Below are positions 1 to 64,000 of a stretch of DNA of 64,000 nt, in pieces (position 1 is the stretch's first letter; each line of letters opens with the position of its first letter). A program made the position numbers and the translations under genes. The notes beneath the pieces are model-generated. The model saw only the letters and a list, made by a program, of their open reading frames with translations. It ran no database searches and had not been told where the DNA came from. The stretch lies in the NCBI GenBank assembly GCA_964016885.1, contig OZ024744.1, forward strand, positions 109,306,001 through 109,370,000. Reading direction: 5' to 3'. The DNA is from Eledone cirrhosa (Eukaryota).

Positions 1-77
1 ACAACAAGGTCCGCCATGTTCAAGAAAGAACATACATATTCACACATGCATCCTTAGTGTTTAGACTTGTGGTGTAC

Positions 78-2371
78 TTATATTGACAGGATCTTCCTTA
101 GTATATGGGCAGTTCCCATTAGTACTATCTTTTGTATTTCTCCTATACGCGGGTTTCCTGGGATTTGCGATAAGTAATCATAGACCCCTTAGGTATCATT
201 CCCAGAGCGCCTACAACCACTGGTATTGTTTTAGTTCTCAATTTCCACATTTTTCCAATTTCTATCTCCAGGTCCTTATACTTGCTCAATTTTTCAAATG
301 TTTTTATAGATACATTCTTGTCTATTGGAACAGACATATCAATTAGCAGGCATACCCTCCTTTGAAAGTCCTTCAATATTATATCAGGTCTATTTGCATT
401 TATTTTTCGGTCTGTTTGGATGCTAAAGTTCCACAAGATTGAGATGTGATCTTTTTCAAGTATGGGAGGTGGTTGATGCTCCCACCAATTCTTTTGATGG
501 GGCAGGTCAAAATGCTTACACATTATCCAATGTATGTATTGTGCAGCTCTGTCATGCCTGTTTAGGTATTCGGTTGGAGCTATAGGACTGCACATTGAAA
601 TTATATGGTCAATGGTCTCTGGTTGTTTTTTGCATACACGGCATAATGGGCTGCACCCATTTTTTATTATGTTGGCTTGGTAATTTTTTGTTGGCAGACA
701 CTGATCTTGTGCCGATATAATCAGTCCTTCAGTCTCCGATTTCAGTCCAGAGGATGCCAACCACTGATGGGTTAAAGTTTTGTCAACATCAGGATTGTTA
801 GTTCGCTCTGGGTATTTTCCATACAGAGGCTTTTCTTGCCATTTCTTAGCCAGTTTCTGTAGCAGTTCTTTCTTTGCAGTTACTTTTACCTGCTTTGCTT
901 TTTCTGTGTTTTCCATTTCAGCAGTAAATGGGACTTCTGAAATTTGTAGTCCATTACTGTATCTTTGTGCATCTTTTGTAATGGAATATGATCTTTTGGT
1001 GCTTTCGTGTTTCAAAACGAGTTTGATCATCCAATCATGTGATTCCCTTAGATATGTGGATAATCCAATTGTTGCAGTTTTCAACGCAATGTCTAACTGG
1101 ATTAACCCACGTCCTCCTTCTTTCCTAGGGAGATATATTCTATCTATGTCTGCCTTAGGGTGATGCATTCTGTGCATGGTTAAGAATTTTCGGATTTTTG
1201 TATCGAGCCTACGGATCTCTGTGCTTGACCAGTTGATGACATTGTAACTGTAGGTTACTACTGGTATGGCAAGCGTGTTTATGGCATCGATCCTATTCCT
1301 TGCATTCAATTCCGTTCTTAAGATTGCTCTGACTCTGCGGTAACATTCCTTCCTTATCCTTTCCCTCATTGTCGAGTGCTTGATTCCGTCTCCTTCACAA
1401 ACACCTAGATATTTGTAAGTTTTTTCTTGATCAAGCTCTCTTATCACGATCCCCCGATCAAGATTATTGTCTGAACTCTTCAGCAGCTTTCCTCTGGTGA
1501 ACGTTGCTTTGGCGCATTTATCCAGTCCAAACTCCATCTTAATGTCATCACTGAACTGCTTCACAGTGGATAATAGCCCTTGCAATTGTTCATCATTTTT
1601 TGCAAATAGTTTCAGGTCATCCATGTAGAACAGGTGATTAATAGTTTTGTCATAGACTCTATATCCATGTTTTGTTTCATTGAGCATTTTACTTAATGGT
1701 ATAAGTGCGATGCAGAATAAAAGCGGTGATAAAGAGTCACCCTGAAAAATTCCACAATTAATGTTAACTTCTCCAGCTTCCAGTGATTTTGTTTCACTAT
1801 TCAAAAGGAGTGTCGTTCTCCATGTCCTCATACTGAATGACAAAAACCTCCTGACAACGGGGGATATTTTGAAAATCTCTAAACATTTTTCAATCCAACT
1901 GTGTGGCAAACTATCGAATGCTTTTTTATAATCTATCCAAGCAATCGATAGATTTTTGTGTCTATTATGACAATCTTCCAGTATCATTTTGTTAACCAGA
2001 AGCTGATCCTTACAGCCATATGAGCCTCGTTTACACCCTTTCTGCTCAATGGGAAATAGGTCATTTGTTTTCAGGTGGTCATATGTGTATTCAGTTAGGA
2101 CTGATGTTAAAATGTTATACATTGTGGTCAAGCAGGTTATCGGTCTGTAATTTTTGGGATTGTTTGTCTCATCATTCTTCGGTAGCAGGAATGTAATGCC
2201 GTTAACTAGCCATGATGGTATCTTTTCTGGCTCCTTAACTATTTCATTGTAAAGTTGGGCTAACAGCTCATGAGACTCTGTGAAGGCATTTATCCAAAAG
2301 TTTTGTATTTTGTCTTTTCCTGGGGATTTCCATTTGCTGGTTTTTCTTAGAGCCAAGCGCAGCTGTTCAAC

Positions 2372-2373
<2 letters not shown>
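78..2373 (-). mobile_element. 5'-truncated R4/Dong-type non-LTR retrotransposon (RT + CCHC finger + RLE), nearly intact ORF
   Basis: ORF 143..2563 contains the RT motifs NYRPITCL, WIDYKKAFDS, GIFQGDSLSP, FYMDDLK and YKYLG, then CRVC..ETIDHIISMC, RHD, RPDI..D and EK..KY.DL. A frameshift near 180 restores the C-terminus DYLSQIPGNPRIGEIQKIVLMGTAHILRKILSI with stop at 78-80. The poly-I N-terminus is microsatellite read-through. Confidence 0.93.
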
Positions 2374-2462
<89 letters not shown>

Positions 2463-2463
2463 G

Positions 2464-2500
<37 letters not shown>
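2374..2500. repeat. (TAT/TAA)n followed by (TA)n microsatellite
   Basis: Directly visible; abuts the 5' junction of the RLE element. Confidence 0.97.
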
Positions 2501-2503
<3 letters not shown>

Positions 2504-3434
2504 AATATCTTTAAGTCGTTTGGAAGCCTCGACAATGCAAATGGGTAAATCTCCGGGTAACAAGATCCGGTGGTGGAGAGAGAGATGTAAGTGGGTGTAC
2601 GTTGAGATGCGTGATGTGTATAAGATGTGTAGAAGAATGAAGGAAAGAGTATAAAGGATAAAATTAAAATAACAACACGAGAGAGAGTTACCTTGGGAGA
2701 GATTTAATTGTCCCTATATATTTCGGATTCACATCCATCAAATGGGGTTTTTTTCAGGGGTGGGGGAAAGGTTGTCTGTCGGAAAGTTGCGAAACGCGTC
2801 CTCCGCTGTTTGTTGTTTTGAATATCTGAGGTATTCAGCAGAGCGCGCGTGCGCGTGAAATGGGGTCGGTCGGGCAGAGGTCAGCGGCCTAATGAGGGAG
2901 TGGGGTGGCGCTAGCTGTCAGTCCATTCTCTGCCTGTTTGTTAAATGTTACTGAGTGTGTGCAACCAATACTACATAGGTAGCACAATCCGACCTTTGCA
3001 CATCCGGATCAAGGAACACACTAAAACCAGGGCCTCGTCTTTCCGGAAACACATAGACAAATGCGGAAACAAAGACGGAGGCCCATTGTCACAATTCTAG
3101 CGACTGAAAGAAACGTAGGCACGTTACGTATCAAGGAAGCGCTTTTTATCAAACGCCTGCAACCGCAAATAAACAATCGATCCGAGAGAAGCGAAATGAG
3201 ATGGCTGGTTTAAGTTAACAAACGATGCAGCAACACACACACACACAAACGAGACAACTACACACACACAGTAGCATTCCACCATACGAACATACTACAC
3301 TGCCAATACAGAGGAACAAGGCAACAACACACGCACACACACACACACTCAAGCGAAACAACAACACACGCACACACACACGACTTAAAGATATTTACTT
3401 ATTATTCCACAATGCTTCAAGCAGACTTCAATAC

Positions 3435-3440
<6 letters not shown>
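2501..3440 (+). mobile_element. PLE 3' fragment (GIY-YIG C-terminus) with inverted pseudo-LTR at its 5' end
   Basis: About 2955-3213 reads CNQYYIGSTIRPLHIRIKEH...LRIKEALFIKRLQPQINNR. 2501-2825 is the reverse complement of the family 3' end (compare 3380-3440 and 23900-24260). Flanked by (TA)n. Confidence 0.8.
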
Positions 3441-3487
<47 letters not shown>

Positions 3488-3597
3488 TTAGTTAAGCAAA
3501 ACAAGACCACAAATTTCACAAGGAAGACATTATTAAAAGATTGTCAACATATTTTAGTTTGATGTAATGAATATAGAGAATAATAATAATAATATTA

Positions 3598-3787
3598 ATA
3601 ATAATTGTTTCTACTTTAGGCACAAGGCCAGCAATTACCCAGTACATTACTGGTACTTTATTTTATCGACCCCGTAAGGATCAAAGGCAAAGTTAACCTC
3701 GGCGGGATTTGAACTCAGACTGTAAAGGGACGTAACTATGCTAGAACGCATGGCGTCCAACCCTCTACCGATACTGCCAATTCACCA
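3598..3787 (-). mobile_element. tRNA-derived SINE (dominant family; Meta-domain-like body)
   Basis: Minus strand: A box TGGCAGTATCGG, B box GAGTTCAAATCC, body CTTTGCCTTT-ATCCTTACGGGGTCGATAAAATAAAGTACCAG, (ATT)n tail; about 9 copies in the window. Confidence 0.85.
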
Positions 3788-3793
3788 TTGTCC

Positions 3794-3911
3794 GTTTACA
3801 ATTGTTTCGCTACTCCATATAATACTTGTGGATCAGATGACTATATATCATTATTGATCTGTTCAGTTGAAAATAATTAATATATTTATAAACAGAGCGG
3901 CTCATCGGAAC
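3794..3911 (-). ncRNA. Type I hammerhead ribozyme motif with expanded stem II
   Basis: Minus strand: gtt-CCGATGA-gc..(about 95 nt)..gc-GAAAC AATT GTA-aac. Confidence 0.6.
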
Positions 3912-6057
3912 TTCAAAGGAATATAAATTAAAATAAGGAGAGAATGTTACATAATGTAGTGTTCCATATATTGGTGTTTCACTATGGTGTCCTGGTTGTA
4001 TCAGTTGTCAGCCATAATCAAGCAGTATTTATCTGCCGAGGCTGCATTGTGTGAGATCTGCCTATGGGTAACAAGATGGCCACCAAAGGACATATTTACC
4101 TTACTAATTAGAGGGTGGTTTCAGGGGAAGTAACTCCTCAAGAGATTAGAAGTTGTGGGTAGTTTATAGTTATGTGCTAATTTTAAAATATTTAAATTGA
4201 GAGAGAATGTAGGCGAGGTAACTTATAATTATCTAAGTTAGTTATAGCTATTTAACTTATTAGCTACAAGTGAAAATGGGGCTAGATGACTATGTTGGGT
4301 CAAATATTCTATTGGCGAAGGAATTAGCCCTTCGATGTTGACAGCTAATAGTTACCTCCGTTCTATCGTTAATCGGTAGAGGTCGTGATAGAGTTATGTA
4401 ATATGCTTCAGTAATACAGAGATCACAAGATTTTCTTCGTCCATTGAACGGTTGGCCCCTAGCTAAGATATCCCATGTTAGTGAGTGTTTAATGTTGGTT
4501 AATTTAAGGTTTTTAATGAGCCTAGCTAGAGATGTCGAACATCTGTTGTTAGGGTCTCGGAAGGAAGAAGAGTGTGCGTTATAGCGTACCTTAAAAGGGT
4601 TAGAGGTAGACCCGATATAAGAGCTGGTATTCGAAACAGTTTTAACCGTGCATCTATAGACTATGTTGGGTGTCAGGCAGTGTCCATTTAATGGGCATGC
4701 ATTGGGGTAACGGCAGTTGCAGTTGCTTCTGCGGTTAGTGAGAGTAGGGTAGTTTAACCTAAGCGGTTGGTCAGTGCTAGAAGGATTAGATGGGGGAGGT
4801 GTGATACTAGAGTAATTATTGGTGTAGTGGCGTGGTGTATTTGATAGGGGTGGTGGTACCGCGGTGTGGGAGTTATACTGTCTTAGTTTATGATGGTTAC
4901 TGAATGCGATGTGGCTAGCTAGGTTAGGTGTAGTGGAGAATGAGATTTTAATGTTATTTTTATTAAAGAGTTTGTAATATCTATGGTTGAGGGGGGGTGT
5001 TTAGATAGGATAGAGAAGAAACGTTTAGGGATATTAGTGGCTAGATTAGATGAGAATGGGGGGTTAAGCCAGGTGATATTTCTAGGTCTATTCCTTCTAG
5101 GGGTTCTAGTGGAGTTGGTAGGGGCCTTCCTAGGGTTATTATTACCTGGGGATTTGTTATTTGTCATCCCATTTCTCATTCCTATTCTAGGGTTGATTTT
5201 TAGTTTGCTACTTGGAGTGGGGAGCAGGCCGCTGCCACCATTGAAGTTCCCTGTATAGGTGCTGTTACTGCTAAAATTCCGGCGAATCTGGCTATAAGCT
5301 AAGGTATTTCTAGTTCTAGTGTTAAGTTTATTATGGTGAGTTGCTGTGTTATGGCATTTAGGTATGTAATAAATTGATTGTTTATAACCAGATTCAGAGA
5401 GAGCCTTATTATAATATTATGCGGGGTTTATAAATATCTCTTCATTTGCTGCATGGAGATCCTATATGAGATAGATTTGATTACTGCTCTGATGACTGCC
5501 GGTGGGTGGTTAGAGTGTGGGCTAATATATGTGAGTATTTCACCTGGTTTATGGTAAGGGTAATATAGGTTATTGTTGAGATCCAGGTGACGTCTAGGAA
5601 GTTTACTACTTTATGGTTCGGCTCGATGGTGATAGAGAGACCGTTATTTTAAAAGAATCTATGTATTTGTTTTTTTAGCAAATCAATGCCCCGATTAGTG
5701 CAATTGGGGACTGCAAATAGGGCGTCGTCCCTGTATATTCCGCCTTGCAAGGGTTGGATTTCGGCTCTGATGTTATGTAATAGGTAAATTCCAACTAAAT
5801 CTGTGATTTGCGCAGAGTCACTTGAGCCCATCGTGATGTCAAAGTTGTCTGTTCTATCTTTTCTAGTCCAGAGTGCTCCGTTGAATTCAATGATGGTCTG
5901 CCTAGCCATAAGTATGATGTTAATCTCATTATTGGTTATGTCCGAGTTGGTGGTGGCAAGGGTTAATGCTTTGTTGAGCAGTTCCGGGGTTATTGAAGCG
6001 TAATATATATATATGTTTTTTTTTCGTTCAATGGCCATACTCGATAACGAGGGGGCA

Positions 6058-6100
<43 letters not shown>

Positions 6101-6160
6101 TATATATATATATAGTACCTTACTTACTGTGGTTACCTCCGATTCAACCCGGAATAACTT

Positions 6161-6259
<99 letters not shown>

Positions 6260-6516
6260 ACAAGAGGTTTACGTAGGTGGCGAGTTTATGATTTCATTTG
6301 TATTCCTATGTAAGTTTATCTTGGAGTAATAAAATTGAAAAAGTGAAGAATAACATGGTCAACAGTACAAAAAAAAAGGGATTTATTTACAGTCTGACAA
6401 TTGTTTCACTGATTAAGTTGTCTAAAAATTGCTGAACACTGAAAATTGCTGATCATCGGAGATAACTAGAATAGCCGTTAAATTTACAAATTCAAATTAC
6501 AGCATCATTAATAATA

Positions 6517-7039
6517 CTAGCAGAAAAACCACCCTTTCCGTGGTTTTCTGCTAGCATGTGTAGTGTGTATATTGATATTGTCCGCAAGTATATATACATG
6601 TAGATATGACACATCAAATAAAATCGTAATTGACAATATAAACAGAAATTGAACGAAGACGTTGTTACACTGTCTTATGTAATCAGTAACGTAATCCATG
6701 ACATTAAAAAAAGACAATATTATATATAAACTGCATTAGGAGAAAATTAGTGACAGAAAATTAGTGACAGAAGTGTTGACACTACACACTCTCTCTTTCT
6801 GTATATATGGTAGTTGAAGTGGTGGTGGTGGCAACGATATACCGGAAGTGCAACTTTGAAAAGAAGTCAATTTTAAATTATTTATTTTTACAAAATTATT
6901 TTTATTTACGAAATTTAGTAGATAAATTATGTAATATTCATTCATTATTTAGTCAAAGTAATCCAACTTATTTTACTAACGGGATAAAAAAAAATAAACC
7001 GTACGCAGTCCCGCAGACCTTCCTTTATTATAGTTTAGA
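6517..7039 (-). mobile_element. Non-autonomous Helitron (523 bp)
   Basis: Minus strand begins TC(TAAACTATAAT) and ends with a hairpin plus CTAG. Comparison with the uninterrupted pLTR copy (about 10370-10395) shows insertion between A and T with no TSD. Second copy at 60928-61735. Confidence 0.85.
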
Positions 7040-9749
7040 TTAATAATAAAGATAGAGAGAGAAAGAAAAAAGAAAGAGAGATAGATAAAAGAAAGAAAGA
7101 AAAAGGAAAAAAGAAAAAGAAAAAGAAAAAGAAAAAGAAAAAGTAGAAAGGAAAACAGAGAAAGATATATATATATAGAGAAAAAATACATAGCGAAAAA
7201 GACATAGAGAAAGGAGGATAGAAAGAAGAGAGGAAAGGATAAAGGAGAAATAAAGTTAGAGAGAAAGAAAAATATAGTGAAAATAATGATAACAACAATA
7301 AATGAATAAATGTTAATTCATGAATAAATATAAATAAATAAACAAGTTACATCGAGGATGAATCAAAATAATATAAAATATGAAAATAAATAAGTAAAAA
7401 TGTGTGAAGAAATTTAAACATATTAATATTATTGAAAGTGGTTATTGAGAGTGATTAAAATATAGATACGAAGGTATAAACATGATAATGTTAAATATAT
7501 TTATGTGTGTATTGGTTATTTTAATAAATTAATTATATAATTAATTAGTTGCAAGTTATATTAGATTGGATGAATTAGGCTGGTCTAAAGTTCTCAAATT
7601 TGGTCGCCGTTTTATGCCTAAAGAAAATAGTTCTTTCGATTTTACTGATAAGTAGCATTTTGTTGTATTTTAAAATTTGGAAAAGCTCCATATTACAAAG
7701 ACTACGGTGGGAGATGCCAATTCTATAGGCTATTGCTGTTGATAGCTTCGTCCAGCTGATTTTATATTCCAGGTTCGCATCTCTGAGTTGCCAGATTTTA
7801 TTGGCGAGTGTTGTTGTATTCATGAGCTTCCTGTTATTCATAGAGTGTCTATGGACATACCATCTTTTCCTAAACTCCCCCGCTGTGGAACCTATGTAGT
7901 GCCATGTTAAGCTGCCTGAATTTATAGTACATAGGTACACTATATTTGACTCCAGGCATCTATTTTGTAATGGGCATTTATTAGGTAGATGACAGTTATA
8001 TTTAGATGCTTTTCTATGCGTAGGTTCTTCCGTATGTTGTTATGTATGGGCTGAGAATTGGGTTTGTTGATGTATTGTGGTGATGTGTTCTGACGTGTGT
8101 TTGGTTGTGCTGATGTTATATGCTTGTGTTTTGTATTTGGTGTTATGGAACTTATTTTCGGGCTACTTGTATTATAAATTCTCTTTTAGTTAATTTTATG
8201 TATGTGCGATTCTATGTTGTTGGCAGCGGAGTAAGATAGTTTGATAGTTTTTCTATTAAAGATTTTATGATATTTATGAATTTTAGGGAAGTGTTTGTCA
8301 ACTAATTTTAAGAAAGTGTAAGGTAGTTTTGTTTTACTGGATTGAACCATAAGTACTTTCTATCTCTGCATCTTCTATAGTTACTAGTGGTCTTTATTCT
8401 GTTCAATTAATTCTCGTGCTTGTTGCCAATTTCTATGATTAGTCCTAGATTTGCTGCTTCTATAGGTGTGGATAGCGTTATTTCTATTAAGTGTGTTGTT
8501 ATTTTTTGTATCTGGTATGTATTTAAGTTTCTCTTTATGGCCTGCCTTAAGTAAAGCTATGTTGTAGTAGTTAGCGTGTTCGTTAAACATCTCTAGATTA
8601 GAAGATAGGCGCGAGATTCTAAGTGATATACTATGTGCTATGGAGTTAATTATGGATCGAAGGTGATTAGAGTTATAATTAATGTAAGCTAAATTTTCAT
8701 TATTTTTATGGAAGGGTTCTATTAGTCCAGTGTTTAGGTTAAGCGATACATCTAAGAAGTTAGCTTTTGTAGAGTTGAGTTCAAAAGTGATGTTAAGGCC
8801 TAATTTATTAAAGAATTTTCTAATCTTTTTCCGTAATCTTTCTAAGTTTTGATTATTTAGGTTTTTAGCTAAAAGTAATGTATCGTCTCTATAAATTCCT
8901 CTTGTAGGTTATCAAATTCCTTATGTAAGATACGTAACTTGGGCTGAATCATTTGATCCCATAGTTATATCGAAGTTATTTTGTCTATTTTTTCTTTCCC
9001 AGTAACTATTGTCGAATCTAATGATTGTTCTTCTAGCAGCTAGTATTATTTTAATTTCCTCTGGTGATAGGTCAGAGTTTTTTGTGCAAAGGTTAGTGCC
9101 TTATTTAAGGTTACTGGGTAAATAGAAGAATAGTAGTCATTAATGTCAAATTGTATGAAGTCTGAAGATTCTCTATTCTCTAATTTATTAAACCAATCTA
9201 TTGTTTCATTAGCTTGATTATTAGCTTTTCTTTAATTTGTGGTATTATTCTATCTAGTATAAACTTGCTAATTTTGCCTATATCTGATTTTGAGGGATAT
9301 ATTAATCTAATAGTATGGTCAGTTTCGAAGTTACATTTATGATCCTTTAGATTAAAAGTGGGTTTACAAGGGGTTAGAGGTTCGGTTCTATCAGATATTT
9401 TCAGTTTTTTTACTATGTTAAGACCTTCCTTGTTAATGTTATTGAGTGTAGACTGTAGTTTTCTTGTATTTTTTATGTAATTCCCGGCGTATAAAGTTGT
9501 TGTAGTATTAAGGCCCATGGTGTATACGTTTGATGTTTTGTCTGCCTTTACTATAATACCGTTGGTGTTACGCAATTTTTTTAGTAGTGCATTGATGTTA
9601 TTTTGCAGTTTGTTATGATGTGTTCGTTTTTTGAATTTAGTTTCTTTTATCATGTTCATGAGGTCAAGTTCAAAGGCATCAAGTTGTGTGTTGTTGGGTG
9701 GATTTTTACAGGATTTGAACCCATAGTTTTCACTGGTAGACCCATCATT

Positions 9750-9940
9750 TCTATTGGCAGTATCGGTAGAGAGTCGGACGCTATGCTTTGCAGCAAAGGG
9801 TTACGGCCCTTTATGGTCTGAGTTCAAATCCCGCTGAAGTTAACTTTGCCTTTCATCCTTACGGGGTCGATAAAATAAAGTACCAGTAATGCACTGGGAT
9901 AATTGCTGGCCTTGCGCCAAAAGTAGAAACAATTATTATT
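9750..9940 (+). mobile_element. SINE copy inserted in the PLE ORF
   Basis: TGGCAGTATCGG ... GAGTTCAAATCC ... AGAAACAATTATTATT. Confidence 0.88.
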
Positions 9941-10422
9941 ATGTCCTTTATCGTAATGATATGCTTTCCATCTGATTCTACGGATAAAGTCATTAGTTCT
10001 TTGAATCATACCGAGCATATATTCCTTGTTTGTAGGTATAGGTATGTTTTTAAGGACATTCCTATGTAGTGTCTTTCCATGTTAGCGTTAAATTATTTGC
10101 TCAACCTAATGGGAGCTTGGTACAAGGGATACCAAAATATCTTTTCACTCTTTCTATCCTCCTTTCTCTATGGCTTTTTCTCTGTCTTTTTTTTTCTCTC
10201 TATATATCTTTTTCTGTTTTCCTTTCTACTTTTTCTTTTTCTTTTTCTTTTTCTTTTTCTTTTTCTTTTTCTTTTTCTTTTTCTTTTTCTTTTTCTTTTT
10301 CTTTTTTCCCCCTTTCTTTCTTTCTTTCTTTCTTTTATCTATCTCTCTTTCTTTTTTTTATCTCTCTATCTTTATTATTAATATTATTAATGAATTTGTA
10401 AATTTAACGGTTATTCTAGTTT

Positions 10423-10526
10423 TCTCCGATGATCTGGTTAAGCTAACATCGTATTTAAAATTGAGTGGCACTGCTTCAAGTGTTCAGCAATTTTTAGACA
10501 ACTTAATCAGTGAAACAATTGTCAGA
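10423..10526 (+). ncRNA. Hammerhead motif with expanded stem II (deleted inverted copy at about 6392-6462)
   Basis: tct-CCGATGA-..-GAAAC AATT GTC-aga. Confidence 0.55.
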
Positions 10527-10589
10527 CTGTACTGTAAATAAATCCCCTTTTTTTTTTGTACTGTTGACCATATTATTCTTCACTTTTTC

Positions 10590-10591
<2 letters not shown>

Positions 10592-10671
<80 letters not shown>

Positions 10672-11335
10672 GGTGCAGAATGAACAGCTGTGGTTGTACT
10701 GTGTTCAGTGGTGGTGGTGGTGGTGGTGGTGGTGGTGGGAAAGCGGCGCAGTGTTGACTTAAGGTGTGTATGGAGAAATTCTTGCTTCAATATGGAGTCA
10801 GCTTAAACTCTGGAATATTTGCCAAGATTGTATGCACACACAAACACACACATATACATACATATGTACACACGCAAACACACACATACACGCATATACA
10901 TATGTACACACAAAAACACACACATACACGCATATAAATACATATGTACACACAAAAACACACACATACACACATATACATACATATGTACACACGCAAA
11001 CACACACAAATACGCACATATACATACATATGTACACACGCAAACACACATATACACGCATATACATACATATGTACACACACATACACGCATATACATA
11101 CATATGTACACACACAAACACACACATACACGCATATACATACATATGTACACACACAAACACACACATATACATATGTACACACACAAACACACACATA
11201 CACTCATATACATACATATATACACACACAAACACGCACATATACATATGTACACACACAAACACACACACACACACACACACATGAGCATGTGCGTGTG
11301 AATGTTTGTGTGTATGTGTGCATGTGTGTATGTAT

Positions 11336-11367
<32 letters not shown>

Positions 11368-11787
11368 ACATATATATATATATACACCCATATGATATAC
11401 ACACACACATACTGTATATATATATATATATGTATGTATATATATGTTGTGTGTACATACGTGTATATGTGTGTGTGTGAGTGCGTGTATGTGTTTTGCC
11501 AAGATTGTATGCACACACAAACACACACATATACATACATATGTACACACGCAAACACACACATACACGCATATACATACATATGTACACACACATACAC
11601 GCACATACATACATATGTACACACACAAACACGCACATATACTTATGTACACACACAAACACACACACACATGAGCATGTGCGTGTGAGTGTTTGTGTGT
11701 ATGTGTGCATGTGTGAATGTATACATACACACACACACACACACATATACATATATACACTCATATGATATACACACACACATACTG

Positions 11788-11822
<35 letters not shown>

Positions 11823-11920
11823 GTATGTATATATATATGTTGTGTGTACATACGTGTATATATATGTGTGTGTGAGTGCGTGTATGTGTATGTGTATGTG
11901 TGTGTATGTGTGTGTATGCC
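10592..11920. repeat. Compound (TA)n/(GA)n/(GGT)n plus CA/TA-rich minisatellite with an internal tandem duplication
   Basis: Recurrent ACACACAAACACACACATACACGCATATACATACATATGT units; TTGCCAAGATTGTATGCAC occurs at about 10819 and 11496. Confidence 0.9.
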
Positions 11921-12020
11921 GTTATGTGTCAATAAATACTACTACATAGAAAGGGTTACAGAAGAGAAAGGTTGCCAGGTGAAAATTGAAGATATATACA
12001 TCTAGGAAAAGGTATAAAAA

Positions 12021-12570
12021 TATAGGATTACATACATACTATAAGATGCTAATAGGAATAACATAATATAAGAAATGTCTTGTTAATGTCTTCAAAGGAC
12101 TGGGACGTCATAGAGCTGGGTATTCTACAATATAGGATTACATATATACTATAAGATGCTAATAGGAATAACATAATATAAGAAATGTCTTGTTAATGTC
12201 CTCAAAGGACTCGGACGTCATAGAGCTGGGTATTCTACAATATAGGATTACATATATACTATAAGATGCTAATAGGAATAACATAATATAAGAAATGTCT
12301 TGTTAATGTCCTCAAAGGACTCGGACGTCATAGAGCTGGGTATTCTACAATATAGGATTACATACATACTATAAGATGCTAATAGGAATAACATAATATA
12401 AGAAATGTCTTGTTAATGTCTTCAAAGGACTGGGACGTCATAGAGCTGGGTATTCTACAATATAGGATTACATATATACTATAAGATGCTAATAGGAATA
12501 ACATAATATAAAAAATGTCTTGTTAATGTCCTCAAAGGACTGGGACGTCATATAGCTGGGTATTCTACAA
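12021..12570. repeat. 110-bp tandem repeat, 5 units
   Basis: TATAGGATTACAT starts at 12021, 12131, 12241, 12351 and 12461. Confidence 0.95.
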
Positions 12571-12645
12571 TTTAGCAAATTTTTTTTTAATTAAAAAAAA
12601 AAATACTTAACATAATCTTAATTCAAAATCTAAAACTTGTCATAT

Positions 12646-12990
12646 TTACAAAAATGATACGCGATGGGGCCCATCCACAGCCCCTGCGGACAGAATGGAG
12701 AAGGCGTTTCCCCGGAGGAGGGCAAGGGCGACGCGCTGAAAAAGCCACTCCAACTCGCGGGTCTCACACCTGCGGCTGGCCAGCTCAGCGCCTATGGTGG
12801 TGAGTAAGGAAGTAGCCATGGGGCCGAGGACACCAGAAGTCTCCACTGCCAAGGGTACGACCGCAAACCTGTCGGAGAGCGACCGGTATTTGAGGAGTTT
12901 GGCCCCCCTCAGCCCGACGTGCAGCAGAACCTGGGTCAGTCGCAGACTGCACCAGGTTACGGCTGCAGAAAGTGTCGGTGCAAGAAAACA
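12646..12990 (-). mobile_element. C-terminal RLE fragment of a CRE-like non-LTR retrotransposon
   Basis: SATDPGSAARRAE..KY..AVETSGVLGPMATSLLTTIG..RELEWLFQRVALALLRGNA. Confidence 0.7.
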
Positions 12991-13719
12991 ATATAATTAA
13001 AAAAATGATGTATTTCATAATTGTACCTCCGAAAGAGTTTGACGTCATATAAGCAACCCTGGGTATCCTAGAATCCCACAAACTTGAGGCCTCATCACAC
13101 AGCAACGCCCACTTCTGTATTATAAGGTTGACTATGCTAAAGCCTTGTTTTTTTGTTGGTGTTGGGTGAAAGTTCAAAATACTAGAAAAGGGTGGACCTG
13201 AAAGCCATGGGTTATCACGGCCTTAACATGAGCACTTACTTCTCACTACTACGGACTAGTGAGAAAGAAATACTCATGTTAACCCATGCTACTTCGATCT
13301 TTCACACAACACCAACAAAAAAAATTGATGACTAAAGCAAACGACACAGTACAATGAAGAAATATATTATTAGTTATACGTTTGATATAGTAGGAAAGAG
13401 GTATATTCCCGTCACCATCTCATATGAATAGGTAGTAGCGACTATAAAAGGGGGGTAACCCTAAACAGGTTATAATAGTATATTACTATAGTAGAATGTA
13501 GAACTCCCCGAGCAAGCACGTGTTCAAATTGACATAATTTGTCTTAGATATGGGGCATAGCTGTTCAAATTGACATGGTGGTTTAACAGACTGTTTAGGT
13601 GCGCTCAGACCGGTACAACAAAGTTCCAGAAAAGAAGATTTGAAACTGCTATGAAACTTTTCCATAAAAATCTATTTGATATCAGAGTAAAAAAAAACAA
13701 AAAAAAAAAAACAGAAAGA

Positions 13720-14030
13720 TGTTCTCTTATCTGGGATGCTACAAACGACTAACCCAGGCATCACTGCTCGTCAGGATGAAGATCGTAAACAGCCGAAATA
13801 TCGGTCATTTTTCGATAGGTTTGTGGTCGAACGGGTAGCCGTGGAAACCTTCGGCGTTCTTGACCGGCACCGGACTATCTCCCTATTCCTTACGCATGTG
13901 TATCGAGGCGGGGTTAGCCACTCGCAGGAGCGACTCGTGCGAGTTTGGAATGACTATTCCAATGCGTCTAACTTGCTAACCTCCAGGACATTTTCTCCAT
14001 CCTATCCGCCCGCTGGAACCACAAGGCGAC
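13720..14030 (+). mobile_element. More degenerate CRE-like RLE fragment in the opposite orientation
   Basis: RCSLIWDAT..PGITARQDEDRKQPKY..FVVERVAVETFGVL. Confidence 0.55.
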
Positions 14031-14504
14031 TTGCGTTTGGCTTCCATACACGAAAGAATGCTCCCCCCAAACTATCACGGATCGCATCATTCCAGTAGCA
14101 ATGTAATGACAGTACTAAAACATTTCATCCCCAGATATTCTTTCGTTTGGAATAATCAATGGATTGTAATATTAGTTGGTTTGTGGTAGTTTTGTAAAAA
14201 TATTACACTGACTTGAAGTATGAAATCTTCAAAATTTAAAATAGACTGACAATATCTTGGCAAATGCTGTGAAGCCTCAGGCAGCCATGAAAAGTATTTA
14301 AAAGTAAAACTTGGGAAGCTGGACCTGAATCTGGGACAGGTTGTGGTACAGATATGTTTAATTGGATCAGTAAGAAGATCTGGGAAGTTGATAGAGAGGA
14401 CATCTAAATATAGTAAGGAAGGAGATTACTAGGAGGAGAAAGGAGTATTTTCTTACCGTAGACTATGGGATCAGAAGCCTAATTCAACACCGTTTAACAA
14501 CCAT

Positions 14505-14535
<31 letters not shown>

Positions 14536-14729
14536 TCATCAAAAGTTATATTTATAGTCTTTTTAATTGGACACTGAAAGAAGAAGCAAGACTAGAGAAA
14601 ATACAAAAACAAACCTAAACAATAATTACTACAGTTGTAAAGGTTACCTGCAATCTGACAGTTTAGAGAACAAATACAAGGTGGCAGAGTTGTTGTACAA
14701 CAAAACATCTATGACGAAATATACACTGT

Positions 14730-15120
14730 GGTAATAATTGCTTCTACTTTAGGCACAAGGCCAGCAATTACCCAGTGCATTGAAATATACACTGTGGTAA
14801 TAATGATTTCTACTATAGGCACAAGGCCAGTAATTTGGGGGAAGAGGAAAGTCGATTAAATCGACCCCAGTACATTACTGGTGCTTTATTTTATCGACCC
14901 CCGTAAGGATGAAAGGCAAAGTTAACCTCGGCAGGATTTGAACTCAGACCATAAAGGGACGTGACTACATGCTGCAAAGCAGGGTGTCCGACTCTCTACC
15001 GATACTGCCAATCCACCGCCCTACACTGTGGTAATAATTGTTTCTATTTTAGGCACAAGGCCAGCAATTACCCAGTACATTACTGGTACTTTATTTTATC
15101 GACCCCGTAAGGATGAGAGG
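14730..15120 (-). mobile_element. SINE copy with flanking partial tandem duplications
   Basis: TACACTGTGGTAATAAT..TCTAC..AGGCACAAGGCCAG occurs three times; full head at about 14930-15020. Confidence 0.85.
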
Positions 15121-15194
15121 CAATACAAAATATCTTAGTGGAGAACAATGGAAAACTGATACGATACAGATACAATAGAAAGATAACTAATAGA

Positions 15195-15474
15195 GAGAGG
15201 AGAGACAGTTGTGGTGTGCGGGAGAGAAGACTGCGATGGTACGAACATGTGATGCGCATGGAGGTTGACCGCTGGGTAAAGAAGTGCCAAGAAACCCCAG
15301 TAGAAGGAAGACGAGGTCGAGGTAGACCACGAAAAACATGAGAGGAGGTGGTGAGAGCAGACCTCAGATCGCTGAAGTTCACGGAGGAGATGAGAAAGGA
15401 CCGTGACAAGTGAGGAGATGCTGTGCTGAATAGGACCCGTCCCACCCTTGCAAGCAGGGAAAAGCGGACGTAAA

Positions 15475-15504
<30 letters not shown>
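15195..15504 (+). mobile_element. RTE-clade LINE 3' end with (GAT)n tail
   Basis: RRLRWYEHVMRMEVDRWVKKC..VEGRRGRGRPRKT*EEVVRADL, then CGGACGTAAAATGATGATG. Confidence 0.85.
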
Positions 15505-15506
<2 letters not shown>

Positions 15507-15740
15507 ATGTCATTCGACTTTTAATTTAATGTTAAATGTTTGGATTTACTACTTGGAATCTTTGAGCTCATTCCACAGGTTTTTGCACACTTAATTTTAC
15601 CTACAGGCATCCAGTCAACCTTGAACCCGAGTCTTCATGTTTGCTAGGCAAATGTTTAACCATACAAGCCATGGTGGTGTCCCTATTCGAAAATCGCGGG
15701 CACACACACACGTGCGCTCAAATTATATATATATATATAT

Positions 15741-16415
15741 GCAAATGAATATATGATAGGGATAAACACTGATACAAGTATACATGTGTTTGCATTGTAT
15801 ACTTGTATCAGTGTTTATCCCTATCATATATTCATTTGTATTTCACGGCTCAGAAATATCCCTTTCTTTGAGCTATTTAATTGTAAAAGATTATTTGAGT
15901 TTATAACTCTATATATAATATTCTCGGCTCCATGCGTTGAGCTAATTTTTAGTCCCATAAAACCGGCTGCTATTTTTAGCGGCACGAGTATAGGACGTGC
16001 TAGACACTGCGACACATGTGCGTTCAACAACACATTTCTCTCAGTCTTCCTAAGTATTTTGAAGTGAAACTTACCAATTTCTGTATACCAGCAGAAGAGC
16101 ACAGGAATAGGAACTTTCACTTAATTGTTGCGAAACAAATTTAAAATTTAAAATTTAAATTTGTCCAGGTATCACGGCTATTGCCAATATAGGTTTGTTT
16201 TTATTGATTTATTATTTTAAATCGAGACAGGCAAACCGTATTATTTTAATTAGTATGTTTTCAATCTAGCTAACTTGGTCATTTGCAATGCAAACACATG
16301 TATACTTGTATCAGTGTTTATCCCTATCATATATTCATTTGTATTTCACGGCTCAGAAATATCCCTTTCTTTGAGCTATTTAATTGTAAAAGACTATTTG
16401 AGTTTATAACTCTAT
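15741..16415. mobile_element. Non-coding PLE-like unit with direct terminal repeats and a short inverted 5' copy
   Basis: 15798-15915 is repeated at 16300-16415; 15741-15797 is the reverse complement of 16285-16342; bounded by (TA)n. Confidence 0.55.
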
Positions 16416-16439
16416 ATATTATATATATATATATATATT

Positions 16440-17860
<1,421 letters not shown>

Positions 17861-18053
17861 GAAGTAGTAACACAACAGTTAGTTCACCATACCGAGAACA
17901 ATTGTTTTACCTTAGCGGATGTTCAGTTCGGACTGGTCATGGTTATACGGAACAGGAAGAACAACCGTATGAACGCGCATGCGCAGAAACGGTCACTTCA
18001 CCCAAGCGATACAAAGCCACGGGCGAGCCGGGTTTAGTTCTCTACACGTGGGA

Positions 18054-18340
18054 TTAGAAGCAAAGTCTACCTTCTGATCCTTCGGGGGTAAGAAACGTCT
18101 CACGCTTAGTTAAGCATTGTAACTTCTTATCTACTTTAATGGCGGCAGCAAGGGCTTTGGATTCTGTATTAATGTCGTGGTAGGCCATAGGTCCAACCTT
18201 CTTATATTTAGAGGTAATAGCGTTATGTGCCAAGTGGCTGTAAGTAATGTCTGGAAACACCTCTTGCATAATTACAAAGCTCCGGATTGAATAACAACAA
18301 CATTCTAATTTTCTAATCAACTCGAACATCCTTTCTCTGT
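18054..18340 (-). mobile_element. PLE pre-RT fragment
   Basis: ITSKYKK..DINTESKALA..ETFLTPKDQKVDF resembles 9198-9659. Confidence 0.55.
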
Positions 18341-18464
18341 AAAGTTATGTTGGTACCACAACATCCAGTCCTAAATAAATGAGGTCGTGTAGGTGTCACA
18401 ACAACAACAAAAAAAACACACAGTCCACGCTGTAATGTGGCCGTGTAGGTAAGACGGTAAAAAC

Positions 18465-18643
18465 CTCCCAGCCCACACTGTAAACGTGGTTGGTGTTAGG
18501 AAGGGCATCCAGCCGTAGAAAACCTGCCAGACAGTCCTATATGAACCAGACAACCAATTTTGCCTCACATGGGACAATTCCCGTCTAAACCCATGCTAGC
18601 GTGGAAGATAGACGTTAAACGATGATGATGATGATGATGATGA
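18465..18643 (+). mobile_element. SINE 3' part with RTE-type tail
   Basis: GGTTGGTGTTAGGAAGGGCATCCAGCCGTAGAAA ... CCCATGCTAGCGTGGAAGATAGACGTTAAACGATGATG. Confidence 0.75.
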
Positions 18644-18726
18644 TATATGTGTGTGTGTGTGTATATATACATATATCTTTATGTGTATATTTATATATAT
18701 GTATATGTGTGTATATGTGTATATGT

Positions 18727-18802
<76 letters not shown>

Positions 18803-18863
18803 GTGTATATATGTGTGTATATATGTATATATGTGTATATATATATATATATGTATATGTAAG

Positions 18864-18896
<33 letters not shown>

Positions 18897-19159
18897 ATGT
18901 GTGTGTGTGAATGTAGCGAAGATAATACGTCAGCAATGAGGTGTTCGTCAGAATGTCGTGATGCAGACAGCCAGGCATACAGACAGATATTATAAGGGCT
19001 CGACGGAGATGGATAACTGGCGCCTAACACCCCCTTAACAACAGGAAATTGAAAAATAAAAGCTGCAGTTAATATCTTTAGAGCGCAAGGAATATATAAA
19101 TGCAAGTTTGAAGTCAATCGGAGTAGAAATGTGGATTTGTATAGACTTTGCAAAAATGA

Positions 19160-19208
<49 letters not shown>

Positions 19209-19330
19209 AACACACACGCACGCACGCACGCACGCAAATACACACACACACACACACTCTCACACACACACACACAGACAACAACATTTTTATATATATA
19301 TAAATAATTGTATATATAAATATTTATATT

Positions 19331-19367
<37 letters not shown>

Positions 19368-19499
19368 TGTGAGTAGGTGTGTGCTTATATTTGTAAGTGT
19401 TTGAGTGATGTATGTGAGTATATGTGTGTGTGTGTGTATTTCTGAGAACCAGATATCGTCTGCTCGGACACTACCCCCCCCCCCCCCCCCACCAACATG

Positions 19500-19507
19500 A
19501 CCTCTAT

Positions 19508-19579
<72 letters not shown>

Positions 19580-19610
19580 CACTACCTCCCACTACCAACA
19601 TGACCTCTAT

Positions 19611-19669
<59 letters not shown>

Positions 19670-19835
19670 TTACTACTACTACTGCCGCCACCACCACCAT
19701 TACTACTACTACAGCCACCACCATAGTAGTAGTAGTAGTAGCAGTGGTAGTAGTAGTAGTAGTAGTAGCAGCAGCAGCAGCAACAGTAGCAGTAGTAACA
19801 GTAGTAGCAGTAGTAGCAGTAGTAGCAGTAGTATA
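19500..19835. repeat. (TAC)n and (GTA/GCA)n trinucleotide arrays in inverted arrangement
   Basis: Directly visible. Confidence 0.95.
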
Positions 19836-20104
19836 TTATAAAGGATTAAATAAAAAAACACACCAAATAAATAAAAATAAAAAAACAAACAGATAAATGA
19901 AGAAAATAATCTGTAAAACAACAAATATAAAAAAAATGAATAAAATAATGAAAAATCAAAGAAGACCTAAAACAAAAATAAATTCTAAAAAAAAAATACA
20001 AAAACGCCCCCCCCCCCCCCCCCCGCTGAAAAAAAAATTTCAGAATTTTCCTTAATTTTTTTTGGTATTTATTTAATTTATTGTATTTTTTTTTTTCGTT
20101 GTAG

Positions 20105-20214
20105 AACAACCGAAACGTTTGTAGTAAAGGACAGAACGGAAGAACATGTTTATTATATTATTCGACAAGGAAGTATAGGTCAACAAACTTTTGTTAAAAC
20201 AAAAGCCGTTTTAA
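20105..20214 (+). CDS. Candidate host exon (unidentified)
   Basis: Poly-T tract plus TAG acceptor; open frame TTETFVVKDRTEEHVYYIIRQGSIGQQTFVKTKAVL; A|GTGAG donor. Confidence 0.3.
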
Positions 20215-21072
20215 GTGAGAATTGTGAATGCAGGCACGATCGACATATTTTTTTTTTTTTTTTTTTTCAAACTGAAGAGTAGTGCCAGTGAGACTTGCCG
20301 GGCTTGTGTTAAAATTTGTCGCTATGTCAGTTATGTCGTTTTATGTCGGTTTAGGTGGAGGTGTTGTTGTTTTTTTTAAAGAGAAACAAAAACACAAAAT
20401 GTTATCGCTATTGTTTTAAGTATTCGTTATTTATTTACTTATTTATTCATTGTTATTAAGAATTGTGCAGGAGGGAATAGCTTGTAGGAGGAGGAGGGGG
20501 AGGAGGTGGTGGTGGTGGGTATGTGGGGGAGGTTTGGGGAGATGTGGAGGGGATAAAACCGTGCCTAGCCTGTCTCCTTTCAGGTAGTTTCCAATTGTCT
20601 CGACAGGTATTTCCTGGATGTTCTTACTTGTACTTATGTGGACTTAAGGCACCCTACAATGAGTCATGCTTGTCATTTTTAAAATAGATGTCTTATTAGG
20701 ACAACCGATAGGAATTTTAAGTTAAAGTCTCGGTTTGAGAGGCCCAACAGACGTGAGATATCCTGGTTTCGAGTGGTTGAGAGGCAGTGAGTTATAGCCC
20801 AAGGTCTCATAGTCTAGAGGGAACCGTTTCATTGTCAATATATATTAATAAATAAGTATATATACTAAAATATTGCTATGAAATACATTTAGTATATAAT
20901 TGTTATTAAATACATTTCTTGTTCTTTGGGTATTTTAGATGGTGTATGTTTCAATGCTGAAATCTCAACACAAATCTATATGATTAGTTACTTTAATCCA
21001 GTTCTGTCTTTAGGTGTCACCCCTGTTTTAGAGGTTACCATGGATTGATACTGAGGTCTCAACATTACTCTA

Positions 21073-22001
21073 TGGTGAATTGGAGGTATCGGTAGAGGGT
21101 TGGACGCCATGCGGCGATATCCAATTTTAGTGGACTAAATGCTGCTTACGTGCTGTAGTTGCTGCTTACTTCAATGTATGAGGCTATTCCAACAAATTTA
21201 CATTCCCTTTTTTTTAGCCGTTAAAAGAAATATAGATTTATTTATTGTTTTTTTTTTGCGATTTATTTGCCACTGGGGCATAGATTTCTTTATTTGCCAC
21301 GTTTTTGTTTGTTTGTTTGTTTTTTTGCGATTTATTTGCCACTAGATCATTAGGCGGGTAGCGAAAGTAGCAATAATGGCCCGTGTAAGTGGGCAATCTC
21401 TCTATATCGGCTTGTACAGGTAAGAGAAGAAGGGAGCACCCCCCTCTCTCTGTGCTCCCTGGCAGAAAGGTCGCACACTTTCTACGGGGGTGTGTGTGAC
21501 CCCAAAAGGCTGCCTCTCTATCGAGGACTTAATTTTTTATATTCCTTTTTAATCACTCGTTAAATGTTTGTACTTGATTTTTGTAAAAAATTGCCCCGCC
21601 TAATGCTCTAGTGGCAAATAAATCGCAAAAAAACAAACAAACAAACAAAAACGTGGCAAATAAAGAAATCTATGCCCCAGTGGCAAATAAATCGCAAAAA
21701 AAAAAAACAATAAATAAATCTATATTTCTTTTAACGGCTAAAAAAAAGGGAATGTAAATTTGTTGGAATAGCCTCATACATTGAAGTAAGCAGCAACTAC
21801 AGCACGTAAGCAGCATTTAGTCCACTAAAATTGGATATCGCCCGCCATGCTTTCTAGCAAAGTTACGTCCCTTTACAGTCTGAGTTCAAATCCCGCCGAG
21901 GTTAACTTTGCCTTTCATCCTTACGGGGGTCGATAAAATAAAGTACCAGTAATGTACTGAGTAATTTGCTGGCCTTGTGCCTAGAGTAGAAACAATTAAT
22001 C
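21073..22001 (+). mobile_element. SINE copy split by a MITE
   Basis: Head 21073-21112; body resumes at 21843-22001. Confidence 0.85.
21113..21842. mobile_element. MITE with about 250-bp TIRs and 8-bp TSD (MULE/Merlin-like)
   Basis: GGCGATATCC...GGATATCGCC; TSD CGCCATGC at 21105-21112 and 21843-21850; subterminal TTTATTTGCCAC repeated three times per arm. Confidence 0.92.
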
Positions 22002-22567
22002 GGCATAGGTTAAGTTTAACGTCCGAGATAATGAAAGTATATTTTCTGACAAGTGAATGTGTTTTTTTTTTTTTTTTACAATGACAGTTACGATACAGTT
22101 TGTTTATTTACAACAGGTCTCTATAGTGATATGGTGTTAATTAGTATTGCGTGTGTGATTATTTTTTCTTTTTCTTTTTTTGTGTATTGTGTGTACGGAA
22201 AATGACATTGTGTGTTGAAAGAAATACATTTTTTAAAATAACTACATAGTTAGACGGTCTAATAAGGATGTTGATAAGGTACGTCAATTTATATGTTATA
22301 TGCAACAAACGTCTCACTATGTAGTTATTTTTAAAAAAATTTCTTTCTTTCAACACACAATGTCATTTTCCGTACACACAATACACAAAAAAAGAAAAAG
22401 AAAAAATAATCACACACGCAATACTAATTAACACCATATCACTATTGAGACCTGTTGTAAATAAACAAACTGTATCGTAACTGTCATTGTAAAAAAAAAA
22501 AAAAAAACACATTCACTTGTCAGAAAATATACTTTCATTATCTCGGACGTTAAACTTAACCTATGCC
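22002..22567. mobile_element. MITE with about 210-bp TIRs and 9-bp TSD (MULE-like)
   Basis: GGCATAGGTT...AACCTATGCC; TSD CAATTAATC at 21993-22001 and 22568-22576. Confidence 0.92.
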
Positions 22568-23221
22568 CAATTAATCTATATGAAGGACTACATTCATGTA
22601 TTTTTAAACTCCATTAAGTTTCGTGTGAGCAGATGATGAGGAACAGCAAATGTTTTCTAACCCAGGGCTGCTAGTTACTTTAATCCTGTCCTGCAGGAAG
22701 GCAGTATTCATCCTTTGGATTCCAGCTGCTACGGGTACTCCTTTTGGCAGCTGAATGGTCTAGAGCCAATATAAAATAAAGTGAAAGCTGTGCACCTTCA
22801 CCGATAGTGTACCCTTTTTCTTTCAGAGTTTTGGGTATTTGGCTACATTTCTAAGGCTAATAAACAGCATATCGAGTTTTCCTAAATGGATAAAAAATTG
22901 ACAATTGGAATAATTCTTACTTTAAAACATCTGTTAACATTGAAGATACAATATATTGTCAAAGATCTATAAACTATAATCGTTCAGTACAGGGAGGTTA
23001 CAGAATGATTCAACGACAGAAACTTTTAGCTGCTTTATAGATGTCCTTCCTTTTCACCTTTTTATTTATTTATTTATTTATTTATTTATTATTATTTTTT
23101 TTAAATTATTATTCACGTTTCTTTTCCTCCTTGTTGTCTATCCTCTTTCTTTCACTTGTTCTCCCTCTGTCTCTTTTTGTTTAAATTGATTAAATAAATA
23201 GGTTTGCTACTTTCTCGGCAG

Positions 23222-23348
23222 GGGATGGTTTCAACAACTGAGTGTATCAGTTAAGCAAGAATTGATCGGAGATCATGAAGCAACAGAGAACAGTAGACTA
23301 GAAGAGAAATTAGTCAAAATATCGGAGGATCCAAACAGAAAAGGCATC
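23222..23348 (+). CDS. Candidate host exon (unidentified)
   Basis: TTTCTCGGCAG acceptor; open frame GWFQQLSVSVKQELIGDHEATENSRLEEKLVKISEDPNRKGI; GTATG donor. Confidence 0.35.
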
Positions 23349-23391
23349 GTATGCAACGTGAATGATTCTTAGTCACTTTTCTCTCTCTCTC

Positions 23392-23481
<90 letters not shown>

Positions 23482-23703
23482 TGTGCCTTTACAATGTACC
23501 GCTACTACAATGGCCTCTGCTCCGCCCCTTCTCCTCCTCATCCTTCATCCTCCTAACGTCGTCCCTCTGCGCATGACTTTCTTGCACGAGTCAACCTACA
23601 AGAATGTAAACTGAACATCAACTACATCAGTCTCATCGATCTTGAAGGACTTGAAAGGTCATAAACACCGCCCCTTCCTCAAGATCTAGCGATATATACA
23701 TAT

Positions 23704-23739
<36 letters not shown>

Positions 23740-23749
23740 GGTGTATGTG

Positions 23750-23850
<101 letters not shown>

Positions 23851-23899
23851 TACATATATATATATTCAAAACATATATATAAATATATATATATATATA

Positions 23900-25100
<1,201 letters not shown>

Positions 25101-25103
<3 letters not shown>

Positions 25104-25708
25104 TGGCTACCAACTCGTTTTCGAGTACGGCCACTACTTTATATCCATGTAGGAGAACCCCTACCGATGCGCTGAACGAGTGTGACTTTTTAGTCCAGCC
25201 AGCGACTTGAAAACTCTGGTACAAACACTACACTTGTGACAATTCTTGACACAGTGCTGGGCCCATGGTACCATGTGACGACAAGTGCAGAGAGATCTCC
25301 AGATATAAAGCAATGCCTGTGCCGTGAAGCTTTTATAGTGAGCAAAGGCACTGCACAAAGCCAGTCCCACTCTCTTAACCAAGATGATATTTACCAAAAA
25401 GAAGAACAAGTCAACATCATTGGATACCATCAGGGTTGCAGGTGTTATATCAGAGTTTTCCTTCTCCTAGAATTCTGCCTTGACAAAGGCTAAGGGGTCA
25501 TCTCTCCCGGTGATTTTGGATGGCCATTGACTCTTAAGAGCTCCTTTGCTCTTTGACAGGTTTTGTTTTTAGTCCTGCAGGATGTCCAAAGTCACCCTCC
25601 TCACCAAGAAACCTTGGTGGGGTTGCCAGTTTAGTCGCCAACGACCCGACCATGAGACAGGTTGTACTGGGATACATGTTACCAGTAGCACCAACTGGTG
25701 ACCTGACA
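25101..25708 (-). mobile_element. Bipartite non-autonomous RTE-derived element (putative 5' UTR fused to ORF C-terminus and 3' UTR)
   Basis: Ends with the C2H2 finger HKCSVCTRVFKSLAGLKSHTRSAHR* and a short UTR into (TA)n; near-identical copy at 55362-55972. Confidence 0.72.
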
Positions 25709-25712
25709 TACT

Positions 25713-25816
<104 letters not shown>

Positions 25817-26260
25817 AGTACAGCATATTCGAAGATCGATCAGCAGCTAAGCCAACGAATGCCTTCAGCAGTGCAGCCAAGCACTCGACGAGGAATAGAC
25901 CTCAGAGTAATAACATACAGTTTAAAAGGGCTTTGCAAATTGAAAATAGCGACCGCTAATTTAGCCGCGTGATCTGTAGCAACGAAGGAACTGACCAGTG
26001 AGAAAAGGATATACACATACACACACATACATATATACATATAAGAATATACATACATACATATATGCACATATCTGTATATATAACATACCTGGACCGT
26101 CACTTGGAAATTACTGAATATCCAAGTGAGGTTTCTGTAAATTCGAAATCAACAAAGTCCGCTTGTGGTGTATACAAGTTAGGTTTCTGGAAGATCGAAC
26201 AGAGGAATTTACTTTCTTAACAGCGTTTCGTTCTAACCCAAAACCCGGTGTGGAGCGCAC

Positions 26261-26325
<65 letters not shown>

Positions 26326-26445
26326 AGGATGAATATAAAATGAAAGTGCTTTTTTTTAAAAAGGAATTTATTAGGTATTGACATATGTTCCTGTAACAGA
26401 CGGAATACCTATGTATCGCTGCTTGCGTAATCATATAATGTTAGC

Positions 26446-26477
<32 letters not shown>

Positions 26478-26648
26478 AGTTATTCCGGGTTGAATCGGAG
26501 GTAACCACAGTAAGTAAGGTACTCAATACACAGCAGAATATAAAAGTTTTAATATAGATGAGATTCTACCGGACTAGAACTGTTTCATTCTTGAGATTTT
26601 TGATGATTTCTCAAGAATGAAACAGTTCTAGTCCTGTAGAATCTCATC

Positions 26649-26724
<76 letters not shown>

Positions 26725-26730
<6 letters not shown>

Positions 26731-27270
26731 TAAAATAACAAATTAAAGTTTAAGCAAAGAATCGCTGCTTTCACCCTTAACGGGATCTTCTGAAACTAAA
26801 AAAGTCAATCTGTGAACGCAGAAGTAAATATTTCAAAAAACGTTGCAACTGAAGGAAGACAGGAAGACGATACTTTGGTTCGTGGAAACGTTCCCTGGCA
26901 AAGAACGGATAAAGACAAAGATAATACGTATCAGGAGTTTTAGGTATGTTTTCCTGCTTGGTACGGGTATGTTCTTTATAGAAATATTCAGATGTTGTTT
27001 CTGCATGATGAATATAAGTCAATAGAGTGCTCAACCGAGGGAGCCAAATACCTAAGACTCCTGATATGTAATATCTTTGTCTTCATCCGTCTTTGCCATG
27101 GAACTTTCCACGAACCAAAGTATCGTCTTTCTGTCTTCCTTCGGTTGCAACATTTTTTGAAATATTTACTTCTGCGTTCACAGATTGATTTTTTTTAGTT
27201 TCACAAGATCCCGTTAAGGGTGAAAGCAGCGATTCTTTGCTTAAACTTTAATCTGTTATTTTAATAAATA
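26725..27270. repeat. Fold-back element, arms about 225 bp
   Basis: 26725-26945 is an inverted match to 27048-27270; bounded by (TA)n. Confidence 0.85.
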
Positions 27271-27354
27271 TATGCTCTACGGTTCTTATATATTTGATAT
27301 ATATTTATCATTATCGAGCCCTCTTTGGATTTTAGTTTTCAAATTTATTATTAT

Positions 27355-27387
<33 letters not shown>

Positions 27388-27389
<2 letters not shown>

Positions 27390-27748
27390 AGGGTGTTAAA
27401 GTTTGCTTGAAGCATTGTGAAATGTGTAAAATACGTAGTTAAGAAAGCCACAACAATGCAGAGGGAAATCTCGAGGTAGGAAGTGAAAGATAACGGCATT
27501 CCTGTCTTAACGACATCACAACTTTCTCCGCTTGGCCTGTTCCCCCCCTTTTGGAACTTTTCCCCGTTGATGGGCGTGAGCCCGAAATATTGGGATTAAA
27601 TCTCCACTACGGTAACCCTCTACCTTTGTTTTGTTTTCATCTTTGTCTCTCTCAATTTCCACTTTCACCTGTTTTTCCTATCTATCTTTCACTTCCTACC
27701 TCGAGATTTCCCTCTGCATTGTTGTGGCTTTCTTAACTACGTATTTTA
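27388..27748. mobile_element. Fold-back PLE pLTR with an HHR-like motif (27562-27596)
   Basis: 27428-27492 is inverted at 27680-27747; shares AAGTTTGCTTGAAGCATTGTG with the 24.2-kb family. Confidence 0.7.
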
Positions 27749-27904
27749 TATATATATATGTTTGTTTACACTCTCGCTGTCCCCTTTATTTACGTGTCCC
27801 AACGACTTTTTTTAGCCGTTGCTCGCACCAACCGGAGGTATATGGTCTTTAAAGCGAAGAAATACCTGTGATGGTTGGAAGATCACTGATGAAGGACCAC
27901 TTTA

Positions 27905-27947
<43 letters not shown>

Positions 27948-28249
27948 ATACATATCAAAACAATATATATATTAATTTTCTCTCTCACTCACTTATTGAA
28001 TCATATAAGTTGTGAGTTTACGCACGTGGCTGTCGCTAACCAACGCGCTACTCTATATCGCTGTATAATAGCTGTTGGCATTTAATGTCCGTATAAAGGT
28101 TCTAGGCACTACCATTCTATTATACAACGATGTGAGACTGCTTTTTCTAGTAACCAATTTATCACTATCTTATTAATTTGTGTTTGAGACACATTGGCTA
28201 AGGGCTTTTGACGGGAGCGGAAATATTTGTTTTCTAATCTCCTGTCACC

Positions 28250-28630
28250 ACGTAAATTTGTAAATCGGTGGCGGGGCGGGGACAGCATTGTATCAGATTC
28301 CAATTGCTAATCACTTTACTGTGTTGGCCGTCACAAGCAGTCATAGCCGGCATGGACTGGGGTTGAATTCTGTCGATCGATTGGTTATTGATTAGGCGAT
28401 ACCCGCTGATGAAGCCACATGCACCGATTATGCATTGTTGCATAATTTATGCAGACAGGGGTTGCAGTGCACCCTACTGCTGCATTAAGTGTGGCCGAAA
28501 CCCGTTTTACGTGTGTTGTATTGAAGCGAATAACTATGTGTATACTCTGGGAATGTATCCTACATTACCTATTGAGTACGCTGAGATAAACCGGTCCTGG
28601 CATTGATATACATGATGGGTCCGTTAACTC
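28250..28630 (+). mobile_element. PLE-like 3' unit A with a partly deleted HHR
   Basis: cccg-CTGATGA-agccaca..tgtggc-CGAAAC; inverted copy at 44450-44865. Confidence 0.7.
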
Positions 28631-28632
28631 CT

Positions 28633-28703
<71 letters not shown>

Positions 28704-28804
28704 ATATTAACAAATGGAAACAATATTTATAAAACCATATTTATTTCATTATACATATTTCAAGGGCCACTAGAGCAAACTATGATGCGCTTTCGTCAGA
28801 TAAC

Positions 28805-28899
<95 letters not shown>

Positions 28900-29021
28900 C
28901 ATATATTGTATATATATATATACATATATTGTATATATATATATTGTATATATATATATACATATATTGTATATATATATATACACACATAAATAATTAT
29001 ATACACACACACACATATATA

Positions 29022-29067
<46 letters not shown>

Positions 29068-29070
<3 letters not shown>

Positions 29071-30640
29071 CGTTTCTGAATTTGTTTAGCAAGATTCTTT
29101 ATCTGAAAACGTGTGTTGAAACCGATATTGTTATACTTTGGGAGGGTCATGTTGCCAATAAGAAACACACCCACCAGTTGCTTCCACTTCAATTTATTAT
29201 AATAAATTTATAAATTTAGGAATTTATAAATTTCCGGTTGGTTGGTTGGTTCCACAACCAGATGGTTTTTATATATTGTCAAAGTTCTTTCGTCACACAT
29301 TCTGTGACCTCTTCAGTGACTGGGATTCTTTTCATTGTTTTTTGTGCCTCTCCTTTGTTCTGTCCTACGCCATCTTGTTTGTGTGTGTGTGTGTGTTGTG
29401 TGCTTAGTTTGTGCATGTGTTACATCCGGGTGTCTGTGTGTGTTTATATTCGTTTATTTATTTGTTTATTTACATGTTTCTGGTTGGTTGTTTGTTCTAT
29501 GTGTGTGTGTGTTTTCATTTTGTCCTTAATTGTAAGTTGTGTTGTTGCTATTCCATTCATGTTTTCTATTTAATTTTGGTTGGAGTTCATTTATTTTTAT
29601 TGCATCTGTAATTTGTTTAAACATTGCGTCTTTTCTGTGTGTATCTTCTATTTTTATTTCTATGTTCTCTAATTTACCCTTATGTGCTATTTTAGCATGT
29701 TGGTAGAGTACAGATGATTCTTTACTATCTTAAAGGTCTCGCCAGTGTTCATTTATCCGTTCCCCCTATACTACGAGCTGTCTCACCTATGTACACTATA
29801 TTTTTATCTCTACATTGACCTTCAGTACATCTTATGCTATATACTACATTTCTAGTTTTACAGTTAATATGGGGGCTTAATTTACAGATTATACATTTCT
29901 TATCTATACAGGGAGGTCTTTGAAAAGGGTATGTCTTGCTAATAAGTGTTTTTATGGAGGTACCTGGTCTTTCTACTATCTTAATATTGGGTTTATGTTT
30001 ATCTAGGGCCCTTCTAAATTTGTAAGCTAATTCACCTCTAGGGGTTGTATCGATGAACATTACACTCTTGTATTTATTGCTATCATACCATGAGTTTATT
30101 CTATTAGCCTTATTCCTAGTTCTTTCTATTCTATTCCAAAATTTGCTCCTACACAAGGGGCAGGTCCCATTTGTGTCATTATTTACCATTTTTTCCCATT
30201 TGGTTCTGGCTCCTCTATACACTCTGATTTTATCTCTCTGGTTGTAACCAGAGAACTGCATACGGTGGATGAAGTGTTGTATGTGTCTCTCTAGTTCTTC
30301 GGGGTTGCACATGCGGGACACGTTTCTCATCAGCCGTACCAAATCCGCAATCAGTATGTTGATTTTGTTATGGTCCGAAACAGCTGAATTTCGGTGGATC
30401 AGATATTTGGAAGTCATGGGTTTGGCATAATGGGAATGGGGGATTTGTTTTTTGTTATTAATGGTATCTAACCAGAGCTCTGTGTCTAGTACAGGTAATC
30501 GATGGTTGGGGTGTTTGCTTGGGTAGTCTATAGTAACTCTAATACTCTGGTGGATGGAGTTAGCTATTTGCTGGATGCTTTCCATTGTGTTTTTCTTTAA
30601 TTCCTGACTGTTCTCTAGTGAGGGTGTTCTAACAATCAAA
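29068..30640 (-). mobile_element. PLE 3' half (RT thumb + Cys linker + GIY-YIG + 3' UTR with HHR at 29278-29320)
   Basis: RLPVLDTELW..HYAKPM..CIDKKCIICK..NCKTRNVVYSIRC..C..YIGETARSIG. Confidence 0.88.
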
Positions 30641-31075
30641 ACCAGCAGAACAAGCCAGAGAATTTATTTTTGCAGCACTCTTCCTGTGAGAAAATCCCTT
30701 CGGAGGTTGGAAATTTCACGTTATACCACAGACCAGAAACCACCTGCATTCATTCTCTGGAACACACTTTCTTTCCTGCTGTCATGTGATTGCACACCTG
30801 TGAACTGTATTTTGAACATTTGAACTTTGACCTCTTCTTTTACTTTGATTACATTGTATCTTTGAGTGACGGATAGATAGATGTCCAGTCGTTCTCTGAC
30901 CAAGAGCGGTTGGCTACCTTGATATCTATCATTGATTTTTGCATGCATATATTTTGCTGTTTACCTTTTATTGCAAACATTTTTTTCGTAATTTTCATGC
31001 CTGTTACATGCTCGCCATCTTACTCCATACATGTTTCATTCGATTTTTATGTTTTAAAAATCTGGCGGGAGATAA

Positions 31076-31486
31076 TGTAGCAAGAGTTGCCTCCCTTGTT
31101 GTGACACTCACATCACCAATAGATTAACGCTCTCTAGACAGGAAGTAGCTGGAGTTAATTCCCGTTGGGGTGGCAGAACCCTTGTTGTCACTTCCGTCTT
31201 GGACCCTATAAAAGGGATACTCAGAGCGATCTCTCTCTCATTTGCCTTTCGGCTCCTGACCTTCTAACCTGCCTGGCCCTTCGACCAGGCGCGTTCGTCT
31301 GGCAACCCTAACATGGCCTCTTGCGAGCTAACTTCAAAACGGTAACAAATAACTTTACTTCTTTCTGTTTCATCTACTACTCATTGACATGTCAACTATA
31401 CTGTTCTACATAACTGTAAATTGTAAATTAAACGTTACATACACAACCTAGTGTTTTGTTATATTCATACACACCAGTATTCTGTT

Positions 31487-31489
<3 letters not shown>
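31076..31489 (+). mobile_element. LTR (TG...CA) preceded by a PPT and a short internal remnant (30640-31075), gypsy-like
   Basis: TGTAGCA...TGTTACA termini; GGCGGGAGATAA immediately upstream; TATAAAAGG at about 31207; ATTAAA near 31427. Confidence 0.7.
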
Positions 31490-31552
<63 letters not shown>

Positions 31553-31555
<3 letters not shown>

Positions 31556-32250
31556 TATAAAATGAAAGTGCTTTTATAAAGGAATTTATTAGGTATTGAC
31601 ATATGTTTCTGTAACAGACGGAATACCTATGTATCGTTGCTTGCGTAATCATATAATGTTAGCAAGTATTCGATAGCAAATGTATAATCAGTTGTCACTT
31701 CTTCAGAGATATTGGATAAATTGGAAAAAATCAGAAAAATAAAAGTATTTATATTAGTTGTAAGAAAGGAAGAAGAGAAGGGATAGTATATGACAGATGG
31801 CAATTCAATTTGCTGGCAAACAAGTATATAGAAGGTTTTTAATGAGAATACAATGAGTATATGGCTTATTTTATCTAAATAAGAATTTTGGGGAGCGCCT
31901 ATTTTAATCTATATTTGACCAGTTGAACAATGGACATGGCTGGTCGTTTGGTGTAGTAGTATTAATACTACATGCCATCTGTCATATACTACCCTTCTCT
32001 TCTTCCTTTCTTACAACTAATATAAATACTTTGATTTTTGTGATTTTTTCCAATTTATCCAATATCTCTGAAGAAGTGACAACTGATTATACATTTGCTA
32101 TCGAATACTTGCTAACATTATATGATTACGCAAGCAACGATACATAGGCATTCCGTCTGTTACAGAAACATATGTCAATACCTAATAAATTCCTTTATAA
32201 AAGCACTTTCATTTTATATTCATCTTTTCTACATTTTCTCCGGAATATAA
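31553..32250. repeat. Fold-back non-coding element, arms about 250 bp, with an HHR-like motif
   Basis: 31553-31802 is inverted at 31973-32223; CTGAAGA-agtgac..gttaca-GAAAC ATAT GTC at about 32068-32177; fragment also at 26325-26446. Confidence 0.75.
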
Positions 32251-32334
32251 TTTATACTCATTGAGCAAACCTACACGTATGCTGTTCATCTTTAACGTGA
32301 CGATATATTATCACTACATTATTGATAACTTGAA

Positions 32335-32395
<61 letters not shown>

Positions 32396-32482
32396 GGAAA
32401 AATTTGAACAGGAACAAAACAGAGAGGCAGTACAACGAATGTTTATTAATTTCACGCTCTGGAGAGTGGGGTGGTGGTGGGC

Positions 32483-32516
32483 AACGACGTTTCGGGCATA
32501 AGCCCTTCCTCAGGTG
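32483..32516 (-). ncRNA. Minimal type I HHR (second copy at 37257-37290)
   Basis: CTGAGGA-A-GGGC TTAT GCCC-GAAAC-GTC. Confidence 0.8.
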
Positions 32517-34007
32517 AGAAGTGTGTGGGAACAGAGTTCAAAGGGTGTGTAGGGGAGTGGTGGAGAGATATATAGCGAAAAGAAACGGTGCGAATGAAAT
32601 TAAAAATAAAAATAAAAATAAAGCATGATCAAAATACAAGGAATGAAATAAAATTAAATATAAAAGCATGATCAAAATAAACTGAAATTAAAAGGGGGGT
32701 AAAACAGGTGGTGGAAGGGTGTGGGGTGTGTAGGGGTGGTGGTGGGTGGAGTGGGGAGAAAGAGACGGGGTGTCCGAGCGGGGAGGGATGAAGGTGGTGT
32801 GTGTGTGTAGGTGTACGTGTGTGTGTGTGTGTGTATGTGAAAGTAAGGGTTGGGGGAAGAACGGCGTTGCATGTTCAGGAAGAGGTGTGTATGGGGGGGG
32901 TTGTAGGTCGGAGTGTCTGTGCGTGTGTGGATAGAGGGGTGGGGGAGAGGAATCAGGAGGCTGAGGGTGTAAATATGTGGTGGAAAGCACGTGTGTGTGG
33001 GGTTTAAGCGTGTTGTGGGTGTAGGTGGTGTGTGGAGAAAAAAATTTTTTGGGGGTGTGTGTGTGTGGGTGAGTTATATAGGTGATTCCGTAAGAGGATG
33101 GTTGAAAAGTTGATAAAATCCTATGATGTTTAGTGGATTCTGTGGTGGTCAAGTTCCTCATACGAGTATTCCATGAAGAGATGGTCGGAAGAGGAGAGAT
33201 GTGGGGTGCGCGCGCAACAGGAAGTGGTCAAGCAGTGGGAGTGCTGTGTGTCTGTTTGTGCTGGGAGGTGATCAGAGGGCATAGCAGCAGTCGGTGGAAT
33301 GTAAAGGGGCGAGGATGGGTAGGTGTGAAAGTTGGAGTGAGGAGGGTGTGTGTGTGTGTATTAGTAGAGGTGTTAGTGGGATGAATGAGTGTGGAGCGAG
33401 GGTGTGGGTGGAGCGTGGAGAGAAGGGTGTGTGTAGTTCTATGGAGGGAGTGTGGTGTACTGGTGTGTGTGTAGTTTGATGAAGGGGTGTTAGTAGGTGT
33501 TAGTATACGGAAGGTGGGGAAGGGTTGAATGCAGGTGTGAGTGGGGGTTAGTGGTGGTAGGGTGTGTAGAGTTGGTGGCGTACGAGGGTGTGTGGGTACG
33601 TGTGCGTGGGGTTGGGGGGTGTTAGTGATGTTAGTTGCGTGTGGGGTGGGTGGTGTAAGTGGGTGCGTGTGTTCGTGTGCTTGGGGTCAGGGGGTGTTAG
33701 TGAGGTTAGTTGCGGGGTGGTGGGATGGAGGTGTGGGGGTGAGAGGTGTGGGGTTGAGGGTTAGTGGTGGTAGTAGGGTGTGTGTTTAGTGTGAGCGCGT
33801 GTATATATGTGCCGGTGGGTGTGTGCGTGTGATAAGGAGGGGGAGGAGAAGAAGGGAGGGATGTTAGTATGTTAGTTGGGGAAGGGTGACGGATGAGGGG
33901 TGGAGTGAAGGTGTTAGTATTGTTAGTTGTGGGGAGGGCGGTGAAAAGGAGGGGTGTGTTAGTGGTGTTAGTGGGGGATAAGTGTGGGGGGAGGGGGCGG
34001 TCGAAGG

Positions 34008-36742
34008 CTAAAGGAATAAGGGTGGGGAGTTCAGGACGGGGGGAGTGTGGGTCTGTAAGATGAAGATAGTTCTTTGTTCGACTCTAAGGCGATTGGCGGG
34101 TGTTCCGTGGCATTGGAGTAGGCCCCAGACTGTGAGATGGCGGCGTGCGGAATGTCCAGGGCCACCAAAGTGGCGGGCGATGGGGGAACTACCACCGAGA
34201 CGAATATCCCGGAGGTGCTCAGTGAATCGGTCCGCCAGGCGACGTCCCGTCTGTAGACTAGGTTGGAGGAGGTGCAGCGGAAGGCATGCCGGACAGAGAG
34301 AGAGTGGCCGTTGGGACCCTGGAAGGTGGTGGTGTTGGTGATGTGGGGATAGGTGTTGCAGCGGGGCCTAGAACAGGGAAAGGAACCGGGGGGGGGGACA
34401 GAGCGTGGGTTGGGGGTAGGGAGCTGTGGACGAGGAGGGTGCGGAGATTGCGTACGCGTTTGAAGGAGGGGAGTGGTGGGGTTGGGAAGATGTGGGAGGT
34501 GGAAGGGTCGGACTGGAGGCGTCGGAAGGGGCGGCGGATGGTGCGGTGGAGGTGTAAGGTGGAGGGGTGGTAGGTGATGGGGATAGGGGAGACGGTGGGT
34601 GGGTGTGCGGTGGCGTGGGGTGAGGGTGGTGGAGCGGGGGACAGCACGGGCGCGGGTGAGAGCGGTGTGGACGAGAGAGGGGGGTAACCTCTGCGGATGA
34701 AATGGTTGACTAGGGAAAGGGCCTGGGACTCGAAGTCAGCCTCTCGGCTACAGAGGCGGCGGATCCTGAGAAGTTGGGAGTAGGGAATGGAGTGTTTAGT
34801 GTGGGTGGGGTGGGAAGAGGTGAAGTCGAGGTAAGAGTGGGAGTCGGTGGGTTTGAAGAAGGCGGAGGTGACGAGGCATGGTGGGAGGGGTCGAAGGCGA
34901 CGGAGATGTCTAAGAAGTGGACGTGGGTGGTGGAGATAGAGGTGGTGAAGTGGAGGGAGGGGTGGAAGGAGCAGAAGAAGAAGAGAAAGGAGTCGAGCTG
35001 TTCTCGGGTGAGGGTCGTGGCTCCGATACAGTCGTCGATGTAACGACCGTACAGTTCGGGCGTGGGGCCGGTGTACTGGGCAAAGATTTGGGCCTCAACA
35101 TGGCCAACAAAAAGATTGGCATAGTTCGGACCCATTCTTGTACCCATGGCTACCCCCGTGACCTGTTGGTAAAACTCACCCGAGAAGGAGAAACAATTGA
35201 GGGTGAGGACCAGCTCGGCGAGGCGAAGGAGAGTGGGGGTGGAGGGAATGGGGGAGGGGCGAAGGTCGAGGTAGTGTTTGAGGGCGCGTAGGCCGTCGGC
35301 GTGGGGGATGACGGTATAGAGGGACTTGATATCTAGGGTGAAGAGGAAGGGCTGTGGGCCGGGTGGTAGGTGAAGGAGTCGAAAAGGCGCAGGGCGTGGT
35401 TGGTGTCAGAGATGTGGGAGGGGAGGGTGGTGACAAGGGGGGCGAGGATGGTGTCGAGAAAGGGGGAGATGAGTTCAGTGGGGCAGTTGCAAGCGGAGAC
35501 GATGGGGCGGCCGAGGTTGTCGGGTTTGTAGAGTTTGGAGAGGAAGTAGATGGTGGGGGTGTGGGGGGTGCGGACGATGAGGTGGGAAGCAGTGGGGGGA
35601 GGAGGGAGGAGGCGATAAGGTCTTTGATGGTGGAGGAGACTTGTTGTTGGTAGAGGGGGGTGGGATCGGAGGGTAGAGGGCGGTAGAAAAGGGGGTTACA
35701 GAGCTGCCTGAGGGCTTCGGCCGTGTAGAGGTCCGCGCACCACACCACTACGGCGCCTCCCTTGTCCGCCGGTTTGATGACGATGTCATCTCGGCTACGG
35801 AGGGAGCGGAGAGCGAGGAGTTCGCCCCGTGAGATATTGTACCGTTTGGAACGGTGGCGGAAGTCGAAACGATTTACTGCGCTACGGCTGGCATCGACGA
35901 AGGCGTCCAGGGTGCTAAATTGCCCTGGGGCCGGCGTCCAAGAAGATGGTCGTCGGCCCAGGGCGAGAAACGGGTCTGGGGCGTCCGGAGCAGGTGGCGT
36001 TCGGCCGAAATGTGCCTGTAGCTTAGTGCGTCGCACGAATCGCTCGACTTCCGTTCGGGTGCGGAACTCGTCGCTGTGCGGAGTGTAGGGTATGAAGCGA
36101 AGGCCTCTACTAAGGAGTGAGCGCTCAGGTGCGGAGAGGGGGAGGTCAGGGGGTATGGTGGCAACAAGTGGTGGGGTTTGGGTGTTGGGGGGGGGGAGAT
36201 TGGGTAGGGGGGGTCGAGGGAGAGGTGGTGAGTGGTGGGCGTATGGGGCTGGGCGGGTGGTGGTGGATGGGGGTGGTTGGGAGGAGTGAGTGTAGCTTGC
36301 GGGCTTTGGTGGAGCTGAGGAAGGAGAAGAGGTTGTGGTTGAGGTTTTGGATGAAGGAGAGGATGGCTTGGGCGAGGAGGGGGTGGCAGGTGGAGTTAAG
36401 GCGGAGGAGGGTGGGGGTCAGTTGGTGGTCAAGTTGGCGGAGGGTGGAACGGGAGGCGCGGATGGAGTTGCGCATCAGGAGGCGTGAGGATCGGGTGAGG
36501 ATACGTTGCGTGGAGGGGGAAGCGGTGGGGGAAGGGTGGAAGTGTAGACGGAAGCCGAGGGGGATAAGGTGGAGGCGGAGGCAGTGGCTGATGAAATGGA
36601 TGTGGCTGGAGTGTCGGGTTTTGGCGAAGAGAAGGTAGGAGAGTTGAAGGGCAGAGGGGAGATAGCAGGGTGGAAGGAGGGGGGTGAGGAAAAGTTTGAG
36701 GCGATTATGTAGTTGGTGGAGAAAGGATCTCAGGCTGGGCAT
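34008..36742 (-). pseudogene. PLE RT/GIY-YIG ORF, frameshifted
   Basis: IKPADKGGAVVVW, LSKLYKPDNLGRPIVS, LDIKSLYTVIP, GVAMGTRMGPNYANLF, YGRYIDD, QTGRRLADRFTEHLRDI; the CxxC-YIG segment is deleted at about 34255. Confidence 0.9.
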
Positions 36743-37756
36743 GATGGGCGTTGGGTGAAAGCAGGGGGAGGGATGAGAAGGCAGGGGTGTGAAGCGGGGT
36801 GGGGTGAACGAAGGGGTGAGTGCGAAGGATAGGCAGAGACGGGGAAGGGAAAATGAAACAGAAAAACGTAGGGAGGGGGGAGTAAACACAGGAAAATTAA
36901 AGACAAAAAATCATAAAGGTAAAAACACAGGCAATCGTGAACAAAAAATCATAGAAATAAAATTGTAAGAACACAGGCAAAGAATCATATACGGAAATAA
37001 ACAAGTACAGTAACAACATCAAACAAAGGTAATGCGTGGAAGGAAAGACCAAGTGTGGGAAGGTGTGTAAAGTTCGGAGAAAGGTCACGGCGGATTAGAT
37101 CGGGGTTGAGCCGTTAGTTAAGTTATGTTCAAAGGAATGGAAGCCGTGTGAGCGTGTATTATATATAATGGAAAAATTTGAACAGGAACAAAACAGAGAG
37201 GCAGTACAACGAATGTTTATTAATTTCACGCTCTGGAGAGTGGGGTGGTGGTGGGTAACGACGTTTCGGGCATAAGCCCTTCCTCAGGTGAGAAGTGTGT
37301 GGGAACAGAGTTCAAAGGGTGTGTAGGGGAGTGGTGGAGAGACATATAGCGAAAGGAAACGGTGCGAATGAAATTAAAAATAAAAATAAAGCATGATCAA
37401 AATACAAGGAATGAAATAAAATTAAATATAAAAGCATGATCAAAATAAACTGAAATTAAAAGGGGGGTAAAACAGGTGGTGGAAGGGTGTGGGGTGTGTA
37501 GGGGTGGTGGCGAGTGGAGTGGGGAGAGGGAGACGGGGTGTCCGAGCGGGGAGGGATGAAGGTGGTGTGTGTGTGTAGGTGTACGTGTGTGTGTGTATGT
37601 GAAAGTAAGGGTTGGGGGAAGAACGGGGTTGCATGTTCAGGAAGAGGTGTGTGTGGGGGGGTTGTAGGTCGGAGTGTCTGTGCGTGTGTAGATAGAGGGG
37701 TGGGGGGAGAGGAATCAGGAGGCTGAGGGTGTATATATATATATATATATATATAT

Positions 37757-37850
<94 letters not shown>

Positions 37851-37879
37851 ATATACACGGGTGTGTATGATTGTGTATA

Positions 37880-40396
37880 GAAGATTATATTAATAAAAGG
37901 AATTCCAACTTAGTCTGAATTACTCGTTTTATTTACAATCCTTTAAAATTTATAATGGTATTAGAAGGAAATAATATGGTAGAATATTAAATGTTAAGTG
38001 TTAATTGAACAAGTACTTTCATGCTTTCGCAATCTTCAGGTTCATATTGTGTGGTGACAGTCAAGTTTGCAATTTTCAACTGTTGAATTAAAGGCAGCAC
38101 TAGTTGAAAGTGTAAGAGGTATAATAAAAAAAAAGTACAGGCAAAAAAGTTACAAGCAAGGAAAAGTGGTGTACAATTCAGGAGTCAATACAGTCAATAA
38201 GGCATGTATGAGGAAAGAGTTATAATGCAGTTGAAATTAACATATTTTGTGTGGGGTGTTAAAGCATGTTATAATTGTTATAAATGTTTAAGATAGTGTG
38301 CAATTTGTTAGAGAGGCATATGGTGATAATGTAGGTATTTGTTTTGTAAGGTGTAATGCAAAGCACATGATAGAGTTGGATTTGTTATTTTCATTCAAGT
38401 GTTTTTGTGTTGTAGTTTGTATGTATGTGTATATGTTTGTAACTCACAGCTATATTAACCATGGGATTATTTTGAGTCGTTTATAGTCAATTGGTGTTTG
38501 TTTGTTAAATGTAAATTTCACCGAATTACTGGCCATGTTATTGTAGGTGTATTATCTTATACATTTTTTATCTACAAATTATCTTTTCTAGGGTTTGTAC
38601 TAACCGTTATTAAGCTGTTGGTAAACCGTTAGGTTGCTTAATTTTATGAGTTTACACAGGAAGTTGTAAAGGGGGTTAATAACAAAGGGAGGTAATTAAG
38701 GTTGTTGATAAATTAAGGGTTGTTTTAATATTGTAGTAGTGACATAAATTAATCTTTATAGAGTATATAAAATATTATTGGTTATATAATTGTTAATTTT
38801 TAAACTTGTGTGGAGGGAGTTAGACACAGTTTTAAAATTATTTTATTATAACTAGATAGTTTTTATATATATAATTGTTTTTACTTTTGGCACAAGGCCA
38901 GCAATTACCCAGTGCATTACTGGTACTTTATTTCATCGACCCCTTAAGGATGAAAGGCGAAGTTAAGGTATATATATATATATGTGTGAGAATGTATACA
39001 TATATATATATATATACAGATTGTGCAGAGATAGTTGAAGTTTTTTATGACAGGATAGTGAGTTGCATAATATATGCTGGAGTAATTGGTGTTATATACA
39101 CAGTCGTCTGCTATTTAGTTAGTGTTGTATATTGAGAGTGTATTAGAGTGTCTATATTATTTAAATATTTTAATTGTATAAGGTAAGAGATCAAACAAGG
39201 GGTTTATTGACTTATGTAGGTGAGTGTGGTCTTTTAATTAAGGTGTAGTCCTATATTCATGAAGGTCTAATTGGATAAATTAAAAGGTGGTGGTCTAGTG
39301 TTATCTCCAACATTGGTTTTTATTTTTATTTTTATTATTAATATTATTAGTTACTAGGTTTGAAGTAGTAGAACGAGAATCTATGGTAATGTGGACACGT
39401 GGACAAGATCTCTGATTTCCTATTTAGTAGGTTAAGGTTAGAGTGAATGATATTTCTAAACTCGAGGATGCAAAGGTTACAAAATTTGTTAGGTGGTCTA
39501 TATGATGGGACCTTAGCTATCACTTCCCATTTCAAGGTGTATGGTATATTACTTGATGTGGATAGTGAGGTTACGTTACTAAGGGTTTCTGAACGAATGA
39601 AGGTATGAATTATACCTGGTCTTAAAGCTATTCGATGTTGAGCCTATATATATTTTCGAGATGTGATTAGCGGTTACAGTACAGGAGTAGATAATGTCTT
39701 TAATAAGGCAGTTCTTATTTAATGGGCATGTCTTGTTAGGTCTACAATTACAATTGTTTTGGTAACTAGTATACTGGTTAAGGGGGTATGCATTTGAGTG
39801 GTTGTTTCTGTTTCTACTTCTTGTATTAGGATTATGGTAAGTATTATTATCTTTATTATTGATATTATTAGTATTACTTGCAGTATAGTCCTGTACTGTG
39901 TTATTGTTATTTCTATGCTGGACTTTATTACCTTGGCGTAATCTGAAGTACTTTTTAATCTTTCTCTTGTTGGTGCTGGCTATATGGTCTGCTATGTTAG
40001 GTGTGGTGGAGTAGGAGATTTTAATGGTATTTTTGTTAAATAGGTTGTGGTATGTATGGTTAGTTGGGAAATTTTTGTCTAGAATAGAGAAGAAATCTTT
40101 AGGTATGTTTGTTGAGACATTTAAGTTGAACGGAGGTTTAAAAAATGTGTTACTTCTTATGGTTGCTATTCATACTACTGTTTAGTGTGGTGTTAGGTAC
40201 CTTCTTATCTATATTTTTCTTTCTGTGGTTTTTCTTAGGATTATTGCTGTGGTGTGATTTAACCTTTTGGATGCCCTCTGTATAGGGGTCGGGGTTTTCA
40301 ATACTATGATCATATTTAATTTTATTCATGGCCATGTTGTGTGAAATTATATTACCTTCTCTATGGGTGGTTGATGATTTAGGTTTAAATTTAATT

Positions 40397-40400
<4 letters not shown>
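37880..40400 (-). mobile_element. PLE 3' fragment (GIY-YIG, YRDD-type family) with long 3' UTR; SINE fragment at 38872-38966
   Basis: PPFNLNVSTNIPKDFFSILDKNFP..CNCRPNKTCPLNKNCLIKDIIYSC..YIGSTSNSFKTRY..FCNLCILE; HHR at 38007-38043. Confidence 0.8.
38007..38043 (-). ncRNA. Minimal type I HHR
   Basis: gaac-CTGAAGA-t tgc gaaa gca t-GAAA GTAC TT-gttc. Confidence 0.7.
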
Positions 40401-40479
<79 letters not shown>

Positions 40480-40794
40480 GTAATTCCGTCGGAAAAGTCC
40501 AGGAAAATAGAGTGCTCTTTGTAGGTAACAGAGCTTAATAGTTATGTAATAAACAACATAAGGCAATTATTCCATTTACCAGTGGTTTCTTAAAAGCAAA
40601 AGATTTTGCTTTCAATCCTCAGAATGAAAAAATCCTGGTCTGTTTATTGAATTTGGATTTTAAAAACGAAATGCAATCTATATGAAAGTGAGGCTGGAGA
40701 AAGAAGAAGGAAAGGAAAAATAAAATAAAACTACACATGGTAACACACAAACAAACATGCACACACACACACACACACAAAAGCATACATACAG

Positions 40795-40839
<45 letters not shown>

Positions 40840-41014
40840 CACTCATACATACACACACACATATATACACACATATATGTGTATATAAATACACACATAC
40901 ACATACATATACATATATATACATACGCACATAAATATCAACACATCCATACATACACATACATATATACAACCACACACACATATATATACACACATAC
41001 AGACGTATAGAAAC

Positions 41015-41073
<59 letters not shown>

Positions 41074-41114
41074 TATGAAATATAAGAATCAAAGAACTGT
41101 TCAAAACATTATTG

Positions 41115-41161
41115 TGCTTACAGCTGTTTCCTCCAAACCGAGGTTTGGATTCTTCGGAGCA
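41115..41161 (-). ncRNA. Type I HHR (U4C variant) at the 3' end of an unidentified element (about 41080-42260)
   Basis: tgct-CCGAAGA-a tccaaac ctcg gtttgga g-GAAAC AGCT GTA-agca. Confidence 0.75.
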
Positions 41162-42847
41162 ATTTATTAATGCATGGACAGTTATTTGACCTCCTTTTCA
41201 GCCGAGAGACATATACCGATACATATTCAAACATTGATACATATTCAAACATTGTGGGTCAACATTCATTACAGAATTTAGAGTGGCAGTACACACTTCG
41301 AGATTACATTTATATTAAGAGGTACAATCAAAAATCAAAAATACAGGTTAAAATACAACAAGAAGATAAGCGGTTATATAGTGCAAATGTTATATGTGAG
41401 GCACGCATGTGCGTCTTGTTTATATAGTGTGGCAGAGAGATATGTGTGGTAGAGGCACTTAGGTAGGTAAACAAGAGTGTCAGGTTGGTAGATCTGGTGG
41501 CAAATTCTTTATATGATTGATATAGTCTGTGTGTGGAGAAATATTATAAGCATTAAAAATAGTGCAAGCATTAAAAGTGTTAAAAGTATTGGAGATGCAC
41601 AGCGAAGGGATGTCAAGTATTTCATGTACTTCGGCATTTTTATGGTCAGGGGAGTGTATTTTTCGATTATATGCCCTTCACATAATCCACGACAATCCAG
41701 TTAGAGATCGTAGTCTGGTGTTCTTTAGTTCAATACAGGAGGCTGTTACGTTTCGAGAAACGCCATTGAATACCACCCGGAAGTGTGTGTGTGGCTAAGG
41801 GGAGTTAATGCATGCGGGGAGGTAACTCTGGGGTTTCTATACCTAGCTATTAAAATGTGTCCCAATATAGACCCTAATTTCTATGGTGATGCGCATCCTC
41901 CAAGAGAAATATTTAAAGCATAAAGTGTATTAACTATAGAGTAGTTTAATTAAGTTATGCTGAAGGTGATCATATTATTATGGTGGATTAATCCATCTTA
42001 AGGTGCCACAAATGGAAATTATAGATGATGAGCGAGGATTCTAAATTAATGATCTCTGTGGTTGTAGTCTACTCATAGGACCAGGCGCGGTGATTGCAGG
42101 ATTGCTTCAGGACCCAATGATCTCTGGTAAGATCTGGGTCATCGCTTGCTACATTGGATGTCGAAAGATAATCATCCCCAGGCCGGCCAGAGGTCAATCC
42201 GCAGTCCTCGCGTGTAGGGTGTGTGTAAAATACTTATAACTGCATAAGGTTTTGTATTTACATAACCATAGATAGTATAACTAATACTATATACATATAT
42301 ATATGTACAAGCATACACATACACAAACATAGCCATACACACATACATATACATACATACATGCACACCATCATACATATATACACACGTACATACATAC
42401 ACATACATAAATGCACTCATCTACATATTCACACACGCAAATAAATATAAGAAAAAATATATATAAAAAAATAAAATAATAATAAAGATTATTATAGAGT
42501 TGACAGCGATACAGGTAGATGAACAGACACGCGTGGTAAGTAATACACACAAATGCACGTATACATACGTACGAGATAGTGAATACATACACACACTCTC
42601 ACACATAAATATACATATACAAATACATAAATACATACATACACATACACAAATACATGCACACACACACGTATACAAATATACACACACATACACATAT
42701 GTATATGTATATATACATATATATATATAAATATAAAAATACACACACACATATATATGTATACATACACACACACATGCATACATAGCTATACAATTAT
42801 ACACATACAAATACGTACATATCATAAACACGCACAACCAAATACAA

Positions 42848-42902
<55 letters not shown>

Positions 42903-43118
42903 CATACACATATACATGTGTGTGTGTGTAAAACTCAGTCTTAGATAATTCATATGAACCTTACATATACATATATATAGTAGTAAAGTAATAAAGTAAT
43001 AAGCAACATAAGGCAATTATTCCATTCACCAGTGGTTTCTTAAAAGCAAAAAATGTTTTCCTTAAATCTTCAGAATGAAAAAAACCTGGTCTATCTACAT
43101 ATACATACATATACACAC

Positions 43119-43154
<36 letters not shown>

Positions 43155-43166
43155 TTAATATAGATG

Positions 43167-43217
43167 AGATTCTACAGGACTAGAACTGTTTCATTCTTTA
43201 GAAATCATCAGGAATCT
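43167..43217 (-). ncRNA. Canonical type I HHR
   Basis: agattc-CTGATGA-t ttc taaa gaa t-GAAACAG ttctagtc CTGTA-gaatct; a palindromic derivative lies at 26553-26651. Confidence 0.85.
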
Positions 43218-43784
43218 GGGTATCAAAAAATAAATATGGTATTTATAGGTCTCTACAAGTGGTAGGAGAGGGTGGGGAGTGGGATGGGTGTAGGTCATTG
43301 GTTGATAGAAAAGGGAATTCATTAAAAGCTAATTCTACAAAGCTATAGTTTATTTTTATTAATTTTTGTTTTTAGAGTAACAAAGGCAGACAGAATTCTA
43401 TAAACAGGTTCCGGATGGCATATCATTCCTTGTCATTAAGTTTCTCTTAAGCTAACAGATGTCTATAATTTCAGTGGGGGGTCAGTCATGGTAGATAGAA
43501 TTAAAGGAAAGGGAGATTCTTTAAAAGCTAAATTCATTAAGGTTCTACTAAGTGACAAAGGTTTCGAGAATTCTGTAGACAGATTCAAAATACTGAGTAC
43601 ATATCTTACAATTATCTTCCAACTTCTCTTAAACTAATCAACTATATGCCAAAAATCAACAGACACATTCACAAAAAAACACACTCACTCACACACTCGC
43701 GCGCAACCATACACATACACATACACATATACACACATAAAAACACACACACATATATAAATATATTTATATATATATATACAT

Positions 43785-43818
<34 letters not shown>

Positions 43819-43962
43819 ACACACATACATATATATACACACACACACACACATATATACACATATAAATACACTCACACACATACATACATACACACAA
43901 ATATACATGTGTATACATATACATATATATACACATAGATATATATACACATATATATATAT

Positions 43963-44001
<39 letters not shown>

Positions 44002-44094
44002 AATATATATACACATACACATAGGTATGTGAAGGGCAAGGCAAAAATAATATATGGGGGGGGGGAGACATAGGAAAAGGTGAACACACACACA

Positions 44095-44414
44095 GAAACA
44101 AAATGGCGTAGGACAGAACAAAGGAGAGGCACAAAAACAAAGAAAAGAATCCCCAGTCACTGAAGAGGTCACAGAATGTGTGACGAAAGAACTTTGACAA
44201 TATATAAACAACTATCTGGTTGTGGAACCAACCAACCAACCAACCAACAAGAAATTTATAAATTCCTAAATTTATAAATTTATTATAATAAATTGAAGTG
44301 AAAGCAACTGGTGCGTGTGTTTCTTATTGGCAACATGACCCTCCCAAAGCATAACAATATCGGTTTCAACACACGTTTTCAGATAAAGAATCTTGTTAAA
44401 CAAATTCAGAAACG

Positions 44415-44416
<2 letters not shown>
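44095..44416 (+). mobile_element. Copy of the 29.1-29.4 kb PLE 3' end with an HHR at 44156-44198
   Basis: gtca-CTGAAGA-g gtcac..gtgac-GAAAGAACTT-tgac; reverse complement of 29068-29375. Confidence 0.8.
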
Positions 44417-44448
<32 letters not shown>

Positions 44449-44592
44449 AGTTGACAGACCCAGAATATTTATCAATGTCAGGACCAGTTGTATCTCAGCG
44501 TACTCAATAGGTAATGTAGGATACATTCCCAGAGAATACACATAGTTATTCACTTCAATACAACACATGTAAAACGGGTGCCTATAGTAGCT

Positions 44593-44703
44593 CCCGGACT
44601 CGAGTTTCGGCCACACTTAATACAGCAGTAGGGTGCACTGCACCTTCTGTCTGCATATATTATGCAACAATGCATAATCGGCGTATGTGGCTTCATCAAC
44701 GGG
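44593..44703 (-). ncRNA. Type I HHR with expanded stem II (unit A)
   Basis: cccg-TTGATGA-agccaca..(about 70 nt)..tgtggc-CGAAAC TCGA GTC-cggg. Confidence 0.7.
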
Positions 44704-44873
44704 TATCGCCTAATCAATAACCAATCGATCAACAGAATTCAACTCCAGTCCATGCCGGCTATGACTGCTTGTGACGGCCGACACAGTAAAGTGATTAGCA
44801 ACTGGAATCCAATACAATTCTGTCTCTCGACCAGCCACCGATTTACAAACTTTACGTGGTGACGGTAGAATAG

Positions 44874-46530
<1,657 letters not shown>

Positions 46531-46667
46531 TAAGGAATAGTCACCCACACCAAAATGTGCGACTGATCGCGTTGATTGACTGTCAATGTATGTATGTCGG
46601 GTAACTCTTGAGTACTACTGGTAACATGTAACCCAGTACAACCTGTCACATGGTCTGGTCGTCGGTG

Positions 46668-46699
<32 letters not shown>

Positions 46700-46914
46700 T
46701 GTGTGTGTGTGTGTGCAGTGCATACAAGCATTACATAGGCTAGCGATGACAGATCAACCTGAACGTTAATTTTATACAAGTGCTTTTTTCAATCAGCACT
46801 ACATTTGGTCATACATATTGTTTATTTCAACAGGCTAATTTTTATGGCCGAGAGCCGATAGAGCCTCATTGAAATATGATCACCTGCTGGTCCCTCTTTC
46901 TCTCTCTTACTCTC

Positions 46915-46978
<64 letters not shown>

Positions 46979-47257
46979 GCTCTCTCTTTCTCTCTTTCTC
47001 TCTCTCTTATTATAGTATAGATTACTGTACAAGTAATCTAGTAATAATAGAAACTATATTTTTTAAAACCATGATTGTTTTTAACCTCTGCTCAATCTCC
47101 CATTGGTGGTATGCACATATTAGACACAGGGAAGATTTTTTGTACTTTTTGGGGGGGAAAAAAACTGAGTCCAATAGCTATCTTGAGTGTTTTGCACAGT
47201 GTTGTGTTTTTCGCAGCATGTTTATTAAAGCTGTAAGATGCCGCCCAAATGCCCTAC

Positions 47258-48911
47258 ACCTTCAAAGGGTTCTGACAATGAACCTAAGTGCTAGAAACAG
47301 GTTATGACCCTCCATGGGAAGGTACAACTGCTGGATATACTCCGGGAAAGCAAAACTTATGCCGCAGTAGGTTGCTATTATGGTGTCAATGAAAGCACCA
47401 TATGCCACATAAAGAAGAACGAGGCAGTGATCAGGACTACCATAGCAGTAAGTTTCTGTGAAAGTACCAAAAAGATAACGACAGTGAGAAATAAGCACTT
47501 CGTCAGGATGGAATCTGTCTTGGAATTGTGGATCAATGACTGCAACATCATCCGCAAGAAAGTGCGGAAATTATACCAGCAGTTCAATAGAGGAGATGGC
47601 GCAGAAGGTACCGAAGAACTGCAATCAGAACCATCGATAACACCAGAGCCTGAAAATTTCCAAGCCAGCAAGTGGTGGTTTGACTGTTTCCAGAATAAAG
47701 TATGTTTCCCAGCATAGAGAGGCAGCATCAGCTGACAAAGAAGCCGCCGAGAAGTACCTCGAGACCTTCAAGCAGATCATCGAGGACAATAGATACAAGC
47801 CAGAACAGGTTTTCAATATGGATGAGACTGGCTTGTTATGGAAGAAGATACCAGAACATACATTATGAAGGACAAAGCCAGATCCTCAGGATTTAAGGCA
47901 CAGAAGTACAGAGCACATTATGTGTGGCAATGCTGCTGGCATCATGATGAAACCAGGCCTTATCTACAACTCCGCGAACCCAAGGGCCTTCAATAATAAA
48001 AATAAAAACTTGCTGCCTATCCACTGGATGTACAACCCCAAGGCCTGGATTACCGAAAGTCTAACTTTGAACTGGTTCCACCAATGCTTCATCCCTCAAG
48101 CCAAGGAATACCTCCACATTGTATCCATGGTATTCAAGGTGTGGCTAGTTATGGATAATGATGGCAGTCACTCTTTGGATTTGTATTACAAGGGAGTCAA
48201 AGTCCAGTTCCTCCCTGCCAATACCGGATTCCTCATCCAACCTATGGACCAAGGCGTGATCTGTGCCTTCAATGCACTTTACACTCGGAACTCTCTCCAA
48301 CATCTTGTGGACACAATGGACTTGGACGAGAATTTCAAGTTAAAGGGGTATTGATATAACTTCATGATCGCAATGTGCCTGTCAGTCATCCAAGCTCCTC
48401 TTAAGGACATAAAATAAAAACTCTCAACGCATGCTGGAAGAAGGTGTGGCCAGAGTGTGTCTAGGACTACCAGGAGTTCTCACCTGAAGAAATTCAGCCC
48501 GAGGCTGTCGATTGGCAAAGGTACTTGGTAACGAAGGATTTGATGACATCATGCAAGATGAGGTCAACAACCTCATCGATGCCCACTCTGAACCCCTGAC
48601 AGACAAGGATTTGTTAACCAAGTCTGTCAGCGAAGAGGAAGAGGGACTGACAATAGAAACATCTGTCTGACCTTTTAAGGACAGCAAAGGAGTTGCCAGG
48701 GAAGGCGGAAGCATGGGATCCCTATATGGTTCGGTCTCTCCAATTTAAAAATGCCATCGATGCTGCAGATATGTAAAACTCTCCTCACCACCACGAAGAA
48801 ACAACAACAGCAACATGCCATCAAAATGTTCCTCAAACCGAACAACAAAGCCTTGCATGAAGATATGACATCTGAAATGCCCAAAGAGGAGGCACCACCA
48901 GAGGACCTCTA
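47258..48911 (+). pseudogene. Tigger/pogo (TIGD1-like) DDE transposase, frameshifted
   Basis: HTH-psq (KVQLLD..YGVNESTICHIKKNE), CENP-B HTH (FQASKWWFDCF), FNMDETGLLWK, MDNDGSH, FLPANT..IQPMDQGVI. Confidence 0.9.
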
Positions 48912-49044
48912 AATCCTTTGCGTTGCTATGCAGTCATTATATTCATTATTTTCATCATCATCATCATCATCTTCAATCAATATCATCCGATATTGATGAG
49001 TACCCGTACATTTTACTGTATTTTTTATTAAATTATTATTCAAT

Positions 49045-49302
49045 ACAAGAGAATCGTTTTTTAGCCATGGACAGTTATATGTAGGTTGTTCACGAGTGGA
49101 AACGCCTAGAAATCTTCATATACTATACACGAACCTGGTGTATCTGGAAGATTTTTTTACTGTTTATTTTTTTATAAAACACACACACCACAGTCTCGCC
49201 TCATACTGTAGATTAGACAAACATCCAATACAGTCATTTTCTTTCCTACCTGTCTTCTCTTATCATCTGTTGACCCGGGCGAAGCTGGGTACGTCAGCTA
49301 GT
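49045..49302 (+). mobile_element. Helitron-like insert in the Tigger 3' region
   Basis: Ends with the ACCCGGGCGAAGCTGGGT hairpin plus CTAGT; left boundary approximate. Confidence 0.5.
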
Positions 49303-49589
49303 TGTGTTATAAAATATCCATTGTCTGTAGTAGATTAATTTAATTAATCCTAATGAAAATAAACATTATATGTTGGCACTTCGAGGGTCTAATAAAATTT
49401 GATTTGATTTGTTTGAGCCGTTTGGAAATGCATAAGGAAAATACAGTCAGACAGAGACAAAGAATCATATATACATAGAGATTATATATTTTTTAATTAT
49501 ATTTTACGTTGTATTTTGACGTTTATAGGCATTTTTGTAGACCACGTCAAATATTCGCATTTTTTCACTTCTCGCGGGTGCTCTAGGAA

Positions 49590-49611
49590 CCGCGAATACC
49601 GAGGGACAACC

Positions 49612-49612
<1 letters not shown>
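49590..49612 (+). repeat. Tigger-like 3' TIR followed by TA
   Basis: CCGCGAATACCGAGGGACAACCG|TA; 5' TIR not found. Confidence 0.6.
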
Positions 49613-49645
<33 letters not shown>

Positions 49646-50048
49646 TCTTTTACTCTTTTACCTGTTCCAGCCATCCGGCTGAGGCCATGCTGAGGCACAT
49701 TTGAAAAAGGGAAAAAGGGAAAGAATGACTCCACTTGTAGTTGGTATTCTATAACGATTTAATTTTATAATTTTACAATTTTATAATTTTGCTATGTAGA
49801 TCTAATAAGTCTTTTATTTAACTTCGGAGGAAATATTTTTTTAAAATCTTGGTTAACTTTCTGGAGAACTTTCTCCCATTAGATGGTGATAGTCAAACTG
49901 ATCTAAAGCTGCAATGTGCTGGTGTATATATAAGGAATGTGGGTGTGTCAGGGGAACTGTTGATGAAAATAAAAATAAAAATAAAAATAAAAATTAAGAT
50001 GATTGATTGAGAGTTGAGTTGGGAGGTGTTGGGGGATGAGGGAGACGG

Positions 50049-50191
50049 AAGAAGAAGAAGAAGAAGAAGAAGAAGAAGAAGAAGAAGAAGAAGAAGAAGA
50101 AGAAGAAGAAGAAGAAGAAGAAGAAGAAGAAGAAGAAGAAGAAGAAGAAGAAGAAGAAGAAGAAGAAGAAGAAGAAGAAGAAGAAGAAGAA
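50049..50191. repeat. (GAA)n microsatellite
   Basis: Directly visible. Confidence 0.98.
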
Positions 50192-50869
50192 TATATATAT
50201 AGAAAATGAACTTGGGTGTGTGTCTGGGGAAGAGGTAATGAGGTATATGTCTTTTGATGAAAAGAAATTGAAAACAAAAAGAAAAATAAGATGATTAATT
50301 GAAGGTGGTATTAGGTATTAGGTGTTTGGGGTGAGGGGGACATAATGGTCAGATTTTCCTAAATATACTTCGGTGAAGAAATAAGATAAAAGTGAAAATA
50401 TATAAACAAAGCTGGTGAGTGTTGACATTTTTGTTGAGAGAGAGTTATGTTGTTGTTGTGGAAGGGGTGGTTAAAATATCCCCACATTCAAACCTCCCTA
50501 TATATAAACATACAGACACACATATATATATGTATATACACACATACATATATACACATCTATACACACACACACACATATATATATACACACACATATA
50601 TGTATATGTGTACATATATACACATCTATACACACACACACACATATATATATACACACATATATGTATATATGTACATATATACACATCTATACATACA
50701 CACACATATATATATACACACATATATGTATATGTGTACATATATACACATCTATACATACACACACACATATATATACACACATATATGTATATATGTA
50801 CATATATACATGTATACATACATATATACACATCTATACATACACACACACTCACCTACATACATATAA

Positions 50870-51054
50870 ACGACAAGTGTATCCTTAGAGTGTATCTCAG
50901 GGAGATTCAGCAGTGTGTGACAAGGTTGACTCTCTTGAATTACTGGTACAAATGTGAAATAAAGTATCTCGACGAAGAACACTACCTGGTTCGAGAATTG
51001 AAATCTTGATCTTGTCATCGTGAGTAGAATACCCCAACCACCAAGCCACGTGCC
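50870..51054 (-). mobile_element. Degenerate tRNA-derived SINE, different family
   Basis: Minus strand begins GGCACGTGGCTTGGTGGTTGGGGT with a degenerate B box and a CORE-like ATACTTTATTTCACA segment. Confidence 0.5.
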
Positions 51055-51204
51055 ATCACACTTATAAACATACATGTACACACAAACATGTGCATATATA
51101 TGTGTGTATACACATCCATACATACATTTATTTACATGCATGTGTACACATAGATACATATACAGATATAAACATATACATATGTACATACACAACAAAT
51201 ATGG

Positions 51205-54200
51205 TATCAACAACACGTGCTACAGGTCGCCATGCTAGTAGACTTCCTAGCAGCTAGGTCGAACAGCGCCTTGAAACAACTATGCCTGTAAGAAACTTCA
51301 CACCACGTGTACCATCTAAGTCTACCTCGAATGCTGGGGAAAACACTATCGATAATAATAATAATCGAAGAAATAATAATAATAATCGAAGAAATTTGAC
51401 ACCACATGCACCATCCGAGTCTACCTCGACTGTTATGGAAAATACTATCGATAATGATAATAATCAAAAGTATAAACAATTGAAAATTTCCCTCAACGAA
51501 ATCTTCCAGAGAGAAATTAATTCATGTATAAATATCTCTCTTGCTGAACGTATTAAAAGGACAATGTTTAATAAAAAACCAAATAATGAAATATTACGTG
51601 TTATTGACGAAATAGGGGATGAATATTTACGACGGATAAAAACCCTAATATTTTGGCAAATCAACGCTTGTTTATATGCCTTAGCAACCACAGTGAAGCA
51701 TTATCTTGGTGATAGCAGAGATATTAACAAGAACAGACCACCACCAAAAATACCATCATATATAACTAAAATAGAAAAAAAGATTGCTGACCTACGAAAA
51801 ACCACAGGACATGTGACAATGCTCCTTACATGCAAACAAACACAAAAAAACCTCACTCCTCGCCAACAAAGACAGAACAATAAAATAGAGACGATGTGTT
51901 GTAACAGTAGAACCAGAACTATTCAATATAAGCTGATCACCCTCAAACAAGAATTGAGAGTTGTTAGCGAAAAACGCCGATACCTGAAGAAGGTAGATGA
52001 GAGAAAAGTGCTTAATAAAAGATTCAGACGAAACCAAACATCAGTCTATAGAGATATGAAGGGCAAAATAATAAGTGTCACTGAGGCCCCATCCCAGAAA
52101 GAGATAGATTCCTTTTAGAGCAAAATATGGGGTGAAAAGAATAATTTCAATCAAGATGCAGTGTGGCTAAGAGAAATCCGAAAGAACTATTGCTCCTACA
52201 CTACAACAAAAATATACAAAATAAGTGAGGGTACCCTTGAGACTGTGATAGGAAAACTCCAAGATAAGAAAACACCAGGAAGAGACATGATTGTCGGCTA
52301 CTTGTACAAAAAACTGATATTCTATCGGAAGTATCTTATTGACTTCTACCAACAAGTTCTCAAGGGAGATACACATATAGCAGAATGGTTGACATTAGCA
52401 CAAGTAATACTGGTCTCCAAAAAAAAAAAGACACCCACTTGGCAAAAAACTACCGACCCATTGCATGCCAGAACCTGATCTATAAGATGTATACAGCCTG
52501 CCTGAGCCTATTCCTCCAAGATCACTGTGAAAAGAATAACATCATCACAGATGAACAAGCAGCTGGAAAGAAAGGGGTTTGGGGGTATGCTGAACAACTC
52601 CTAATCAACAAATCTGCGATGTCGGTGGTGCGACAACATATGAGAACATATCCTATAATGGTATCTGTAATAAAGAACGCGTAACCAGGGAATACTACAC
52701 CCGATTAAGAAAGATCTGGTCATCGGAACTCTCTGCGCAAATCAAAACAGTGGCTCACAATGTGTTTGCTGTGCCTGTCCTAACACCAAATTTTGGAATA
52801 ATCAATTGGACGATAGACGAAATCCGAGCAATTGATGTTGGAACTCGAAAAATACTAAACTACACCGGAAACTTCCACATCAACAGTGATATAGACCGCT
52901 TTTACTTGAAACGTAAGCAGGGAAGCAGAGGCCTAACATCAGTCCAGACAACATTTGAATGTCGCATCATATCTCTCCGGCAACATCTACAAACCTCGAA
53001 GCGTAGGAGCCCGTTTCTCGAGCAAGTCTATCTGCGTGAAACAGATAAGATCATGAGAGTTGGGAAGGAACTCCTCGAGAGATATTCCCTGTGTGATAAT
53101 CAAAAATTCACACCCAGGGAAGTCGCTCAGCATTATCGCAGTGAATCCATGGATGAAAAACTGCATGCTTATCAGCAAAAAATCATGCATGGATATGTTG
53201 CCAGGAAGCTCCAGAGTGAGAGTAATATAGATAAGGAAAGTAGTCTATCTTGGACCAACAACCGCTATATTGGCTCCCACTTTGAAGGATACGCTTTTGC
53301 AATCGAAGAACAGGAGATTAACACGAAATACCTGTTTCACAAAAGAGATAGGGATGCAGGCAAAACACCTAGATATGATAACAAGTGCAGACTCTGCAGA
53401 ACTTACATCGAGGATATCACCCATGTCATCAGCAGCTGTCCAAAGATGTCATCACGGTACTATCTACCTATGAGGCATCATGTAGTGGCCAAAACACTGT
53501 ACAATGCAGTTTGTAAAAAAGATAGCCCCGATAATAAACACATTAAAAGCTACAGCAATGTGGAAGACAGCCATGTACATAATATGAAAGAGTACTGGTG
53601 GAATGTTCCAGTAAAAACCCCAATAAAATGCAGGCATAACAGAGCAGATATTATGATATGGGACAGGGAGAAGAAAGCATGCACAGTAGTGGAAGTTAGC
53701 TGCCCAGCAGATGCCAATATAATATCAAAGATTAGTGAAAAGGAAAATATTTGTGCAGAACTGATGAGAAATCTGCAGATACTCCACCCTGATTACACTT
53801 TCAGATTTATGCCTGTGATTATTGGGGCACTGGGGTATGTTAGTAACTGCCTCAATACAAATATTGAGAAGCTAGACTTCACAGGAACAGAAAGAACACA
53901 ACTAGTTAGGAAATTACAAGTACAATCCATTAATGGAACAGTAAAAATATGTAAAACATTCCAAACATTTTGCATCTAATAACAGCATATACACATGTAC
54001 AGATACAAAGCATATACACATGTACACATACAACTCAAAGCATACACATCCACACCTACAATAACATTCATATCTACACATGCATGCAGACATACATACA
54101 TATCTACCTAGTTGATGTTGTGTAATTTCCAATGAGACAGTCTTGTGTCTATGTTAGAAACCGACTCTCTCTCTTTATTGGTAAAACTTTGTGAAATTAT

Positions 54201-54215
54201 AAAACCAGAAGAACA
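51205..54215 (+). mobile_element. R4/Dong-type RLE retrotransposon, internally deleted in RT
   Basis: N-terminal 51282-52118; KTPGRDMI, NYRPIAC, EQLLINK; deletion at about 52650; CRLC..EDITHVISSC, RHH, RADI..D, EVSCP; ends ATAAAACCAGAAGAA into (CATA)n. Confidence 0.9.
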
Positions 54216-54274
54216 TAATACATATATACATACACACACACATACATACATACATACATACATACATACATACA

Positions 54275-55093
54275 TGAGGCTTAAAACACAGACCATAGAG
54301 GGGATAAACCACTCAAAAAGCCTGGCATGGAGTTCCGACAAGTTTATGACATCACACCTTGAGGGATATCTCTATGCAATACAGGAACAAGAACTCCCTA
54401 CCAAATATCTGCTGCACAAAAGAGGAGGGCCAGCAGCTGAAAATAAATGTAAAATAAAGATCGAGGATGTAAGCCATATTGTTGCCAGCTGCGAAAGAAT
54501 GTCATCTCGCTACTACCTCCCCATGAGACACGATGGGATAGTTAGAACCATCTGGAACGCACTTCGGAAAACAAAATTAACAACAAACGAGGAAGAATAT
54601 ATTGAGACAGATGGCACTAAGGAATACTGGTGGAACCTGAAAATAAAAACTGCCACCAAATTAAAGCACAACCGGCCTGATATTGTTGTTTGCGACCACA
54701 CATTGAAAACGTGTTCTGTTGTGGAAATCAGCTGCCCACTTGATGTAAACGTTGTCAGAAAAATACAGGAGAAGGAGGACATCTACGGACCATTGATGAG
54801 GAGTTTACAAATCCAGTATCCAAGATACACCTTTAGCTTCATACCCATCATTATTGGAGCTACGGGTTATATACCAACCCGCTTGGACCAAAGTATGACT
54901 GAACTTGGATTTGCGGACAAAAAGCGCACTCCCTAATTCATAGTCTACAAATGGCTGCGATAGCTGGCACCTTCAAAATTTGCAAAACATTCTTGCGATT
55001 CAAGGGATGACAATTTCTTTTCTTTTACAACCTTGCCACCAGGAAGGTGGCCGGTCAAAAAAAAATATACTCGAAATTAAGAGAAAGAGATAA
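54275..55093 (+). mobile_element. 3' fragment of a second RLE family
   Basis: EGYLYAIQEQE..HIVASC..RHD..NRPDIVVCD..EISCP; both junctions lie in (TACA)n. Confidence 0.85.
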
Positions 55094-55107
55094 CATACAT
55101 ACATACA

Positions 55108-55141
<34 letters not shown>

Positions 55142-55142
55142 C

Positions 55143-55972
55143 ATGGTGGCTGCCAACTCGTTTACTCGTTTACTCGAGTACGGCCACTACTTTATATCCA
55201 TGTAGGAGAACTACCAATGCGCTGAACGAGTGTGACTTTTTAGTCCAGCCAGCGACTTGAAAACTCTGGTACAAACACTACACTTGTGACAATTATTGAC
55301 ACATAATGCTGGGCCCATGGTACCATGTGACGACAAGTGCAGAGAGATCATACATACATACATGGTGGCTGCCAACTCGTTTTCGAGTACGGCCACTACT
55401 TTATATCCATGTAGGAGAACCCCTACCGATGCGCTGAACGAGTGTGACTTTTTCGTCCAGCCAGCGACTTGAAAACTCTGGTACAAACACTACACTTGTG
55501 ACAATTATTGACACATAGTGCTGGGCCCATGGTACCATGTGATGGCAAGTGCAGAGAGATCTCCAGATATAAAGCAATGCCTGTGCCGTGAAGCTTTTAT
55601 AGTGAGCAAAGGCACTGCACAAAGCCAGTCCCACTCTCTTAACCAAGATGATATTTACCAAAAAGAAGAACAAGTCAACATCATTGGATACCATCAGGGT
55701 TGCAGGTGTTATATCAGAGTTTTCCTTCTCCTAGAATTCTGCCTTGACAAAGGCTAAGGGGTCATCTCTCCCAGTGATTTTGGATGGCCATTGACTCTTA
55801 AGAGCTCCTTTGCCCTTTGACAGGTTTTGTTTTTAGTCCTGCAGGATGTCCAAAGTCACCCTCCTCACCAAGAAACCTTGGTGGGGTTGCCAGTTTAGTC
55901 GCCAACGACCCGACCATGAGACAGGTTGTACTGGGATACATGTTACCAGTAGCACCAAGTGGTGACCTGACA
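55143..55972 (-). mobile_element. Bipartite RTE-derived element (55362-55972) plus a duplicated 3' piece (55143-55348)
   Basis: Near-identical to 25101-25708; flanked by (CATA)n. Confidence 0.8.
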
Positions 55973-56069
55973 CAACATACATACATACATACATACATAC
56001 ATACATACATACATACATACATACATACATACATACATACATACATACATACATACATACATACATACA

Positions 56070-56765
56070 TTATGCAGAACTGGTGAGAAATCTGCAGATA
56101 CTCCACCCTGATTACATCTTCAGATTTATGCCTCTGATTATTGGGGCACTGGGGTATGTTAGTAACTGCCTCAATACAAATCTTTAGAAGCTAGGCTTCA
56201 CAGGAACAGAAAGAACACAACTAGTTAGGAAATTACAAGTACAATCCATTAATGGAACAGTAAAAATATGTAAAACATTCCAGAAATTTTGCATCTAATA
56301 ACTGCATATACACATGTACAGATGCAAAGCATATACACATGCACACATACAACTCAAAACATCTACATCCACACATACAATAACATCCATATCTACACAT
56401 GCATGCATACATACATATCTACCTAGTTGATGTGTAAATTCCAATTAGAGAGTCTTGTGTCTATATTAGAAACCGACTCTCTCTTTATTGGGAAATTATA
56501 AAACCAGAAGAACATACATACTTACAAAACACCTATATGTGACAAGTGCAGACTCTGCAGAATTAACATCGAATATGTCACCTATGTCATAAGCAGCTGT
56601 CCAAAGATGTCATCGCGGTACTATCTACTTATGAGGCATGATGTAGTGGCCCAAACACTGTACAATGCAATCCGTAGAAAAGATAGCCCCGATAATAAAC
56701 ACATTAAAAGCTACAGCAATGTGGAAGACATACATATGTGAAATTATATAAACCAGAAGAACATA
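56070..56765 (+). mobile_element. Two further 3' fragments of the 51-54 kb RLE family
   Basis: 56070-56512 matches 53750-54212; 56522-56762 matches 53360-53570 plus the terminus; each ends AAACCAGAAGAACATAC. Confidence 0.85.
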
Positions 56766-56864
56766 CATATATACATACACACATACATACATATACATAC
56801 ATACATACATACATACATACACACAGACATACATACATATATACATTCATACATACATATACAC

Positions 56865-57362
56865 ATGATGGCTGCCCCCTCGTTATCGAGTATGGCACGA
56901 TATACCATTATTAATAATTATTAATTAATTCTATCGTACAATGCCTGTACGTGAAGATATTTTTTAAAGTGAGGAAAGACTGTGCACTGAGCCAATCCCA
57001 CTCTCTGAGCGACAGTAGCTATAACCAAAAAAGAAGAAAAGATCAACATCATCGGTAACTACTGAGCCGCTGGTTTTATATCGGAGTTATCCCAGTTTCC
57101 TGAGTTGCTTTCTCCTAGAAGAATGCCCTGACAAAGGCTAGGGGTCCTTCACTCCTAGTGGTTTAACTGCGCGGTACATGTGTATACACATATTTACACA
57201 CTTTTGGATGGCCGTTGACTCTTATGAATTCTTCCGCCCATTGTCAGGTTTTGTTTTTTGTCCTGCAGGGTGTCCAAAATCACCCTCCTCACCAAGTAAA
57301 CTTGGTGGGGGTTGCCGGTTTAGTCGCCGACGACCCGATCATGCGACAGGTTCTACTGGGTT
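56865..57362 (-). mobile_element. Diverged relative of the bipartite RTE element
   Basis: Shares CAAAGGCTAGGGGTC, CCTGCAGG..CCCTCCTCACCAAG and TTTAGTCGCC; 3' tip ATGGCTGCCCCCTCGTTATCGAGTATGGC also at 6025-6062. Confidence 0.65.
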
Positions 57363-57779
57363 ACATACATACATACATACACACATACATATATACATGC
57401 ATACATACATACACACATACATATATACATGCATACATACACATATACATATAGATTCATACATAAGCATACATACACACATACATATATACATGCATAC
57501 ATACACACATATACATATAGATTCATACATAAGCATACATACACACATACATACACACACATATACATACACACACACACACATACACACGCATACACAC
57601 ATACATACACACCCGTATATCTCTATATAACATACAGATATATATATACACACATGCATACATTCACCCATACACACATGTGCATGGATATATCTCTTTC
57701 CCCACCAAACAGTATATATTCATACATATATACTGAAGTATTTAAGTTCATATATACATTTGTGGGGTGGGGGAGAATT

Positions 57780-58165
57780 AGTGAAATGGTAGTGAACCTC
57801 CGAGGGTTATCTTCTTCAACAATCGAATGTTTGAAAGTGTGGGTGTCATCAACTTCTATTTGGATACTTTTTTTTCAATATGCAACTTCAGTTCCTAAGT
57901 CGTGTGGGATGTTAGTATATAAGCTTGTTACCTCAAAGCTGACTAAGATTGTTTGTTGGGGTACTTTCTGGGAGGATATAGTTCGGGAATTCCATATCAT
58001 CTCTGATGAAGCTTGGCACTTTTTTTTACATAAGGGTTTCAGTATGATGTCTAATAGGCTGCTTAGACATTGTATGCTTGAGGCTGGACCAGCAACAATT
58101 GGGCGTAATTTAAAATTTTTTCCGCCCTTTGCCGGGTTTTGTATTTCATTCCGCAGGGTGTTCAA
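57780..58165 (-). mobile_element. PLE RT N-terminal fragment
   Basis: LRPIVAGPAS..LSSLLDIILKPL..ILVSFEVTSLYTNIPHDLG. Confidence 0.8.
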
Positions 58166-58309
58166 ATATCATCCTCCTCACGAAACAAGCTTGGTCGGGT
58201 TGCCGGTTTAGTCGCCGACAAGCCGACCATAAGACAGGTTGTACTGGGTAACATGTTACCAGTAGCACCCGAGAGCGACCTGAGACAATGTATCATATAT
58301 ATATATATA

Positions 58310-58815
58310 TACTAACCGAATTACTGGCGCATTGATGCGTTTCACACATTTTTTATTTTATTTTAAATCAGTGATATAATTTATGGAGACAAACTCTGCA
58401 TTTCAATATTACTCAATGTAAAATGTAATGCATGAAAAATTGGAAAACATTATTTTTTGTAATATATCAAATCAAAATTACATTATTAAATCTTATCCTT
58501 ATTTTGTTTCTTGTAAATAATTTTTTTCAAAATATCAATTCAAAACTTTTGTGACTAGGCATCATATCTTGTCATTTACCTATGGTTTAAATTTCATATA
58601 AACCGAAAGAAAAATATTTTCAGCGGGAGTTTTCAGCGAGGTTTGGGCCCGCAGGGAACCCTTTGATTAAAAGGAAATATACTTATCCAAGTACCCTAGG
58701 CAATGTAGTTTCAGAATATATATATGGTTATGGGGGTCTATCTCCAAAACCATAGTTCGTGAACAAACAAACAAACAAACAGACAGACAGACAGGAATTA
58801 CAACTTTATATATAT
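58310..58815 (+). mobile_element. Helentron/DINE-1-like non-autonomous element
   Basis: Internal (CAAA)n(CAGA)n before AACTTTATATATA; an inverted fragment of it lies at 61101-61280. Confidence 0.5.
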
Positions 58816-59090
58816 ACGTGCCAAAGGTTCAGTAAATCGGAAGTAAACTGGTGAGAGAACCAAGGTCCGTATTCGATGCAGAGCAGAGTGTATATAATAA
58901 GAACTAAGCTTGTTTGTGTCTGACTGGTTCGTCTTCAGATTTGACGTGATTTTTGTAGTGTTAACACTGGTCTGAGGATCAGGGAGACTTGGAGTCTGGT
59001 CTGGGATGACCCCAGATCACGAGCCTGCTGCCTGGGAAACATTTGTAACTGGGTTAAGCAATAAATCTCATATGTAACACCTCTACTTTG

Positions 59091-59158
<68 letters not shown>

Positions 59159-59389
59159 ATATAGAAATCACTTCTACAGTATTAGAACTGTTTCATTCAT
59201 ATGGAATAAAAAAATTCTTATACTAAAACAACGTATTGAGTACCTTTTAAACTGTGGATACCCCCCCCCCCCGGCACAATCCAGGTATCTACACACACAC
59301 ACACGTATATATATATATATGTATATATATATGTATATATATATGTATATATATATGTATATGTGTATATGTATATGTGTATATATATA

Positions 59390-59763
59390 TATTGGTAAAA
59401 GGAAAAGAAAATGCTGACAAATTGTTCCCAGTGAAAAATAGTTTAATTCGGAATAATTGATAATTAGTAATAGTATTAGTTAGTATTCAGTTTTGGTTTT
59501 AAGTTTTTACCGGTTGCGCATTTCTAATGCTTTTCAAAAATAATTTTGAGATAGAGCGCCCATCATTAGATTAGAACAAACATCACGGGCGCTCTATCTC
59601 AAAATTATTTTTGAAAAGCATTAGAAATGCGCAACCAATAAAAACTTAAAACTAAAACTGAATACTAACCAATACTTATTAGTATAATTTTTACTTATTC
59701 CTAATTAAACTATTTTTCACTGGGAAAAATTTGTCAACATTTTCTTTTCCTTTTACCAATATA
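59390..59763. repeat. Fold-back element, arms about 175 bp
   Basis: 59390-59561 is inverted at 59587-59763. Confidence 0.88.
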
Positions 59764-59868
59764 TCATAACTCGTGTGTTACACCTCTATTCTTTTAAATA
59801 TATATATATATAGTCCAGAAATATCCGTCGAAACGGCTTGAGCTCTGCCGTCGGGTCTTGAACATTTT

Positions 59869-59902
<34 letters not shown>

Positions 59903-60032
59903 AAGTATGTTTTGAAACAGTGAGCGAGTTTGAAATTAGAAAATATATAGCTTTCACCGTATTTTTAACTAAAGGAATTTTAGCTTGATAACGGGGTTTA
60001 GAACCCTCAGATAAATGGAAAAAGATGAGTAT

Positions 60033-60103
60033 TGACGTACATGGGAGTCGAACCCACATCTGTGGTTATCGCGACCACTGTGCTACCATTACACCAACAC
60101 ATC
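60033..60103 (-). tRNA. tRNA-like sequence (non-canonical; probably element-borne)
   Basis: GATGTGT TG GTGT AATGGTA GCAC A GTGGT CGCGATA ACCAC AGAT GTGGG TTCGACT CCCAT GTACGTC A; all four stems pair, but U33 is absent. Confidence 0.5.
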
Positions 60104-60311
60104 ACCCATCTCTCTCCATTCAAATTAGAAACTACATTCTTAGCGAGTTTAAATGGCAAGTAAGTATGTTTTGAAACAGTGAGCGAGTTAAAAATACGGT
60201 GAAAGCTATATATTTTCTAATTTCAAACTCGCTCACTGTTTCAAAACATACTTACTTGCCATTTAAACTCGCTAAGAATGTAGGTTCTAATTTGAATGGA
60301 GAGAGATGGGT

Positions 60312-60382
60312 GATGTGTTGGTGTAATGGTAGCACAGTGGTCACGATAATCACAGATGTGGGTTCGACTCCCATGTACGTCA
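60312..60382 (+). tRNA. tRNA-like sequence, second copy
   Basis: Same fold; anticodon arm GTGGT CACGATA ATCAC; followed by a TTTTT run. Confidence 0.5.
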
Positions 60383-60464
60383 ATACTCATCTTTTTCCAT
60401 TTATCTGAGGATTCTAAACCCCATTATCAGGCTAAAATTCCTTTAGTTAAAAATACGGTGAAAG

Positions 60465-60501
<37 letters not shown>

Positions 60502-60927
60502 CATATATATACATTCACAGGAACAGAGGAGAGATTTGTGAATGTGTTATTATGTATATATTTATGTGAAGATTCAGGGAGTAAGAGCGAGAGAAAGAGA
60601 AAGAGAGTGAGAGTGAGACGAAGTTGTAGTGAGGAGGAGGAGGAGGAAGGGGGGGAGAAGCAGGAGGGGGTATGTGTAGGAGGAGGAGGAAGAGCAAGAG
60701 GAATGGTTAGTATGTTAAAAAAGGAAATAAATAGAAAGTAACATAATGGAATATGGAGTGGTGGGAAGTTTAGGTTGTAACAAGCAGTTTTGGTTAAATT
60801 TACTTGAGGCCATATTATATGACAAGTCTGAATGAAATGGCCCTGTCCATTAGACTCAATATGTTGGACATTCTGAACATTTTGAAAATTCCCACATGTA
60901 GTGTGTAGCTTGAAAAGGGGGGAAATA

Positions 60928-61735
60928 TCTAAACTATAATAAAGGGAGGAGTGTGGGACTGCGTACGGTTTATAATTTTTTTTTTATCCTATTAGTAAAA
61001 TAAGTTTCGATTACTTTGAATAAATAATTGTTTCTACTTTTTGGCACAAGGTCAGCAATCACCCAGTACATTACTGGTACTTTATTTTATCGACCCCCGT
61101 AACCATATATATTCTGAAACTACATTGTCTAGGGTACTTGGATAAGTATATTTCCTTTTAATCAAAGGGTTCCCCGCGGGCCCAAACCCCGCTGAAAATA
61201 TTTTCCCTTCGATTTATATGAAATTTAAACCATAGGTAAATGACAAGATATGATGTCTATTCACAAAAAGTTTTGAATTGAAAGGCAGAGTTAACCTCGG
61301 CGGGATTTGAACTCAGACCATAAAGGGCCGTAACTCTTTGCTGCAAAGCATGGCGTCCGACCCTCTACCGATACTGCCATGAATATTACATAATTTATCT
61401 ACTAAATTTCATGACTGTTCATTAAATATATTTTGTTTATTTTAAGATTCACTTCTTTAAAATTTCTGAAATGTCAACACTTCCGGTTGGCGATCGCTTA
61501 AATAAACATACTAATTTTCTCTTAATGCAGTTTATATATAATATCGTCTTTTTTTTTATGTATCATGGATTACGTTACTGATTACATAAGACAGTGTAAC
61601 ACAGTATTCATTCTATTGTCAATTACGATTTTATTTGATGTATCATATCTACATGTATATATACCTGCGTATAATATCAATATACACACTACACATGCTA
61701 GCAGAAAAGCACTCGTACGATGGTTTTTCTGCTAG
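60928..61735 (+). mobile_element. Helitron copy with a nested SINE (61022-61380), itself interrupted at 61101-61280
   Basis: A|TCTAAACTATAATAAAGG ... GGTTTTTCTGCTAG|T; matches 6517-7039. Confidence 0.82.
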
Positions 61736-61769
61736 TTGTCTATAACTATCTAGAGGGAGCTATTCAGTG

Positions 61770-62810
61770 ATTGGATGGTTGGTTAGCTGGCTGGTTGACT
61801 GGTTGGTTGGTTGGTTCGTTCGTTCGTTCGTTCGCTGGTTGGGTGGTTGGTTGGGTGGTTCGCTGGTTGGGTTAGATGGTTGGATGGCTGGATGGTGTGT
61901 TGGTTAGATGGTTGGCTGGTTGGCTGGTTGGCTGGTTGGCTGGTTGGATGGTTAGTTGGTTGGTTCGGTGGTTGGTTGGTTGGTTGGCTGGTTGGTTAGA
62001 TGGTTGGATAGTTGACTGGTTGGATGGTTGGCTGGCTGTCTGGCTGATGGGTTGGTTGGTTGGTTGGGTGGGTGGCTGGCTGGATGGATGGATGGTTGGT
62101 TAGATGGTTGGCTGGTTGGCTCGCTGGTTTGGCTGGTTGGTTGGGTGCTTGGCTGGTTGGTTGGTTGGATGGTTGGTTGGCTGGCTGGCTGGTTGGCTGG
62201 GTGGTTGGCTGCTTGGTTGGTTGGCTGGCTGGGTGGTTGGTTGGTTGGCTGGCTGGTTGGGTGGACGGTTGGTTGGTTAGATGGTTGGCTGGTTGCTTGG
62301 TTGGTTGGCTGGTTGGCTGGTTGGTCGGATGGTTGGCTGGCTGGATGGTTGGGTGGATAGTTGATTGGTTGATTGGCTGGCTGGTGGGATGGTTCGTTGG
62401 ATGGTTGGTTGGATGGTTGGTTAGTTGGCTGGTTGGATCGCTGGATGGTTGGTTGGTTGGATGGTTGGATGTTTGGGTGGTTGGATGGTTGAATGGTTGG
62501 TTGGATGGTTGGTTGGATGGTTGGTTGGATGGCTGGTTAGATGGTTGGTTGGTTGGATGGCTGGCTGGTTGGTTGGCTGGTTGGATGGTTGGATGGTTGG
62601 TTGGTTGGTTGGATGGTTGGTTCTTTGGATGGTCAGTTGGTTCTTTGGACGTTTGGATGGTTGGATGGTTGGGTAGAAGGTTGGTTAGTTGGATGGTTAG
62701 TTGGATGGTTAGTTGGATGGCTGGTTGGATGGTTGGATGGTTAGATGGTTGGATGGTTGGCTGGTTGGTGGGATGGTTGGATGGTTGGTTGGATGGTTGG
62801 GTGTTTGGTT
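61770..62810. repeat. Degenerate (GGTT/GGCT/GGAT)n tetranucleotide array
   Basis: Directly visible. Confidence 0.95.
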
Positions 62811-62923
62811 ATACAGAATTGTACTACATTTCAATAGATGAAAATTGTGAAAGACTCAAGGAAATCAACAATATTTGTTACAGTTATAGAAGAGTTGTGG
62901 GTCTTGAGGTTTCATCAATTGGA

Positions 62924-63095
62924 ATAATAATTGTTTCTACTTTTGGCACAAGGCCAGCAAATTACCCAGTGCATTACTGGTACTTTATTTTATCGACCCC
63001 CGTAAGGCAAAGTTAACCTCGGCGGGATTTGAACTCAGATTGGAAAGGGCTGTAACTCTATGCATCAAAGCATAGACCCTCTACCGATACTGCCA
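62924..63095 (-). mobile_element. SINE copy
   Basis: Matches 3598-3787. Confidence 0.85.
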
Positions 63096-63369
63096 AATAA
63101 TAATGAAGATTTATGGTAATGTTTGAGTTGTTGTTGGGGATTAGCTGACTTTAATAACATTTCTTTTGAAAAGTGTTATTGTAAGTGTTTAGAGAAGTAT
63201 ATATCTATTGAGTTCTACAAAATACCTTTGACTAAACAACGGCTTTTATCTAAATTAAAATAACAATGAGGCCATACCACCTTGCCCTTTCTGTGCCTGT
63301 AGGAGCTATTTGGTTTATTTCTAATATATTCTTCCTAAAACTATTTCTTTTAATTTGTTATTACGGTTT

Positions 63370-63575
63370 CTGATTAAGACACAAAAGGCCAACAATTTTG
63401 AGAAAGAGTAAAGTCAATTAAATTGATCCCAGTGCATTACTGGTACTTTATTTTATCGATCCCGTAAGGATGAAAGGCAAAACTAATCTCGACGGAATTT
63501 GAAATCAGAATGTAAAGGGATGCAACTATATACCACAAAACATGTTGCCCGACGCTCTACCGATACTGTCAGTCC
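63370..63575 (-). mobile_element. SINE copy, longer subfamily
   Basis: Matches 14805-15020, including the extra AAAGTC.ATTAAAT.GA segment. Confidence 0.8.
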
Positions 63576-64000
63576 ATTTCTCTAGTAATGGTTATAATAA
63601 TTTTCAATATTGTTGAAAGACTGTTCATCTTATGCTACATTATACAGACGAATTGACAGCATTGTTCAAAATCTTATAACTGACAGAGGGTTCGAATTTT
63701 TGTTAATGCATTTCATATTGCTTTCTATAAGGATCGTATTTGCTAGTCTAAGTTTAAGGCCAAATCTAAATAACTCACTATTTTAATGTTGGTATCTACT
63801 CTGATCTTTAAATCTAATTCTCTGAATTATTCAACAGTTATTTTCTAAATATACCTGTTTGTTAATTATTCATATTTCTAGAAATAAAGTGGCAACCATC
63901 TCTTCATAATCTGACCTTTATGACCAGGAATCTTATATGGACAAAATATATTATATACAATCCAATAATATAATAATTTCTCATACTCCTGCCGAATTAT

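What the first reader, a model, noticed from the sequence alone, without database searches (positions are those of the whole stretch)
59900..60470. 259-bp non-coding unit combining a full tRNA cloverleaf with a hammerhead-like end, inserted head-to-head in (TA)n
Seen: two terminally redundant 259-bp monomers in inverted orientation. Each holds an internal 71-nt cloverleaf with intact A/B boxes and all stems paired (changes between copies keep pairing by G-U), a T5 run, then CTGAGG(A/G)...CGGT-GAAAGCTA. Known: PLE-mobilised non-LTR retrozymes are 150-400 bp HHR-bearing tandem units, whereas SINEs normally carry the tRNA at the 5' end. Inference: this may be a Pol III-driven or tRNA-processed retrozyme/SINE hybrid mobilised by PLEs. 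The HHR stems I and II are weak, so catalysis is uncertain.
Basis: partly seen in the sequence, partly recalled or inferred. Interest (0 to 1): 0.8.

Follow-up and report, generated by a model that had tools for sequence, protein, structure and literature searches.

The report
tRNA-headed hitch-hiker of Penelope retrotransposons
This 259-base repeat carries a tRNA look-alike but no intact hammerhead ribozyme; it has spread through an animal genome both as scattered insertions with the end pattern of Penelope-like retrotransposons and as one 276-kb tandem array, so it is likely a Penelope-dependent counterpart of SINEs.

Summary
The two inverted 259-bp arms, the cloverleaf and the (TA)n flanks are real. 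The hammerhead is not. The CUGANGA core occurs in 2 of 215 dispersed and 0 of 201 array copies, and stems I and II do not close.

The unit belongs to a multi-subfamily repeat, with at least 1,190 exact hits in a 3.0-Gb genome. Its insertions have the Penelope-like element (PLE) pattern: partial tandems, head-to-head inversions, (TA)n targets, and a ~40-bp tail on exactly one arm in 47 of 48 pairs. A 290-bp subfamily also forms a 276-kb head-to-tail array of about 950 units.

5' ends pile up at the 3' strand of the tRNA T-arm (66 of the 92 arms that get that far). They pile up less strongly at the tRNA start (11 of 40), which suggests a folded tRNA barrier in the RNA template and a Pol III start.

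Best reading: a ribozyme-free, tRNA-headed non-autonomous PLE. No partner PLE, no RNA data and no two-sided covariation were found.

The parts
59901..60195 (-). Left arm: unit positions 7-259 plus the long 3' tail (unit 1-42)
59901..59934 (-). PLE-type 'tail': stretch between the short 3' ends (unit 259/267) and the long 3' end (unit ~301-311), present on one arm only
   Evidence: 47 of 48 pairs have it on exactly one arm
60186..60472 (+). Right arm: unit 232-259 plus a full unit, ending at the short 3' end that runs into (TA)n
60186..60195 (.). Head-to-head junction, 10 nt shared by both arms
60033..60103 (-). tRNA-like cloverleaf of the left arm (loop CGCGATA, G33)
   Evidence: 44.3 bits
60312..60382 (+). 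tRNA-like cloverleaf of the right arm
   Evidence: 41.3 bits
60319..60329 (+). A box TGGTGTAATGG (predicted Pol III promoter element)
   Evidence: sequence; shared by subfamilies, partly by construction of the search pattern
60361..60371 (+). B box GGTTCGACTCC (predicted Pol III promoter element)
   Evidence: sequence
60372..60377 (+). Unit 159-164: family-wide hotspot of 5' truncation and inversion, 3' strand of the T-stem, with overlapping palindromes CATG/GTAC/ACGT
60294..60311 (+). 5' strand of the predicted 18-bp stem that closes the tRNA
60385..60402 (+). 3' strand of the closing stem; contains the T5 run (60392-60396)
60405..60467 (+). Hammerhead look-alike (CTGAGGA, 48 nt, GAAAGCTA): not a conserved core, rejected as a ribozyme
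59871..59899 (.). (TA)n target, left side
60466..60511 (.). (TA)n target, right side

Best explanation
This is a non-coding, multi-copy tandem unit with a tRNA-like head and no intact hammerhead core, whose insertions have the end pattern of Penelope-like elements, so it is likely copied by a PLE reverse transcriptase/GIY-YIG endonuclease acting in trans, with the tRNA part likely serving as an internal RNA polymerase III promoter. Steps: (1) inferred: tandem copies are transcribed from the A/B boxes with read-through of the T5 run, or by read-through from outside, giving RNAs longer than one unit; (2) inferred from the PAc mechanism: a PLE protein cuts both strands of (TA)n and starts reverse transcription at two internal sites of the RNA (unit ~259/267 and ~301-311); (3) shown: the two arms end at these different sites, one long and one short; (4) shown: most arms stop on entering the 3' side of the tRNA, and inferred: this is a stall at the folded and possibly m1A58-modified T-arm; (5) inferred: the two cDNA ends join through short palindromes or AT microhomology, giving head-to-head inserts; (6) shown: one subfamily also exists as a 276-kb satellite, and inferred: it grew from an insertion by DNA-level amplification.
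For: Copy number: 1,190 exact 27-mer hits, control 0; 1,250 D-to-T-arm hits; 892 hits for the young 3' motif and 528 for an older one. Anatomy in 69 loci / 117 arms: 48 head-to-head pairs, 47 with the long tail on exactly one arm (p 1.7e-13 against independent arms); 110 of 117 3' ends have (TA)3 within 20 nt. Craig et al. 2021 describe the same features for PLEs: partial tandems, an inverted 5'-truncated copy, a 30-40-bp tail on one end, (TA)n. Frangieh et al. 2024 show a PLE protein extends both strands, starts at two internal sites that bracket the tail, and does not need HHR cleavage in vitro. In-genome control: one inverted pair of a GIY-YIG PLE (L260) shows the same one-sided tail. The genome holds many GIY-YIG RT elements. 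5' ends: 25 arms stop 3' of the tRNA, 66 stop at unit 154-169 and 26 pass (0.045 against 0.003 stops per nt); 43 of 69 loci are involved, and 11 of 21 single-arm loci stop at 159-164. 11 of 40 tRNA-bearing arms start within -7..+8 of tRNA nt 1 and none at -25..-8. The array starts in (TA)n at tRNA nt ~7. 29 of 40 arms extend further upstream (to -492), which needs multimeric or circular templates.
Against: No autonomous partner found. The 3' part of the unit had no significant match in 108 non-family loci (520 kb, including 50 GIY-YIG loci), apart from two stray family copies, nor in the published Naiad/Chlamys/Hydra consensus file by 8 short motifs (two motifs hit only Chlamys-file sequence). 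No RNA data, so Pol III transcription is untested, and the T5 run 10 nt behind the tRNA could terminate it. No two-sided covariation: 0 of 39 pairs, 500 of 500 shuffles at least as high, so selection on the fold is not shown. The stop peak (159-160) lies 4-5 nt 3' of the position expected for an m1A58 stop (155) and coincides with three overlapping palindromes, so microhomology contributes. The two arms of one locus are not independent. The 69-locus sample is all from one contig. The D-arm anchor cannot see starts beyond +8.
Confidence: 0.7

Rival explanations
1. PLE-mobilised as above, but the tRNA is only a passenger. The RNA comes from Pol II read-through or from arrays, and the tRNA merely blocks reverse transcription.
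For: 29 of 40 tRNA-bearing arms extend upstream of the tRNA start. T5 sits just after the tRNA. Most inserts lack most of the tRNA. In the array the tRNA is no better conserved than the rest (0.049 against 0.035 divergence). No covariation.
Against: The tRNA core is kept in all four subfamilies while the anticodon loop changes. There is a cluster of starts at tRNA nt 1. Keeping a strong RT barrier would be costly if it did nothing (inference).
Confidence: 0.15
2. A true retrozyme: a degenerate or dimeric hammerhead cleaves multimers into circles that a PLE copies.
For: GAAAGCT is kept in the subfamilies sampled and AGCT is palindromic, as in dimer-acting minimal HHRs. The unit size and tandem habit fit retrozymes. 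A circular template would explain arms longer than one unit.
Against: CUGANGA in 2 of 215 dispersed and 0 of 201 array modules (the search was anchored on the GAAAGCT motif). No Rfam HHR hit. Stem I cannot close. Coding PLEs in this genome do carry CTGANGA..GAAA cores.
Confidence: 0.05
3. The tRNA fold replaces the ribozyme: RNase P/Z cut multimers into units that are ligated or circularised.
For: Full cloverleaf in the main lineage. The closing stem would hold cut ends together. The youngest subfamily gained a G-C pair at the top of the anticodon stem.
Against: 0 tRNA-less joined copies in the genome. Inserts begin inside the tRNA (159-164), not at the RNase Z site (170). The mobile 290-bp subfamily has two outer acceptor pairs broken.
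Confidence: 0.06
4. An ordinary LINE-dependent tRNA-SINE with twin-priming inversions, or DNA-level (satellite/Helitron) spreading.
For: tRNA head, about 210 nt from tRNA start to the long 3' end. An R4/Dong-like RT ORF lies in the same window. A large satellite exists.
Against: The arms duplicate the same sequence instead of splitting one RNA, as twin priming would (mechanism recalled). One-sided tail in 47 of 48 pairs. No poly(A) or simple-repeat tail of its own. The upstream spacer is copied along in partial tandems.
Confidence: 0.04

Closest known systems
Animal non-LTR retrozymes (Cervera & de la Pena 2020, PMC7229834; Li, Clavereau & Pollet 2026, 10.64898/2026.07.22.740005)
   Same: Short AT-rich non-coding tandem units, from monomers to long arrays, proposed to be non-autonomous PLE derivatives.
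   Different: They are defined by a type I hammerhead in each unit, which is absent here. This unit carries a tRNA with A/B boxes; 'tRNA' has 0 occurrences in the 2026 preprint.
Schistosome Sm-alpha / Sj-alpha (via PMC2770079 and PMC8490949; the original paper was not held)
   Same: tRNA-derived (Gln) SINE-like repeat that occurs dispersed and as a satellite-like W-element.
   Different: Sm-alpha has an active type I hammerhead; this family does not. PLE-type tails were not described for it in the passages read.
PLEs of the Neptune/Hydra/Naiad clades and non-autonomous Chlamys elements such as MRC1 (Craig et al. 2021, PMC8557442)
   Same: (TA)n targeting, partial tandems, inverted 5' copy, one-sided 30-40-bp tail. 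Naiads and most Chlamys lack a canonical HHR. Head-to-tail non-autonomous derivatives exist.
   Different: No ORF here. MRC1-type elements resemble their partner's 3' end, whereas no partner was found here. No tRNA head was described in the passages read.
TRIMp3: Cassandra, Helenus, Ajax (Kojima 2024, PMC10886601) and tRNA-SINEs
   Same: Small-RNA-gene-derived Pol III promoter inside a non-autonomous retroelement, with promoter boxes conserved and tRNA function doubtful.
   Different: Those use LTR (PBS, PPT, 4-5-bp TSD) or LINE machinery; this shows PLE anatomy. 'Penelope' has 0 occurrences in that paper.

Membership tests
Non-LTR retrozyme | Type I hammerhead core CUGANGA...GAAA...UH with stems I and II in each unit | tested here: not met
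   2 of 215 dispersed and 0 of 201 array modules have CTGANGA; no Rfam hit; no HHR fold in linear, circular or junction folds
Non-LTR retrozyme | Short non-coding tandem units | tested here: met
   259- and 290-bp units, dimers and a ~950-unit array
Non-LTR retrozyme | Self-cleavage and circular RNA | not testable with these tools
   no RNA holder listed; bench test needed
Non-autonomous PLE | Partial tandems and inverted 5'-truncated copy | tested here: met
   48 of 69 loci head-to-head; partial tandems
Non-autonomous PLE | 30-40-bp tail at one end | tested here: met
   47 of 48 pairs; same pattern in one coding PLE pair
Non-autonomous PLE | Microsatellite (TA)n targeting | tested here: met
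   110 of 117 3' ends; no background rate was computed
Non-autonomous PLE | 3' end shared with an autonomous PLE | tested here: inconclusive
   none in 50 GIY-YIG loci out of 10,596 candidates; many 3' UTRs were not fully covered
tRNA-SINE | tRNA-derived head with A and B boxes | tested here: met
   the source tRNA was not identified
tRNA-SINE | Single-orientation inserts from head to an A-rich or simple-repeat tail, LINE-type anatomy | tested here: not met
   duplicating inversions, partial tandems and two fixed 3' ends
tRNA-SINE | Pol III transcription | not testable with these tools
   only indirect: 11 of 40 starts at the tRNA head
Functional tRNA gene array | Canonical anticodon loop and conservation above flanks | tested here: not met
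   G33/T37 loop, anticodon differs between subfamilies; array tRNA diverges more than its spacer

The most novel reading that the evidence does not exclude
This is the Penelope counterpart of SINEs (LINE-driven) and TRIMp3 (LTR-driven): a class of Pol III-transcribed, tRNA-headed, ribozyme-free elements mobilised by PLEs. Its hundreds of genomic 5' ends record reverse-transcriptase stops at a folded, m1A58-modified tRNA arm in the germline template RNA, and single insertions can seed very large satellites.
Probability: 0.4. Interest if true: 0.75.

Novelty: new variant of a known kind. Interest (0 to 1): 0.6.

Why it matters
If right, it fills the missing third case of Pol III-promoter parasites (SINE for LINEs, TRIMp3 for LTR elements, this for PLEs) and shows that PLE hitch-hikers need no hammerhead. 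That bears on the open question of what the HHR does for PLEs. The family is also a natural experiment on PLE insertion. Two fixed start sites and a sharp stop give exact predictions for the in vitro PLE assay, and the dispersed-plus-array distribution links retrotransposition to satellite birth. In practice such units inflate tRNA gene counts, since ARAGORN calls them tRNA-Ser.

Tried and rejected
Hammerhead on the sense strand: rejected.

Hammerhead on the antisense strand: TTGANAA..GAAA occurs in 97 of 215 dispersed modules and CTGANGA..GAAA in 3 of 201 array modules. The GAAA lies about 10 nt past the hairpin with no stem III or cleavage triplet (by inspection), so this was rejected too.

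Sister families with a full core before GAAAGCTATA: 31 hits against 14 for the control; the 30 loci fetched show no link to the unit.

Autonomous partner: none found. The output was cut, so the BLAST was repeated.

tRNA-excised junction copies: 0. Covariation: none.

Source tRNA: not identified. Host tRNA-Gln shares the D-arm apart from 1 nt but not the other arms. The Rfam genome search scored only 63 candidates and returned Thr genes and other repeats. Phage tRNA-Trp is the best but weak BLAST match (83% over 51 nt, E 1e-3). A viral-contig pattern gave 0.

Expression: no RNA holder listed, which is no evidence either way. The contigs laid show only that related sequence occurs in two other coded organisms.

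A recalled Pfam accession was not in the library. The Ferbeyre 1998 paper was not held. The Helitron-like reading of the sequence beside the array got no Pfam support.

Full report
OBSERVATION. The window holds two arms in inverted orientation, 59901-60195 (-) and 60186-60472 (+), 97% alike, with 259-bp redundancies and (TA)n on both sides. Each arm has a 71-nt cloverleaf with A and B boxes and a T5 run behind it. The anticodon loop reads CGCGATA, with G instead of U at position 33. An 18-bp stem closes the tRNA; the 146-nt region folds at z -3.35, with 1 of 200 shuffles as stable. Unit coordinates below count from window 60214 = 1, so the tRNA is unit 99-169. The host is a 3.0-Gb animal genome. 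It looks like an octopus to me from recalled repeats, which I did not test.

FAMILY. A 27-mer from the tRNA 3' end has 1,190 exact hits, control 0. A D-to-T-arm pattern has 1,250. 3' motifs have 892 (young) and 528 (older). The best full copies are 95-97% identical to the window copy. Four subfamilies emerge: an older one with loop CTGGATA (U33); a middle one with CGCGATA; the young one, which also gained a G-C pair at the top of the anticodon stem; and a 290-bp one. Contigs of two other coded organisms hold related sequence. In run X1 the young diagnostic base is nearly absent (99% other letter at 60062).

ARRAY. The strand imbalance (432 against 818) led, through, to a head-to-tail array of the 290-bp subfamily at C28:19,440,624-19,716,546. 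I counted 927 full units within 10-kb pieces, about 950 in all. Within it the tRNA is not better conserved than the spacer (0.049 against 0.035). One end starts in (TA)n at about tRNA nt 7.

INSERTION ANATOMY. I took the first 100 listed of 892 hits, all on contig C1. They make 71 loci; 69 were analysed and two were not refetched. I dropped two older-family hits in L121 and a 35-nt internal piece in L134, and kept arms of at least 88% identity plus those of L136 and L156. Of 117 arms, 3' ends fall at unit 242, 258-269 or 295-312. Of 48 head-to-head pairs, 47 have the long end on exactly one arm, none on both and one on neither (p 1.7e-13). 110 of 117 ends have (TA)3 within 20 nt. Craig et al. 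describe this pattern for PLEs (PMC8557442 and its preprint: passages; supplement parts 1-2 and two searches). Frangieh et al. show that a PLE protein extends both strands from two internal RNA sites that bracket the tail and does not need HHR cleavage (PMC11167929, passages). One inverted pair of a coding GIY-YIG element in this genome shows the same asymmetry (L260).

5' ENDS. 25 arms stop before the tRNA, 66 stop at unit 154-169 (59 at 159-164) and 26 pass; that is 0.045 against 0.003 stops per nt. 43 of 69 loci contribute, and 11 of 21 single-arm loci stop at 159-164. The junction sequences differ between loci (12 types among 21 loci that matched the junction pattern). Older-family arms start in the same region, which argues for repeated events rather than one truncated master. 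Against a pure modification stop, m1A58 (unit 154; its RT-blocking effect is recalled) predicts 155, whereas the mode is 159-160 on overlapping palindromes. I infer a stall at the folded T-arm followed by trimming to microhomology. Among 40 of 41 tRNA-anchored arms that could be scored (some pairs share a locus), 11 start at -7..+8 of tRNA nt 1, none at -25..-8, and 29 further upstream. Eight of those 29 lie at -180..-212, at or near the same barrier one unit earlier. So templates were often longer than one unit, and the cluster at the head fits a Pol III start or a second structural stop.

HAMMERHEAD. CTGANGA precedes the GAAA in 2 of 215 dispersed modules (one is the window's right arm) and in 0 of 201 distinct array modules. 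Rfam finds no HHR, stems I and II do not close, and coding PLEs of this genome carry proper cores. The GAAAGCT may be a remnant, which I cannot show. tRNA processing is also unsupported: no tRNA-less junctions, and the 290-bp subfamily breaks two acceptor pairs. On 34 chosen copies 93.6% of cells pair, but no pair changes on both sides and all 500 shuffles score as high. The fold is therefore inherited, and selection on it is not demonstrated.

PARTNER AND SOURCE. The genome has abundant GIY-YIG RT elements (10,596 candidates, 150 scored). Fifty such loci, among 108 non-family loci searched, showed no match to the unit apart from two stray family copies, so the partner is unknown. The source tRNA is unknown.

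COMPARISON. It works like a non-LTR retrozyme (PMC7229834, passages; Li et al. 2026, first fifth of the text and a term search) but fails the defining hammerhead test. Minimal PLE HHRs are described in PMC4209133 (first quarter read). The tRNA-plus-HHR hybrid is known as Sm-alpha (PMC2770079 and PMC8490949, passages; the original paper was not held). Small-RNA promoters in LTR parasites are known as TRIMp3 (PMC10886601, passages). Mollusc SINEs were checked by passages (PMC4758252), but the sequences of the octopus OK/OR SINEs were not available to compare. Nine literature searches listed no description of a tRNA-headed, HHR-free PLE derivative. The library lacks most subscription journals and Repbase/Dfam were not searchable, so prior annotation cannot be excluded. 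bioRxiv supplements were not seen. Three earlier AI reports from other genomes describe similar elements. They are unchecked leads, not support, but they suggest the kind may be widespread.

VERDICT. A real, recently active repeat family. It is most likely a ribozyme-free, tRNA-headed non-autonomous PLE (anatomy about 0.9; the full model with a Pol III promoter 0.7). New variant of a known kind; interest 0.6.

Noticed in passing
G000:C28:19,440,624-19,716,546 (L296-L311, L314-L325): 276-kb head-to-tail array of the 290-bp subfamily on the same contig as the window (927 full units counted). It starts in (TA)n at the tRNA head and is cut at the other end by a coding-like stretch that looks by eye like a Helitron helicase region (no Pfam support).
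   Followed up: partly
L268, L270-L278 (ten loci): A second, unrelated dispersed family with an internal high-scoring tRNA cloverleaf (Rfam 53-72 bits, anticodon variable), about 310 bp from a fixed end that starts with a short hairpin at TA. No tandem or inversion within the 1.7 kb checked; DNA-transposon- or Helitron-like by appearance.
   Followed up: partly
window 143-2713 (-): Open frame of 856 aa with an RT domain (RVT_1 E 5e-28) and a C-terminal Zn/REL-like region, next to (TAA)n. The R4/Dong-like label is recalled. No link to the unit was seen.
   Followed up: partly
window 59387-59764: Separate 378-bp fold-back palindrome (89% self-complementary) just left of the finding.
   Followed up: no
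window 21995-22575, 26721-27273, 17067-17393: Further long palindromic inserts, possibly other PLE-type head-to-head insertions.
   Followed up: no
window 34713-35405 (-) and 47869-48351 (+): Fragments with a weak RT match and a DDE_1 transposase match.
   Followed up: no
L312:5200-7800: Inverted pair of a GIY-YIG-bearing element (Hydra-like by recalled motif) a few kb from the array end; no match to the unit.
   Followed up: partly
G000:C1:168.21-168.28 Mb; C6:47.25-47.30 Mb; L267, L269: Clusters of ordinary tRNA-Gln genes and tRNA-Thr tandem clusters.
   Followed up: no
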